From NCBI GenBank assembly GCA_030167865.1, contig JALAGF010003145.1, positions 1 to 64,000 on the forward strand: a DNA stretch of 64,000 nt. The letters run 5' to 3'. The notes beneath the pieces were generated by a model that saw nothing but the letters and a program-made list of their open reading frames with translations, made no database searches and had not been told where the DNA came from. This DNA is from Craspedostauros australis (Eukaryota). Within the stretch, counting starts at the first letter, position 1; the number at the start of each line of letters is the position of its first letter. Made by a program: the position numbers and the translations under genes. Shown one piece after another: positions 1 through 64,000 of the stretch.

Positions 1-2574
1 AGCAATGAATTGTGGCGCGAAAAAAAAAACACCCCCACGCGTTCGAGAGTTGTTCCGGCACGAAGACACGCACCAGCACGAACAGCGAATGCGAAGCAAG
101 GACCCTCTTGAAAAGCAAGGGGCGATTGAGCCGAAGGGCTGTCACGGCGGAAAGGAGGCAATGTGACGTCGCGTGTATGGGAATGGGGATGTCTTGGAGC
201 AGACACGAGGGGATGGAAGGAGAGCAAAGCGGACGTCATTGGCACGTTCACATGGTGTTGGACAACGCACATCAATAAGCGCAACATCACGCCGACACGG
301 GAAAGGCGTGCTCTAGTAGTCGCATGAGTCGATGATCCGAACGAACAAAGCACGGCACAACACGCTTCAAGCGTGAATAAAGTACAAATCGACACATGTG
401 GTGTCTTTACCGCGCTTCCCATGGACGTATGCAAAGCAACAACGGTGTCACCGGCAACTCCAGAGAACGAAGATGACGACACCATTCAACTCGTGGGAGC
501 AAAAGCTCGCAGAACACCAACGACTCTTGAGTTCTCACATCCGTCATCCAAGACGGTACCCACCGCCTTCTTTTCCTTGTTTTTGGCCAGTCATCGAGAA
601 ACCGACCTTGGCAGATGTCGTGATTGGAACGAATGCCGCATCTGTCGGGATTTCCTCCTTGTGGCACACCACATCCGAACAATGGAGTACGATCTGGAGG
701 GCCCTCTACAACTACTATACTCCATTGAGACTGGCATACTCCACAAATACACACTGCGCCTGCCATGCCATAACATGCGATACCGCACACAGCGTCCTCC
801 CTCCCTCCCTTCCTGAACAGTCTTCAGACTAGTACATGGACGAGCAGCGGAGGTTTCCTTGGAAAGGAAGGCAAAACCATGTCACCCACCACCATGTGGA
901 ATGCTGATACCTTCAATGTCATAGAAACCTCATGCTGGCAAGCCGAAACGAAACTATTTGATCCACGGCATCGGCGTCTCGTATTCCGCCATCCTCGACT
1001 TCTACCTCTGATTGTACGTACCTCCTCCTCTATACCTTCCCTACCGATCACTATTCCATAAAAGGAAACCTCTGCGAGCTGTGCCGAATATCGCGCTGTG
1101 CCATGGAGTGTGAGTCCTCAACTCTCCGCTACCCTCAACCAGTACACGTAGTCTGCGTTGTGGAGTACCAATAGATCGCACTTCATCAGCGCTGCTCGTT
1201 GGTCGTGCTGAAAGAACAAGGCGGAGAATACTCGACAAGCAACAGTTGAAGGTGCTGCTCGACCCCGGCTCGCCATGGCATGCCCATGCCAATACACGAA
1301 CAGAAAACATCAGCATATGTCAAACCAGTGTCAGTACGACGCTTGTTCCACTCGAAAAAGTATCGTGGAGCTTCCTTCCTCTGCGAAATCACCATGTACT
1401 CTACTATTATACAGCCTATCGAAGTACTCTAAAGTAGTCTGCAGCAGCGTGCTTCTTCACCTTCAGCCGGAATGGTCCACGTGTTCAACAGCAGCGAATC
1501 TAGTCCAATTAGGGGCGCCTTGAACTTCATCAGCGCCGTCCATGTGGCCAAAGAGAGAAAGATCGACACAGAACGTGTTGTGCGACATCTGTTTCCGCCG
1601 ACCAGGTCATTCGTGTGGCTCGCGCACAGGATGGAGAAGTATCGATTGTTACAGCTTCGCCGCCAAGTTCAACCACCGAAAATGCTTGAGACCACGATGT
1701 CCGCCTGCGCGAGCCCATCAACGCCACATTTTCGATGCTGCCGTGGATCGCTAAGTACATTACACTATTCACCGGTTCCACATCGCGCTACCTGAAACGT
1801 TTTAACCTCTGTTATACCCCAAGACATAATCTTGGTCCTCTGCTGCCCGAATAGATAATCGCATGGGGGCTTAACATGGTCGTCCTCTCCAGAACTCAAC
1901 AAAGAACAAGGAAAGGGATGCGACAGAAGGTGACAAAACGGAACCCAAGCCCGAATCGAAAACGGAGTGAAGCAAAGAAGTTCGCTGCCAATCACGCTAA
2001 ATTCGACTCCATCAACCCGCACAGGCTCAAGACTGGGCAAAACGACAGAGGACATTGCCAGCAGCTTTCCTTCGCGGCAGCACACGCACAGGCGCACACT
2101 CGCGTGTTTTGGCCCGTTGCGCTCAGTTGCAAACAAGAATCACGTGATACGCGCGTCCAACACGGCACCGCGCGGTTGCATTGTACGGATTCATCGTCAT
2201 CATCTCTCTCTCTGACGCGGATTGCACACACCACTTTCACTCTCTGGCACCACGTTTCGCCACAATTCGTTCCTCCGCAGCAATTGCATCTCTTGACACT
2301 TTCAGCCCATAATTCATTTCTGTGGACTAATTCAAGCCACAAAGCAGACGAACCACAACGATCATTTACACCTCCACGTTGACACACCAACACAGACGCA
2401 CACAAAGCAACCGCATTCACCTTCACCTTCATCAACCACCGTCACAGGAAGCACTCCGCGTCCATCTCGCATCAAGCGTCACCTCGCGCCTCATCGCATC
2501 ACATCGCATCGCATCACATCGCATCACCACATCATATCACTTCGCAGCATCACAAAACAGAATCGGAAGGGAAG

Positions 2575-3549
2575 ATGATAGCCATTCCAACATCCAACAT
2601 TGTAGCACAGTCATCGCAACAACCGATCGACGACAGCGTCCAGTTCTTCCTCGCCTCTGCCGTCCAGCCCATGGACCGTCCGCAGCACGATCAGATCAGC
2701 ATGGCCATCCCAACCCCACCGCCCATGGCGATGCTGCTCAAGCAGCAGAGGAGGATGTCGCTGACAGCTCCGACGCACATCGACGAGTCGGACGCAGAAG
2801 ACGCCACGAGCAAGACATCATCCAGCACCGTCAGCAGCCTCAGCAGCAGAGGTAGCAGCATACGACGGAAGCCAAAGAGCAAGAAGTCGCACAGCAAGGG
2901 CCACAAGAGGGGCAAGACTCGCACCAGCAAGAGCGCTCGTTCACGCCCCGCCGGCCATGCGCCAACCAAGAAGCGCGTGCACTTCCCGGAAGACGAATCG
3001 TCCTGCTTCCAGGTTGTCGAGCTCGACGACGTCCCGCCGGCCTCCCAGATGTCCAGCGACGAAAAGCTCACCTTCTGGTGGAATCTGGATCAGGTGGAGA
3101 ACTTTCGCAAGAACGCCAGTAAGGTCTCCAAGAAGTCGCTGCCGCAGTCGCACGGGCAGGTGCTCAACGATCTCATGAAGATGTGCGAGAGAAGCGAGGA
3201 CGAGGACATCGACCTCTCCGACTTCCTCGAAGGCCAGCGGAGCCTCATCACGTGGGTCATCAAGAACTGCCGTGGCCTGGAGAAGCGCACTTCGCCCGAG
3301 CTCCGCGAAGACGCCCGCGACCGCAAGACGATGCTGGTCGACGCCATCAACGTCCTGCAGCTAACGGATGCTTTCGACGATGACACGAAGGCCGAGAAGA
3401 TCAGGTTCTGCAGCGAACGATGTTCCGTGCCATCTCGCTTCTGGGCGCGGGCGATGGGCCTCGCCGACTTCCTCTCGCGGATACATGAGGACTGCGACGA
3501 CAGCAGCAGCGTCGCCACCGGCAGCGTCTACACAGCCAGCTGCCATTAA
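2575..3549 (+). CDS. Hypothetical protein of the diatom-expanded 'VxF...WW/WY...RGLE...A..D' family
   Basis: 324-aa single-exon ORF with strong coding-like, C/G-ending codon bias. Ser/Lys-rich N-terminal half, then motifs KKRVHF, FWWN, CRGLEKR and SRFWARAMGLAD. Confidence 0.7.
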   Translation: MIAIPTSNIVAQSSQQPIDDSVQFFLASAVQPMDRPQHDQISMAIPTPPPMAMLLKQQRRMSLTAPTHIDESDAEDATSKTSSSTVSSLSSRGSSIRRKPKSKKSHSKGHKRGKTRTSKSARSRPAGHAPTKKRVHFPEDESSCFQVVELDDVPPASQMSSDEKLTFWWNLDQVENFRKNASKVSKKSLPQSHGQVLNDLMKMCERSEDEDIDLSDFLEGQRSLITWVIKNCRGLEKRTSPELREDARDRKTMLVDAINVLQLTDAFDDDTKAEKIRFCSERCSVPSRFWARAMGLADFLSRIHEDCDDSSSVATGSVYTASCH

Positions 3550-6500
3550 GCACAGGCCTGCTGCTCACGCGCATGGGATGCGAGCACTCACGGACAGATC
3601 GATGAACGCAAGCTGGGACGAGCAAGTGCAAAGCGAACGAGCAAAGAATCAAATCAACAAACGAGGACGCCACGATGCCTTGGTACCAAGTGTACCATAC
3701 AAGGCCGGCAGCAGAGACACCATCAGACTCATGTGGTGACCACAGCTCTACCCGCCACGTCCCACCAGCCTCTTCTGTACCCCTGGCCGTTGCCTTCTCA
3801 TGCAGAAGCAATTCTCCCCATCAATGTATCCCCCGCATACGTGCACGGAAGACATCGATGGTGTGTGGCCCGAGAGCAGAAGTGATATGATCTTTCGTTG
3901 ATCTTGGTCATGTCCGACCCAGCGTCGGACTCGTTACGCACCACCAACATCCCTATTCGTAGTCGCAACCACCCATTCAAGCTGTACCTTCAATTGTAAA
4001 TAAATGTATATCAATCAATCAATCAATTCATCAACTGAACACTCTCCAGAGAGTCATTGCATGTGAAGGCAAGATCAGGAGGCCTTGGGGAGATGAAGAA
4101 CAGATTGCCAAATCCAGCTTGCATGGCGCTGTGGCTATTATGCTCTGCTCTAATTCGCACCTCTCACTGGCGTGCGTCGACATCCGATGAAGGTTCCATC
4201 TCCCGGTCGGTGGAAGCGCCGACAGCGACAGGGAAGAAGACAAAGGCTATAAACACGGCGACTTCTACCAGTAGCGAACGAGCTATGGTCTCCGTGGTGT
4301 CATCCCAGAGTCCCGTTGCAGAGGGGAAGCCTCCCCCCATGTCCAGGGGTTGACCATACATATCTTCAAGACTCTTGGTGGGAGAAACAAGATCATGCCA
4401 GTCTTCGTATTCGCACGCGTGCGCGGATGAGCAGAGACACTATGCGGATGGCCATCGCATGGCACGAGTAGAACACGAGAATGAAATGGCGTGGCTTCGG
4501 TCCAATCGCAAACGAGATCCGCACCCATCCGCACCACGAGGAACCACACTCCGTGGGACAATCGGATAGAGTAGAGATGTAGTGCAGAAAGAGCTGACAA
4601 ATTGGATCTGATCAACTCGATGCCAAAGCGCAAGAGCAGGAGCAATATCGAGAGCACCTCCAAGACCCTTCACTCGCATGGGTTCTGCTGGGATCGGCTT
4701 GGAAGTAATACAATAGCATCGATTATTCGTCTGGTGTTCGGGCAGACATACTACAGATTACCTGCGTTGCTCTCCTGAGGTAGCCCGCCTGCCTTCGATC
4801 GACTCGTACAAAAGTTGGAGTACGTACGTGTACCCATCACCAGATGGGATCGACGCAATGGAGTGAATCGAGTGATTGGGCAAATGCACTGGGAGGCTCC
4901 ACGACTACTCTGCACTTGACGAAGACACGTGGAGCAGAACATGTCTCCATTCGGATGATGAGTACTCAGTAAGGTGATCCCCTCCTTGATGTTTGCCACA
5001 AGGCCGTCAGCGATCTCGACTTGTTTGCCACGCAGGTGCGCTTTTGGGTTCCACCCTACCGTGTCAATCACTTGCGAGCTACGCTTCTGGGAGGTAGACA
5101 GCCCAGAGGAGTACTCTACCTATGTCGCATACGTGCGCATTCTACTCGGATTCACTCTGCAGATCCTGCGTCGTGTACGAGGCAACGAGCTAGAATGTGC
5201 CATGGGATTTTGGCGACGAGTTTCCCATTGTGCCTCCGGCCACCATGGGACGTGCCCATGCTACTGCAAACCGTATGGTTTCATCCAGTGCATGGCACTC
5301 GATGAGGACGAGGGGAATGGCAACTTCCCTCAACAAGCACGGCATGAAACTCGGTTGTACCGCTGCGATCTGGTATCGCCAATCACCCCATCACACAGGA
5401 AACAAAGTACCGTACTAAAAGAGGAGAAGACAGTAGGGGATGGCAGAGCAGAGTACTCAAATGTCTTCTGCTGCCAGTTTATTGGGAAGGCATCGCCATA
5501 CTTCTGCTTTCCAAGGGAGGGAGGTAACATGGGACAGAAATGTAACTGCACAGAGGAATACTCGCAAAGATGTTCGAACATGCGATTCCCTTTCGCTCTC
5601 TTGGCTTTTTGATGCAATGCCCATGACAAAGTATGTGCATAGAGCATAGCTGCTACCGCCTTCATCTACCCAGAAGGAGAGAGAGAGAGAGAGAGATAGA
5701 CAGAATGGAGAGAGGCTACTGGTGGGCAGCCGTCCCTCTGTTCTATGTACCCGATACTATCACCAACAACCAAGCCCCCTCTTTCTGACCATCGGATTGT
5801 GTGTCGATCGTAGTCGTGCACAAGGTTGTGGCTTTGGTTCCGAGAATTCGACACGCTCATCAGAATGCGCGCTGACAACTTCGCCCGGAACCGCAACCAT
5901 CAACCATCAGTCCACGAGGAAGCAATACTCGTGGAACACAAGGAACGAGTGCACGAAAGTTGGCAGGTATGGTTACAGCATGTATGCATCACGTAATAGT
6001 TCGCAACACACTGAAAACCAGAGTAACTGTGGTGGTGCTGCCGCAACCTAACCTGCACCGTTGTGGACGCGAACATTGCGAATGACCTGCAGAAGCGATG
6101 CCACTTCGCAACTTCGCAACTTCAAAGTGTGACAACACACCATCGGTGCGTTGTCACCTTCCGGAACCGGATCGAACACGACATCCATGGATCCATGATG
6201 GATGGCTCCACGCCCCAGCCGCTTGTGTCTTAATCTGTGCGTACCGAGGATGAACCCATTCGGGTGTCACGAACAAGAAAAACGATTTTGCAATCAGTTG
6301 CAATGCACGTCTAAAGCCTCACAAAACGCACAAAGGACTCTCACATGAATGAGAGGGGTGTGTGCAGAGTTGTCGCTGCCTTCGTCTCTGGTATGTTCGC
6401 AATCTCATCCAACTTCCAACATCGACCAACCAGGAGAGAGAAGTTATTCAAGATGTCTGTTTCGAGCGAGGTGACGTCGCCTGAACAGATCTTCGTTGCT

Positions 6501-7245
6501 GTCGCTATCCCAGAAAGTTTCATGTCGTGTGAGGATGACCACGGTGATGAAGAAAGTCACACAGAAAGCCACACTGCTATAATCGTCACAGTCGCCATCG
6601 CGCCATGGCACCATCATGTTGTCATTTTTCTTCCTGCGCGGCTTCCTTCCGCTTTCTTCCACACCCCGGTTTGAGGTTTGAAGATCGCGTCGCGCTTCTT
6701 TGAAGTTCGCTTTCTTGTATCTTGCACTTTCCGTTGCCGTCGAACAAGATTCTCGCGTTCGTTGATAATCGAACATATATTGACCGTTACTGATATCACG
6801 TTGGTGATCCGATGGTACATCTTTAAAAAGTACCTTTGAAGCGTTGTCGATATTTATCTATACTTGATGAATAGATTTCCATTTTCTGTTGCACGGACAG
6901 ACGAGCATGTTTCGGCAACATTCCATCTCGATCTTTCCGAGTCGTTGGCGTGTGTGTGTGACTGTGTTGGTGGCATCTGCGCTCTCTCTCTCTCTCTGTT
7001 GTTCGCTGTTCCCTTCCGCAACTCGAACTGTTGGGATCACCACAATTCCAAAGATCAAACATCGTCTGCGAAGCACAGCCGATCGCAACACAGAGCAGTC
7101 AAGTAGACTCCAATACACACGACTATACGCACAAGTATAGCATCAGCATCAGTAGCAGCAGCAGCACTCATAAGAGGGAGGAAGTGAGAGAAGGAAAGAG
7201 GGATAGCAGCCACCAGACACAAAGCAAGCAGAAGCACGAAGCACG

Positions 7246-10200
7246 ATGGCACCGAAAGATACAGAATCCGCGGTCCCTGTCGCGGCAGAGAGCGGAGAAG
7301 AGCCAAAGCAGAAGAAGGACGATGGCAAGAAGAAGACGAAGGCCGAAGAAGCCAAGGAAGATGCCCTGTCGGATGAAGACAAGGAGCTCAAGGAGCGCCT
7401 GGAGACCTGCGTCTCGACCGTTCTGAACGAGGAAAAGGAAGACAAGGTCACCACTGTCATCCGTCTCAATGCTCTGGATGTCATCGTGACCGAGCTGAGG
7501 ACCGCCACATCTTCCATGACTTCCGTGCCAAAGCCGTTGAAGTTCCTGAGGCCGCACTTTGCCTCATTGACGGAGCTGTACAAGGTCTTGGAGACCAGCA
7601 AGGAGGATGGCATCGAAGAGCTCGAATTCCGCGCCCGATTGGCCGATGTCCTCGCTGTGTTGGCCATGACCATGGGAAAGCCAGGTACGTGAGAGTGTCC
7701 ACAAATGCTGCATAGACAATGAGTATGCAGGTGTACGCACATGCACATGCACATATATGTGTAGGTTCATCTGCAACGCAATCGCATCAACAACAGCAGG
7801 TACGCACACAGTCCAACTCACATTCTCACGACATCCTTTGCTTCATCTTGCCGTCTTTGATTCTGTGCTTCTTCGGCTTGTTTCCTTCATTCACGACGAA
7901 TCGGCTGTGGCGCCTCATCACATCACATGGCAACATCACATGCATGCTACATACCCACCCTCTGTGACAATTAACGGGCGTTTCTCGTCCTTCCCAATTC
8001 CCACCTCCAATGCATGCACATTGGGGCATTTCGGTCAATGATCCAACAATCCGTGCCACCACCCATGTCTCACCTAATCAATGGATGCGCACTTGCTGGT
8101 AACAACTGCACTGCAACAACTCTGATTGGACTTGCGGTGGTATTGGCAACTCTACCCATACGATTATGAAATCACGCATCACGATGACGTCTCGCACCAT
8201 ACTCGTACACACCTAATGGCGATACACTCGTGGTCTACGTTGATTCTTGGGAAATGCCGAATCGGTCAAATGATGCAACAACCCAATGATGAACGATCGA
8301 CTGTCAAATACGTTCGAACATTGCCAATGTTTCCATACATTGCCAAATATTCCAATCATCAACAGAGGAGAGAGAAAGTTTGAAGTACAAGTTGGCCGGT
8401 GCCAAAGATTACGGCACATTGGAGACCAAGGGCGCTGCGTCAAAGAACGCTGATGACAACTTGGGGAGCTGGGGCCATGAATTCGTCCGGTCTCTCGCGG
8501 GTGAAATCGGCCAGGAGTACAACCAACGCGTCATCGATGGTGCCAATCCAGACACGGATGAGCCATTCCAAGACCTCCTGCAGATGGTCCACATCATCGT
8601 CCCATTCCATCTAACCCACAACGCCGAGGCTGAAGCAATCGACCTGCTCATCGAGGTTCAGCGACTGAAGTTCCTTCTCACATTGAAGAACATCGACGAA
8701 ACCAACTTCAGCCGCATTTGTTTGTACCTGATGAAGACGGCAAGCTACATGTCCGATCCGGATGATCTTGTGGTACGTATGAGTATGCAGAATACGAATT
8801 GCCCCTCGCCTGCACACTCGATGCTGTCGTTGTTGCTGATGTTGTTTGATGTGTTCGCAGTGTTCGATTGCGCCCACGATCCCATCTCCGCATGTGCATG
8901 TGTACATCTTTACTGCAAACCGTCTCACATCCACCTTGGCTACCATTCAATGCAACCAAATCAAATTGACCACAACAGGAAATGTACGAGACGGCCNNNN
9001 NTACGAGATCTACAAGAATCAAAACCAATACTTCGATACTCTCATCGTCGCACTTCGCATGAAACGGACGGAGGCAATCCCCGCCTTGCTGACCGAATGC
9101 GAGGATCCGCTGGTGAAGAAGCAGATGTGCCTGCTCCTTGGTCGGCACCGGATCAACTACACGGTGGAGGACGATGAAGATGAGGATGAGCTCAACGAAC
9201 TCATCGGCAACGAAAAGCTGAGCGAGCAGTTCCTGAAGGTGGCGCAGGATTTGGATGTCATGGACGCCAAAACTCCGGAGGATATCTACAAGTCCCACCT
9301 CGCCGAAACCGGAGGCTTCAGCAGACGACGCGACCCAAGCGGCGCGCAGGTGGATAGCGCCCGGGCCAATCTCGCATCCACGTTTGTCAACGCATTCGTC
9401 AACGCGGGTTTCGGCCAGGACAAGCTGATGACGCCAGACAGCGAGTGGCTGTACAAAAATAAGGACCACGGAATGATGGCGGCAGCCGCGTCGCTGGGTA
9501 CCATCCTCCTGTGGAACGTTGAAGAAGGATTGACACAGATCGACAAGTTCCTGTACAGCAATGAGGACTACGTCAAGGCCGGTGCTGCGCTGGCCGTTGG
9601 CATCGTCAGCAGCGGAGTTCGCAACGACGCAGATCCAGCGTTCGCCCTGCTGAGCGAGCACGTGGAGTCCGATGTGCACGTTATGAAGTGCGCCGCATGC
9701 ACGGGGCTAGGAATCGCGTACGCTGGAACTGGACGCGAGGATGTGCTCGAGCTGCTGACGCCGGTCGTTGAGAACGCTGAGGGTGGACCCACTGGCATGG
9801 TCGAGGTCGCGATGGCAGGTCTCGCGATGGGCATGGTCTTCGTCGGACAGTGCAACGACGAAGTCGGCGGCACCATCATCGAGCGTCTCATGGAGGCCAC
9901 CGAGGAAGAGCTGGACCATTCGCATGCCCGATACCTGTGCTTGGGTCTGGCGCTTCTTTTCCTCGGGCAGATGGAGAAGGCCGATGCCATGCTGGAGGCT
10001 CTGAAGACCATCGAGCACAAGATATCGAAGTACGCGCTCGTGATGGTGGAGACATGCGCCTACGCTGGCTCCGGAAACGTGCTGCGCGTGCAGGAGATGC
10101 TCCACCAGTGCGCAGAGCACCTCACGGAGGATGCGGAACATCAGGCTGCCGCTGTGCTCGGATTGGGCCTCATCACCATGGGAGAGGATGTGGGGTCGGA

Positions 10201-10933
10201 GATGATCCTCCGAACATTCGACCATCTGCTGCATTACTGCGAGCTGCCAATCAAGCGCGCCGTGCCGCTCGCATTGGCCGTGATGCACATATCGAAGCCC
10301 GACTTTGCGGTCATCGATCAGCTGTCGAGGCTTTCGCACGACCCAGATGCCGAGATCTCCCAAAACGCTATTATCGCTCTGGGCGTGGTGAGTGCTGGAA
10401 CGAACAACTCGAGAGTCGCCGGTCTGCTGCGGCAGCTCAGCGAGTTTTACAGCCGTGAGGCCAGCCACGTGTTCTGCGTTCGCATCGCGCAAGGTTTGCT
10501 CCACATGGGCAAGGGCCTCATGACCATCAATCCGTACCACGCAGACAGAATGCTCCTGAACGGGCCATCGCTGGGCGCTGTCCTCGTGCTGCTGCACTCC
10601 TGCTTCGATCTGAAGAACACGATACTGGACAAGAGCCACTACCTGATGTACTACCTGACATCCGCCATGAACCCAAGAATGCTCATCACTGTCAACCAGG
10701 ACATTGAGTGGCAGCCGACCACCGTCCGGGTGGGTCAAGCCGTGGAGACGGTCGGGCAGGCCGGAAAGCCGAAGCGAATCACTGGATTCCAAACGCACAC
10801 GACGCCCGTCCTGCTTTCATCAACCGATCGGGCAGAGCTGGGAACCGAAGAGGTCGTCAGCGTCTGTGGCATACTCGAGGGAGTCGTCATCGTCAAGGAC
10901 AATCCAGACTACGAACCTGAGGAGGGCAAATGA
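7246..10933 (+). CDS. RPN1: 26S proteasome regulatory subunit Rpn1/PSMD2
   Basis: Exons 7246-7684, 8366-8772 and 8979-10933 with GT..AG introns. Motifs TSSMTSVPKPLKFLRPH, ERESLKYKL, WGHEFVRSLAGEIG, HNAEAEAIDLL, KTPEDIYKSHL, NLASTFVNAFVNAGFG, GTNNSRVA and VGQAGKPKRITGFQTHTTPVLL. A 5-N gap at 8997-9001 interrupts exon 3. Confidence 0.97.
8997..9001. other. Assembly gap (5 N) within RPN1 exon 3
   Basis: Sequence reads ...ACG GCC nnnnn TAC GAG ATC... Confidence 0.99.
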
Positions 10934-11311
10934 GCAAGCGTGCAAGTAAGGAAAGTGAGCGGACTCACCTTCGGCATCAGCAAACGCACCAACATCCATA
11001 GCAACTGCGGTGAAATGGCAGAGTACTACTATAACAGAAATCATCAATCAACAATCCTGGCATATATAGTTATACACGATATTTGCTGGTACCAGTAGAG
11101 GAGAGGCGTATCGTCGAGCCCAGTCGAGAGAAGGGGGTGACGCTCCATTTGTTTTATTCTCTTTCGGCATCTTTGAGATGTTCAGTACATGCCAAACCAG
11201 TTCCTTTGTTGCCATGCGAGGTTGAGGGACCACATCCAGATACGGCTGGATGGATGGATGCAAGACATGGCACGCGCGCACACGCACGGGACGAAGCCAT
11301 CTTGGTGACCC

Positions 11312-12640
11312 TCACTGCACCTTCTTCGCTTGATCTGATGTTGTGTTTGGGCGATGGATGGTGAAGCAGGAAATGTCCAGGAGCTGGCACATCTCATGCA
11401 AGATGACGGACGTCTTCATGCAGTTGTAGGCGAAGATCGCAGACGCGTATGCCGTGATCCAAGTCTTCATCTGATCTTGCAATCCAACACCATCCTCGAT
11501 GCCGTTGGCAATGAGACCGCTCGCCAACGCCAGCACAACGAGCGGTATCAGCTGCCATCTCCATGGATTGTAGTTCTGGTGTGCGATGTGGCACAACATC
11601 ATCTCCGTCGACATGTCCACGAAAAGGACCGCGATCAGATGCATGCTCGTTCGAGGCTGATCCAACAAGACCTCCGGGGTCTGCAAACCAATCGCAACGA
11701 AGCATCCCAGGAGAGCCAGGAAGGGGAGCTGCTTCAGCATGCTGGAACCGCCATAAGTTTGGATGACATGATATGATTTGGAGCCGTATTCTTGCACGAA
11801 TGCAACCATCGCGACGCCGACAAGCAGGTCGCAGTTCCTCAGGGTGTATGATTGGAGATTCTCTGCCATTCCCTGCGGACACACGCGCAGAATAGCTTCG
11901 AACCAGTTTTGCTCTTGCCAAAACATGGGCCCGATGAGAAAGGATGTGAGGCTGAGCATGGCACCGCCGAAGAGGCCGTCACTGGGACCGTTGACGATGG
12001 GCAGGATGAGTTCGCCCGTGTAGTACTCCTCCCAAGTGGCAATGAAGAATGTGAGGTACGGACCGAAGATGATGACGGCGCTGATGACGAGATCCCAGCG
12101 GCTCTGCAAGGGATTGAGGCCCATGCCGATGATCCAATTGGCGCTGCCGAAGATGGAGTTGATGGCATCGCAGCCATGGTCGAACAGGAGTCCCATGGGG
12201 CTGCTCGAGTTCGTCTTGCGCGCCTGCTTGCCGTCCATGTTGTCGAGGGTCTGGTACACGAGCATGGCGATGCAGTTGTAGAGGAAGATCCATCGCGGCG
12301 GTTCGTCGTTGGCATCGAATTCGAGAGATGGCACGAAGTGCCAGTAGATGACGTATGCGAGGATCATGAAGACGAGACCGATCGTCGTGATGGTGTTTGG
12401 TGCCAGCCATGTCGGCGTCAGGTTGTTGACGCAGAATGTCGCGAGCGGCGACAGGACGTGGATGTAGAGCAACGACAGGTCCTGCCCTTTGTACTGGTAA
12501 TTGACTATGCTGTCCCTCGCCTCTCGTGATGACAAGTAGTAACAGTACCGAGACACGTCCACCTCATTCTGTTTGGAGCGACTTTCGCGGCTGTCATTGC
12601 CGGCACCAGCGGGAGACGGCCGATCGGCGTTTGGGCTCAT
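11312..12640 (-). CDS. CDP-choline/ethanolamine:diacylglycerol phosphotransferase (CEPT/EPT/AAPT family)
   Basis: CDP-alcohol phosphotransferase motif DNMDGKQARKTNSSSPMGLLFDHGCD, plus YQYKGQDLSLLY, WLAPNTIT and TWEEYYTGELIL, and several TM segments. Likely start is MSPNA at 12640. Confidence 0.93.
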   Translation of the reverse strand: MSPNADRPSPAGAGNDSRESRSKQNEVDVSRYCYYLSSREARDSIVNYQYKGQDLSLLYIHVLSPLATFCVNNLTPTWLAPNTITTIGLVFMILAYVIYWHFVPSLEFDANDEPPRWIFLYNCIAMLVYQTLDNMDGKQARKTNSSSPMGLLFDHGCDAINSIFGSANWIIGMGLNPLQSRWDLVISAVIIFGPYLTFFIATWEEYYTGELILPIVNGPSDGLFGGAMLSLTSFLIGPMFWQEQNWFEAILRVCPQGMAENLQSYTLRNCDLLVGVAMVAFVQEYGSKSYHVIQTYGGSSMLKQLPFLALLGCFVAIGLQTPEVLLDQPRTSMHLIAVLFVDMSTEMMLCHIAHQNYNPWRWQLIPLVVLALASGLIANGIEDGVGLQDQMKTWITAYASAIFAYNCMKTSVILHEMCQLLDISCFTIHRPNTTSDQAKKVQ

Positions 12641-12672
12641 GTTGATGGTTGATGGTTGATGGTTGATGGTTG
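12641..12672. repeat. (GTTGATG)x4.5 tandem repeat immediately upstream of the EPT start codon
   Basis: Read directly from the sequence. Confidence 0.9.
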
Positions 12673-13765
12673 CCTGTTGATGTTGGAGCAAGGCAGAATG
12701 TCTACCTCCTCGTCGGATGGATTGGATTCTAAAACGTGCGATCTACTATATGGCAGTGTGTCCGATAGTAGGTATGGCGCGATGGAAGAATCGATGCAAG
12801 CAAGATTCATAGTCGTGCCATGCATCACCATCCCATCCACAACAACCATGGGCCATGACGACGACGCATGGGGCGTTGGTGGCGGGAAGTGACAAACTTT
12901 GGCCAATCGCGGAATTGTGTTGCATCGGACAGAATCACCGTTCTGGCGAAACATATTCAATCGTGATTGAGTGTGATCGAATGGGTCATCAATATAACAT
13001 GTGCTTTGGCAACTCGATTTTATATCATCCTCGGGAGTGAAGTTTTTCCAATAGGATCAACATCCAATTTAACGTTCTGTTACCAGTAAATACGTCGCAT
13101 TCGACATTGCGATGATCGATCGAGTCGGGACCGGCGTTTCATTCGTGTATCGATCGGTTTCCTCGTGAGTTTTTTGCGCACAAAACCGTGTTTGTCCAGA
13201 ACATGCGCGCGACAAAGGCGAAAAACCAAAGACGCCAGACACACACGGAGAGAGGGTGAAGAGAGAGACCCAACGAATGATGCTCGCGAGATGCCGCCAA
13301 CGGTCTGAGTGATGGTTGTTGGATGGAGTTGTAGCTGTAGCTGTGGCTTGGGCTGTAACCGCAGCTGTACCTGTGCCTGCGACTGCAACTGCATTCTCCT
13401 CACTCTTCCTCAGGCAATTTGGCAAACGAACAAAGTCCATCAACAACCTCCTCTCCAAGATCTCTCGACCACGAGCAGCTCGTAACAAAGAGAGACGAAC
13501 AACTGAAACAAGGACCATCAAGCGGGATCTTCCAGAGAGTGCGACTATTCATAGTAGTACTCGCATCTATTCTACCTACGAACTGCTGTGACAGTGCTGT
13601 GGCAGTGCTGGTACAGAGAGGAGGAAGCTGCTGGACTCTCTCCGGAGGAACACATTGGGGGAATGCTGTGATTGCTGCGTGCTTGCATGGAACAAGGTCC
13701 TCAAGGCAACAATACCGCACATCAGCACATATAATACTATACAAGTCGTAGTCGTACAACTCATC

Positions 13766-13801
13766 ACAATCACAGACACAATCACAGACACAATCACAGA
13801 C
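13766..13801. repeat. (ACAATCACAGAC)x3 tandem repeat
   Basis: Read directly; lies in the EPT/myosin divergent intergenic region. Confidence 0.9.
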
Positions 13802-13908
13802 GCAGACGCAAACGAAGAACTGTGACCACTCGACTGTTACGACGGCTGCCGCCACTGCTCCTGCATTATCCATCAAAGCAACCCGATCGCATCATCTGCA
13901 AGTGCATA

Positions 13909-13956
13909 CCAATACGAGTATCAATACGAGGACCAATACGAGGACCAATACGAGCA
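13909..13956. repeat. (YCAATACGAGBA)x4 12-mer tandem repeat just upstream of the myosin ATG
   Basis: ccaatacgagta tcaatacgagga ccaatacgagga ccaatacgagca. Confidence 0.9.
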
Positions 13957-13975
13957 CGATACCATCAATTCAACA

Positions 13976-16900
13976 ATGAGGCCCAACAATGCGCGGCATA
14001 GATCGAATCCCAGAAGCACGGAACGCGGGCGGGAGGATACCAGGAACAGGAACTATGTGTGGGTGCGCACGGACATCGTGGAGGCTATTTGGAACAACAA
14101 CGGGAGTCTGCCTGCGAATTGGAAGCCATCGAGGAAGCGAGGGCGCAACGAGGTCGGTGGCTGGGGATGGTGCCGCGCCTACGTCGTCGAGTCCACCGGG
14201 GCCAACGTGCAGTCCACGGATCCTTCAGACGCATCGAATCAGCAACAGGAGAATCCCTTCGCCTCGGTCAAGCTGCGAGCCTCGCCGGTGCCGACGAGAC
14301 ACAACAAGCCATCGTCAGCTGGGGGGAGGCATCGCAAGTCCGCGCATTCGGCGTCGTCGCAAGATGCATCACCGGGCAGGATCATACTCGTCACGTTGAC
14401 GGTGGACGATGAAGAGTTCGCGCCACCCCACCTACAGCAGGCAACCGTCTCCCTCAGCTACGATGCGACGGATCACAATCTGGTTTGCAGCGCGAACACG
14501 TGGTGGAACACTCTGCATCATGCCTTGCCACCCAGCGACTTGACCACCCTGACGCATCTGCATGAACCGTCAGTCGTCTACTGTCTCTGGAAACGATACC
14601 AGGAGGATCAGATCTACACCTACACTGGCAAGATCCTGCTGGCGCTCAACCCATTCCAGCCCCTCCACCAGCTGTACGGAGACCACGTCATGGAGAAGTA
14701 CTGGCAGAAAGATGAACTGGCGGGCATCGAGAGGCCGCCACCGCACATCTACGCAATCGCCCAGGACGCCTATCAGTGCATGAGCAATCACGGTGAGAAC
14801 CAATCGATCCTGGTTTCTGGTGAGTCCGGTTCGGGAAAGACGGTCACCACCAAGATCATCATGGGTTATCTGGCGACCCTGTCCCAAAAGATCGCCACAG
14901 AAGCCACTCAATCATCGCCATCTGCTGCCAACACGAATGCAAATGCAGACGCGCACAGCGGTGTCGAGGCTCAAATCCTGCAATCCAACCCCATCCTGGA
15001 ATCCTTTGGCAACGCCAGAACCGTGCGCAATGACAACAGCTCCAGATTCGGAAAGTTCATGGAGCTCCTCTTCTCGGCCAACGGCAGTCTAGTCTCTGCG
15101 TCCATCGAAACGTACCTGCTGGAGAAGGTCCGCCTCATCAGCCCGTCCTACGGCGAGCGTAACTATCACGTATTTTATGAACTGCTGGCAGGAGTCACCC
15201 AGCGCGAACGCCAAAGCCTGTGCATCGGCAACAAGACGCTGCGCGACTTTCGCATGACGGCATGCTCTGGGACGTTCGATAGACGCGACGGGATCAGTGA
15301 CCGCGAGACGTACAACGATCTGCGCGAGGCGTTGGATACTGTCGGGTTTGCGCATGAAGAACAGCAGAGCATGTTCGCGGTCGCCAGCGCCTTGCTTCAT
15401 GCATCCAATCTCACATTCGATCGTTCCAGTGAGGCGGGGGAGGATTCGTCCCAGCTGGTGCAATCCAACCCGTCCCTGCGCTCCGTCGTGCAGCTGCTTG
15501 GTGTACCTGCCGAAGCATTGAACAATGCGCTGTGCCTGTGTGAGATCAAGGCCAGAGGCGAGTCATTCTACAAGAATCTATCGGTGGAACAAGCAACGAA
15601 GGCTGTGGAAGCCTTCATCAAGGCAACCTACGGCGCGCTCTTCACTTACATCGTGCAACGCATCAACGATTCCATCGCTCTCGGCAGCAACAGCAGCAGC
15701 GGCAGCGGCAGTAGGAGCAGTCATGGTGCTGGCGCCATGCTCGACATCAACCCACCCATGCACAGCTTCGACGGAGCAGCGCCATCAACCAGAATCGGGG
15801 TGCTCGACATCTTTGGCTTCGAATCGTTCGCGTTCAATTCGTTCGAACAGCTCTGCATCAACTACTGCAACGAAGCGCTGCAGCAGCAATTCAATCGATT
15901 CGTTTTCAAGCTGGAGCAGGACGAATACCAACGCGAAGGCATCGAATGGTCGTTCATCACCTTCCCAGACAACCAGGAAATGCTGGATCTCATCGAGAAG
16001 AAGCGCGACGGCATTCTCTCCATTCTAGACGAACACTGCAGAATACCGAGAGGTTCGGACAAGTCGTTCGCGCAGGCCATGTACGAAAAGTGTCAGGATC
16101 ATCCACGCTTCTCTGCCACCAACACACAGAAGGGACAGATGAACTTCGCCATCCACCATTACGCAGGCGTGGTGGTCTACGACGCCATCGACTTCCTCGA
16201 AAAGAACAAGGACGAACTTCCCAAGGAGACGACAGATCTGCTGATCTCATCTTCGGTGCCTTTCCTGGCAGGTCTGGGCGACATTCTTGAGCACGGCCCA
16301 ATGCCGCTGACGGGATCGTCGTCATTGGAACACGGCGATTCGCAATCCTCAGGTCTGTACATGTCAAACGAACGCAACTCCCAACTATCCCCAGGCAGCA
16401 ACCACAACAACAAGAGCCTTTCGCGAGGCTCCAGCTCCCTGATACGCGAAAGCTTGGGCGCGCAATTCAGCCGCCAGCTCAAGGATCTGCGGCGTCGTAT
16501 CGACTGCACGACGCCGCACTACGTACGATGTCTCAAACCGAACGACGACCTGGTTCCGCGTCGATTCGAGGCTCACATCGTTGCGGATCAGCTCAGATGC
16601 GCAGGTGTCCTCGAAGCCATTCGAGTATCGCGCGTCGGTTTCCCTCACCGCTACTTGCATGAAGCCTTCCTGCAACGATACGAGGTTCTGGTGTTACCGA
16701 AAGAAGAGAACAACCGTGGGTACTACGACGCCGGTGATCGATGCTGCGATCTCATCGATGTTCTTTCGGAGCAAATTGCAGCGCTGTTAATAGATGTGTC
16801 CGGGGGGACCGTCGATGCCGATCAGGAACAGGAGCAGGGACTCGCAGAGCGAGAAATCGAGGAAGCTCGCAATGAACGAATCGACGAATTGATGCTCCAA

Positions 16901-19684
16901 GGTGTGCAAATTGGAAACACCAAGGTCTTCCTACAGAAGCAGCTGTACGATGCCTTGGAATTCCTACGGGCAAAGAAACTGACGCGGTCGGCCATCCTGA
17001 TACAGACTCACGTCCGTCGCTTCCAAGCCGAATGCTACCGCTGGAATGTCACGCTCGCCGCCATCATAGTCCAGACCTACGCACGTCGCTTCTTTGCCAT
17101 GAAACGGGCGCGGAGCATCAGGCAGGCACAGGCGGCCATCCGGATCCAGACCGCGTGGAGGATGCACCAAGCTGTGCAGTACTTCTACGCCGCGTACTGC
17201 ATCTCAATGTTCGCGCAGAGGTACTGGCGAGGCAGGATATCGCGTCAGCTCTACCGAATGATCGCAGTGGATTATATGGCGCTCCGTATCCAACGGGTGT
17301 GGCGCCGGGCAATCCATCGATTCCCCTACGTGAAGCTCAGGCGATCGGCCATAATCCTGCAGAGTCTGTGGCGGCGAAAGGAGGGTATCAACGCGATGAG
17401 GAGTCTGCGTCGTGAAGCTCGAAATTTGGATTCCGTCGCAGCAGAACGGGATAGATTCCGACAGGAGGTGCTGAATTTGCGAAGAGAGCTTGAGGAGGTG
17501 AAACATATCAACGGCTCCAACGGCTCCAACGGCGTTGGCAGTGGGGGTGGCAGCCCTCAAGGGTACGGTGTCGACAACGGCGAGGTCGATCGTTTGAAAC
17601 GCGAAGTGGAAAAGCTGCAGTGCGTCCTGGCGCAAAAGCAGACCACTCTTCGAACGGAGAAGCTTGAAAACGGGAGGTTACAAGGCAAGCTTGCTGAAAA
17701 GGACTCTGCTCTGCATCATGTGAAGGCATCATTGGGGATGAACTTATCAAACGACAATGGCCAGGACTATCGCAAGGATTATGTCAAAATGTATGGCGAC
17801 GCCAACGTGAACGGCAACGGACACGTCAATGTCAATGCCAATGGTAACCGCATTGCCAACATGAGCAACGTCGTCAACACGAGTCTCAACACCATGCCCG
17901 CCATGAACGAGAGCGCCTCCACGGCCAGCTCTGGGCATCACAAGAAAAATGGATGGCTCGGGCGGATGTTTGGACGCAAAGACACGGACAGCCAGGTCTC
18001 TCTAGCCAGCTTCTCTCCGCTCCCTGTGCTGCAGCGAGCATGGTCCACTCCATCGAAGCAAAGCATGATGTCCGCCAATCAAGGCTCGTTTGATAGTCCC
18101 ATGACGGAGCAGCAGGTCACGGCGCTGTACGCCAGTGCGACAGGAGGGGCCACAGTTTCCGGCAGTCCCAGCGTGGCCAACTCGAATATTTCGGTGAGCC
18201 TTCTCGACACGGAAGATCCCGCCGATGCAAGGCCATTGCAATCGGTGTCGGAGTCGCATGGCGCAATGTACAGCGGTGCTGGAGGTGACCACAGCCGATA
18301 CTCGAACAACGATTGGCACGTCACTCGGAACCTCAACGACACATTCGGATCTCAAGATCCTGACAGGGCGTACCGAGGTGATGATCCTTCCCAAAAACTG
18401 AACGGCGCGCTTGCTGAATTGCATCATGCAGTGTTGTCAAGCGATGTCGCGAAGGTCAACAAGCTGTGTGAAAATAGTTCCGACATGCACGATCTCACCA
18501 ACCAAGCCGGGCGAAGAGGTCGAACGGCACTGCACCTCTCGGTCACTGTTGACAATGTTCCCATCGCGCGGACGCTGATGAAAAGCGGTGCGATTGCGAA
18601 TGCACAAGATGGCGAGGGTCAGACACCGTTGCACCTCGCAACCAGCGCACCGATGACGAAGCTCCTGCTGGACACGGGCAGAGCCAATGCTAACATCCCT
18701 GACATCGACGGCGTGTGTGCTCTGCATCGCGCTGTTGAGCGGCGTGATATTGGGTCAGTGCGATTGCTGTTGGATAGCGGCGCGCGCGTCAATGCGGCCG
18801 ACAACGTCCGGTGGCTCAACGCGCTTCACACCGTCGCGTTGCCAGCCAAACTCACTGCCGGGAAGGAGTATGACGAGCAAGTTCTGATGAGAGCAAGGCC
18901 GCAAATCGCCAACCTCCTCTGCAGCGCGAGCGGTCCGTCTGCAACCGAATATTTGAACGAGCAGGACCGGGAAGGCAACGCCCCGATTCACCATGCCGCC
19001 CAGATCGATACGGCAGACGCATCCGACTTGATGAACGTGTTTTTGGAAAAAGGAGCCACCCCGAATGTGATGAATGGCAGGAAGCAACCTCCTATGCTTC
19101 TGCTTTGCCACAACGACTCGCTCCGAGCATTCGACAGCTTCCACGAGTGCCTGCACGACATGCTGTTCCACGATGCTGATCCCAACCTCCAATCGGCGAC
19201 GGGATGCACGCCGCTGCATCTCAGCCTCTACCATCGTGATATCGACGGTGCGGTGCAGCTGGTGAACCGAGCCGCGGAACTGCATCTGATCTGGACCAAG
19301 CCGAAGCGATGGACGGCATTTTGGGACGACATGGGCACTGCAGAAGTGCTGCCGCTGGACATGGTGAAGGATGAGCATTCGTTGCACCGCATTCTGGCGG
19401 CCATTTCCCATCCGCCCAAGTGGGCACCGTCGCGCCCGTGGTGCATGAACTGCCGCACGGGTCTGGGAACGTTCGCGAGGGCGATATTTTGCCGTCACTG
19501 CGGACGCAACGTGTGCGGCGCTTGTGCGAGGACGACGCTTGGGCCGGAGTACTTTCCGAAGTCTTTTGAGATCTACGAGGCCTCTTGGGTCTGCGTGATC
19601 TGTGAAAAGATCCTGATGTCACGCAAGGAAGAGACCAGCAGCAGCACGCATCCCATCTCATCGATTGGCGACGGGGACTTTTAA
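13976..19684 (+). CDS. Unconventional myosin heavy chain: motor, about 6 IQ motifs, coiled coil, ankyrin repeats and a FYVE-like zinc finger
   Basis: P-loop GESGSGKT, LESFGNARTVRNDNSSRFGKF, DIFGFE, FEQLCINYCNEALQQQFN, PHYVRCLKPN and QLRCAGVLEAIR. IQ-like motifs such as IQTHVRR, IQTAWRM and IQRVWRR. Ankyrin repeats GRTALHL and GQTPLHLA. C-terminal 8-Cys finger. Single 1902-aa ORF. Confidence 0.97.
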   Translation: MRPNNARHRSNPRSTERGREDTRNRNYVWVRTDIVEAIWNNNGSLPANWKPSRKRGRNEVGGWGWCRAYVVESTGANVQSTDPSDASNQQQENPFASVKLRASPVPTRHNKPSSAGGRHRKSAHSASSQDASPGRIILVTLTVDDEEFAPPHLQQATVSLSYDATDHNLVCSANTWWNTLHHALPPSDLTTLTHLHEPSVVYCLWKRYQEDQIYTYTGKILLALNPFQPLHQLYGDHVMEKYWQKDELAGIERPPPHIYAIAQDAYQCMSNHGENQSILVSGESGSGKTVTTKIIMGYLATLSQKIATEATQSSPSAANTNANADAHSGVEAQILQSNPILESFGNARTVRNDNSSRFGKFMELLFSANGSLVSASIETYLLEKVRLISPSYGERNYHVFYELLAGVTQRERQSLCIGNKTLRDFRMTACSGTFDRRDGISDRETYNDLREALDTVGFAHEEQQSMFAVASALLHASNLTFDRSSEAGEDSSQLVQSNPSLRSVVQLLGVPAEALNNALCLCEIKARGESFYKNLSVEQATKAVEAFIKATYGALFTYIVQRINDSIALGSNSSSGSGSRSSHGAGAMLDINPPMHSFDGAAPSTRIGVLDIFGFESFAFNSFEQLCINYCNEALQQQFNRFVFKLEQDEYQREGIEWSFITFPDNQEMLDLIEKKRDGILSILDEHCRIPRGSDKSFAQAMYEKCQDHPRFSATNTQKGQMNFAIHHYAGVVVYDAIDFLEKNKDELPKETTDLLISSSVPFLAGLGDILEHGPMPLTGSSSLEHGDSQSSGLYMSNERNSQLSPGSNHNNKSLSRGSSSLIRESLGAQFSRQLKDLRRRIDCTTPHYVRCLKPNDDLVPRRFEAHIVADQLRCAGVLEAIRVSRVGFPHRYLHEAFLQRYEVLVLPKEENNRGYYDAGDRCCDLIDVLSEQIAALLIDVSGGTVDADQEQEQGLAEREIEEARNERIDELMLQGVQIGNTKVFLQKQLYDALEFLRAKKLTRSAILIQTHVRRFQAECYRWNVTLAAIIVQTYARRFFAMKRARSIRQAQAAIRIQTAWRMHQAVQYFYAAYCISMFAQRYWRGRISRQLYRMIAVDYMALRIQRVWRRAIHRFPYVKLRRSAIILQSLWRRKEGINAMRSLRREARNLDSVAAERDRFRQEVLNLRRELEEVKHINGSNGSNGVGSGGGSPQGYGVDNGEVDRLKREVEKLQCVLAQKQTTLRTEKLENGRLQGKLAEKDSALHHVKASLGMNLSNDNGQDYRKDYVKMYGDANVNGNGHVNVNANGNRIANMSNVVNTSLNTMPAMNESASTASSGHHKKNGWLGRMFGRKDTDSQVSLASFSPLPVLQRAWSTPSKQSMMSANQGSFDSPMTEQQVTALYASATGGATVSGSPSVANSNISVSLLDTEDPADARPLQSVSESHGAMYSGAGGDHSRYSNNDWHVTRNLNDTFGSQDPDRAYRGDDPSQKLNGALAELHHAVLSSDVAKVNKLCENSSDMHDLTNQAGRRGRTALHLSVTVDNVPIARTLMKSGAIANAQDGEGQTPLHLATSAPMTKLLLDTGRANANIPDIDGVCALHRAVERRDIGSVRLLLDSGARVNAADNVRWLNALHTVALPAKLTAGKEYDEQVLMRARPQIANLLCSASGPSATEYLNEQDREGNAPIHHAAQIDTADASDLMNVFLEKGATPNVMNGRKQPPMLLLCHNDSLRAFDSFHECLHDMLFHDADPNLQSATGCTPLHLSLYHRDIDGAVQLVNRAAELHLIWTKPKRWTAFWDDMGTAEVLPLDMVKDEHSLHRILAAISHPPKWAPSRPWCMNCRTGLGTFARAIFCRHCGRNVCGACARTTLGPEYFPKSFEIYEASWVCVICEKILMSRKEETSSSTHPISSIGDGDF

Positions 19685-20051
19685 TCGTATCATCCAACTC
19701 TATGCCAGTATGAGGAGAGAACAGAAAAAAGATCGTGGACTCAAAAGCACTCTCTGGAGAGAGTAGAGTAGAGCAGATACATTATTTTCAGGATAGTGCA
19801 GTGTGTGTTGTGTTGCTGCGTGGGATTGGTGAACTTCTATTTGCATCATGAGCTAGATACTTATACGAGTCGCACGAAACAAACGATTAACTCCATCCGT
19901 TCCGTGTTGTGTTTTGCATGTTTGAGGCTGTGCATCGATTTGAGTTTGAGTTGAATTCGTTACTGTATTCGTTGCTTCGCTTGATTTGCTTCCATCCTGC
20001 TCAGGCAGCTCATGCAGTTCGTCCAGCTCATGACGACGATGGCACGCAGGA

Positions 20052-21495
20052 TCACCAATTGAAGCCAGGATGCTTGGAGAATGTGCTCTTGCCGTACGTC
20101 AGGTGTCCGATATCACCGATCATTCTGCAGCTGACTGTTCCCGTGGGGCGGATTGTGAGGTAAGTGAGGGAGCAGTTGAAAGTGCTGAATCTCAACCATG
20201 CCTCCGGTGGCATCTGCAGGGCGCGGCACAAGAAGTAACGAATCACGTTGGCATGGCACACGATGATCTCAAATTCATGTTTCGGCTGTTCCTCCGCATC
20301 GACGTCGCCCTCTGATTCATCCTGCTCCTTGTTTTCATCAAACGGGGCTCGGTAGAAGTATTTCGCAAAGGCTCTTTCGATCCTTGGGTGAGTCTCGTCG
20401 GTCTTTTGAATGGTGGACGGGGACGCTCTACCACCTGGGATGTTGTGGCAGGGACGACCCTCGTTGAGATCGGGATCAGGTTCGGCTCTGGGGACGGCGG
20501 GCAAGTGCGCCGCGATGAGATCAGCGGTCTCCTTGGCCCGCGTCATGTCAGAAACTCGCACGACATTGATGTTGCACGGCCCAAATTCTTTGGAGACACC
20601 ATCCAGCATCTCACGCAGGCGCTTTCCGGTGAGATCGGCCTGCTCCCTGCCCAACGGCGTGAGGATCTTCTTCGTCTCGTCCTTATGATCCTCTTCGTAT
20701 TGTCCATGCCGGACCAAGATGATGTGGCGCGTCACTCCTTCTTTTCGGATCTTTCGCATCCGTTGTCGGTTCTGCTCCGAGTCACCCGTTAGCTCTGGCT
20801 TTTTGCCATCCCAGTTGTCGTCCCTGCGCATTGGATTCAATCCATTGATGTGGCGTGGTGTTGTATGATATAGTGTAATTTGGTGCGATGTAATACAATA
20901 CAAAACAATGCAATGGGATGAGTTGGGGAAGCCTGTTCACGGAGCAGCAACATGGATAGATGGAGATCAAAAGGCACTCAACGAAGGGCAGTGTGTTCAT
21001 TGATTGGTACTGGGGCACAGTCACAGAGCAACCAAGTTGATTTCAAATCAAATCAAGTCAAGTAGCGTGAACGCAACACACCACGCCACACCACACCACA
21101 CCACGACGCATGATAAGACAACGAACTTCAGTTTCTCTGTGTGCACTCTCTTCTCCTCCACTTCATGTACTCAATACACTCAATGTACTCAATGCATGGT
21201 TATAAACCATGACGTACCACAGAGGATACTTGACCCTTGGCTGCCAAAGTTGGCGTTTCGGGAACAGTCTCCCGAAATCTCCCTTGGCATCGGGCATCAT
21301 GCCAAAGCCTGCTGCGCTGCTGTCCTTGGGCTCGACCTTGAGCGAACCGGCCTCCGAGTTGGAGCTGGAGGTTGATCCTGAATCGCACATCGTCTCACCG
21401 TTTCTTTGATTGCTGAGAATGAAGCTTTGCGCCAACACAGCGCTCAAGGCCCCAGCGTGGCTCGCACGAGCGAAACGCATGAAATTAAACGACAT
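20052..21495 (-). CDS. PGAM5: Mitochondrial Ser/Thr/His phosphatase PGAM5
   Basis: Exons 21495-21218 and 20823-20052. Splicing restores the PGAM5 WDxNWD motif (W|DDNWD). Also LVRHGQY, LTPLGREQA, SDMTRAKETA and EIIVCHANVIRYFLCRALQMPPEAWLR. Confidence 0.93.
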
Positions 21496-22086
21496 GGTTG
21501 CGGACGGTCAGCGTGGATTCCTTCGTTTGTACTAGGATGGATGCGTGCTTGTGAAATCAGCGGCGTTTGCGAGATGTGCAATGATGAGGAGAAGGAGCAG
21601 GAAGTCTTCCACGATGTGTGCATGTGTGCTCTTCAGTTTCGATTGTGTCTCCCCTCTCGTGCGGTTGGCCGTCGTGTTGTGATCTGTGTTCGTCTGCGCG
21701 TGTGTTTTCGCGTAGTTGTGGTTGATGTCGGAAGCACAGCGAAAAAGTGGAAGGATTAAAATCTGGATATTTTAGTCAAGTTGGTCGAAGATCGATAGTT
21801 AGCTGCTCCACCAACAAAAATTGCTCCTAAAAATACCCTGAAATGAAGCCTGCGATTGAATGAGTTATCGACTATCATGAAATAGACCAGAAAGCTAATT
21901 CTGAGCCAAACTCATCGTTGTTGTCCACAAAAGAAGAGCGTGGTTCGAAGATCTTCGGCACCACCTCCGCCATCGAATCGGACGCGAACGAGTGCTCGTC
22001 GTTAGGCTCAAAGAGAAGGGAGAAAGAGAGGAAGCACGAACGCACTCGCACAGATCACTTCGATCGTATTCGCAGAACAGTCCTGA

Positions 22087-23010
22087 ATGAAGTACCACAG
22101 TCGTGCAATCTGTTTCCTTGTGGCTGCATCTGCAAGATCTCTGTGCGGTGAAGCTCTGGCGACGAACGCTAACTTTGCAAGGAGCAGATCAGTCTTTGGA
22201 GCTGCTGCTGGTATCTCGCAGTCTCTGTCACCATCTACAAGTGCGATTGCGAGCACGAGCACAACAAGAGCAATAGGTGCATCTCGTTTGACATCCTCAT
22301 TGTCGCTATCATCAAGCCCATCGAGCCCATCAGAAGGCAAAGATACTGTTGCCACCATGTCGGCATCCACCACATCCTGGCGATCATTGCTGGAAGTCTC
22401 CATCGCCAAGAGCCGCAAAATCCGCGGTTCCAACTACGTCCAGCTATCCACCGTTCAGGATGGCGAACCACGTTGCCGCACGGTGGTCTTTCGCGGATTC
22501 CAAAATCTGCCGGCCGACCACCCCGATTCCAACCTGTGCGATGACAAGACGTGTGTCCTCAAGATGTGCACGGATCTGCGTTCGCAAAAGGTCACGCAGA
22601 ACACCAAGCAACCTATCGCCGAGATGGTCTGGTGGTTTCCCAAGACCAGCGAGCAGTATCGCATCCGCGGTGTTCTGCGGTTGTTGGATGGCAGCGGCGA
22701 CAGTGACGCGGACAAGGCGTACACCGTCGCGAGGAAGGAGCTGTGGGGGAACATGGCCGATTCGAGTCGTGAGAGTTTCCTCAATGAGGCCCACCCTGGC
22801 GAGGATCTTGTCGATCCATCCACCTTGACACCACCACCGGCAGGTGGGCGAGATGAGGATGGCAAGGTCCTGCCGGTTCCCGAGCGCTTTCTTCTCATGC
22901 TGCTGGATCCGACGGACATTGACTACCTTTGCTTGACAGGCGACCAGTACCGTCAGATCGACACGAAGGATCCAGAGAAGGGTTGGGTAAGCAAGCGCGT
23001 CAATCCATAG
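22087..23010 (+). CDS. Pyridoxamine 5'-phosphate oxidase-like FMN-binding protein with an N-terminal targeting presequence
   Basis: YVQLSTV..GEPRCRTVVFRGF, TDLRSQKV, EMVWWFPKTSEQYRIRG, DYLCL and a C-terminal VNP. Signal-peptide-like N-terminus followed by a Ser-rich transit-like region. Confidence 0.85.
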   Translation: MKYHSRAICFLVAASARSLCGEALATNANFARSRSVFGAAAGISQSLSPSTSAIASTSTTRAIGASRLTSSLSLSSSPSSPSEGKDTVATMSASTTSWRSLLEVSIAKSRKIRGSNYVQLSTVQDGEPRCRTVVFRGFQNLPADHPDSNLCDDKTCVLKMCTDLRSQKVTQNTKQPIAEMVWWFPKTSEQYRIRGVLRLLDGSGDSDADKAYTVARKELWGNMADSSRESFLNEAHPGEDLVDPSTLTPPPAGGRDEDGKVLPVPERFLLMLLDPTDIDYLCLTGDQYRQIDTKDPEKGWVSKRVNP

Positions 23011-23544
23011 GGCGACGATGCAGCTACAATGCTAAGCAATAGCTCTTAGGAAGAGCTTGTACGCTATTTTAGAAATATGGGTTGGACACTGCGCACTGGT
23101 ACGACGACCTGCGAGCACATGCGTGTGAGAAAAGTGGTTCCTTCACCTTGAATTCATGTGATGGCATGGGTTGGTCTCTAGAGAAGCCGATCAACAAGTA
23201 GTATCATCAAAGAGCAGTATTCCAGAAATAGGAATCAGCTACTTAAACTAATCGAAGGACGTAGTGTGTGGTACTTCAGATCAAAGCATACCAGTAGTGT
23301 GCATTATTCTAAACCACACATCTACTCCTGTTTGTCGCTGTGTTGGTTGAATGCTCGTAGCATACGGGTACGTTGGCGCCATACTCGTAATATATTCAAC
23401 GCTGCATCACGATAGCTGCCTGTTAACAGACGTTCGTGCATCATTGGAGCAAGTTGCATCGAGTACCGGTACTGTTCATCAAGATAGTACATCATACAGT
23501 GCTCTGTTCTGCTCGACTCGACTCGACTAGAGAGAGAGATCGAT

Positions 23545-24909
23545 TCAAGGCGACACTGTCGCTCGATCCTGCATGGTTCGGTCCGACGAACACGAATTGT
23601 CAAGCGCTGTCGAAACACCAGGCGACTTCGTGGCCTCACCTGTCGCTTCGAACGTCGCGGCCTTCCAGACGGGCACCTTGTCCTGCCGCAGCATCTTTCG
23701 CCGCTTGCGCTCCTTCTTCCGCAAGCGCTCCATTCGCTCACGCCTCTCAATCTCGACAGGATCGTACTTCATGACGAAGTCATCGCGTTTGTTCATGGCC
23801 TTGGCGCGCTCAGCCAAGTCCGGGTACTTCGTCTCCAGCTGGCAGAGCCATTTCCACGCCATGCGCTTTCGACCCGTGCGCGTCTTCATCCAAACGGCAT
23901 CGAAGTTGCGAGGCGAGCAGAAGTTCTGCGTGACCGCCACGCTGTGGTTGAGGTTGAGGACGGCGTGCCACCAGCCGTTGGGGACGAAGACCGTCTCGCC
24001 CGCCTTTTGCGTGAACTCGTAGCAACGAAAGTCGCGGTACTTGGGATCCGACCTCATCTTCTCCGCCTTGCGCTTGATGCGCGGGAGGATGTACATGAAG
24101 TAATGGATGGCCTCGTCATCCTCGTGCGACTCTACGAGGCCCTTGCCCTTCACAATGTCCTTCGAAAGGTGGGGCGGGAAGACGACCCAGCGCTTCTCTC
24201 CCTGGATGAGAGTGTTCCAAGCGCTGGTGGCCAAGGGGTCGATGTGCACGCAGGTTCCGGATCGCTCAGGTCCCAGCAACCACCACCGGTACGGCGGTCT
24301 CCGACTTTCGCTGACCAGACCGAAGAGGTCGTCGCCGAAGTACGATGGCACCCTGTAGTGATCCAGCAGCTGCTTCGAGTGCTCGTCCTCGTCGAAGGTG
24401 GAATCAAACACGTAGAGCGGCGAGTCGTCTTTGTTGTTGTGGGTGTACTCGATGAAGTGCTTGAGCTTGACCCTGATGTTCTTGCCGTCGTCATCTTCGC
24501 CGCACTTGAAGGTGTACTTCATGAGAGTGTCGTTGCCTGGCAGCGCGTCGAGCGTCCATTCCTTCTGCGCCTTCCATCTGTCACGGCGCTCGCCGCCGTC
24601 CCAGCCCGAGGGGACGTTCTGAATGACGCAGGGGATGGAGTTGAGCTCGTACTGGTAGAAGTCCTCCGGCCGCACGGACAAGCCATCCAGCACGGCTGGG
24701 ATTTGGTGGAGCTGGTTGTGCCCATCCTGCCGGATCTGGTGGCTCGTGCTGCTGCCGCCGTTGCCGAGGATGAAGCGCTCGTAGTTGGGGCGTCTGGAAA
24801 GATCCTTGACGAAGGTCGGGAAGACCTCGCTGAGGCCATCCTGCTCCCAATTCTTCAGCGACGGCCGATGCAGCTTCCGCGCCTTTTCCATCTTCTTTCG
24901 CCAGCCCAT
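23545..24909 (-). CDS. JMJD6: JmjC 2OG/Fe(II) oxygenase, JMJD6/PSR-like
   Basis: FKCGEDDDG, DDSPLYVFDS, RPPYRWW..GPERSGTCVHIDPLATSAWN, KRW, GETVFVPNGWWHAVLNL and AVTQNF. Confidence 0.93.
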   Translation of the reverse strand: MGWRKKMEKARKLHRPSLKNWEQDGLSEVFPTFVKDLSRRPNYERFILGNGGSSTSHQIRQDGHNQLHQIPAVLDGLSVRPEDFYQYELNSIPCVIQNVPSGWDGGERRDRWKAQKEWTLDALPGNDTLMKYTFKCGEDDDGKNIRVKLKHFIEYTHNNKDDSPLYVFDSTFDEDEHSKQLLDHYRVPSYFGDDLFGLVSESRRPPYRWWLLGPERSGTCVHIDPLATSAWNTLIQGEKRWVVFPPHLSKDIVKGKGLVESHEDDEAIHYFMYILPRIKRKAEKMRSDPKYRDFRCYEFTQKAGETVFVPNGWWHAVLNLNHSVAVTQNFCSPRNFDAVWMKTRTGRKRMAWKWLCQLETKYPDLAERAKAMNKRDDFVMKYDPVEIERRERMERLRKKERKRRKMLRQDKVPVWKAATFEATGEATKSPGVSTALDNSCSSDRTMQDRATVSP

Positions 24910-25686
24910 CCTGCGTGTCTCTTCTGACAGTCTGGCTGTTGTTGTGGGCTATTGCTGCTGCTGCTGCTTCCACTGCTACTGCTGCTGCTATTGATGGTGT
25001 GGATGTTGATGGAGGGCTTCTGGTTTGTTGGCTGCGATCAATGGCACACACAAGGGCCCTCTCTTTCCGCTCACTTTGTGTGGTTGGCGGCCACCGTCTC
25101 ACACCTCCTTGTGTGTGTTGTGCGCTGTGCGTGCACTGTCATTGTGCCGGATTGGGACTTTTCGGGTGTCGAGACGAGAGTTGGTGGTGGCAAACGGGTC
25201 TTCTTCGCTCAGCATCGCTTTTCTGCATCGGCAAATTGTGACTGACACTTTCTTTGAAGCACTTCAGCACGATCGCCTATTCGTGCACATGACTCAATCA
25301 ATAGATAATAATATCTAAACAAGTACCCTTGTGCACGTGTGGCTGTCAGTAGTACAAGATGTGTCCGTAAGTCTGTTTGAAACTCGACGATGCTCAGCAA
25401 CAACTCAATCAATGATGAAATGACAACGTGACTGAGAGTAGCTTCCAATCAAAGTACCATTCTCGAGTTGGGTGCTCGTACGAGGACAGATCGGGGTACT
25501 CCAAATCAAACAGTCACAACATGACAGAGTGACCGCGTATTGCGTTTCCTTCCAGAAGGACTTTGCTCACAACGCCGCCACCAGCTTCGTCTTCTTCATC
25601 ATCTTCTTCTTCTTCTTCGCCGTATTGCGATCAAGCACGAGTCAGCCACTTCTCTCATCGTCCATCATCATGCATTGCTCCGAAAG

Positions 25687-27468
25687 ATGGGGGTGACATC
25701 AAGCAGATCTGGCATCGGAATCAGCAAAACCAAATGGGATCGACGAGCGAACATTGGCATGGGACATCGGAAACCACTTCACCAAAATGCGCTCTCCAGA
25801 TGGTTGGGAGCAACTTGGGCGGCGGTTGTCGTGATGCTGATGTTCGCGTTCTGGCTTCACGTCAGCGACTCGGATGGATCACCGGATCTATCAGGCATCC
25901 AATCGATGGAGCGACCTTTGCTGCACGTCAGCGAACTTGAAGGTCCTTCCGCAGGAGGTGCACGATCGCCACCCATAGCACGATCGGACTGTGGGAAATC
26001 GTGGGACTCCACTCGCCTGGCGACATTGCGAGATCGTGTCAGCGACAGTGGTGGCGTGCTCACGTGGTCGGTGACTGGCGGTGCCGAATACAGGAAGCAT
26101 GCCATCGGCATATTGCAGCACTGGGAGAGAGCGCATATCTCGAACGTTCTCATCGTCACCTTGGATCAGGAGAGCGCAGACGTCATCTGCGACCATGGTT
26201 ACGCGGCCGTGGTGTACGACCGGCCAAAGGCGTCGTACTCGATCGTCGCGGACGCCAAGTTTCAGGTTGCGAAGGATCTGGCAGCGGCTGGAATTGATGC
26301 CTTGTTCATGGAGATGGATATCTTCTGCCGTGCATCGCCACTCCCGGCAATGACAGAAGCCACGATTGATGCGCAGTCGCAGCGGCATGACGTGGTCGTT
26401 ATTGGCCATGCGGATGTGCCGGAAATCCCCAACATCGGCATGTACTTTGTGCGGGCTTCCAACCGCACCGCGTTTTTCTTCCAGCGCCTCATCGAATTGC
26501 TGGCACCATCCAAGGGGAATCTCACCTACAAGGACGAACGGAGATGGACCATCACGTACTTCGATCAACGCTTCTTTTACCACTGTGCTTATCGCATAAA
26601 CACTACCGTCCTCGGCGAAGAACCTCCGAATCCATGCCAGCATGTGAACATCACAACAACCGTCATGAAGAACAGAATCATTTCCTCCCATGAACCTCCT
26701 CTAATCACGGATTCCACCGTCTGCATACATCCGCTGCAGGCCAAGCCGATGATGCCATTTATCAACAAGGTCGTGACCGCAGCGTCGATGGGATTCGACA
26801 TTCATCCGGAGGATCCGAACGAACGATTCTTGAAGACGGCCAGCGGCTTGCTGGACTACTGCGAGGTTCATACCCAGCACACGCTGCCATTCAAGAAATG
26901 GCCAGTGCCGAGCAGCAATCAAAAGGAACGTGTCGTATTCCATATTGCCGCGCTCGTGGCGCTTGCCAAAGTGTCGAATCGGACATTGGTGTTGCCGCGA
27001 GAGATGGTGACGAGGGAGACGCATTCCGTGCCGCTGTACGGCGTTGTGGACATTTCCACCATCAACGATCTGGTGTCGTGGCGTTGGGACATGCCAGATT
27101 CAATAGGAGAAAGCAATCGTGTGATGCCTGTTGAAAGCCGCAGGACACTCGTTTCCATCGAACCTGATGATGAAACGCAACATACGTTTGAATTTCTTCA
27201 AAGCCAGCTGCTGGCATTGCCAGACGGTGGCGGAGGCACACACAACGAGGAGCGCAGGGTGGTGGAAATTGATAATCTTCTGCTGCTGCGAGGCTTTCAT
27301 CCACGATCGGGGTGGTCGTCAACATCGAAACTGAATGGTGCCATCGTTGAAGTTCTGAAGACGCTGAAATGGTGCTTGCAGAGGCAATTCAACTATCACG
27401 GCGGTCGACAGGGGTTATGCGATCATACGAAATCGACGGTTTTTTATTTGTCCTTCGAGAATGATTGA
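25687..27468 (+). CDS. Type II membrane glycosyltransferase, nucleotide-diphospho-sugar transferase (GT77-like), with a C-terminal 'NRTLVLP' domain
   Basis: N-terminal TM anchor (WAAVVVMLMFAFWLH). GT77-like motifs LIVTLD, K..VAKDL..GIDALFMEMDIF, NIGMYFVRAS and FDQ..F. C-terminal ALAKVSNRTLVLP. Confidence 0.75.
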   Translation: MGVTSSRSGIGISKTKWDRRANIGMGHRKPLHQNALSRWLGATWAAVVVMLMFAFWLHVSDSDGSPDLSGIQSMERPLLHVSELEGPSAGGARSPPIARSDCGKSWDSTRLATLRDRVSDSGGVLTWSVTGGAEYRKHAIGILQHWERAHISNVLIVTLDQESADVICDHGYAAVVYDRPKASYSIVADAKFQVAKDLAAAGIDALFMEMDIFCRASPLPAMTEATIDAQSQRHDVVVIGHADVPEIPNIGMYFVRASNRTAFFFQRLIELLAPSKGNLTYKDERRWTITYFDQRFFYHCAYRINTTVLGEEPPNPCQHVNITTTVMKNRIISSHEPPLITDSTVCIHPLQAKPMMPFINKVVTAASMGFDIHPEDPNERFLKTASGLLDYCEVHTQHTLPFKKWPVPSSNQKERVVFHIAALVALAKVSNRTLVLPREMVTRETHSVPLYGVVDISTINDLVSWRWDMPDSIGESNRVMPVESRRTLVSIEPDDETQHTFEFLQSQLLALPDGGGGTHNEERRVVEIDNLLLLRGFHPRSGWSSTSKLNGAIVEVLKTLKWCLQRQFNYHGGRQGLCDHTKSTVFYLSFEND

Positions 27469-27673
27469 TACTTCTAATATGTAGAGACGAGTACAGGTGA
27501 GGACATGGAACATGCAATCCTTTCAGAAACTGCAGTGCGAGTAGAGCATCGTATCGTCATTGGCATCACTGTTATAATGACATGTTGCACAGAGTACTAC
27601 TGCAAGTGGTGGAACCGCTCCAACGGCTCGACAATTGCTGTGTCCTCCTGGTATTCACAGCATCACCCTCCAC

Positions 27674-28705
27674 TCAGTCTCGGCCCACCGTCTTGGACAT
27701 GTTCTCTTTCATTGCCTCCACGACTTCATCGGGACTTTCGGCTCGTAGCACGGCGCGGATGATGGCCACCCCATCAGCTCCGTACTTGGCGACAGGATCG
27801 TGGCAATTTGTGGCATCGATTCCACCGATACCGAGAACGAAGGGAGCTTTGACCGGCGAAGCCACGTGATCAGAATGGGATGAAGACGCATCGCGATCAC
27901 GGCACACCTGCTCCAGCGCTCGCTTCACCTGCCCGGGTAGCGCCGGACCTTCCAATTCATCAGCCGACTTGTCCGGGTGTGTTTGGCTCAAGTAGCAGGT
28001 GCCGCAGAAGTAGTAGTCCGGATCGTACTTTGCAAACGATCTGGTTGCGGATTCAATGCTGTGGGTCGACATTCCGATGAGGGGAGGGTACGTGAAACTC
28101 GCCTTGATCTGCGGCAACCTCTCGAAATGCTTCTCCTTGACATGGATGCCATGGGCCTTGGCCTCCACCCCCACGTCCACCCAGTCGCTGGAGACAACCA
28201 CGCGGCAATGCTTGTTGTTTCCTGACGCGGACACCAGCTCGATCATTTGCCGAGTGAGTGACACCGCCCGTTCCTTGAATGCGTCCATGCTTTGTTCCTT
28301 GTGGGAAGCAGTGCTGACCTCATGACCATCGCTCTGCGTCGGCAGCTGAAGCCGGACGGAAATCAAGTCCACCAATCCCGTGCTCAGCGCCGTGCGAATG
28401 GCAGTGATGGTCTGTTCCATGCGCTGTTCATTGTCGCATGCATCCGGTTCCGTGATGATTGCCAGAAAGGGAGCACGCGTGGTTGCGAAGCATCTAGCGG
28501 CATCACCAGCCACATCGAAGTCGACATCATCATCGAAATCACCGTCGACATCAACACCGAAATCTGCTATCTCGGAAATCGATAACCTTGCCGATGCGGC
28601 TCTTTGTCGGGCAATTGCTGTTGATGGTGCATTTGTTGATGCCGCTGCTTGGAAGCCATGTGCAGAGGAGAGGAGGAGGCACGAAAGCCAGGCCGAATGC
28701 CACAT
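27674..28705 (-). CDS. Thiamine-phosphate synthase (ThiE/TenI) family TIM-barrel protein, predicted plastid-targeted
   Basis: LAIIT, AHGIHV, IGMSTHS, DYYFCG, VLGIGGID and GADGVAIIRAV. The signal peptide ends AHG-FQA (ASAFAP type). Confidence 0.82.
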   Translation of the reverse strand: MWHSAWLSCLLLSSAHGFQAAASTNAPSTAIARQRAASARLSISEIADFGVDVDGDFDDDVDFDVAGDAARCFATTRAPFLAIITEPDACDNEQRMEQTITAIRTALSTGLVDLISVRLQLPTQSDGHEVSTASHKEQSMDAFKERAVSLTRQMIELVSASGNNKHCRVVVSSDWVDVGVEAKAHGIHVKEKHFERLPQIKASFTYPPLIGMSTHSIESATRSFAKYDPDYYFCGTCYLSQTHPDKSADELEGPALPGQVKRALEQVCRDRDASSSHSDHVASPVKAPFVLGIGGIDATNCHDPVAKYGADGVAIIRAVLRAESPDEVVEAMKENMSKTVGRD

Positions 28706-29131
28706 GATGCGATGGGTTGCTCCCGTTGCTTCTGTTTGCGTCTCTCAGTTGATACTTTGGTCGAGCAGCGCAGTTGCTTTGGTCGGCAGAACGAGATCGG
28801 ACAATGAATGCAGAAAATCGGAGATTTGAGATGCGTGGCTGTGTGTGTCATCGTGTCGCTCCAGTCGTCATCATTGGAGTTTGTAAGTTACGGTAAATAA
28901 GTATTAAACCAGAAACGGCATATCATCAAGTGCCGATATAAATAGTGAGTTTATGTGAATTAACCGCAACTATCAAGCGCAGCTGAAAATGTTGCGGGGG
29001 CAAACGTGTCCAGAACCCACTCACTCTTGTGCGCTGGCATCAAACTAACTCTGCACACTGTGTCACATAGCACTACGAGTGGTACGACCCACGATAAAGT
29101 CTTACTCTATCACATAATATCATATTGTGCT

Positions 29132-31771
29132 CTAAAAGATCAACTTCTCCACGGTGTATCCCGAGATCTCGTCGTTGTCGCGCGACGTGATGACCTTCTG
29201 TCGCGGATATTTGAGTCTTCTTCGTTCCTCATCGTCCACCAGCTCCGTGCAGATAAGGACGTCATCCTGGAGCTTGATGATGGCCTCGGACTGCGTGATG
29301 AACATGCGTACGTACCGCTGCATGGCCGCGGCGAGCTCCGTGCTCTTGTTGGAATCGCCGCTCACGGCTGTCGCGCCGATGGCGCTGACCCATCCGACCG
29401 TCGCCGCCGATCGTATTTGGCATTGCCGTGTCCATCCGTCCTTGAGCTCCGGCATGGCGGGCATGGAGTAGGTGTGGACGAAGAGACGAGCCAGGAGGAC
29501 CGCGACGGATTCATCCGAGATGATCTCTGCCACGGCGGCGTGTAGCATGGCGCTGTTGCACACGGAGTACGATGCGACCATGCCGACCAGCGTCTTGATG
29601 ACCATGAGGACCACCTCGCTCTCGATAGCGTCATTCTGCTGCGTGCGGAGTTTGGACAACGCGACGCACTTTCTGGCGAGGTGGGTCTGCTCCGGGCTGA
29701 AGCGGTCCGTGGATTCGGACATGACGAAGGCGGCGTTGTCGTTAGCCGATGCCCGAGTGCAGACGGTGTTGAGCATGATGGCCATCTGAAATTCTGACAC
29801 GTCGGCGCAGTTCTCGAGCATCAGGAAGATAATTCCAAGGGTTGTTGTGTTGGCGGGGCCATCGTTGCTCATCGCGCGACCATTGCTGCCGCCGCTGCCA
29901 CCCAGCCGATGCTCAAGGAGCTTTTGGAATTCGTGCACGCCGGATTCGTCCCTGCCATTGAAACAGAACCGGGCCGACACCTGCTTCGTCTTCAACAGCT
30001 CGGCGATGATGCCAAAGGAAATGTCAACAAGTTTGCTGCTGCCTTCGCCGTCTCTCGCCGCCGCTGCTGCTGCGATAGATCGCTTCGCCATGATGACAGC
30101 GCCGTTGACAGCCGACCAGTTCAGCACGCCGAGCGCATCGGATGATTGCCTGTTGTACTCTGCCAGTTGCACTCGGATGTCTTGCGCTGTGGGTTCGATT
30201 TTGGCGGAGATGGTGTCGTTGATAGAGTTCGCCAATGCCGACGACACGATGTGTTGGTAGACCTCCAGAGCCTCGTCGGTGGAAGTGATCAAGCTGTCGT
30301 GCTGAACGCTGGGATGGAATGTCTCCTGTCGTCCTTGCACCAGGGTTTGCGGTATCGAGAGAGATGATCGAAGACGATCTGCCAGTGAAAAAGCGGTGGT
30401 TGGGAAGGCAGATTGCTCGCTGGTGACAGTCACGGTGGCGACGGCAACATGAACGGATCGCTGATCTTCGTGCAAAACCACGAGATTGCCAGTGTGCGGG
30501 TCAGCGCGCATCATGAGCACGTTGCTGCTAGCATGCATCATGGCCGTGTCGCCCACTGACGCCGTGGCAAGGATGGCACCCGAAATCAGATCGCACACCG
30601 AGAGGTTGGAGGATGATAGAGCAGCAACAGCACAGTGATGGATCATTCCCACATGCTGACATCCTGGTGGCGTCTGAATTGGCTTGCTGTTGAGCTGCGC
30701 TCTGTCGAGACAGATGGATGCCACGTGCGGACTCTGAGCTTTTCCGCTGTTGGATGCAGCAGCTATATTGTATGCGAGGAAAATGTTGGACGTCGCGTCA
30801 ATTTCATCGTCGAGCAATCGCACAGAAGAGCGGTCCAGTGTTGGTTTGGCGCTGTCATCGTGACTTCTCGTCGCAAACAGCGGAATGTATTGCGCTGGCG
30901 TCGCCACCGAGGTGTAGCCGAATTCACCCGTCTGCGGATCCTTCTTGCGTTCCACGCGGTGCATGATCACGATGACGGATGTGTCGTTGGCATAAATCTG
31001 GTAAAATTGGGCATTCGGTTCTGGGGCAGCCGAGATGCTGGATCGTCGTTTGTTGTTTGCGCTGGACGTTCGCTTGTTTTTGGGAATTGCCCTCGCCACG
31101 GTGCCGATGTAGGATGCGTCGGCCGGCATTTTGGATGGAAAGTATTGTATCCTGCCGTTAGATGCTGATTTGGATCTCTCCTTGGCAGACACGGCCAACG
31201 AGAACAGACGCCCGTCCTGGCACGAGCCGTAGATTCGACCCTTGACGGATGCAAGCAGAGACACTGAGAGTGCTGGCGATTCGAGCTTGAATTTTTCGGC
31301 ATTGGGATCATCCGGACCCGTGCAGGTGTTGGAGTCCCAGACGCAGAGATGCTGATTCGAGTTCTGCAGAGCGATCATGCAATCATGCTTGACATCGAGG
31401 ATGCCCGGCAACGGCGGAAGGCTGCTTGCGTTCGCCTTGGATGATGCGGAATGGCCTCCGGGACCCTGTGGATGAGGATAGAAGCTCCTGTCACCTCCAG
31501 GGCGCGTCACAAATTGATGGTTGGGGCATTCCCTGGCCTTCTCCAGCAACCGTATCTGATTGCCATTCTGCACGCCGATGATTTCGAGCGGAGCCGAAAG
31601 TCCCGATGATGATGAGAGTCCGAATGACGATCGCCGTCTCTTGGAGTTGCCATCTCCAGGTTTTCGGAACGATCGAATGAAGGGGGTCAGCAGCACCTGA
31701 TCTCCGCCGCCCTTGCTAGGCTTCTTGACGGATGTCTTGATGTTGCTCCATGGCGACACCTGAACCAACAT
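29132..31771 (-). CDS. Hypothetical 879-aa protein, candidate NOL11/Utp8-like UTP-A subunit
   Basis: Long single-exon ORF. Beta-rich N-terminal half, helical C-terminal half and C-terminal YTVEKLIF motif. The coding status is confident; the functional call is an inference. Confidence 0.55.
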   Translation of the reverse strand: MLVQVSPWSNIKTSVKKPSKGGGDQVLLTPFIRSFRKPGDGNSKRRRSSFGLSSSSGLSAPLEIIGVQNGNQIRLLEKARECPNHQFVTRPGGDRSFYPHPQGPGGHSASSKANASSLPPLPGILDVKHDCMIALQNSNQHLCVWDSNTCTGPDDPNAEKFKLESPALSVSLLASVKGRIYGSCQDGRLFSLAVSAKERSKSASNGRIQYFPSKMPADASYIGTVARAIPKNKRTSSANNKRRSSISAAPEPNAQFYQIYANDTSVIVIMHRVERKKDPQTGEFGYTSVATPAQYIPLFATRSHDDSAKPTLDRSSVRLLDDEIDATSNIFLAYNIAAASNSGKAQSPHVASICLDRAQLNSKPIQTPPGCQHVGMIHHCAVAALSSSNLSVCDLISGAILATASVGDTAMMHASSNVLMMRADPHTGNLVVLHEDQRSVHVAVATVTVTSEQSAFPTTAFSLADRLRSSLSIPQTLVQGRQETFHPSVQHDSLITSTDEALEVYQHIVSSALANSINDTISAKIEPTAQDIRVQLAEYNRQSSDALGVLNWSAVNGAVIMAKRSIAAAAAARDGEGSSKLVDISFGIIAELLKTKQVSARFCFNGRDESGVHEFQKLLEHRLGGSGGSNGRAMSNDGPANTTTLGIIFLMLENCADVSEFQMAIMLNTVCTRASANDNAAFVMSESTDRFSPEQTHLARKCVALSKLRTQQNDAIESEVVLMVIKTLVGMVASYSVCNSAMLHAAVAEIISDESVAVLLARLFVHTYSMPAMPELKDGWTRQCQIRSAATVGWVSAIGATAVSGDSNKSTELAAAMQRYVRMFITQSEAIIKLQDDVLICTELVDDEERRRLKYPRQKVITSRDNDEISGYTVEKLIF

Positions 31772-32349
31772 GACTGGAGCACTCTGGAGCTTCTGTGGAG
31801 TACGAGGACTTCACGGATTCTTTCTTCCTGTATTCCTCAGATTGCAATGGGGATCAGTGTTGACGCCAACCTGCGGATCTCCGTTGTCAATTGAGCACAA
31901 GTGTTGCGACCACAAATCAATGTTGAAATGCCAATCAAGAAGGATGGCTGCGACTCTTGTTGGATGCAAGGGTCCATCGTCTCGTTGTCTTGCCTCTTGC
32001 GGTTCTCACGCAATGGCGTTGTTCGGTTGGAGTGGGTGTTTTGGGTGATGGCAGAAACGTCCATTTTTCGCTGGTTCGGAGGCTTGTTCTGTTGAAGGCC
32101 AGACAATTCACGGGATTCATTCAATCCATAGCCATCACCATTCCGCCACACACCAACAACAACAACGACGACCAGAGCTGCGGTTGTGTCTGATGCCTGG
32201 CGGCCGGTTCCTGATGCCCACACCACACCAGACAATGGACATACTAGTACTCGTAACCTCATGAGTATTTGTGAAGGAAAGGAGACGAACAAACAGACAA
32301 AGCGTACCATTCTATTACATTGTATAATATTCGATAGAGAGCAGAGCAG

Positions 32350-32859
32350 ATGGTGGGATCGGATGAGATCATGCAGCACGTGGACCGCGTGGCATCCAGA
32401 GTCAGCCTGATGTGCGTGGCTGGGCTCGTGGCCGGTGCGACCGGGGCTGCCGTGGCGGGATACCCACGACGTGCAACGGCGTTGAAGGTCGCCATGTCCC
32501 TGGGGATGGTGTCGACATCCGTGTTGGTGCTGGAACGCATCGCGTACGTCGGGCTGGCGCCGATGATGCCCAACGAGGAGAAGCGACGGTTCCGGACGTC
32601 GCATGCCTTCGGCGGCGTGTTTGGCGGCGCCGTCAACGGATACCTCTACCAGAGACGGCCGATGCGAGGCATTGTGCTCTTCGCTCCGCTCATGCTCGCT
32701 GTTTCGCAAATGGAGATCATGTACGACGAACAGCGCAATCGAAGAATACAGCAGATCATTTCCGAACAGCAGCAGGAGCAGCAGCAGAATCGACAACACC
32801 AGGAACATGAAAGGCAGCAGGGGGATAGCGAAGAGGATGGCGAGGCACAGAAGCAGTAG
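32350..32859 (+). CDS. Small membrane protein, possibly Tim17/Tim22/NDUFA11-like
   Basis: Three to four glycine-rich hydrophobic segments (AGLVAGATGA; SHAFGGVFGGAVNG) and a Q/E-rich tail. Confidence 0.55.
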   Translation: MVGSDEIMQHVDRVASRVSLMCVAGLVAGATGAAVAGYPRRATALKVAMSLGMVSTSVLVLERIAYVGLAPMMPNEEKRRFRTSHAFGGVFGGAVNGYLYQRRPMRGIVLFAPLMLAVSQMEIMYDEQRNRRIQQIISEQQQEQQQNRQHQEHERQQGDSEEDGEAQKQ

Positions 32860-33260
32860 GACAACATATCGTGGAACGGTGATGGCAGGTCCCATAGCGA
32901 GTGCTACCGTCCATTCGTTGTTCCAACTGCGGGAAACAAACGAACAAGAATGCAACATCGCGAGCTGCTTACAAAGCGTACTCGTGCATCTGTGCAAGGA
33001 GCTGAGCAAGCAAGTCGATTGATTATATTGCCGTAATGCTGATAAGGCCCTCTCCGTGTTGTGGAAATTCCTGGAACTACTCTTATTAGAGTACTCTACT
33101 GTGGAGGGAGAGAGATAGTGTGTGCATGTGTGTGTGTGCTCGACTGCAGCAGCTTGATGTAGACTGTGCAGCATGATGCGTCATGACATTCCGATGGTAA
33201 CCTTGATTCTTGCAAAATGACCTCAATCGTGTTTGGCCTCCTGCTGTGCACCGCATTGCG

Positions 33261-33932
33261 CTATGATAAATTGTTCACAACCAACGCATGTGGCACCACA
33301 ACGACATCGTCGCTGCAACTCTCCAATGGTTCCAATTCGTCATCCAATTCATCACCATTCAGGTCATAATGTATAACATCATCATCATCATCATCATCAT
33401 AATCGCCGTGATGCCCCGACAGGCTGCTGAGATCAGTCTCGGCCGTGTCGCTGAGCTTCCATTCGATGGTGAGGTCTTCGATGTGCGATAATCTCCGTGG
33501 CCGGATGATGTGGGAGGCGCGCCTCCGTTTCTGAAGGATGTACGGGGACAGCTTGCCGCTCCGCCGCTGCCGGTAGTTGGAACTGTCGTCGTCCGATGAT
33601 GAATCGTCGTCGGAAGAATCTGAAAGTCCCATCCGTCTCCATCGTCTGTACGTTGGTAGTTGCTGTTGGTCGTTGTCGTTGTTGTGATCATCATGCTGTT
33701 GCTGTTCCAACAGCTTGTGCTGCGGTTTTGTGTGCGTCGCTGAATTGCTGGCTTGCCGTTGTTGATGTTGCTGCGGCTGGAGAGGGAAACGTGCGTTGTG
33801 CTGATCACCGCCGCGATGCGAATGCATGGACCTGTTCATGTGCCACCACAACTCCGGCATGCTTGAGGATCGTCCGATATTGCAGTTCATTGCGTAATAT
33901 GAGTTGTGGGAAGTCGGAAGTGGATGATGCAT
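33261..33932 (-). CDS. Low-complexity hypothetical protein (Q, D, S, R rich)
   Basis: 223-aa ORF with no recognisable domain; start uncertain. Confidence 0.35.
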   Translation of the reverse strand: MHHPLPTSHNSYYAMNCNIGRSSSMPELWWHMNRSMHSHRGGDQHNARFPLQPQQHQQRQASNSATHTKPQHKLLEQQQHDDHNNDNDQQQLPTYRRWRRMGLSDSSDDDSSSDDDSSNYRQRRSGKLSPYILQKRRRASHIIRPRRLSHIEDLTIEWKLSDTAETDLSSLSGHHGDYDDDDDDDVIHYDLNGDELDDELEPLESCSDDVVVVPHALVVNNLS

Positions 33933-35720
33933 ACGTGCAGGTACGGTATGTGTGTGGCGTAGTATGTGTGTGCTGTTTCCGCCTCCGCTTCTGTGTTCGC
34001 ATCAATTCTCTGATGCTTTCGGTTGTTCGCGATGGAATGAGAAAGGAATGGGGTGTTGTTGTTGTCGTTGTTGTCGTTGTTGTCGTTGTTGGTGTTGTTG
34101 GTGGTGGTGTTCTCTTGCTGGTTCACAGCCAGTCGTGTTGCTGTGCGATCATCCAGAAGGACAAGAATCCTGTGTCAACCCCGAATCAACCAGCGTCATG
34201 AATCTCTTCGAAACTTCGGAAGGTGATGCACGAGAGACAGAGGAATCGTCAACAGCCATAAATCAAATCGTCGCTCTCCAAAGCAGCCACGCGGCCTGGG
34301 TCCTCTCTGACCCTAACGAAGACGTAGTCCAGCGACCCGACACCTCACCGGAGCATGTGCGAAATGACCATGATGCGTGATCAGCACCCCCACCACCTCG
34401 TCACCAAACCTGGTCCGAACCAAGCTCCTCCACCAGATAGCTGCGTCGCTCTCTGCACATCTTCATGTGGGTCCACGAGATTCGGCGCAGAGAAAACGAA
34501 TTTTGTGGGGGTCGTTGTTGTTCCGACTCCATTCGAGAGATTCGATGTCTCTTCCGTGTCGTGTCAGACTTCTTCTTCCACGATCGCTCCGGTATCTTAT
34601 GCGAAACATGAGTAAAACTGTTGCTGGCGAAGTCGGACGACTCGATACGGAATGCGGAATTCCATTGTCCACGCAAATGACAAGACTGATACGACAACCA
34701 GCCTGTTATGCATGACTTGATGTTTCTTCGTCGATGTCTGATTCGAATGAGTCATATTTCTACACACAAACCTTGATGAGCACACAGAGTTCAAGTTGAG
34801 ATCTTTGGCGTGTCGGAATCGTGGACACGGCACCAACGTGGAGAGCGTGGAGGTTGAAGTTTCCTCCATCACACGCGATGCCAATCAAGAAGGGGCGCTG
34901 TCATCGTTGCTGTCATCGTCGTCATCGTCGTCTTTGTGGTCGCTGTCAAGTATCCTTTGCGTGATGCCGCGTTTCGCGTTTTGGTTGGATCGGATTGTGT
35001 GAGGAGGAAGGCGACAGCTGCGACACAGGGAGAGAGTGGGAGAAGAGGCGCCTCGGAAGTGTGTGAGTGCAACACTACGTGATAGAGAGGAGATACGCGA
35101 GCAAATTGAAGAGAGAAAGGCACGACACACACGAACCGAAGAGATCCTTCCCTCTCTCTTGGCATCAACCAGAACAGTGTGAGGAAGAGACAACGATCAG
35201 CCACGTTCAACACTTCGAGTTGCACCAACACGGCAATTGTACGCACAGCACAACACCCGTGCCCGTCCAAGTTGAACATTGACCAGCGTCTTGGAAGCAA
35301 AGCCCAGCACAGAAGCGACAACAACTCACCATTCACAAGCAACTGCCTACAATTACCAAACCAACCCATTATTACAACAAACGACGACACTTTCGGCAGG
35401 CGACATCATCTGAGGAACGAGATCGACAGTCGATCACATTCTTTCCTTCCATCCATCCATCCATCCATCCATCTTGACATTGCATCATTTTTCCTACATT
35501 GCAATAACTCAAACAACCGCTCAAGGAACCGCTCTGAAGCACTCACTCTGAAGCATCCATCCATCCATACATCCAAGAACAGCAACGTCGATCCCTCATT
35601 CTTCATTGTGCATTGCGAATTGCGAATTGTCCATTGTGTAGTCCAGAGATTGAATCGAAGCAACAGCAGAAGCAGCAACAACAGATACCACTCTAATATC
35701 ATATATCCCACAAAAGAAAG

Positions 35721-36923
35721 ATGGTGAAATTGAATCTCTCGCTCGCGCTGGTCTCAGCGTCCACACTGTCAATATTCGTCGCCGAGGGCTTTGCCCCAGC
35801 AACGCAACCATCGCGACGAATGACGGCCATCGCACAGTCCTCCAAGGCGGCGACGGACACCGAGACCGCCTCCTCCAGCATGGCATCGCCAAAGCGCGAG
35901 AAGATCCTCAAGGAACCAGCCTTGTGGGAGTACAACTTCGGACTGCAGGACCCAGAGCTCGCACTGCCCCACGGAATCGTGAGGGACGTCACTGCCCCGG
36001 AGAAGTACCAGCTCACCGAGGCGCAGATCCAGACGCTGGAGGAGGACGGCGTCGTCCACATCAAGGGCGTCTTCGACGAGGAATGGGTCGACTACCTAAG
36101 ACAGGCCACGGCCCACCAGGTCGACGAACCCCACTTCTGGGCCTTCGCGGGCACCGCCTCGCGCCTCTATGACTACATCCAGCGCAACGTCTGGCAGACC
36201 AACAGCGCCTTTGCCAGGTTCTACTACCACTCTGCCATGGGCCACGTCCTCGCGCAGTGCGGACGCACGGACGAAATCAGAATCTCCACGGACCTCCTCA
36301 TGGTCAACCCCAACAAGGGATTCAAGTGGCATCAGGACAACCAGAACGGGCCCATCAACTGGGATGAGGGCATCCGCTTCTGGATCACCATGGACGAGAC
36401 CCCCAAGGACTACGGCGCCCCCGTCTACCTCAAGGGATCGCACAGAAACGACGTGGTGGACGACCAGGCCGTCTTCGTCGACATCGAGCAGGACGGTCTG
36501 GAGGACTACAAGGAGGACCTGCTGGAGTTCCGCACCATGCCAGGCGACATGCTCATATGGCATCCGCGAACCATCCACAAAGTTGACGGACCTTCCGACG
36601 GGATTTGGACCACCTACCGAAGGGTCCTGGGCGGCACCGCCGCCAAGGGCGGATCGGTCTACCACGACAAGCGCGGCAGCGGCGGCGTCCTCTCCGACCT
36701 CGGACGTCACGGCCTCAACGACGGCGACGACCTCGATTCCTCCTTCTTCCCCATGGTCTTCCCGCACTTCAAATCCGACGAGGCCGCCGAGCGCGATTCC
36801 GGCAAGGTCGGTCGCAACCCCGTCGACATTGTCTCCAAGATCGGCGGACTCGCCACGAAGGCATCCGGCGAGCGGTTCAGTTCATTCTTTCAGGTTCTCG
36901 GCAGCAAGAGCTCGTCGTCGTAG
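35721..36923 (+). CDS. Plastid-targeted phytanoyl-CoA dioxygenase (PhyH)-family 2OG/Fe(II) dioxygenase; candidate chlorophyll c synthase
   Basis: Signal peptide plus AEG-FAP cleavage motif and transit peptide. LTEAQIQTLEEDGVVHIKGVF, WHQD, WITMD, GSH, PGDMLIWHPRTIH and RR. Very strong C-ending codon bias. Confidence 0.85.
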   Translation: MVKLNLSLALVSASTLSIFVAEGFAPATQPSRRMTAIAQSSKAATDTETASSSMASPKREKILKEPALWEYNFGLQDPELALPHGIVRDVTAPEKYQLTEAQIQTLEEDGVVHIKGVFDEEWVDYLRQATAHQVDEPHFWAFAGTASRLYDYIQRNVWQTNSAFARFYYHSAMGHVLAQCGRTDEIRISTDLLMVNPNKGFKWHQDNQNGPINWDEGIRFWITMDETPKDYGAPVYLKGSHRNDVVDDQAVFVDIEQDGLEDYKEDLLEFRTMPGDMLIWHPRTIHKVDGPSDGIWTTYRRVLGGTAAKGGSVYHDKRGSGGVLSDLGRHGLNDGDDLDSSFFPMVFPHFKSDEAAERDSGKVGRNPVDIVSKIGGLATKASGERFSSFFQVLGSKSSSS

Positions 36924-37474
36924 GTTCCAGCAGAACAAGGATTTCATCCATCCTTGTCCCTCTGGTCACACCGACCAGCGTCCTCGGTTCTCGTTGCGAC
37001 CGAAGGCGTTCTCTCCGTACAGTACAGCATAGCACAACATAGCGCAGTACGCTACGCCATCACAACAACCACCAAGCCATTTCGCAACGCAACACACTGT
37101 AAATTCACATATAACCCTAATCTAGAGAAGATAACCTCCTTTGTCTTCGCACACACACACATGCACCGATTCTTTAATACACCATCACGACACACCATGA
37201 TGATGGAAACGCGCTCTACGAAGACGGAGATTCGAAAGTGCGGAAGGAAACTACCGATGCACATTGGGCTGGCTCGGCATCACCTACATACCCTTTGCTA
37301 TCCGTAAGACCCAATACCCAAGCCAGAGTGCACATCTCTCATTGTATCGTATCCAACAGCAGCATACAATCGGTCGTACTTGATGAGTTGGTACTTATCA
37401 ATATTGGAACTAGTTTTACTACATTCCTGAATAAGGACAGTGTGGCATCCTTCTATACGATCAGCTATCGCTTC

Positions 37475-40400
37475 TTAGTTGCTGACGTTTGCTTCGGCAG
37501 CTGACTTCCACTCCGCGACGAGCGGTTTGCAGGCGTCGAGTCCCTCGACTGTCGTCCAAGTCAGCGTGCTCAGTTCGTTCGCACTCGGCGATGGTCCAGT
37601 CAACGCGTTCATCTCGATCAGCACGAGGATCACGTTGCGAAGATGCTCCAGTGCCAGTTCAGTCGCGGCCTTTGTCACCGCACCGTCAGTGCCTGCAGAC
37701 GGCTGGCCGTCCTCTGCTCCTCCTGCGCTCGTGCCGGACAGAACCTGCTTCAGCACCGTCAGCACCGACTTCCACAACGCCAATAGCACCGAACTATCTT
37801 CGGCGATGACGGTCTTCATGTGGTGCCTCAACGGCTTGAAGATCAGACCCACGCACAGCTCAAGTTCGATCATGATCTCGTCGTACGAACCCGAGGACTG
37901 TGGGCTCTGCTTCATCTGCACGATCCTTCGGCCGGCAAGAGGTATGCACACCTCCACCAGCACGGTGCTGAGATGTTCCACCGGGATGGCGGCGCCGCGT
38001 TTGTCCAAGAACGAATCCGCGAGGATGGAGAGGGCATGCTGTCTCACACTCTGCGGAAGAAGCGCAGCATGTGGGTGGAGTGTACGGTTGTGTGCCAAAG
38101 GCAAACAAAAAAGGAAATCAAGAACACGCATTGTACCCAAAGGACAATGACGATAACAGCGTTGGCAACAGGACGGACAGGTGCGAAGAAGTGAGAAACA
38201 CGATGGATTGTCAAGAAAGCATTGCACTCGTAGAGTAGCCTTGCTTGCTTTCAAGCAGCACAGCAGCATTTTCTGCCACGATCACAATCACCATCACAAT
38301 GAACCACATTCGTGTGTACATGTATGCATGCATGCATCACTGCACGCACACTTACCGAGTATGAGTTGAGCTCTGCCGTCGTGGCCAGAGTCTCGACGAC
38401 CGGCCTCCAGCAAGTCAGCCAGAGACTATCGTGTGCACTTCGCATCTCCTTGCCATTGTTGATGAACCCAACCTTCCCGTTCACGGCCTGGAGCAGATCG
38501 AGTGCTGCGATGGCGAGCTTCGGACAACGCCGTCTGTCACCGGCCATGATCAGAACACGGATACTGTTCACGACGGATGGTGGGACTTCCTCCTTAACTT
38601 CGGACACGTTCACGATGTAGTGGAGCGTCCTGTAGGCCTGCAAGGCCGGGTCATTCTCGGCAAGGCCCACGGAACGTCCGATGCCTGAATGGATCGGTTC
38701 CAGCAGGCTACCGCGGTAGGTGCACCACATGACGAGGCTGAGAAGTCCCTCCCATCCGTGGCTGGACAGCTTCGTGCCCTCGTCGATGTTCCTTGCGATC
38801 CTCCACAAGCCTTCGCCCAGGTGCCCATCCAGCGAGGCAAGGGCGTACATGGATGCACCGTCCACTTCCTTGGATGGGTCGAGGGCGGTGAAGACTGACA
38901 GGATATCGCTGCTCACGCCTTCACGTTGCACGGCACAGCAGCATATCCTCAGCAATCCGGTAATGCACTTCTCCAAGCCTGCATCCATCGGGAGCATCTT
39001 CGCTTTGTCTGCTTCAGGAACGAGCTTGCACAGCACCTCCAGCCGCGACACGTAGTGGCGTCGCAGATGCTGCTGCCACAGCAGCGTCAGTCGGTCGCGA
39101 TTCCTCAACGCGATTTCGCAAATCAATACTTCCGCGAAGGCTTCCGATGCTGGAGACAAGGGGGTGGTGGCCGAAACGGGCATGGACGAACCAGCCGCCT
39201 GCTTGCCCCTGTTGCCTGACTTGCGCTGTGCGCACGCACCTTGTATCAAGGACACGAGGGCGTACAGCACGTTGCCAATGCCATCAACGTCCATGAACCG
39301 AGTATCCGAAACGATGCCCGAGAAGTTGCAAGCTCGAGCCACTCGCTTTCGCGAACGGGCTCTTGGCGACAGCATCATGCTCTGTGTCTCGTCCGCACGT
39401 TCGAGTCCAGTCACGGGGGTTTCACGTCGCTGATTAATCAGCATGTCCTCATGCACGAGCTGACTCTCGAACCTCGCGCCGACCGTCATGTGGCCGTTGC
39501 CACGCGTGAGGTACTCCGTTTCTTCGCCGTCTTCGCCTTCGTCCTCATCGTCGCTGGGGGACAGGTCGTCCCAGACGTACAGCTCCTCCTTGCCGTGTAC
39601 GGTCTTTTCGGCAGGATCTCGGAAGACTGTCTCAGACGGATCAGTGGCCATCGGTTGCTCCGTGCTTCCGAACAGGGCACGTCCGACGGAACCAAAGATT
39701 GAGGAAACGCCCATGGAGGCCGAATCGTCCTGCATCGCGTCCTCTCTTCCACCCTTCAGAAGCTTCACAGTCCAGATCTTCCTGGCGTCTTCGCGCAGCA
39801 GGTCAGGATCGCTCTCCATCAGGATGCTTTTGGCGCGGGTCGCCACGCCACCTCCCAGCATCCTCAGATCGCGGAGTTCGAAGATCATGGACCACACCAT
39901 CTTCCAGCCTTCCTGCCCAATCTCATCGCCAGCCTCGCGGGCAATCTTGAACGCCGCGAGGAAGGCGCTCTGGCATTCGACCGAGTTGGAGAAGGCCCAT
40001 CCTCGTTGCGTGCCGTCCGATGTGTAATCGAGCAGGCCAGTGAAGTGGCACACGCATTTGAACATCTTGCGGAAGATGTCGTTTCTCGATAGCTTGCGCA
40101 CACCCAGCAGCATCTCCAGGGCCATGTCCATGCCCAACCGTGCGCCTTGAGCGCCGAGCATACCGCTGACGTTGCCCTCGTTGCTTGGTGACAAAGGTTG
40201 GCCGAAGTCGATGGCCTTGTTCACGTTCCACAACGCGGCCACCGACGACATGATGGGCATCCAGACGTGTTCGAGCACGAGCTCGGAAAGGTCTTCCGCA
40301 TCGTGCTCCGATGGCTGCATGTTCGATGTATTCTCGTCCTCCGTGGAACCCCGCATCACATCCTTCCAGCGCTCCACAGTCATGGAGCCATCCGCGCCTT

Positions 40401-43400
40401 CGCCCTCCGTGCGGATCTGCTCCAGGCGGATGCTGTCGTAGATGGCCTCGAGGTATTCGCGGGGGAATTCCTCACCCGGCTCCATGATGTCACGGCCGTA
40501 GTTGGTGTTATTGCGCACGAAGTCCTTCTTGCTCATCTTGCGATCCTCGCGGATGTTTTCGTTATGCTGATCGGTGTTGAGCATGATGATGCTGAACGAC
40601 AGGAGATACGCTGCGTCGCTGGCTCTCTTGGGATCCGAAGAGAACAACCCCTGCTTGGTCTCTTCACAAGCGGTGACGCAAGATTCGGCAAAGTTCTGGA
40701 GGATGCGATCGATTTGTTGCGATTCGCCTGGCAGGCGGAATGACGCGAGGAACATTCGGAGGCCGTCCAGCAGCGACTGTCCTTCGAAGCGGAACAGCGA
40801 GCAGTACGCCTCCAGCGCTTCCTTGTGGAAAAAGTCGCGTTCCCAGGTTGGCGGAGATTTGCCGGATTGTGGCTTCTTGCCACTCTCGCCGAGGTAGGCG
40901 CCGACCGCTTCCTTGGCGAGGCCGACCACGATTCCGTTTCGGAGGAAGGAGGCCACGCTCCTGGGTGTGGGCGGATCGGCGATGAGGCCGGATGACACCA
41001 AGAAGGCGATGCCCTTGGTGGCCTTCTTGTTGAACAGTTGAGCCGCACGTCGCATCAATCGTTTCTGCGACTTGATGGCGCGCAGCTGGTGAGATCCTTG
41101 CGCCTTTTTCAGCATCTCGGTTTGCGACAAGGACGAGGGTGCCTCCTCCATGTGGTCGGGGAGGATGGATTGCCGTTGCATGCGCTCGATGCGCGTTTGC
41201 TCGCTGGGGTGATCGTCCTGGAACATGCACTTCATGCCGCCGATGATCGCCTCTGCGCACAGCTCCTTGAGGTGCGGCGGAACCTGACGGTGCTGCGATG
41301 CTGCTGCCCCATCCGGACCCGGCGGCAGATCGGTGTTCACGGTCGGTGGCGCCGAGGATGGTGTGCCTGATGGTGGCAACGACGCACCAACAGCGTTTGC
41401 CTTGTCTGCGGCTCCAGCAGCAGTCGGTGCCGGGTTGTTGCCATCACTTGCGACGCCTGCTGCGCCGGATTGCAAGGCTCTGACGACTGCCTTGTCTGCG
41501 TTGACGACGGCATCGCCATGGACGGACGGTTCGATCCGATCGCCTTCCTCGTCGACGCTGGATCCGGTGCAGCGGCACAGCTCCATGAAGAGGCCGACGG
41601 CCACATCGGATCGCTTCAAGTTGCAGTCGTAGGTGACGAAGAGGCGTTCGATGGCGCCTCCGTCACCCTCCGCGATGTTGTGCTTGTGATCATGCAGGGA
41701 CAGGATGTCCACGAGGGATTCCAGGATGACCTCCATGCCAGCATCGAACACCATGTTGGCATGGAACGTGAGGGAGTCCTGCGGCACTGTGCGCCGCCGC
41801 AGCAAGACCAGGGCTCTCTGGTAAAAGCCGGTGAAGATGGTCTCAAACTGCGAGACCAGGTACTTACGCAGCGACGCTGTTGTCCAAAGGGTTGAGAGGG
41901 TGGAGCAGATCTCGGACAGGACCTCGAGGGAGATGAATCCTGGCGACATGCTGGGGTTGTCATGGTTCATCCAAATGGCCTGGCCCGTCATGAGGAGCGC
42001 CAAACAGAGATCGTCCTGGACGATCTGCAGCAAGCTGCGATCTTCGATGGACACCGCCGCGTCCTGGTCGGCGTTGGACTCCGTGCCGCCATCTGCATTT
42101 TGGACTGCGGCGACGGTCGTGGATGGCACGGGGGTTGCGGCTGCTGCTTCCAAGACGTCGTCATCGACATCGGTGAAGATGTGACGCAACGCGCATCGCG
42201 TGAGGCGCAGACAGAGAACGCGTGTTGCATCGTGCGCCAGCTGCGCGTCGCGTGACGCCTCATCGTCTCCGCTCAGCATGGGCGTGTGCAGGAGCTGGTT
42301 GACCAAGAATTCCAGGATGAGTCGTGCGGTGACGTCCCTCTGGCTCTTGTCGCGAATGTCGGCAAAGACGCTGACGACCATGCTGGTGAGGACGTCTTCG
42401 AAGTGGTAGCACAAGGCTGGGGAATGGACGAAGGTGTTACGAGTGATGAAGACCGTGTTGAAGGCATCCATCAAGGTCGTTGGCAGGATGGATCTGCGAT
42501 CCAGCCGTACCAGCAGAGCGAGGAGGTCAGCGATCGCCATCTCCACGGCTTCGTCAGCACCGGCATCCGTCTGCTCGAATTTGCAGCTGAGGACGCCCTT
42601 TGCCAGAGCCTCCAGCTGGCAGGGGAAAGCAAGGGGTTTGGCCGAAGCCGTGGAGGATGTGCGTTTCAACAGCGGAGATGGCGACGGTGGCTGCAACGAG
42701 GGCGATGCAGACGGCGTGGAAGGTGGCATCGGCGGCATGACCCTGTTCGAAGGCTGCAAGGAAGAACGTTCCAGCAGCCTGTACAACGCACGCAGCGCCA
42801 CAAGCGTGTGCGGACCAGCGGCTCTGGGGTCCATGATGACAGATAGGAAGGGTCTTGCGAATGGCCCCGCATCTTGCGGCGTTTGATGCGGTGCGTTCAA
42901 GTGGCTGGGCTGTCCATGTGAAGGCGATCCAGCCGGAGAGACGTAGTGATGTGGCAAGTGGACGGGATGTGGGCGCTGCGCATCTCCCACGCGCATGTCG
43001 TGCGCTGCCTGCTGTTGCAGATGCATCGCCTCGCGCTGTTGCACCAGCACTGCGCCATCCTCATCCAGCACCTCTTCGTCGTCCACCGTGGAGGGTGGCA
43101 TTGTCTCGGAGTCCGTTGCGGTCGCCGTAGTTGTCGAAGCGACGGATGGTGCGGCGGTGGGTTGCGATGGATCGAAATGCGATTGGGGAGGCATGACATT
43201 CTGAGCTGTGTTGGCGTTCACCATGGTGGGTGGTGGTGCCGTGAGCAGCGATGGGTCCCCGAGGCAATGCTTGACGAGCTGGCGCAAGTCCATGAGATCC
43301 TGCGCCAGGTCTCCACGTGCCACGTTGGGCGGTCCTCCACGCAGCGAGGTGAGCACAACGCGGGCCTCCTGACACAGGTGCCGAGCCGCGGTCAATCCGC

Positions 43401-43560
43401 CATTGGGAGCCGCATCGCCCATGGCTCCAGATTGTCTGATTCCCTGCCCCCGCGAATGAGCACGAGGGTGGCCTTGTCCCACCGATCCAGATGCCGACGG
43501 TGCCGCAGATTGGTGCGAATCGATGGAAAGGCTCCCCATGGATCCAACCAGATGCGCCAT
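37475..43560 (-). CDS. Large Sec7-domain ARF guanine-nucleotide exchange factor, GBF1/GNOM type
   Basis: Exons 43560-38356 and 38050-37475 (GTAAGT..CAG intron). DCB-like CKFEQTD, HUS-like TYDCNL, Sec7 FRLPGESQQIDRIL and IIMLNTDQHN, plus IALRNRDR. Confidence 0.93.
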
Positions 43561-44920
43561 GGCCTGTTCCGATGCTGTTCCGATGCTGTTCGTGCAGTAT
43601 TATGATCTGAGAATGTGATCTGAGACGATCTTCACACAAGAATCGCCGCCAGCCGCCGTCTGACAGCAGATGAGCGTCTGACTTTGCCTCGTCTTGTGCT
43701 GTCCTGGTGAGACGTGGTTTCGCACAGCTTTGTGTGGCTCGGTCCTGTTCAATTCTGTCCAGACCCGGCGTGGATCGTGTCGAATGTGTTGAAAGTGTTG
43801 GACGTTGTTGCTGCTGCTGCTGCTGCTAATGTTATCTCTGTTGTCTCTGTTGCGTCTGCTGCCTTTGATGTTGTTGTACGCAATGGTTCTCACGTCTGCG
43901 ATGCTTCGTTGATCGCTGCGTGACCACGTCTCAGCAATCAGTGGTCTCTCTGCGGAATGCGAAGGAATGGGTGGAGAGAAATGACCAAGGACGTGTTGGT
44001 TTGGTGCAGATGAGTGGAGTCCTCAACTCTCAACTCTCTCGCACTCTCCTCTCCTCTATTCTACAATGATGTGCTTTCTCTGATCCAACTTGTGTATCAT
44101 CCAAGGCCACAATCAAACCACGCCTGAATCAAAGATTTGGAAATAGAGTGGAGTGGAGTAGAGTAGAGCAGAATAGATCGTGCAGTGTTCTCTTGTTCTT
44201 GCAGCTTCCAGAGCCTTGATCTGATGATCGTGTCGTTGCGGCTGAGGTTGCGATTGCGGTTGCGGTTGTTCTCCCACCAATGCCAGGCCTCTCGAATTGT
44301 GCGAGTCACTCTCTTGTGACTGTTGCTTCGTGAGTGGTTGTAGCCAACACGCCCTTTTGCTTTCCACACAAAATGGCAACGCCACAAAGTCCTTCACCAA
44401 AAAAGTGTCGCAGAGAGACGTTGGGTCATTATTGGAACTCCTGAATTAGAGCCTTAACAAGCACCTTAACTACAACGACAGTTTTTCAACCAATCGGAGT
44501 GGTCGTCTATCATTTTTGGCGCGAAATCTGTTGTGGTTGGTTTGTGTGGCGATGAACACGGTGTGAAGTTCTCGTTGTTTCTTTTCTTGTCGCTGTTGTG
44601 ATAGTCGTTGCTGTTGGTGTTGCTCCTTGCCGTCTGTTTCTTGGTGCGCAGATCGTATTCTATTCTACAATACTTCTTGCTCAAACGAACCCCACCAAGT
44701 ATTATAGTTCAGAGAAACCAAGAAGATCAGCATCATCACCATCTTTGGCGACCACCCTCCACAATATCATATTAGCAGCAGTGCGAAAGAGAGGTTGGCA
44801 ACACATTCGACGTCCCCCTTCCTACGACAAGCTCACATTGGTACACCAGCAAAGAACAGCGATACATACCCGCTTGTTCACCTTGCTGCTGCGCCATCCG
44901 TCTCAGAGCGACAAGCCACC

Positions 44921-47900
44921 ATGCCGGTGACGATCCTCGAACTCGAGAACTTCAAATCCTATGCAGGCATCCAGCGCATCGGTCCGTTCCGCTCCTTCAC
45001 GTCCATCATAGGACCCAACGGGAGCGGCAAGTCCAACGTCATGGACGCGCTGTCCTTCGTGCTGGGTCTGCAGTCCAAGGATCTGCGCAGCACCCATCTC
45101 AAGGACCTCATCTTCCGTCCACCCAAGCTCAGCAAGGCGCAGCAAGACAAGCTCACGGCGTCGGCGGCGATCATCTACGAGCTGGATGAAGCCGACCAGA
45201 AGCGTCTGAAGCAGAGCAGGAAGAAGCAGAAGCGTCGGCAGTCCAAGCGGGCCAAGCGAGCTGAAGGGGTCAAGGCCGGTGATGTCGGTGGTGACAAGGA
45301 GGCTGGCGATGACACTCGTACCGAGCAAGAGGCCTACAGCGACAGCGATGATGACAGTGACAGTGATAGCGACGATGAAAGCGTTGAAAGCGACGACGAC
45401 GAGGAAGGCGAGGAGGACGTGACGACCATCAAATTCCAGCGCACCATCTCTGCCAAGGGTGTGGCGCAGTACCTCGTCAACGGCAGCAAGATGACGCAGG
45501 CCCAGTACGTCCAGGAGCTGGCATCGATCGGCGTCCTCGTCAAGGCGCGCAACTTCCTCGTCTTTCAGGGCGACGTGGAGACCCTCGCACGCAAGTCGCC
45601 CACCGAGTTCGTGGACCTGCTCGAGAACGTGTCGGGATCGCGCGCGCTCAAGGACAACTACGACGAGGCGCTGCAAGCGAAGGAGCAGGCAGATGCCGCG
45701 AGACTGTTCTGCATCAAGAAGCAGAGCGGATTGAAGGGCGAACGGCGCTTGCTCAAGGAGCAGAAGGAGGAGGCGGATCGATTTCAGCGGTTGCAGCAGC
45801 AGCGTCAGCAGATTCAGACCGATCTCTACCTCTGGATGCTGTACCACATGGAGGCGGAGCGCAAGGACCGCGAGTCGCGTCTCGAGACCCTCGTCGAGGA
45901 CCTCAATACGCATCAGGAGGCGGAGCAGGAGCATACCATCGCGTTGAACGAGGCCAAGACGCAGGCGCAGACCGCCAGACAAACCACGTTGGTGGCGGAC
46001 AAGCGTCGGGCGGCGTTGGCCGAGGCGGTGGAACAGCTCGAGCCGTCCGTCATCGAGGCGGCGGAGCATGTCAAGACCTTGCAGAAGAAACTGGAGCAAG
46101 ATCGGAATCTGCTGCGCAAGAGAGAGGACCAGAAGCGGGTGCATGGGGCGAAGGTCCAGGAGCTGGAGACGGAGATTGCCGATTCCAGACAGACTCTGCA
46201 GTTGCTGGAGGACAACTACGAGAAGGCCAAGCGGGAGGCAACGCCGAACCAGCCCACCCTCACCAGACAGCAGGAAGAGGAGTATGATCAGGTCAAGGAG
46301 GCGGCGGCCGCGGCAAGTGTGGAGCTGCGGCGCACGGTTGCCACGAAGGCCAAGCAGCTCGAGCAGGAACGTGGCAGAGCCGGAGATGTCAGCAGCGAGA
46401 TTGATCGAAGGAAGAAGCAGAAGGAGACACTGGAACGCGAGATTCGCAACCTGCAGGAGCGCATCCAGAAGTTGGCCTCGGTACGTTCCAGCGCTTCATG
46501 CAGTGATTTGATTCGTGCTTTGTTCTATCTGTGGCAACAAGCTATGACTACGGCTGTGGTTGCATGTTGCTGGCGCTGCTGTTGCAACCTGCAGAGTACG
46601 TTGGACCTCAACCTCATTCTCATATTATCACCTTCCATTCATCGTGTTCGTCGATGAACATGCATCACGCATGCGTCGCCCATCATCCACAACACACACA
46701 ATGCAACACCTCTGGACTCAATACTCAGAGCATGACGACAACGAGCGCGGAACGAGAACAAGCAGCGCAACAGCTCGCAGAGGCGGAGCAGCAATCCCAG
46801 ACAGCTAATCAACAGAAGAGTCAACTGGAGGCGCAGATCGAAGAGATCGATGTCAAGTTGAGAGAAGTCCGAGAGGATCGGCGCAAGAACCGAGACGAAA
46901 AGAAGATGCTGCAGGCCATCCATTCGCTGAGACGTCACTTTCCGGGCGTTCTTGGACGTCTCGTGGACCTGTGTCGTCCCACACAGCGTCGGTTGAATCT
47001 CGCTGTCACCGTGGCAGCAGGCAAGGACATGGATTCCATCGTCGTGGATACGAAGCAAACGGCCATCGAATGCATCCGCTACCTCCGCGAACAGCGTGTG
47101 GGAACGGCCACCTTCCTGCCCCTGGACACCATCCAAACGCCAAGCCCCGAGTCGACGGAGAGAATCCGCTCGCGTCTCCCGCAAGGTGGACGATTCAGCC
47201 TTGCCGTTGACGTCATCACTTGCGATGACAGCATCAAGAAGGCTGTCAGCTACGCCGTCGGAAACACCGTGATTTGCGACACCCTCGATGCAGCGCGCGA
47301 ACTGTGCTTCGGACGAGCGTCCGGTGGTGGGAGACCAACCGAGCAGGCCAGAGTGAAGGCGGTCACATGGGGCGGTGCGGTCATTTCCAGAGCCGGTACG
47401 ATGACGGGTGGCGTCACGAGCGAAGACAGCCACAGGGCTGGTCGATTCGACGATCAAGTTCTGTCCCAGCTGCGAAGTCAACGGCAGGAGCTGGATCAGC
47501 AGCGCGCGAATCTTGATCGAGACACCACGGCAGGTGGTTCCGGCCGGCAGGCGGTGGGTCGATCCATGCGGTTGCAAGAGCTGCAGAACAGATACAATCA
47601 CCTCAAAAACAAGGTGGAGTTCATCAAGAGCGACTCCGAGTTCACCAGACAGCAGCTGGCGGAGAAGCAGCAATTGCTGCGATCTACCACACAGCAGCTG
47701 ACCCAGTCGGAACAGCGGTTGGTGGATGCCGAGCAGATGGTCACCAATCTGAACGCAGAGCTCACGCAAGCCGTCGACGACGTCAAGACCGCCGAAGACA
47801 GACACCTGGCGCCATTCCGCCAAGCAACCGGATTGCGCGATCTCCAAGCGTACGAACGCGCCATCGGCCAGCGTCGTGACGAATTCAACAAGAACAGACG

Positions 47901-49656
47901 CAACATGACAGAGCACATCATGCAACTGGAACAACGACGTGAATACGAAGTCAATCGTGACATGGAGAAACCGATCAACCGGTTGATCGACAGGATCAGC
48001 ACGAATGAGGCCAATCTGACGCAGGCAACGGCCAACGACGAGGACCTCAAGAAGCAGTTCCAGAAAGCTGAAGAGGATGTTAGCAAGGCGGAGGCTGACG
48101 TTGGTGCCGCGGTCGCACACGAGAAGGACTTCGATGAGAAGGTTCAGGAATGCCAGAAGGTGTACGACGACGCCAAGGCAGAGCGCACTCGCGTGAGCAA
48201 GGCAGTCGCTGCAGAGGAGCATACATTGGAACGGCTGCGTGGCAAGCTCCATGAAACTCTTCAGAAGGCTCACGTCGAAGAGGTGGAACTACCGATGAAG
48301 GGCCGTGATCAAGGTGGATCTCGCCGGACGCGTTCTGGTCGCCAGATTGCCCGCAGTCAGGATGGCGACGATGATAACAATGACGACGATGATGACGACG
48401 GTGACCATCCAGAAGAATCGCAAACGCAGCAGAGCAGCAGCACGGATGTTGAGACTCCTGGAGAGAGTCTGGGCGCGACACAGTTCTCGCAACCCGACAA
48501 TCCAAAGGTCGTGCGAGATCAGAGAGAGGCAGAACGAGTCGACTTCTCCAGCCTGCACAGAGATCTGACACAGAAGCTGACAGCGGCTGAGGAGACAAAG
48601 ATCCGCAAGGACTTTGACGATCAACGTGTCAAGATCGATGCGGAGATCGAGAGTATCGCGCCGAACATGAAGGTAAGAGATGGATATTTGCGCCAGGGAT
48701 GCACAATTGCTGCATCACCGTGGACGATGAGTTCGTGTCTCGCTCTCGCTCTCTCTGTGCTCCGAGTCCGTGCTTTCGTTCGGATTGAGAAAGCTGAACT
48801 TGCAAATGTCTCACTCCTTGACTACTTTTTCGGAATCACTTTGTCCAACACTCCTCTGCGCAAATGCATCCTTGCCATGCAGGCACATGAAGCATTCACG
48901 ACAATCACGCAGCGTCTGAAAGACAGCGGCACGGACTTCGACAAGGCGAAGGCTGACGCCCACAAGGCCACTGCTGCATTCCAACGCGTGAAGGCGCGGC
49001 GTGCGAAGCGCTTCCTCACCGCCTTCAACCACATCGACAAGGCTCTGAAGGACATCTACCGTGACATGACGAAGAGCGACAAGCACCTCGCAGGCGGCAC
49101 GGCGTACCTCAGTCTCGATGACATGGAGGAACCGTACCTCGCGGGCATGAAGTTCAACGCCATGCCTCCCACGAAGAGATTCCGGGACATCGAGCAGCTC
49201 AGCGGAGGAGAGAAGACTGTGGCGGCGTTGGCGTTGCTGTTCGCCTTGCATTCCTTCCATCCGGCGCCCTTCTTCGTCATGGATGAGGTCGACGCAGCGC
49301 TGGACAAGGACAACCTGCGCATGGTGTGCAACTACATCCAGCAGCGCAGCGAAAGCGACTTCCAGTGCATCGTCATCAGCCTGAAGGACATCTTCTACGA
49401 GGCCAGCGAGAGCCTGGTCGGCATCTGCCGTGACGTTGGCAGCGGGTCCAGCCGCACGATGACCCTGGATCTCACCAAGTACCCCAAGAAGGTCGAGAGA
49501 GGCGGCGAAGCATCAGGCTCACGACCCAAACGTCGAGCAGCCAGCGAAGGCGGAGAGCAGCTCGCGAAGCGCTTGCGGCAATCTCGAAACGAGGAAGAGG
49601 AAGCCGAACGCCGACGATCGCAACCATCCAGCCCCAAATCGGTGGCGACGCAGTGA
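44921..49656 (+). CDS. SMC1: Cohesin subunit SMC1
   Basis: Exons 44921-46480, 46729-48672 and 48883-49656. LELENFKSY, Walker A GPNGSGKSN, LVKARNFLVFQGDVE, hinge GRLVDLCRP/ATFLPLD, PNMK|A, MPPTKRFRDIEQLSGGEKTVAALAL and FFVMDEVDAALD. Confidence 0.96.
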
Positions 49657-50159
49657 GGATGGAGCGTGGACGGGGGAGTAAAGTACTCGTACTCGTATAA
49701 TATAGTGCAATAGTATAACAGATGGAGACGTATGTTGACGAGTTCGAGGAATACGAATGCTGATAGTGTCGTACGGCGATGCTGTAGCGCGAGTGAGTAC
49801 AAGCGCAGTCCTATTATATCATTTTACACCGCATGCGTGACTTGTTGATGCCAGCCAGCTATCTGAACCATGACACGATAGGCTGCTCCTGTCCCTTCCA
49901 TCACTTCGAAACGGAAAAGAACACAGCCAAAATGTGCGGAACACGCAGATGATGAATGCATCAAGTGGCGAATACTGTTGCTTTGCTTCCTTCTGAGTCG
50001 ACGGTGAGACTGAACTCCAACTGGACGCACAATGAATCCTCGGGCACACTTTCATGTCTATTCGTACTGAAGAAGCAATCGAGTAGAGCAGCGCATTCCC
50101 CTTGTGCCATGGCATCCAAGTTGGGCTTGCCTTTTGCGTTCCCATACCAGTAGATCTCA

Positions 50160-51138
50160 TCAACGCCACGATCTCTCCTGATCACGTGCCTTCGGCTTGA
50201 CTTCGCGTTCACCCCAGGATCCTGATCGGCGCGTCTCGCGTGATTCCAACGATTTCGGTTTCCACGCATGGGTGTTGCGGAAGGACGACTTGTCCTGGAT
50301 GGAGGCCTGGTGCGGTTTGTACTCCAGCTTGGCATGCGCCGGGAGCTGCAGCACGCGCTTGATGGCGTCACGCAGCCGCTCCACCAACTCTCTGTCCAGC
50401 GCCGTTCGGTTCCAGATCCCCAGGATGTCCTCCGAGTAGCGAATGGATATGACGAGGCCGCAGATCTCGCCGTCGGGAACGCCCGGGAACTGACCGCCGA
50501 TCAAGGCGAGGACGACCTCCTCCCAGTACCGGCTTGCCAGGCCCTTGGGCAACCGCACGATCCATTTTCCGCCCTTGGCGTTGTTGGGGTCCTCCCAGGT
50601 GGGCTTGATGCCCTCTCGGAAGAAGTGGTAGTCTGTTGTTGTCGGCAGATCGTTGGGTCTTCGCAGGTGGTTGTAGGTCGACCAGAAGCCTTCCACTGTC
50701 GTGACCGTGCTGATGGTTTTTATGGAGTTTTCGTAGGGATTGACCCCGGCAATCTTCTCTCCTGTGGCTCCATCCTCGCCTCCTGACGATGCTGGCTTCG
50801 ATGACTTGCCACGGCGCATGAAGGAGAAGGTGTGTGGAACATGCAGTGGTGTGCCTGTCTGTGTGTGTTCAAAGCGTTCGTCGTATCCACAGCGTGTGTT
50901 GCGTCCGAGAGGGTCCATGTGGGTCGGCGCAATGTGAGGAGATGATGGAATGTTCAAGCACGTCCCGCCTGTGGTTGGAGGTGCGTGCGGATACGGAACC
51001 AGAAGCAACCAAGCATGCAAGATCACTGGCATCAACGCCATCACGATCGCGGGTATCAGTCAACCCGCCATGTGCAACGTCTAATGCCTAACGTCCAACA
51101 CCCAAGACGCAATGATCTCTTACCGCTACTGCCGCCAT
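50160..51138 (-). CDS. Class II cap-binding protein (eIF4E2/4EHP/nCBP-like)
   Basis: Predicted exons 51138-51124 (MAAVA, then GTAAG) and 50858-50160. YENSI (Tyr at the W56-equivalent position), TVEGFWSTYNHL, DYHFFREGIKPTWED, GGKWIVRLPKGLASRYWE and LEYKPH. Confidence 0.9.
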
Positions 51139-51914
51139 GATGTCTACTCTATGTGTAATCGCTTGGAGCGTGTGAATGGTATGTAAATGGTATGTAAATG
51201 ATGTGCTCGTCTTTTGGTGCTACAAGACAACTCTATGCAATCAACTCTTTCTTGCTCTGTGTTGCGGTTGTGGTGCAATGATGTGATGTGATGTGCTCTG
51301 TGATCGTTCTCTCCGTCCGTGCTGGCGCTGTCTCTCTTCTTGGTCTCTTGTTTCGCGTGCTTGTTGCTGTCATCGTGATTGGCGGCAACGATCAACAAGC
51401 AGCTGGCTTCGCTCTCGTTCTTTTTCGCACCCATTTTGTCCTTCGTGTTGTTTGGTGTTGTTCTCCTTGTCGCAGCACCACGAAGATCACGGGAGAAATT
51501 CGCAGATCTTATTTGACACCACTCCTCACTGTTGAAGGTCAGACGTCAGACTAGAATGCACTTGAGGATAGAGCGTGTGTGCAGACAGACGACACATCCA
51601 CATCCATCAGAAAAAGTGATGGGATGCAGAAAACAAGAGGATCGAATCGGCAATTGCACAAACACTCATCGCCAGAACATCAACGCTGCACCATCAACGC
51701 AACCGTCCACAGGGAACAGCAACGGTGGGTCATCAAGGTGGACGCAGCCACCGAAACTCACCCACATTACTTCTGTACCAGCGCAACAACAACGAGACAC
51801 CCTTGTGAGAATACGGCTACTCTCCTCGGCACCAATATCCACACGTGCGATCGCATCGATATCTGGGTCTCAAGTTACGAGTATAGAGGTACCTACTACT
51901 ATAGAAGCACCACC

Positions 51915-54422
51915 ATGAAACCAAACGGAGAAAGAGGCGAAGAAAGCAAGGCAAACCTCGACTTCCTGATCGAGACGTTGGCCAAACCAGAACAGCGCAT
52001 CGCCTCGTTGCTGTATCCCAGCGCCGACGACAAGCAGCAGAATGATGCGACCATCGGTGCCCTGGTGGCCACGTGCCAGAACCTCTTCAAGGAGATCGAG
52101 GAGCTCGGCAACGTGCACCACGCGACGGGCAACAAACAGCGTGGCAAGGATCATCAGACTTCGTCTGCATCCTTGTCCGGCCTCGACCAGCTCTTTATCC
52201 CCGATGCCTCGACGCTCGATGTCGAAACGTTGTGGGGGCAAGTGGATTTGCAAAATGAACAGCTCATCAAGGTCATGAAGAAGTCAGTCAAGCGGCTGGT
52301 GGCGTCCAAGGATCACATCAAGCTGTTGGATTTGGATTTGGTAGTCAGCGATGATGATGCTGCTGTGAGCGATAGTGATGATGAGAGTGATAGAGAGAGT
52401 GGGAGTGACAACAGTGATAATGATGGCGATGATGGCAACGAAGCAAATGAATCGTCTGAAAGGATTGCGGCTCCTCGGAAAGCAGATGAAGATAGTGATG
52501 GTGACGACGACAACGACGACGACGATGATGAGGAAGTCGACGATGAAACACGCAAGATTCGGGAACGAATGGCACGAGCGATGGAGGACATGGAAGCCGA
52601 GAGCGATGGTGAGGATGACGACGACGATGCTGCTGCTTTTGGCAATAGCAAGTCCAAACAATCAGAAAAGGATAAAGAGGAGGAGGACGCTTACGATTCC
52701 ATGAGAGAAGAGATGCGCGATGGATTCTTCGATCTGCATGAGATGGAAGACTTTGCAGATGAAGAGGAGGACTTTCTGCCAGAAGACATTTACGGTCAGT
52801 CGGAGGAGGAAGTCAACCAGAAGATGGCCTTCGGAGAACAAAAGTCATTCCATCAACGACAGCGCGAAGGCATCGACAACGAGGGTTCCGATGACGACGA
52901 TGACGACAACGATGAAATGGAGGAAGAGTTCGAAGAATTCAAACCGACCAAGCGCAAGAAGTATCGTGCCAAAGAAGAAATCGACGCCTTGTTCACCCTC
53001 TACGAAACGACAAGGAAGGATTTCGGCGATGATGATGACGATGATAACGAAGATGATGCTATCATCAACATGACGGCAGCAGATTTCTTCGGCAGGCCGA
53101 ACAAGAAGGTAGTCGACAGGTACGACAAGATGCATCCAAACAAGAATCAGCAGCAATCCAAGCAAAGGGGTGGCAAGCATGGCGATGATGATGACGATGA
53201 CTCGTGGGGTGCGTACGACTTTGACAAGGAAGACGAAGCCGAAGGTTGGGGAATGAACACATCCGCTGTGGATGCCATGGATGAAGAGCAAGGCGATGAC
53301 GGCGACCAGGATGGCGATGAGGAACAGGAATCGAGCGATGATGATGATGATGATAATGATAATGATGAAGGAGACGATGATTCTGAGATGGACCAAAACA
53401 AGCATCGCAACACAGACCATGCCAAGCGAGCTCGCAACTTGGATGCCCAAACGAAGGAGATGGAGCAGGATATGTTGGCGGAGAAGCCGTGGCAAATGAC
53501 AGGAGAAGCCAAGGGAACCTCGCGTCCCGTCAACTCACTCCTCGAGGGCACGCCGGAGTTCCAATTTGCGCTCAAGATGGCACCAACCATCACGATTCAG
53601 CACACGGAGTCGCTGGAGGAGATCATCAAGAAACGCATCCTGGCAGAAGATTGGGACGACGTCGTTCCGAGGGAGCTTCCGGACGTTGGCTGGCACAAGA
53701 AGCGCGGTGAGCTTCCCGAGGTGAGCCAGGAAAAGTCGAAGCTTGGGCTGGGTGAGTTGTACGAAAGGGAGTACCTGAAGAAGGCGATGGGCTTCGACAA
53801 GGATGCCGCAGAGAAGGATACGAAGGAAGACAAGGCCAAGAACGAGATGAAGGCCCTCTTCGCCAGTCTATGTAGCAAGCTCGATGCGCTTTCCAACTAC
53901 CACTTCGCACCGCGACCGGTCGCCAACGAAGCCGAGGTCCGCGCCGTCAACACTCCAGCGATCGCCATGGAAGAAGTGCTGCCGTTGCATGTCAGCGACG
54001 CACGTGGTGTTGCCCCGGAGGAGGTGTACGGTGCAAAGCGCGGTCGCGAAGGCGTCCTGCGTGGCGACACCGAGATGGACCAGACGGAACGCAAGCGCCT
54101 TCGCTCCGCCAAGAAGGCAGCGCGTCGCAAGGCACGCAAGGAGAAGCAGGCCGACGAGAGGCTCATCTCACGGTTGCAGCCGGGTCTTGGTCTCAACAAT
54201 CCATACGAAAAGAGGAAGGCGCGCGAAGAACTGGCCATCGCGCGATCTCGCGGAAGGGTCGTGGCCGGAGAAGAAGATACGAATGCCAAGTACGGTTCCA
54301 GCGGCACCTTCTTCAAGCGTCTCCAACAGGAGGCGCAGGACACCATCCAGGGCGGCAGAGCGGACGAAAGCCAAGCGAAAGAGAAGAAATCGAAAGCCAA
54401 ATCAAGCGCGTTCAAATTATAG
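51915..54422 (+). CDS. MPP10: U3 snoRNP protein Mpp10
   Basis: LWGQVDLQN, acidic middle region with DGFFDLHEME, EKPWQMTGE..RPVNSLLE, LEEIIKKRI, KSKLGLGELYE, LDALSNYHFAP and PAIAMEEV; ends SSAFKL. Confidence 0.95.
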   Translation: MKPNGERGEESKANLDFLIETLAKPEQRIASLLYPSADDKQQNDATIGALVATCQNLFKEIEELGNVHHATGNKQRGKDHQTSSASLSGLDQLFIPDASTLDVETLWGQVDLQNEQLIKVMKKSVKRLVASKDHIKLLDLDLVVSDDDAAVSDSDDESDRESGSDNSDNDGDDGNEANESSERIAAPRKADEDSDGDDDNDDDDDEEVDDETRKIRERMARAMEDMEAESDGEDDDDDAAAFGNSKSKQSEKDKEEEDAYDSMREEMRDGFFDLHEMEDFADEEEDFLPEDIYGQSEEEVNQKMAFGEQKSFHQRQREGIDNEGSDDDDDDNDEMEEEFEEFKPTKRKKYRAKEEIDALFTLYETTRKDFGDDDDDDNEDDAIINMTAADFFGRPNKKVVDRYDKMHPNKNQQQSKQRGGKHGDDDDDDSWGAYDFDKEDEAEGWGMNTSAVDAMDEEQGDDGDQDGDEEQESSDDDDDDNDNDEGDDDSEMDQNKHRNTDHAKRARNLDAQTKEMEQDMLAEKPWQMTGEAKGTSRPVNSLLEGTPEFQFALKMAPTITIQHTESLEEIIKKRILAEDWDDVVPRELPDVGWHKKRGELPEVSQEKSKLGLGELYEREYLKKAMGFDKDAAEKDTKEDKAKNEMKALFASLCSKLDALSNYHFAPRPVANEAEVRAVNTPAIAMEEVLPLHVSDARGVAPEEVYGAKRGREGVLRGDTEMDQTERKRLRSAKKAARRKARKEKQADERLISRLQPGLGLNNPYEKRKAREELAIARSRGRVVAGEEDTNAKYGSSGTFFKRLQQEAQDTIQGGRADESQAKEKKSKAKSSAFKL

Positions 54423-54567
54423 TCACGAAATTCAATTCAACGAGTCGATTGACATCCTGCTGTTTTCCGTCGTCATCCGTTTACGTTTGATGCGACTATT
54501 GTGCCAGCCCTTGTACGAGCATCACACAACCATGAATGTCCAAAAGCGCATGAGTTACACCCTCTCA

Positions 54568-55800
54568 CTATGTATGCTTGGCAATCACCTCGATGTGTTC
54601 CGGCGTGATGCCGCAACATCCTCCTATCAGTTTGAGCGAATTTTGCGACACCCAGGGATGAACGAAGTCCTTCCAGTACTGCATCTCATCCAAATCATTG
54701 CGAAACGGTTGCGCCGCATCGGAATCTGCCATGGTCCAGTTGGGATCCACCGGTGTCAAGCGGTTGGCGTAGGCGCCGAGTACTATGCCGCTGGAATGAA
54801 GACGAGAGCTGAGTTCCTCGTCTTTATTGATCTCATCCACCGCCTTGGTGATGGCTTCCGGTTCGGCGCAATTGAAGAGGATGCCGATGAGTTCAACACC
54901 TGTGCCTTTGGTTTTGGATCCATCCAGAAGACTTCGAATCGATGAAGGCGCCGACATCCCATCTCTGAGGTTGCCATCCGATCCCAACGTGAACGAAACC
55001 AGCAAAGGTCGAGGGGTAAATGTCACTTCGCTCTGCTCGCCGCCTTCATCGGTTGTCGCCAGATCATGCAACGCTTGGACCACCTGAAGGGCTTCTTTCG
55101 CGCAGGACATGGTTTCAGCAATGTACGCATCGACGTGCGGTCCGAGTGCACTGCCCAAGATCTGATACAAAGCGGCACCTTCATCGTGGGGTTTGATCAG
55201 ATCAGCCCGATAGGATTCGACGAGAGGTCCCAGCGATCCCAGCACGTACAATGACTTCGCAGCATCGCTATCGCGTTGGTGTTCATGCACAGCCTGACGC
55301 GCGATGCGTCCCGCGAGAGTGGCAAGTCGAGACATCTCGTCCGGTCCAAACCCAACACCTGGCACCACTCCGTAGCTGTTGGTGGTGACGCAATGCGCAC
55401 CGGCCTCGAGGAAGGAACGGTGGACCTGCTTCAACGTGTCGTGATGCTGTTCGTGCACCAAGGCCGTGGCGCTCCAGATTTGACGATCGTCCGGCACACC
55501 GCGTCGGAACAGTTCTTCACCGGTGCCACCATCGAGGACGAGAAAGCGGGGTTTCGAAGCAACATCAGTGGTTCGCAATCGCGCGATTGTCTCGGAGATG
55601 GATGGCTGCTCAACATTCATTGTCGACATTGCTGTCCCATGTGCGGTCGCGAATGCTCTTGTTTTGCGAAGAGAATAAAAAAGAAGAGTTGGTGTGAATG
55701 ATGGCGACGATGACAATGATAATGGCGGCGGTGATGGCTTGCACAGTGCAGCAAACGTTGCAAATGTTGCCGCAGAACGATGCTTTGCCATCCACAACAT
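54568..55800 (-). CDS. Homocysteine S-methyltransferase (HMT/MmuM/BHMT family) with an N-terminal extension
   Basis: LDGGTGEEL, WSA, HRSFLEAGA..TTNSY, GSLGP, AETM, FNC, YAN and the zinc-binding IGGCCG. Confidence 0.92.
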   Translation of the reverse strand: MLWMAKHRSAATFATFAALCKPSPPPLSLSSSPSFTPTLLFYSLRKTRAFATAHGTAMSTMNVEQPSISETIARLRTTDVASKPRFLVLDGGTGEELFRRGVPDDRQIWSATALVHEQHHDTLKQVHRSFLEAGAHCVTTNSYGVVPGVGFGPDEMSRLATLAGRIARQAVHEHQRDSDAAKSLYVLGSLGPLVESYRADLIKPHDEGAALYQILGSALGPHVDAYIAETMSCAKEALQVVQALHDLATTDEGGEQSEVTFTPRPLLVSFTLGSDGNLRDGMSAPSSIRSLLDGSKTKGTGVELIGILFNCAEPEAITKAVDEINKDEELSSRLHSSGIVLGAYANRLTPVDPNWTMADSDAAQPFRNDLDEMQYWKDFVHPWVSQNSLKLIGGCCGITPEHIEVIAKHT

Positions 55801-55828
55801 TGGCTGTCTTAAGAGTAAATGGGATACG

Positions 55829-55860
55829 AGTAGAGTAGAGTAGAGTAGAGGAGAGTAGAG
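55829..55860. repeat. (AGTAG)n pentamer microsatellite upstream of the HMT gene
   Basis: agtagagtagagtagagtagaggagagtagag. Confidence 0.8.
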
Positions 55861-56262
55861 TATGGCATTCGTACTCGTCCTATTATTGCCTACTCGTACT
55901 TGTGCAGCAGTTGCTGTGTCGAGCAGTGGGCAGTACCACGAGATGGAATGGAGTGATTGATTTTGGTATCTTTTGTGATGTCTGTGTTCTCTCTCTCTCT
56001 CTCTAGCTTCCTTAGTCGTGCGTTGTCGAGCCGTGTTGCTTGAATGCGAGTGATGGTTGTGCTGTCAAATTCTCTCTACTCTGCAACTACGAACTATGCA
56101 CACCGAAGCGAAAGTACTACTCGAGTACACAACCCATCATTGTACGTGCACCAAACGTATGATACGACTTAATTCCTCTCACACCTCTATCATATTTACA
56201 TGATGAACTGGCTCCCCTCCCCTCCCGAAGCATGCCTTCAACCAACACAAGACAGATACCCA

Positions 56263-57684
56263 TCAGAACCCGCAATCTAACAAGGCTTTCTTGTTCTCGT
56301 AGGTGATGCCACTGCGCGCGTTGCACTGATAGTTGAGATTCAACGAGACGATGAAGTGGAACCACGCCGTCGGAAGGTAGAGCGCATCGCCGGCCTGCAG
56401 CACGACCTCGTTGACCTTGGCCTGGGGGAAGTTGCCCGTTTGCCATTCATCCGGGTTGGACCAATCGATGGAGGAGTGCCGTCCCGATGGATGACCGCTG
56501 GGGTGCAGCATGAGGTTGCCGCATTGGTTGGGATGGGCCAAGATGTAACGCTTCTGACCCTTGAGGATGAAGATGAAGTTGCGCGACATGTCGTAGTGCG
56601 TGGCCGCGACGATGCCCTTCATCCCGAACCGGCAGTTAATGCCGCGCTCGTCGGACGGATCGACCATGAAAAACCCCGGCTGGGTGGGCACGAACATGGG
56701 GAGCTCGTCGTAGACGTAGTCGGTCGGGCTGTTGTAGGCAGCGTTGAGGCGGAAGTACCAATGCTCCTTGTCGATGATGGGCTTGGCATCACCGTTGTCA
56801 GGGTCGTACTGTTCCATGTCAATGGCCTTCTGGTACCAATCGGGAAAGCTGAGCTTGGTGATGTCGGTGGGCGGTTGCCAGCCAGGCGGCTTTTGCGAAT
56901 TCTTGCGCAGCTTCCAGTACATCATCTGGTTGTTCTTGGAGTGCTCCGTCTTGTACTTCTTGTCCTGCCCCACGAGCTTGAGCATGTACTTGCGCGACGT
57001 CCAGCGTTCGGCCGTGCGCCAAATCTCATCGTGATTGCGAATGAGAAATGGAAGCTCGGCTTGACGGTACGTGAGCGCAGCATCGCGTTGCTTGGAATCC
57101 GACCAATCGAACCAGCACAGCCCCTGATAGATGCGATCAGGCACGCGCGTATCGTCAGCATTCCAATGCGACAGCACGTCGATGGCGCTCCACGCATACG
57201 GGTATCCCGGTGGCGGCGTCGCGGGACAATCGTGGATGTTGTAGGTCATGTCGCCGGCATCCATGGTGGGGATGGCATCGCCGAGGGCCCGTTCCTTGAG
57301 CACGTTATCGGTGGTTCGCTGTGGATCCACGCCGTGCGCCAGATCGAAGCTGTAGCGCAGGGATTCCTCGCGCGGGAACTCATCGGCAGGCCTGTGACGG
57401 TGCCGGTTGGGGAACTTGTAGTCCTCCATGGACAGCCAGCTGTCGAACTCGTGCGCGTCTTCCTCGCCGGCCTTGCCGGGTCCGTTGCCAAAGTAGTTGC
57501 GATGATCTGGTGCTGCAACCGATCCGGTCTGATTGGCAGTGTCTTCCATGAGATAGTAGAACAGAATCATGCCAGCCAGAGCACCACCCAGCACGAGGCT
57601 TGGCCTGTCCTGGATCATGGACAGAAGTAAGAGGCCGTTGTTGCGCCGTCCCAGCTTCACGCGCTTTCTTGTCATGGACACCAT
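56263..57684 (-). CDS. Type II membrane-anchored JmjC/cupin-8 2OG/Fe(II) oxygenase
   Basis: Basic N-terminus, then one TM segment (LVLGGALAGMILFYYL). HYD iron ligands, GQKRYIL, HPSGRHS and LQAGDALYLPTAWFHFIVSL. Confidence 0.85.
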   Translation of the reverse strand: MVSMTRKRVKLGRRNNGLLLLSMIQDRPSLVLGGALAGMILFYYLMEDTANQTGSVAAPDHRNYFGNGPGKAGEEDAHEFDSWLSMEDYKFPNRHRHRPADEFPREESLRYSFDLAHGVDPQRTTDNVLKERALGDAIPTMDAGDMTYNIHDCPATPPPGYPYAWSAIDVLSHWNADDTRVPDRIYQGLCWFDWSDSKQRDAALTYRQAELPFLIRNHDEIWRTAERWTSRKYMLKLVGQDKKYKTEHSKNNQMMYWKLRKNSQKPPGWQPPTDITKLSFPDWYQKAIDMEQYDPDNGDAKPIIDKEHWYFRLNAAYNSPTDYVYDELPMFVPTQPGFFMVDPSDERGINCRFGMKGIVAATHYDMSRNFIFILKGQKRYILAHPNQCGNLMLHPSGHPSGRHSSIDWSNPDEWQTGNFPQAKVNEVVLQAGDALYLPTAWFHFIVSLNLNYQCNARSGITYENKKALLDCGF

Positions 57685-58603
57685 GGCTGCTATCGGATGG
57701 TGCTGTTGTTTTTGCTTTCAGTGATGCGATCAGCCCTTCAAGCGGATGCGGATCTGGGATGCTCTCTGCGGATCCTATGGTCGGTCTCTGTGTTGATTAC
57801 CCTGAACGACGACTTTGGTTCGGTCGAAGTCTCTCTCACCCTTGGATGGTTGATGGGTTGCTTCGATCTCGCTTCACTCTCTGTCGCTATGTTGCGACAG
57901 ATTGGATTGTGAGATGCGCGTCCTCGTATGGTCGTGTGGAAGTATCGCAGAGGATCCGTGACGGAGACAGAGTGGCTGGCAATCAGTCTCTGTATGTTGA
58001 TTGTATTGCGGGAGTACGAGTGTGGCCAGGTGACTTGCGGTCGGTCAGTCAGTCATTCATTCAATCTCATTCATTCAACGGACGATGCGCGATCATCGCA
58101 GTGTGCTTCTCTGGCGGACAGCAGTATTGTACAGTGCATCGATTGCCACGCAATGGATTGGCGGTTGAGACTCCTGAATTGTGACCTGATGGGTGCACCT
58201 TCGCGCCTCTGTCTGTGACCTGCAAGGACGTGTTTGCCACAGCAAAACAAGACGTGGTTGCTTCCTTGGTTGTTGTTGTGATTCTGGCGGGAAGTCGTCC
58301 AGACGTTTCAAAACCGTTATATCTGAGAAAGCGGCAATCGAGTGGATCGCATTGCTTCAATTCTCAGTTGACTAATGCGATCTACTGTCGCGCAATGACC
58401 TTCGTCATTTTTTCCTTTTTTTCTCAACGCGGATACCAACCCACACACGAAACACGGAATGAGATCATCGGCACTCATCCTGGGATGCAAGAGAGGACAC
58501 ACACAACAGAACATTGGATGAAGCACACGAGTGCTCGTTCAGAGAAGGCGAGAGGAATCAACGCAGCAAGCAAGCACAATAGAGAGAGACAGAGCTCGAA
58601 ACG

Positions 58604-59998
58604 ATGGCGACCATGGCATCCATCTCGATAGACTCGTTGCTGAAACGATTTCCCACATCCAACCACAGACGGTTGCCCTTCCTATCCAATGCCATTTACG
58701 AGCCCACCCTTTGGACAACGGCGGCATTGCATTACATCACCGAGCCGCTGGGGATCGAGCCGGAGGTTTCCATGCTCATCAACGGTGCATTCTTCGTCAT
58801 GCTCATCCTGCCGGTCCTTCTGGGATACACATCGCTGCAGCTTCTGCAGACATTCCTGCAGATTCCACAGCTCACCTCGTTGGTGATGCAGTACGTGGTG
58901 CTTCCCATGTCCGTGCTCTACATCGTCCTCATTCTCATCCTGGACAAATCGCATCTGCAAGTGAAGCATGCCAACGCGCGACGACCACAAACGCCAATGG
59001 GAGCCGCATCGTACAAGTTCTTTTCGGCCTGCTTGGACTACTTTCCCACCACGATCGTGCCGTGGAAGGAGGACGCCAAGCTGCCCACAGAGGACGGTCA
59101 GCAATACATCTTCGGCGTGCACCCGCATGGCATCCATTGCCTCGCCCTGGCTCCGCTGGGAGGCTTGGGAACGTTGTTTTCGGATCGATTCCCCGGTTTG
59201 CTGGATTCCAAATTGACCGGTTTGGCGGCCACCGTCATGTTCAAGATCCCTCTGGTGCGAGAGCTCTTTCTCAATATGAGCTACATCGACGCGTCACGAA
59301 AGATCGCCAGCGCTAGTCTGAAAGAAGGACGTTCCCTCTTCGTCTGTACGGGCGGCGAAGAGGAGAGCATGTACACCGAAATGGGCAAAGATATTGTCGT
59401 GTTGAAGAACAGGAAAGGCTTCATCCGATTGGCGCTGTCGTACGGTGCCGATCTGGTCCCTGTCTTCGGTGCGGGGATTACCGACTTTTACAGGGTGAGG
59501 AAGTTGCTCGCAGTGTGCATCTGATGCTGCATCTGATGCTGCTGCTGTGTAGTATTGGTGCCCCAGCTGCTTCCCGCATTGCAGAGGGAAAAGCGAATTT
59601 CTTCAAAGCAAACGATGTTGCCGCATAAACACAAACACATTGTGTCTCACTCATCATATCCCGTCAATTCTACAATTCACTGCCAACGTGGATAACACAC
59701 TTTCGCCGCGGGAATGTACATTTTTCAGACGTACGGATTCATGAGCAAACAAAGGATGTGGCTGCAAAAGAACTTTGGAGTTGCATTGCCGATCTTTCAT
59801 GGGCGGTGGTTCACCCCGCTACCGTACAGGGTCCCAATGAACATCCTGATTGGGGAACCGATCAAGGTGCCAAAACCAGCCGAGATTGGCGCGAAGCCAG
59901 ACCCCAAGCTTGTCGATGAGTACCATGCGAAGTACATGGAGGCATTGAAACTTCTCCACAGTAAGCACGTAAAGGATCGCGTGCTGGAGATTCGCTAG
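58604..59998 (+). CDS. DGAT2: Type 2 acyl-CoA:diacylglycerol acyltransferase (DGAT2/MGAT family)
   Basis: Exons 58604-59494 and 59729-59998. YFP, HPHG, GGEEE, RKGFIRLA..GADLVPVFG, HGR..PLPY and GEPI. Confidence 0.93.
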
Positions 59999-60304
59999 AA
60001 TGTCGTGAAAGGAATAGCATGACTAGCACAATCTAGAAAAGCTTTGGTTGCGGGTGTTGCAGTTGAATAACAGCACAGCGCTCGCTTCCCAGGTGTGGTC
60101 TGAGCTCCGCCATCTGTTTCTCTTGAAAGCACCAAGTTTTCGATTTTGCACAATCATTGTTCAGTTCTCCAGTGTTCCAAATGGTATCTTTTTGACCATC
60201 TGAAGATTCGCAGCAAAAGATCGCGACAACGGCCAAATACAAACAAGAGAGAGACATCGGAGAGAAATCACAGACTCACGTTACGCACACGTTCGGCGAT
60301 AAAG

Positions 60305-61051
60305 ATGAAGATGATGCTATCGATTTCCAACCGAAGCAAGCGTTGCAGGCCAGCACGGGTGCTGTCCTTGCTGGCCTGTTGCCGATCCGTGCGTGGATTG
60401 CACGTTGCCGTGATCACCGGCAACAGCCGAACATCGGGACCTCCCCGACCGATTCTGGGACCACGAGTGACGTCGTACATCCAAGGCGAGCTCGCACAGA
60501 GAGGACATGAAGTCTCCGTCATCGATCCGTTGCAATGGAAGCTACCTCTGCTGGAAAAGCCGCACTTTTGCTACGCCAAGGGCCGGGCACCACCTGAGCT
60601 GGAAGAAATCTACGGCATTCTGGACGATGCCGATGCCTACGTTTGCATCACCCCGGAATACAACCACGCACCATCTCCAGCGTTGCTCAACGTGCTCAAT
60701 CACTTCGGCTCGTCGACGTTCTCGTTCAAACCAAGCGCGATCGTTTCGTACTCTGCTGGACAGTGGGGCGGAACGAGGGCGGCGCTGGCACTGCGTCCAG
60801 TCCTGTCGGAGCTCGGATGCCTGCCAGTTTCTGCGATGATCCATATTCCAAAGGCACAGGAGATTTTGGAAGAAGGTGGCACATTGGCCAAGCCCGACGA
60901 TGCTGAAGAATGGTCGGGGTATTGCGGTCGCACCATCTCACAGTTGGAATGGTGGGGACAAGCAGCAAAAAGTCACAAGGAGACATCGGACCCGTTCGAT
61001 GCATCACCATCCTTCCAGAAAACAGCCTCGCAAAGGAATGCACCGAAATGA
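60305..61051 (+). CDS. NAD(P)H-dependent FMN reductase (flavodoxin-like)
   Basis: ITGNSR, ADAYVCITPEYNH, KPSAIVSYSAGQWGGTRA and LSELG. Exact start uncertain. Confidence 0.88.
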   Translation: MKMMLSISNRSKRCRPARVLSLLACCRSVRGLHVAVITGNSRTSGPPRPILGPRVTSYIQGELAQRGHEVSVIDPLQWKLPLLEKPHFCYAKGRAPPELEEIYGILDDADAYVCITPEYNHAPSPALLNVLNHFGSSTFSFKPSAIVSYSAGQWGGTRAALALRPVLSELGCLPVSAMIHIPKAQEILEEGGTLAKPDDAEEWSGYCGRTISQLEWWGQAAKSHKETSDPFDASPSFQKTASQRNAPK

Positions 61052-61393
61052 ATATGCAAAGAGAGCATCTGTAGAGTCGTATGGTATTCCTTTGACAGTG
61101 CAATTGTTACTCAATTATTAACGAGAAGCTTTGATTGCTTGTGCAATCCTTCTTTCTTATGCTCGTATTTGCCTCTTGGCATAGGTCTCTGAGAACGCCT
61201 CCTCGTATCAGTACGCATCCCTCATTCCGTCTCATGCGTATTTTACCCAAGGAGAGGTTGGCTGTGGATCAAAGATCAGCCAATTCCTTCGCCGTCGTCG
61301 CCGTCGTCGTCGTTGTTGCATTTGTTATTGCGTGCATCAGGTCACTGTGAAGAGTGTGGCAACGATCACGATGCATGCGTCACCCTGCTCTCT

Positions 61394-64000
61394 TTAAATC
61401 TCAAAATTCTGGACCGCACCATCCTTGTGGGAGATCTTCCAGGTCTTCACAGTCTTGCCACCCACCTTGATGTTCCAGACATGACCTTCGAACGTGTTCA
61501 GTCGTCTGTTTGTTTCCTCAAATCCAAGATCAGCCCAGAATTTGTCGCCGTAGTACAGTTTCGCAAATTTCATCAAGGGGTCCTTCTTGGTATTGGTGAA
61601 AGATGCAATGAGCTTGGATGTTGCGGTGACTTTTGTGGCTGCTGTATTTTTATTGTTCTTGGACTTGTCGCGCTGCGGCGCATCCGGGTATCCTTGGCGA
61701 GGACCTGCCAAGTCAAATTATGTTCACGGGATGTGCAATTGTGTGTGCGTATCAGCAGATTATGTTGGAACCGGCAATGGATAAGAAAGCACGAAGGTGA
61801 GTAGGGAGGATTAGGATACAAAAGCGACACCATTGAACGGCTGGCCTTCGACTGCGCAGGCAAACAAACAAAAATGGAGCGAACACACTGCCACTTCGTC
61901 CACCAAAGATGTGAGCTCAGCGCGACAGGGCTCAGCCATTTCGTGTTGCCATACAGTGGCCATGGTCGTGAGCGCAGGGCAAATGGTTGCCATCGATTTC
62001 GTTGCATTCATCAGTGCAATCGTCACAACTAACCATACGGCGCAACTCACCATTCCAAACTGTGAGGCAAGAACGTTGTGATGCATTGGGTGGTAATGAA
62101 ATGATGTGGTGAAATGCATTAGGTTGCAGAAACATGGAGACACAGAGGTGGAGTCGGAGCATTCAATGTGAGAATACGAAACGCAAGGTATACACAGGGC
62201 TGCAATAAACGACCATTTTCATCAAAACTTGGAGATGCATCAGTCCAATGCAGTATGAGTACTCACCCCACAGATTCGCCGCATACTTGTCACCCGCGAG
62301 AATTGGGCATGCCCCATGCAAGGATGAGTCATCGAGCTGTCCATTGGGATGCTGCGAGTAGAAGAGGACTGCACGCGACGAATGAGGTCGGATAGACAGC
62401 TTTGTTCGGCACGTCACAGTCTGCAAAGACGAAGTTGTATGTCGCGATTGGAGCATTGGATAGAGGTGGAGCGCGAGTGTACGTATGTCAGCGCATGAAT
62501 GAGTGGATGAGCAAGCGGGTGGATGAGCGAACACGGTTGCCTCTTCTCGATCACAGTGGTTGGCGTCTTGCATTGTGCGAATCAGCGAACAGCCCAGGAA
62601 TTCATCACCCGAATGCGCTCCTGTCTTCACAGCAGTTGTTGCTTCACAAACGGTGGATCGCAGAGCCTGTGAGCATTCCATCTCCCCGGCTTCTCTTCCT
62701 TCCATTTGGCACACACAAAACGTACCAGGTCTTCTTCCCACGAACCTCGTCGAAGAACGGCGCCCTTCTCAGATGATCTCAGTTGTGCCAGAGCCTGCAA
62801 CAATGAGCATAAATAGAGATGGAAGGGATGTGAGTTGTTTTGATGTACTCTATCGATCGTAGCATAGATCGGAGGATGATTGCATCGACTGGCGGGCACT
62901 GTGGACTTCTAGCGCCGGAGCACAGTGTACAACAGTGATGCGCAGGACACATGATGCTCTATCGACTTGCAAATCAATGCGCAGCAATATCATGCAAAAA
63001 CAACGAAAGGTGAGCCACTTCTATCCATGGACTCTGAAAACTCACCTCTGCTCTGTTCAATGGTGCATCGACATCGATGGAATCTGCGTTTGTAAAGACA
63101 GTCTCTCCGCCATCATTCTCGCCAAGGTCGGTCATGTACAGAAGGATAGTTGCAAAGCGGTTGGATCCCTTTCCGGAAGAATCGAAATCGTGATCCAATT
63201 GAAAGTCCTGTGGAACGAAGTTATTTTCGAATGAGACGAACGTAAATCAAGAAAGTGAGTACGTACAAGTCGGCATGATGTATTACAGTACGCATGCACG
63301 CACCTGGCTCAGGCACAGCCATCCATTGCAATACCAATGCACTCACCTTATCCTCCATGTAATCCAGGTGGGAATTGTACGCTTTAGTCTTGTTGTATCT
63401 GAGGATCTGCAATCCATCCGCGTGGCTCGCGATGTACGAATCATACCCCAGAGCCGAGAAACAGCGTCTGAGAGTGGAATGAGGTGCCCATAAAGCAAAG
63501 TATCAGTGAATGAATGAATGAATGAATGGGCGGGCGCATGTGATGATGTGTGTACGAGAGTGCAAACAGTGGGCAAACGAGAGCCAACACGCACAATTGC
63601 TGTGACGTATGGCATCACACCACACGATGCAATCTCTAATCCGGTGTATTTCAAGATATCATAACGACAGTGATGATCATCATGATCATTTTGAATGCGC
63701 TGAAACGTACCTCTTGACTTTCATCGACGTGACTCCGTCAGTATCGTATCCACTCTCCGATGTGCGCTTTGAGTTGAGATTGTACCCTGACGCGCCGGTA
63801 GAACTTCTCTTGATGCGATGGCTCTCCTTGGTTTCTGCTATGGCCTGCTGGACCAGATCCGAACTCTCGTCTCTGGAAAAGAAGTTGAAGACATCGAACA
63901 GGCGCGGCTCAAGGCTGAGGACCTTGAGGTAGATATTCTTGCCCTCCGATCCTTCCACGTGATTGAGATTGAATATTTCTCCCACGAACTTTGGAGCGTA
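61394..64000 (-). CDS. Prolyl 4-hydroxylase (2OG/Fe(II)) with a C-terminal VHL-beta-like domain; 5' end outside the window
   Basis: Exons >64000-63711, 63467-63347, 63207-63046, 62794-62726, 62420-62267, 62059-62051 and 61704-61394, all GT..AG and phase-consistent. Motifs LSLEPRLF, RTSE, DGLQILRY..YNSHLDY, NRFATILLYM..GGETVF and AVLFYSQ..SLHGACP..KYAANLWVWN. Confidence 0.9.

Follow-up and report, generated by a model that had tools for sequence, protein, structure and literature searches.

The 64,000-nucleotide stretch of DNA analyzed here, which we call the window, carries a prolyl 4-hydroxylase (P4H) gene on the minus strand. Its seven exons run from position 64000 to position 61394; the 5' end is cut by the window, and about 268 N-terminal residues of the protein lie beyond it. 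A 1178-nt contig of the public run X1, whose kind we guessed to be RNA rather than took from a record, matches the gene with no differences and joins all exons at GT..AG borders. The spliced frame is open over 371 codons. The features of the locus are listed below, in the order of transcription except for the two sets of pocket residues, which follow the domain that contains them.

63711..64000, minus strand: exon 1, start of the P4H catalytic region, with an open frame and its 5' end cut.
63347..63467, minus strand: exon 2, with the iron-binding His-x-Asp in SHLDY; contig joints 63467/63711 and 63206/63346.
63046..63207, minus strand: exon 3, coding for a portion of the double-stranded beta-helix core, supported by contig joints.
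62726..62794, minus strand: exon 4, supported by contig joints, with the spliced frame staying open.
62267..62420, minus strand: exon 5, with the distal iron-binding His and the 2-oxoglutarate-binding Lys.
62051..62059, minus strand: micro-exon of 9 nt, encoding the V-W-N of the conserved motif ANLWVWN.
61616..61704, minus strand: linker after the catalytic core, from the alignment of homologs; low model confidence.
61397..61615, minus strand: VHL-beta-like C-terminal domain (CTD), 73 aa, with seven predicted strands.
61535..61552, minus strand: Y56 (61550-61552) and W61 (61535-61537), placed by the hhalign and hmmsearch registers.
61475..61498, minus strand: putative pocket motif N74-T75-F76-E77-G78-H79-V80-W81, placed by profile and sequence alignments to pVHL.
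61394..61396, minus strand: stop codon, with no alpha domain after it.
61200..61393, minus strand: 3' untranslated region, with this as its minimum length; the contig covers 61200-61705 and continues past 61200.

Over 96 aa, exon 1 shows 69% identity to the Nitzschia homolog P0031 (its residues 269-364), and its stretch 63711-63820 is covered by the spliced contig of run X1. Where position 61705 would otherwise join 62267, the same contig has eight extra letters that represent the micro-exon, and the motif ANLWVWN to which this exon contributes is conserved in homologs. Residues of the tail are numbered here in a 107-aa stop-to-stop frame (61717..61397, minus strand), which reads ...KLIASFTNTKKDPLMKFAKLYYGDKFWADLGFEETNRRLNTFEGHVWNIKVGGKTVKTWKISHKDGAVQNFEI and then meets the stop at 61396-61394. 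The linker opens with a family motif, PR-x-G-[YF]-P-x-x-P, and continues as a Lys/Asn/Thr-rich stretch. A preliminary description of this DNA had placed the strings of a VHL-beta-like domain at 61394-61620, in the last exon of a P4H gene. The 107-aa frame and its stop bear out the position, and the upstream Pfam and 2jig matches, together with the exact contig joints of run X1, bear out the exon. No strongly Pro-rich reading frame, which would be an obvious substrate, was found within the window.

The catalytic core is spread over several exons. Exons 3 and 5, each searched alone, match the Pfam family 2OG-FeII_Oxy_3 with E values of 0.0062 (17.9 bits) and 3.9e-4 (21.8 bits); neither reaches the 27-bit cut-off, since each exon holds just a part of the domain, and full-length homologs score 33.9-56.1 bits. 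Exon 5 matches Chlamydomonas Cr-P4H-1 (PDB 2jig) with an E value of 1.2e-9, aligning SLHG..GDK with its distal His (62316-62318) and its 2-oxoglutarate-binding Lys (62286-62288); the SHLDY of exon 2 has its H at 63368-63370 and its D at 63362-63364. The homolog P0068 matches 2jig at E 5e-22, with its HxD aligned to that of Cr-P4H-1. All PDB matches are P4Hs, nine of nine for P0068 and eight of eight for exon 5, and the best is 2jig. The solved cores closest to P0068 are those of the secretory-type Cr-P4H-1 and of bacterial and collagen P4Hs, and HIF prolyl hydroxylase is absent among its nine PDB matches. By these alignments, the core is a prolyl 4-hydroxylase of the Cr-P4H/collagen type, with predicted activity. 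It resembles the cores of Cr-P4H-1 (PDB 2jig, 3gze) and of plant and algal secretory P4Hs, with His-x-Asp...His and Lys aligned, but Cr-P4H-1 is a single-domain monomer, as given in an excerpt of PMC9676403, whereas the family in the window adds an N-terminal region and a VHL-like tail. That N-terminal region is Cys-rich, about 270 aa long, and matches no Pfam family.

The relationship of the tail to the VHL beta domain is distant. The CTD matches no Pfam family at E≤10 and does not reach the 21-bit gathering score of Pfam VHL. Only 1 of 72 family members matches Pfam VHL, weakly (E 0.046); a tandem relative, P0008, scores 18.7 bits. A search of PDB sequences at E≤10 recovered pVHL with neither the CTD nor the 72-sequence family profile. 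The best match there, undecaprenyl-diphosphate synthase (E 0.44 and 0.11), was judged to be due to chance. The proteins P0009 and P0036 do pass Pfam VHL, at 5e-17 and 9.4e-13; P0036 matches human pVHL chains at E 4.5e-4, and P0009 has no match among PDB sequences.

Profile comparisons supply the bridge. In hhalign, 97 CTDs aligned to 13 Pfam-VHL-positive bacterial repeats with a probability of 98.9 (E 3.5e-17, 58 columns), a test that is partly circular, since the 13 bridging repeats had themselves been collected by similarity to the query; none of the 11 controls, a reversal and ten shuffles of the columns, exceeded a probability of 2.2. An ORF of 1888 aa from Amaricoccus sp. B4 contains nine Pfam VHL repeats (E 1.5e-96). 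Against these repeats, which were reached via P0036 and are therefore only partly independent, the 97 CTDs gave a probability of 97.0 (E 7.9e-11). The alignments spanned 58-59 columns in both tests, and the CTD register was identical in 9/9 Amaricoccus repeats. In one of these repeats, 60 residues align without a gap to human pVHL, at E 2.4e-8. With the homolog P0001 as query, the ESM Atlas gave as its best feature cluster 'VHL beta domain-containing protein' (score 0.91, 192/256 features), with a structural TM of 0.66-0.72 to PF01847 clusters.

An AlphaFold2 model of 102 aa has a mean pLDDT of 85.5, with 93-97 per ten-residue block over the domain and 60-65 in the linker. Chains of pVHL complexes account for 33 of the 37 rows among the matches listed by Foldseek against the PDB, including ranks 1-7; the best E value is 5.8e-3, none is at or below 1e-3, and the TM for pVHL on the 102-aa model is 0.52-0.54. 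A VIA-align search of 48,161 representatives likewise put pVHL at ranks 1 and 2, with Z scores of 7.5 and 7.4 in a method whose top Z typically comes to 7-8 even when no true match exists. These two rows align 72 and 71 residues (chain residues 67-151) with an rmsd of 2.8 and 2.5 Å, and pVHL at rank 1 has the highest identity listed, 17%, tied with one row at rank 29. Row 3 is unrelated, with a Z of 6.9, a margin of less than 1 Z to pVHL, and many of the lower-ranked matches are carbohydrate-binding or transthyretin-like beta-sandwiches with Z scores of 5-6. The preliminary description had called for a structural match to the VHL beta sandwich, and pVHL does come out on top in both searches, with middling scores; taken alone, the modeled fold is moderate evidence for VHL beta. 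Because transitive and profile-profile homology agree with pVHL as the best fold match, the interpretation that the CTD is truly related to the VHL beta domain, though divergent from it, is supported.

Which pVHL residues hold hydroxyproline is set out in a portion of PMC9528729, where the Thr/Ser and His positions are those that bond the 4-hydroxyl. In our alignments, Y56 of the CTD falls on W88 of pVHL, W61 on Y98, T75 on S111, H79 on H115, and W81 on W117, and the stretch N74-T75-F76-E77-G78-H79-V80-W81 lies against H110-S111-Y112-R113-G114-H115-L116-W117. The profile alignments thereby reproduce what had been proposed by eye, namely, that a T, an H, and a W line up with S111, H115, and W117 and that aromatic residues lie near W88 and Y98. 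The earlier expectation that these residues would be kept in relatives also held, as five of five positions are nearly invariant over 97 family members. The T75 position is Thr in 86 and Ser in 11 (97/97 Thr or Ser); the H79 position is His in 88, Gln in 6, Asn in 2, and Asp in 1 (His, Gln, or Asn in 96); and the W81 position is Trp in 95. Aromatic residues occupy the Y56 position in 94 members (Tyr 53, Phe 30, Trp 11) and the W61 position in all 97 (Trp 85, Phe 9, Tyr 3). Among bacterial VHL-like repeats, the His position holds another residue in 7 of 23, and the fold therefore tolerates loss of the His. The CTD thus keeps the positions of a pVHL-type hydroxyproline pocket, as far as alignment can place them, and we refer to them as a putative pocket.

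The beta domain of human pVHL (PF01847; PDB 7khh_C, 4wqo_A, 1lm8_V, and 4ajy_V), a seven-stranded beta-sandwich, is the best fold match of the CTD. The two share F-x-N, an aromatic residue at W88, another at Y98, and [N/H]-[T/S]-[F/Y]-x-G-H-x-W, in the same order and register. They differ in that the CTD has about 73 aa compared to roughly 90-100 for pVHL, the loop that follows its W88 position has about 5 residues fewer, and it scores below the threshold of the Pfam model. W88 is replaced by Tyr and Y98 by Trp; with Trp (W61) in the place of Y98, the hydroxyl that in pVHL bonds the hydroxyproline carbonyl is missing. The CTD is also covalently joined to a hydroxylase, probably in the secretory pathway, and, with neither an alpha domain nor a BC box, would have no link to elongin C and cullin.

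The fusion of P4H and CTD, suggested in the preliminary description, is real at the transcript level, as the contig of run X1 attests, and recurs in diatoms and other protists. Among 1.84 billion proteins, a 79-aa domain query found 100 cluster representatives at E≤1e-3, 17 of them at E≤1e-10; one of the 100, P0065, which has SpaA repeats, was discarded as a false positive, with no domain under E 0.01 when searched with the family profile. Named members come from Thalassiosira punctigera, Nitzschia sp., and Tribonema gayanum. Pfam 2OG-FeII_Oxy_3 lies upstream of the domain in 18 of the 29 longer matches scanned, and the protein ends at most one residue after the domain in 68 of 95 family members. 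A word-indexed homolog search returned nothing in its 'longer' or 'near' length classes, and the same kind of search with the tail of P0031 gave only three proteins, each labeled PF13640 alone. No relative turned up when viral contigs were scanned with P0001. In databases, the fusion proteins are labeled as hypothetical or as 2OG oxygenases. One automatic ESM Atlas cluster name pairs both Pfam families (score 0.81), which we take as a lead only, as we do the Atlas rows from Oomycota, Haptophyta, and Cercozoa. No paper describing a fusion of P4H and VHL beta was found in the literature searched, which lay outside subscription journals.

The bacterial relatives of the CTD include the nine-repeat protein of Amaricoccus sp. 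B4 (L001) and the T9SS cargo proteins P0009 and P0100. They share the domain family and the pocket motif with the CTD, but they are prokaryotic, often form tandem arrays, and in many cases pass Pfam VHL directly; the hydroxylase fusion is absent from those examined and present in the P4H of the window. The function of bacterial VHL-beta domain proteins is described as unknown in an extract of PMC7736814. A metagenome scan gave four loci, three of which represent one bacterial peptidase gene; the other, L005, has no Pfam family. The ORF L003 combines Peptidase_S9 and DPPIV_N with Pfam VHL (27.3 bits), as a DPP-IV-type peptidase with a VHL insert, and its pocket motif matches that of the CTD at 13 of 18 positions. 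The neighbors of the L003 gene carry no Pfam family. Judged by its domain matches, L003 is a second fusion of a VHL-type domain to a proline-directed enzyme.

The preliminary description had offered oxygen sensing as one possible role of the fusion, and this does not fit well with the structure of the protein. In six of eight long homologs, an N-terminal 15-aa stretch has a Kyte-Doolittle hydropathy above 2.1, with no other hydrophobic segment, and the protein ends 26 residues past W81, without a VHL alpha domain or a BC box. Since relatives have signal-type N termini and the alpha domain is missing, a secretory enzyme that both writes and, as we infer, reads hydroxyproline is likely, and an oxygen-sensing role is unlikely; with a core of secretory type, a role as an E3 adaptor was likewise rejected.

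The gene belongs to a stramenopile alga, probably a diatom. We propose that it encodes an enzyme that couples writing to reading, and we consider this model as a whole to be rather probable. Its core would be a secretory-pathway P4H of the Chlamydomonas Cr-P4H-1 or collagen P4H type, connected by a flexible linker to a minimal VHL-beta-type beta-sandwich. The putative pocket would have aromatic walls (Y56 and W61), a hydroxyl-binding pair (T75 and H79), and a Trp floor (W81), and the tail would bind an extended peptide through a residue derived from proline, in all likelihood 4-hydroxyproline. Such binding would tether the enzyme to substrates whose modification has begun and may lead to efficient hydroxylation of neighboring prolines in Pro-rich secreted, cell-wall, or silica-associated proteins. 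The processive hydroxylation suggested in the preliminary description would follow from such binding. The role of the tail would be similar to that of carbohydrate-binding modules for glycosidases. Diatom walls and the silaffin tpSil1H contain dihydroxyproline, according to a section of PMC5501833, and are possible substrates. A bolder version, which we advance only tentatively, is that the tail reads the hydroxyproline just written by the core and so drives hydroxylation along Pro-rich wall, silica-associated, or adhesive proteins, perhaps towards the 3,4-dihydroxyproline of diatom walls. Together with the bacterial peptidase fusion, this would mean that the VHL fold originally served to read hydroxyproline, mostly outside cells, and was borrowed later by animals for oxygen sensing through HIF.

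Several other explanations were weighed. The tail might be a VHL-beta-type domain that binds peptides and brings in Pro-rich substrate before it is modified, an alternative that we regard as fairly unlikely. The animal collagen P4H has a separate domain for Pro-rich and hydroxyproline-containing peptides (PMC12433258, in part), Cr-P4H-type enzymes are presented without such a peptide-binding domain in the excerpt of PMC9676403, and the aromatic walls of the pocket would suit a plain proline ring as well. Against this alternative, the Thr/Ser and His that in pVHL bond the 4-hydroxyl are kept in 97/97 and 88/97 tails, and the fold can do without the His, as 7/23 bacterial repeats do. The collagen enzyme is instructive here, since its alpha subunit likewise combines in one chain a catalytic domain with a module binding Pro-rich and hydroxyproline-containing peptides, as outlined in a passage of PMC12433258. 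Its peptide-substrate-binding (PSB) domain is a possible functional analog of the CTD but not a homolog: PSB is helical, of the TPR type, and lies ahead of the catalytic domain, in an enzyme that forms an alpha2beta2 tetramer with PDI, whereas the CTD is a VHL-type beta-sandwich that follows the core.

Less probable still is a VHL-like fold with another job, such as docking of a partner enzyme of the secretory pathway, glycan binding, or regulation by the linker motif PR-x-G-[YF]-P-x-x-P, onto which the tail would fold back as onto a pseudo-substrate. The conservation of that motif would fit, as would the many carbohydrate-binding or transthyretin-like folds at Z 5-6, but pVHL is first in both fold searches, the conserved residues sit exactly at the hydroxyproline-pocket positions of pVHL, and a linker pLDDT of 60-65 gives no confident docked pose. 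We give very little credence to the idea that the tail is an unrelated small beta domain whose motif matches VHL by chance. This idea could draw on the lack of a direct Pfam or PDB sequence match and on the middling fold scores; against it stand the hhalign probabilities of 98.9 and 97.0 over 58-59 columns with 11/11 controls at ≤2.2, the single register across 9/9 Amaricoccus repeats, the first place of pVHL among 48,161 chains at 17% identity, and the Atlas feature search leading to PF01847. Equally hard to credit is a cytosolic oxygen sensor with a pVHL-like tail that passes hydroxylated targets to a ubiquitin ligase. Only the analogy to the animal PHD-HIF-VHL pathway speaks for it, and it is countered by the stop 26 residues past W81 with no alpha domain or BC box, by solved relatives of the core that are P4Hs with no HIF prolyl hydroxylase among nine PDB matches, and by the signal-type N termini of homologs.

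To our knowledge, only a handful of protein modules that recognize hydroxyproline are known, of which pVHL is the classic one. The conserved fusion of a VHL-type domain to an enzyme that makes hydroxyproline is 'Rosetta-stone' evidence on the ligand of that domain, and the CTD, which is small and confidently modeled, lends itself to a direct test of hydroxyproline reading. Coupling of writing to reading would suggest how algal P4Hs that lack the animal PSB domain find and fully modify their substrates, and the fusion points to an enzyme relevant to the hydroxyproline- and dihydroxyproline-bearing wall and silica proteins of diatoms.

The prolyl 4-hydroxylase (P4H) gene lies on the minus strand, and reading of that strand assigned its introns as GT..AG, with the following exons:

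64000-63711, minus: exon 1, truncated at its 5' end by the window edge
63467-63347, minus: exon 2, with the His-x-Asp of the P4H core in motif SHLDY
63207-63046, minus: exon 3
62794-62726, minus: exon 4
62420-62267, minus: exon 5
62059-62051, minus: 9-nt micro-exon, V-W-N of the ANLWVWN motif
61704-61394, minus: last exon, with linker, tail and stop

The spliced frame comprises 371 codons and is open throughout. At 61717..61397 (minus), an open frame of 107 codons, along which tail residues are numbered, ends ...KLIASFTNTKKDPLMKFAKLYYGDKFWADLGFEETNRRLNTFEGHVWNIKVGGKTVKTWKISHKDGAVQNFEI before a stop at 61396-61394; the strings on which the preliminary description had based a P4H fused to a VHL-beta-like domain are present in this frame, in place and as quoted. 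A 1178-nt contig of public run X1, presumed to be RNA, matches 61200-63820 with 0 differences and omits exactly the introns assigned there, the comparison passing over 63498-63540 as repeat; 8 additional letters between 61705 and 62267 represent the micro-exon. Since this contig joins the exons, the P4H core and tail belong to one spliced message and not to two genes. The micro-exon, easy for gene predictors to overlook, restores at the end of the core the family motif ANLWVWN, which is present in homologues. Exon 1 aligns at 69% identity with residues 269-364 of a Nitzschia protein of 641 aa, and thus about 268 N-terminal residues fall outside the window. The first intron contains a (TGAA)5.5 microsatellite (63507-63528). 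Neighboring genes for a two-exon diacylglycerol acyltransferase (Pfam DAGAT; 58583-59998, plus) and an NADPH-dependent FMN reductase (Pfam FMN_red; 60305-61051, plus) have no evident link to the P4H gene. The window (1-64000) has a G+C content of 54.4% and yielded no tRNA genes or Rfam families at gathering score.

The 2OG-FeII_Oxy_3 domain is divided among several exons, and for that reason the scores of exons 3 and 5 taken singly, 17.9 and 21.8 bits, stay below the 27-bit Pfam cut-off. All eight PDB matches of exon 5 are prolyl 4-hydroxylases, the best being Chlamydomonas Cr-P4H-1 (2jig; E 1.2e-9, SLHG...GDK aligned). The full-length homologue P0068 matches 2jig at E 5e-22, and its nine PDB matches comprise P4Hs of algal, bacterial, collagen, transmembrane and viral kinds and include no HIF hydroxylase.

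The tail itself has no match in Pfam at E≤10; of 72 relatives, just one matches Pfam VHL (E 0.046), and searches of PDB sequences with the tail and with its 72-sequence profile did not retrieve human pVHL at E≤10. Two bacterial multi-repeat proteins, P0009 (with a T9SS sorting domain) and P0036 (with a MACPF domain), do carry Pfam VHL, at 5e-17 and 9.4e-13; the tail profile spans their repeats nearly end to end, and P0036 matches human pVHL chains directly (E 4.5e-4). An hhalign comparison of 97 tails with 13 bacterial VHL repeats gave a probability of 98.9 (E 3.5e-17, 58 columns), with controls (10 column-shuffled and 1 reversed) at ≤2.2. These 13 repeats had been retrieved via the query itself, and so a further set was sought. 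A genome scan with P0036 retrieved an 1888-aa ORF on the chromosome of Amaricoccus sp. B4 (L001:5980-11643, plus) with nine Pfam VHL repeats (E 1.5e-96). The tail profile aligned to all nine in a single register, hhalign gave a probability of 97.0 (E 7.9e-11, 59 columns), and one repeat aligned with human pVHL over 60 residues without gaps (E 2.4e-8). After its repeats, this ORF has a region similar to beta/gamma-crystallin (spherulin 3A, E 4e-7). When P0001, a 55%-identical homologue, was used to query the ESM Atlas, the best feature cluster was "VHL beta domain-containing protein" (score 0.91, 192/256 features; PF01847 on 51% of members), and structural TM against PF01847 clusters was 0.66-0.72.

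The AlphaFold2 model of the 102-aa last exon (76 aligned sequences) has seven strands and a mean pLDDT of 85.5, with values of 93-97 over residues 30-102 and 60-65 in the linker. In a Foldseek search of the PDB, no match reached E≤1e-3; the best had E 5.8e-3, TM was 0.46-0.54 on the full 102 residues with an rmsd of ~3 A, and pVHL-complex chains made up 33 of the 37 matches listed, including ranks 1-7, in keeping with the VHL-type fold that had been proposed. VIA-align, which is independent of Foldseek, placed pVHL at ranks 1 and 2 among 48,161 representative chains: 7khh_C (Z 7.5, rmsd 2.8 A, 72 aligned, identity 17%, pVHL 67-151) and 4wqo_A (Z 7.4, rmsd 2.5 A, 71 aligned, identity 17%, pVHL 68-151). 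The third row is an unrelated lumenal domain at Z 6.9, and best Z values of 7-8 are common even without a true match; the predicted fold is thus in line with what the sequences show, yet insufficient to carry the VHL case alone.

As given in passages of PMC9528729, the pVHL hydroxyproline site consists of W88, Y98, H110, S111, H115 and W117, and the hydroxyl is bonded by S111 and H115. Chaining of the printed alignments paired tail and pVHL residues as follows.

Tail residues and their pVHL counterparts, with counts from 97 tails
F40: F76
N42: N78
Y56: W88 (Y53, F30, W11)
W61: Y98 (W85, F9, Y3)
N74: H110
T75: S111 (T86, S11)
F76: Y112
G78: G114
H79: H115 (H88, Q6, N2, D1)
W81: W117 (W95)

The human numbering is consistent with the printed alignment fragments and a 160-residue chain length. 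The by-eye line-up of T, H and W with S111, H115 and W117 was reproduced, and these positions are T or S in 97/97, H in 88/97 and W in 95/97 tails; the aromatics expected near W88 and Y98 are Y56 and W61, aromatic in 94/97 and 97/97. Of 23 bacterial VHL-like repeats, 7 have another residue at the His position and 3 have Phe in place of Trp, so the fold tolerates their loss, and the near-invariance of both residues in P4H tails points to their being kept for function. Compared with pVHL, the tail has swapped aromatic types at the W88 and Y98 positions (Tyr, Trp), a loop shorter by ~5 residues following the W88 position, a variable linker in place of the segment with N67 and R69, and no alpha domain.

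With the 79-aa tail as query, HMMER scanned all of 1.84 billion cluster representatives and returned 100 proteins at E≤1e-3 (17 at E≤1e-10), four of them bacterial; P0065, with SpaA repeats, was a false positive. The family profile recovers the remaining 95 at E<1e-10; many short matches are gene-call fragments. Upstream of the tail, a deliberately loose motif test found a P4H-core end in 52 of these 95, with <25 residues in 32 and other or linker-like sequence in 11. Pfam placed 2OG-FeII_Oxy_3 before the domain in 18 of 29 longer matches and found VHL in three (P0009, P0036 and, below cut-off, P0008), no family in six and another in two. The tail is the extreme protein end, with ≤1 residue after it in 68/95 members. 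Named members, from Thalassiosira punctigera, Nitzschia sp. and Tribonema gayanum, are annotated as hypothetical or 2OG oxygenases. Six of eight long homologues have a 15-aa N-terminal stretch with Kyte-Doolittle hydropathy >2.1 and no second hydrophobic segment, which suggests a signal peptide or anchor and, by extension from these homologues, one for the window's own gene.

Four full-length homologues (P0011, P0031, P0068 and P0088) share a conserved, Cys-rich N-terminal region of ~270 aa that precedes the P4H core and lies outside the window, with motifs HRNGE, FCDMGP and LPCxFHTREG; it matches no Pfam family at E≤1 except in chance-level rows. Directly after the core, the linker (61616-61704, minus) carries a motif conserved in homologue alignment A2, PR-x-G-[YF]-P-x-x-P, which might serve as a self-substrate or as a place for the tail to dock. 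The metagenomic protein P0008 (162 aa) has two tandem P4H-type tails without a hydroxylase part, one of them nearly Pfam VHL (18.7 bits), and may be a reader that stands alone.

VHL-beta domains of bacteria are already catalogued, and PMC7736814 and PMC9002001 term their function unknown. No publication on a fusion of P4H with VHL turned up in our literature searches. In eukaryotes, an automatically assigned Atlas cluster name couples 2OG-FeII_Oxy_3 (55% of members) and VHL (26%), at a score of 0.81 and as a lead only, and databases thus partly register the architecture. The conserved combination of a known enzyme and a known reader fold is undescribed in the literature searched.

The VHL beta domain of pVHL is a known hydroxyproline reader, and, judged from sequence, the present protein is a secretory-type P4H joined to a domain built like it. 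In the simplest model, the tail would grip extended peptides by their hydroxyproline, or at a minimum their proline, and the catalytic core would thereby stay with substrates that offer many target prolines. A bacterial metagenome ORF of 750 aa (L003:1211-3460, plus) combines Peptidase_S9/DPPIV_N with a Pfam VHL insert (27.3 bits) whose pocket motif equals the window's in 13/18 positions; L002 and L004 contain this peptidase gene too, and an ESM Atlas cluster agrees with the architecture. With L003, a VHL-beta domain is seen joined to a proline-directed enzyme for a second time, which fits tethering by the tail. Three ORFs neighboring its peptidase gene have no Pfam family. Animal collagen P4H, according to PMC12433258, has a peptide-substrate-binding domain, separate from its catalytic domain, that binds Pro-rich and Hyp-containing peptides and whose mechanistic role is still termed unknown; it is unrelated to the tail and likewise fits the tethering model. 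The model also suits Cr-P4H-1, described in part of PMC9676403 as a single-domain monomer, which lacks the VHL-like tail that the window's P4H adds. No strongly Pro-rich reading frame that would make an evident substrate occurs within the 64-kb window. Dihydroxyproline is reported from diatom walls and silaffin tpSil1H in excerpts of PMC5501833, which makes Pro-rich wall proteins plausible substrates of the P4H-tail enzyme.
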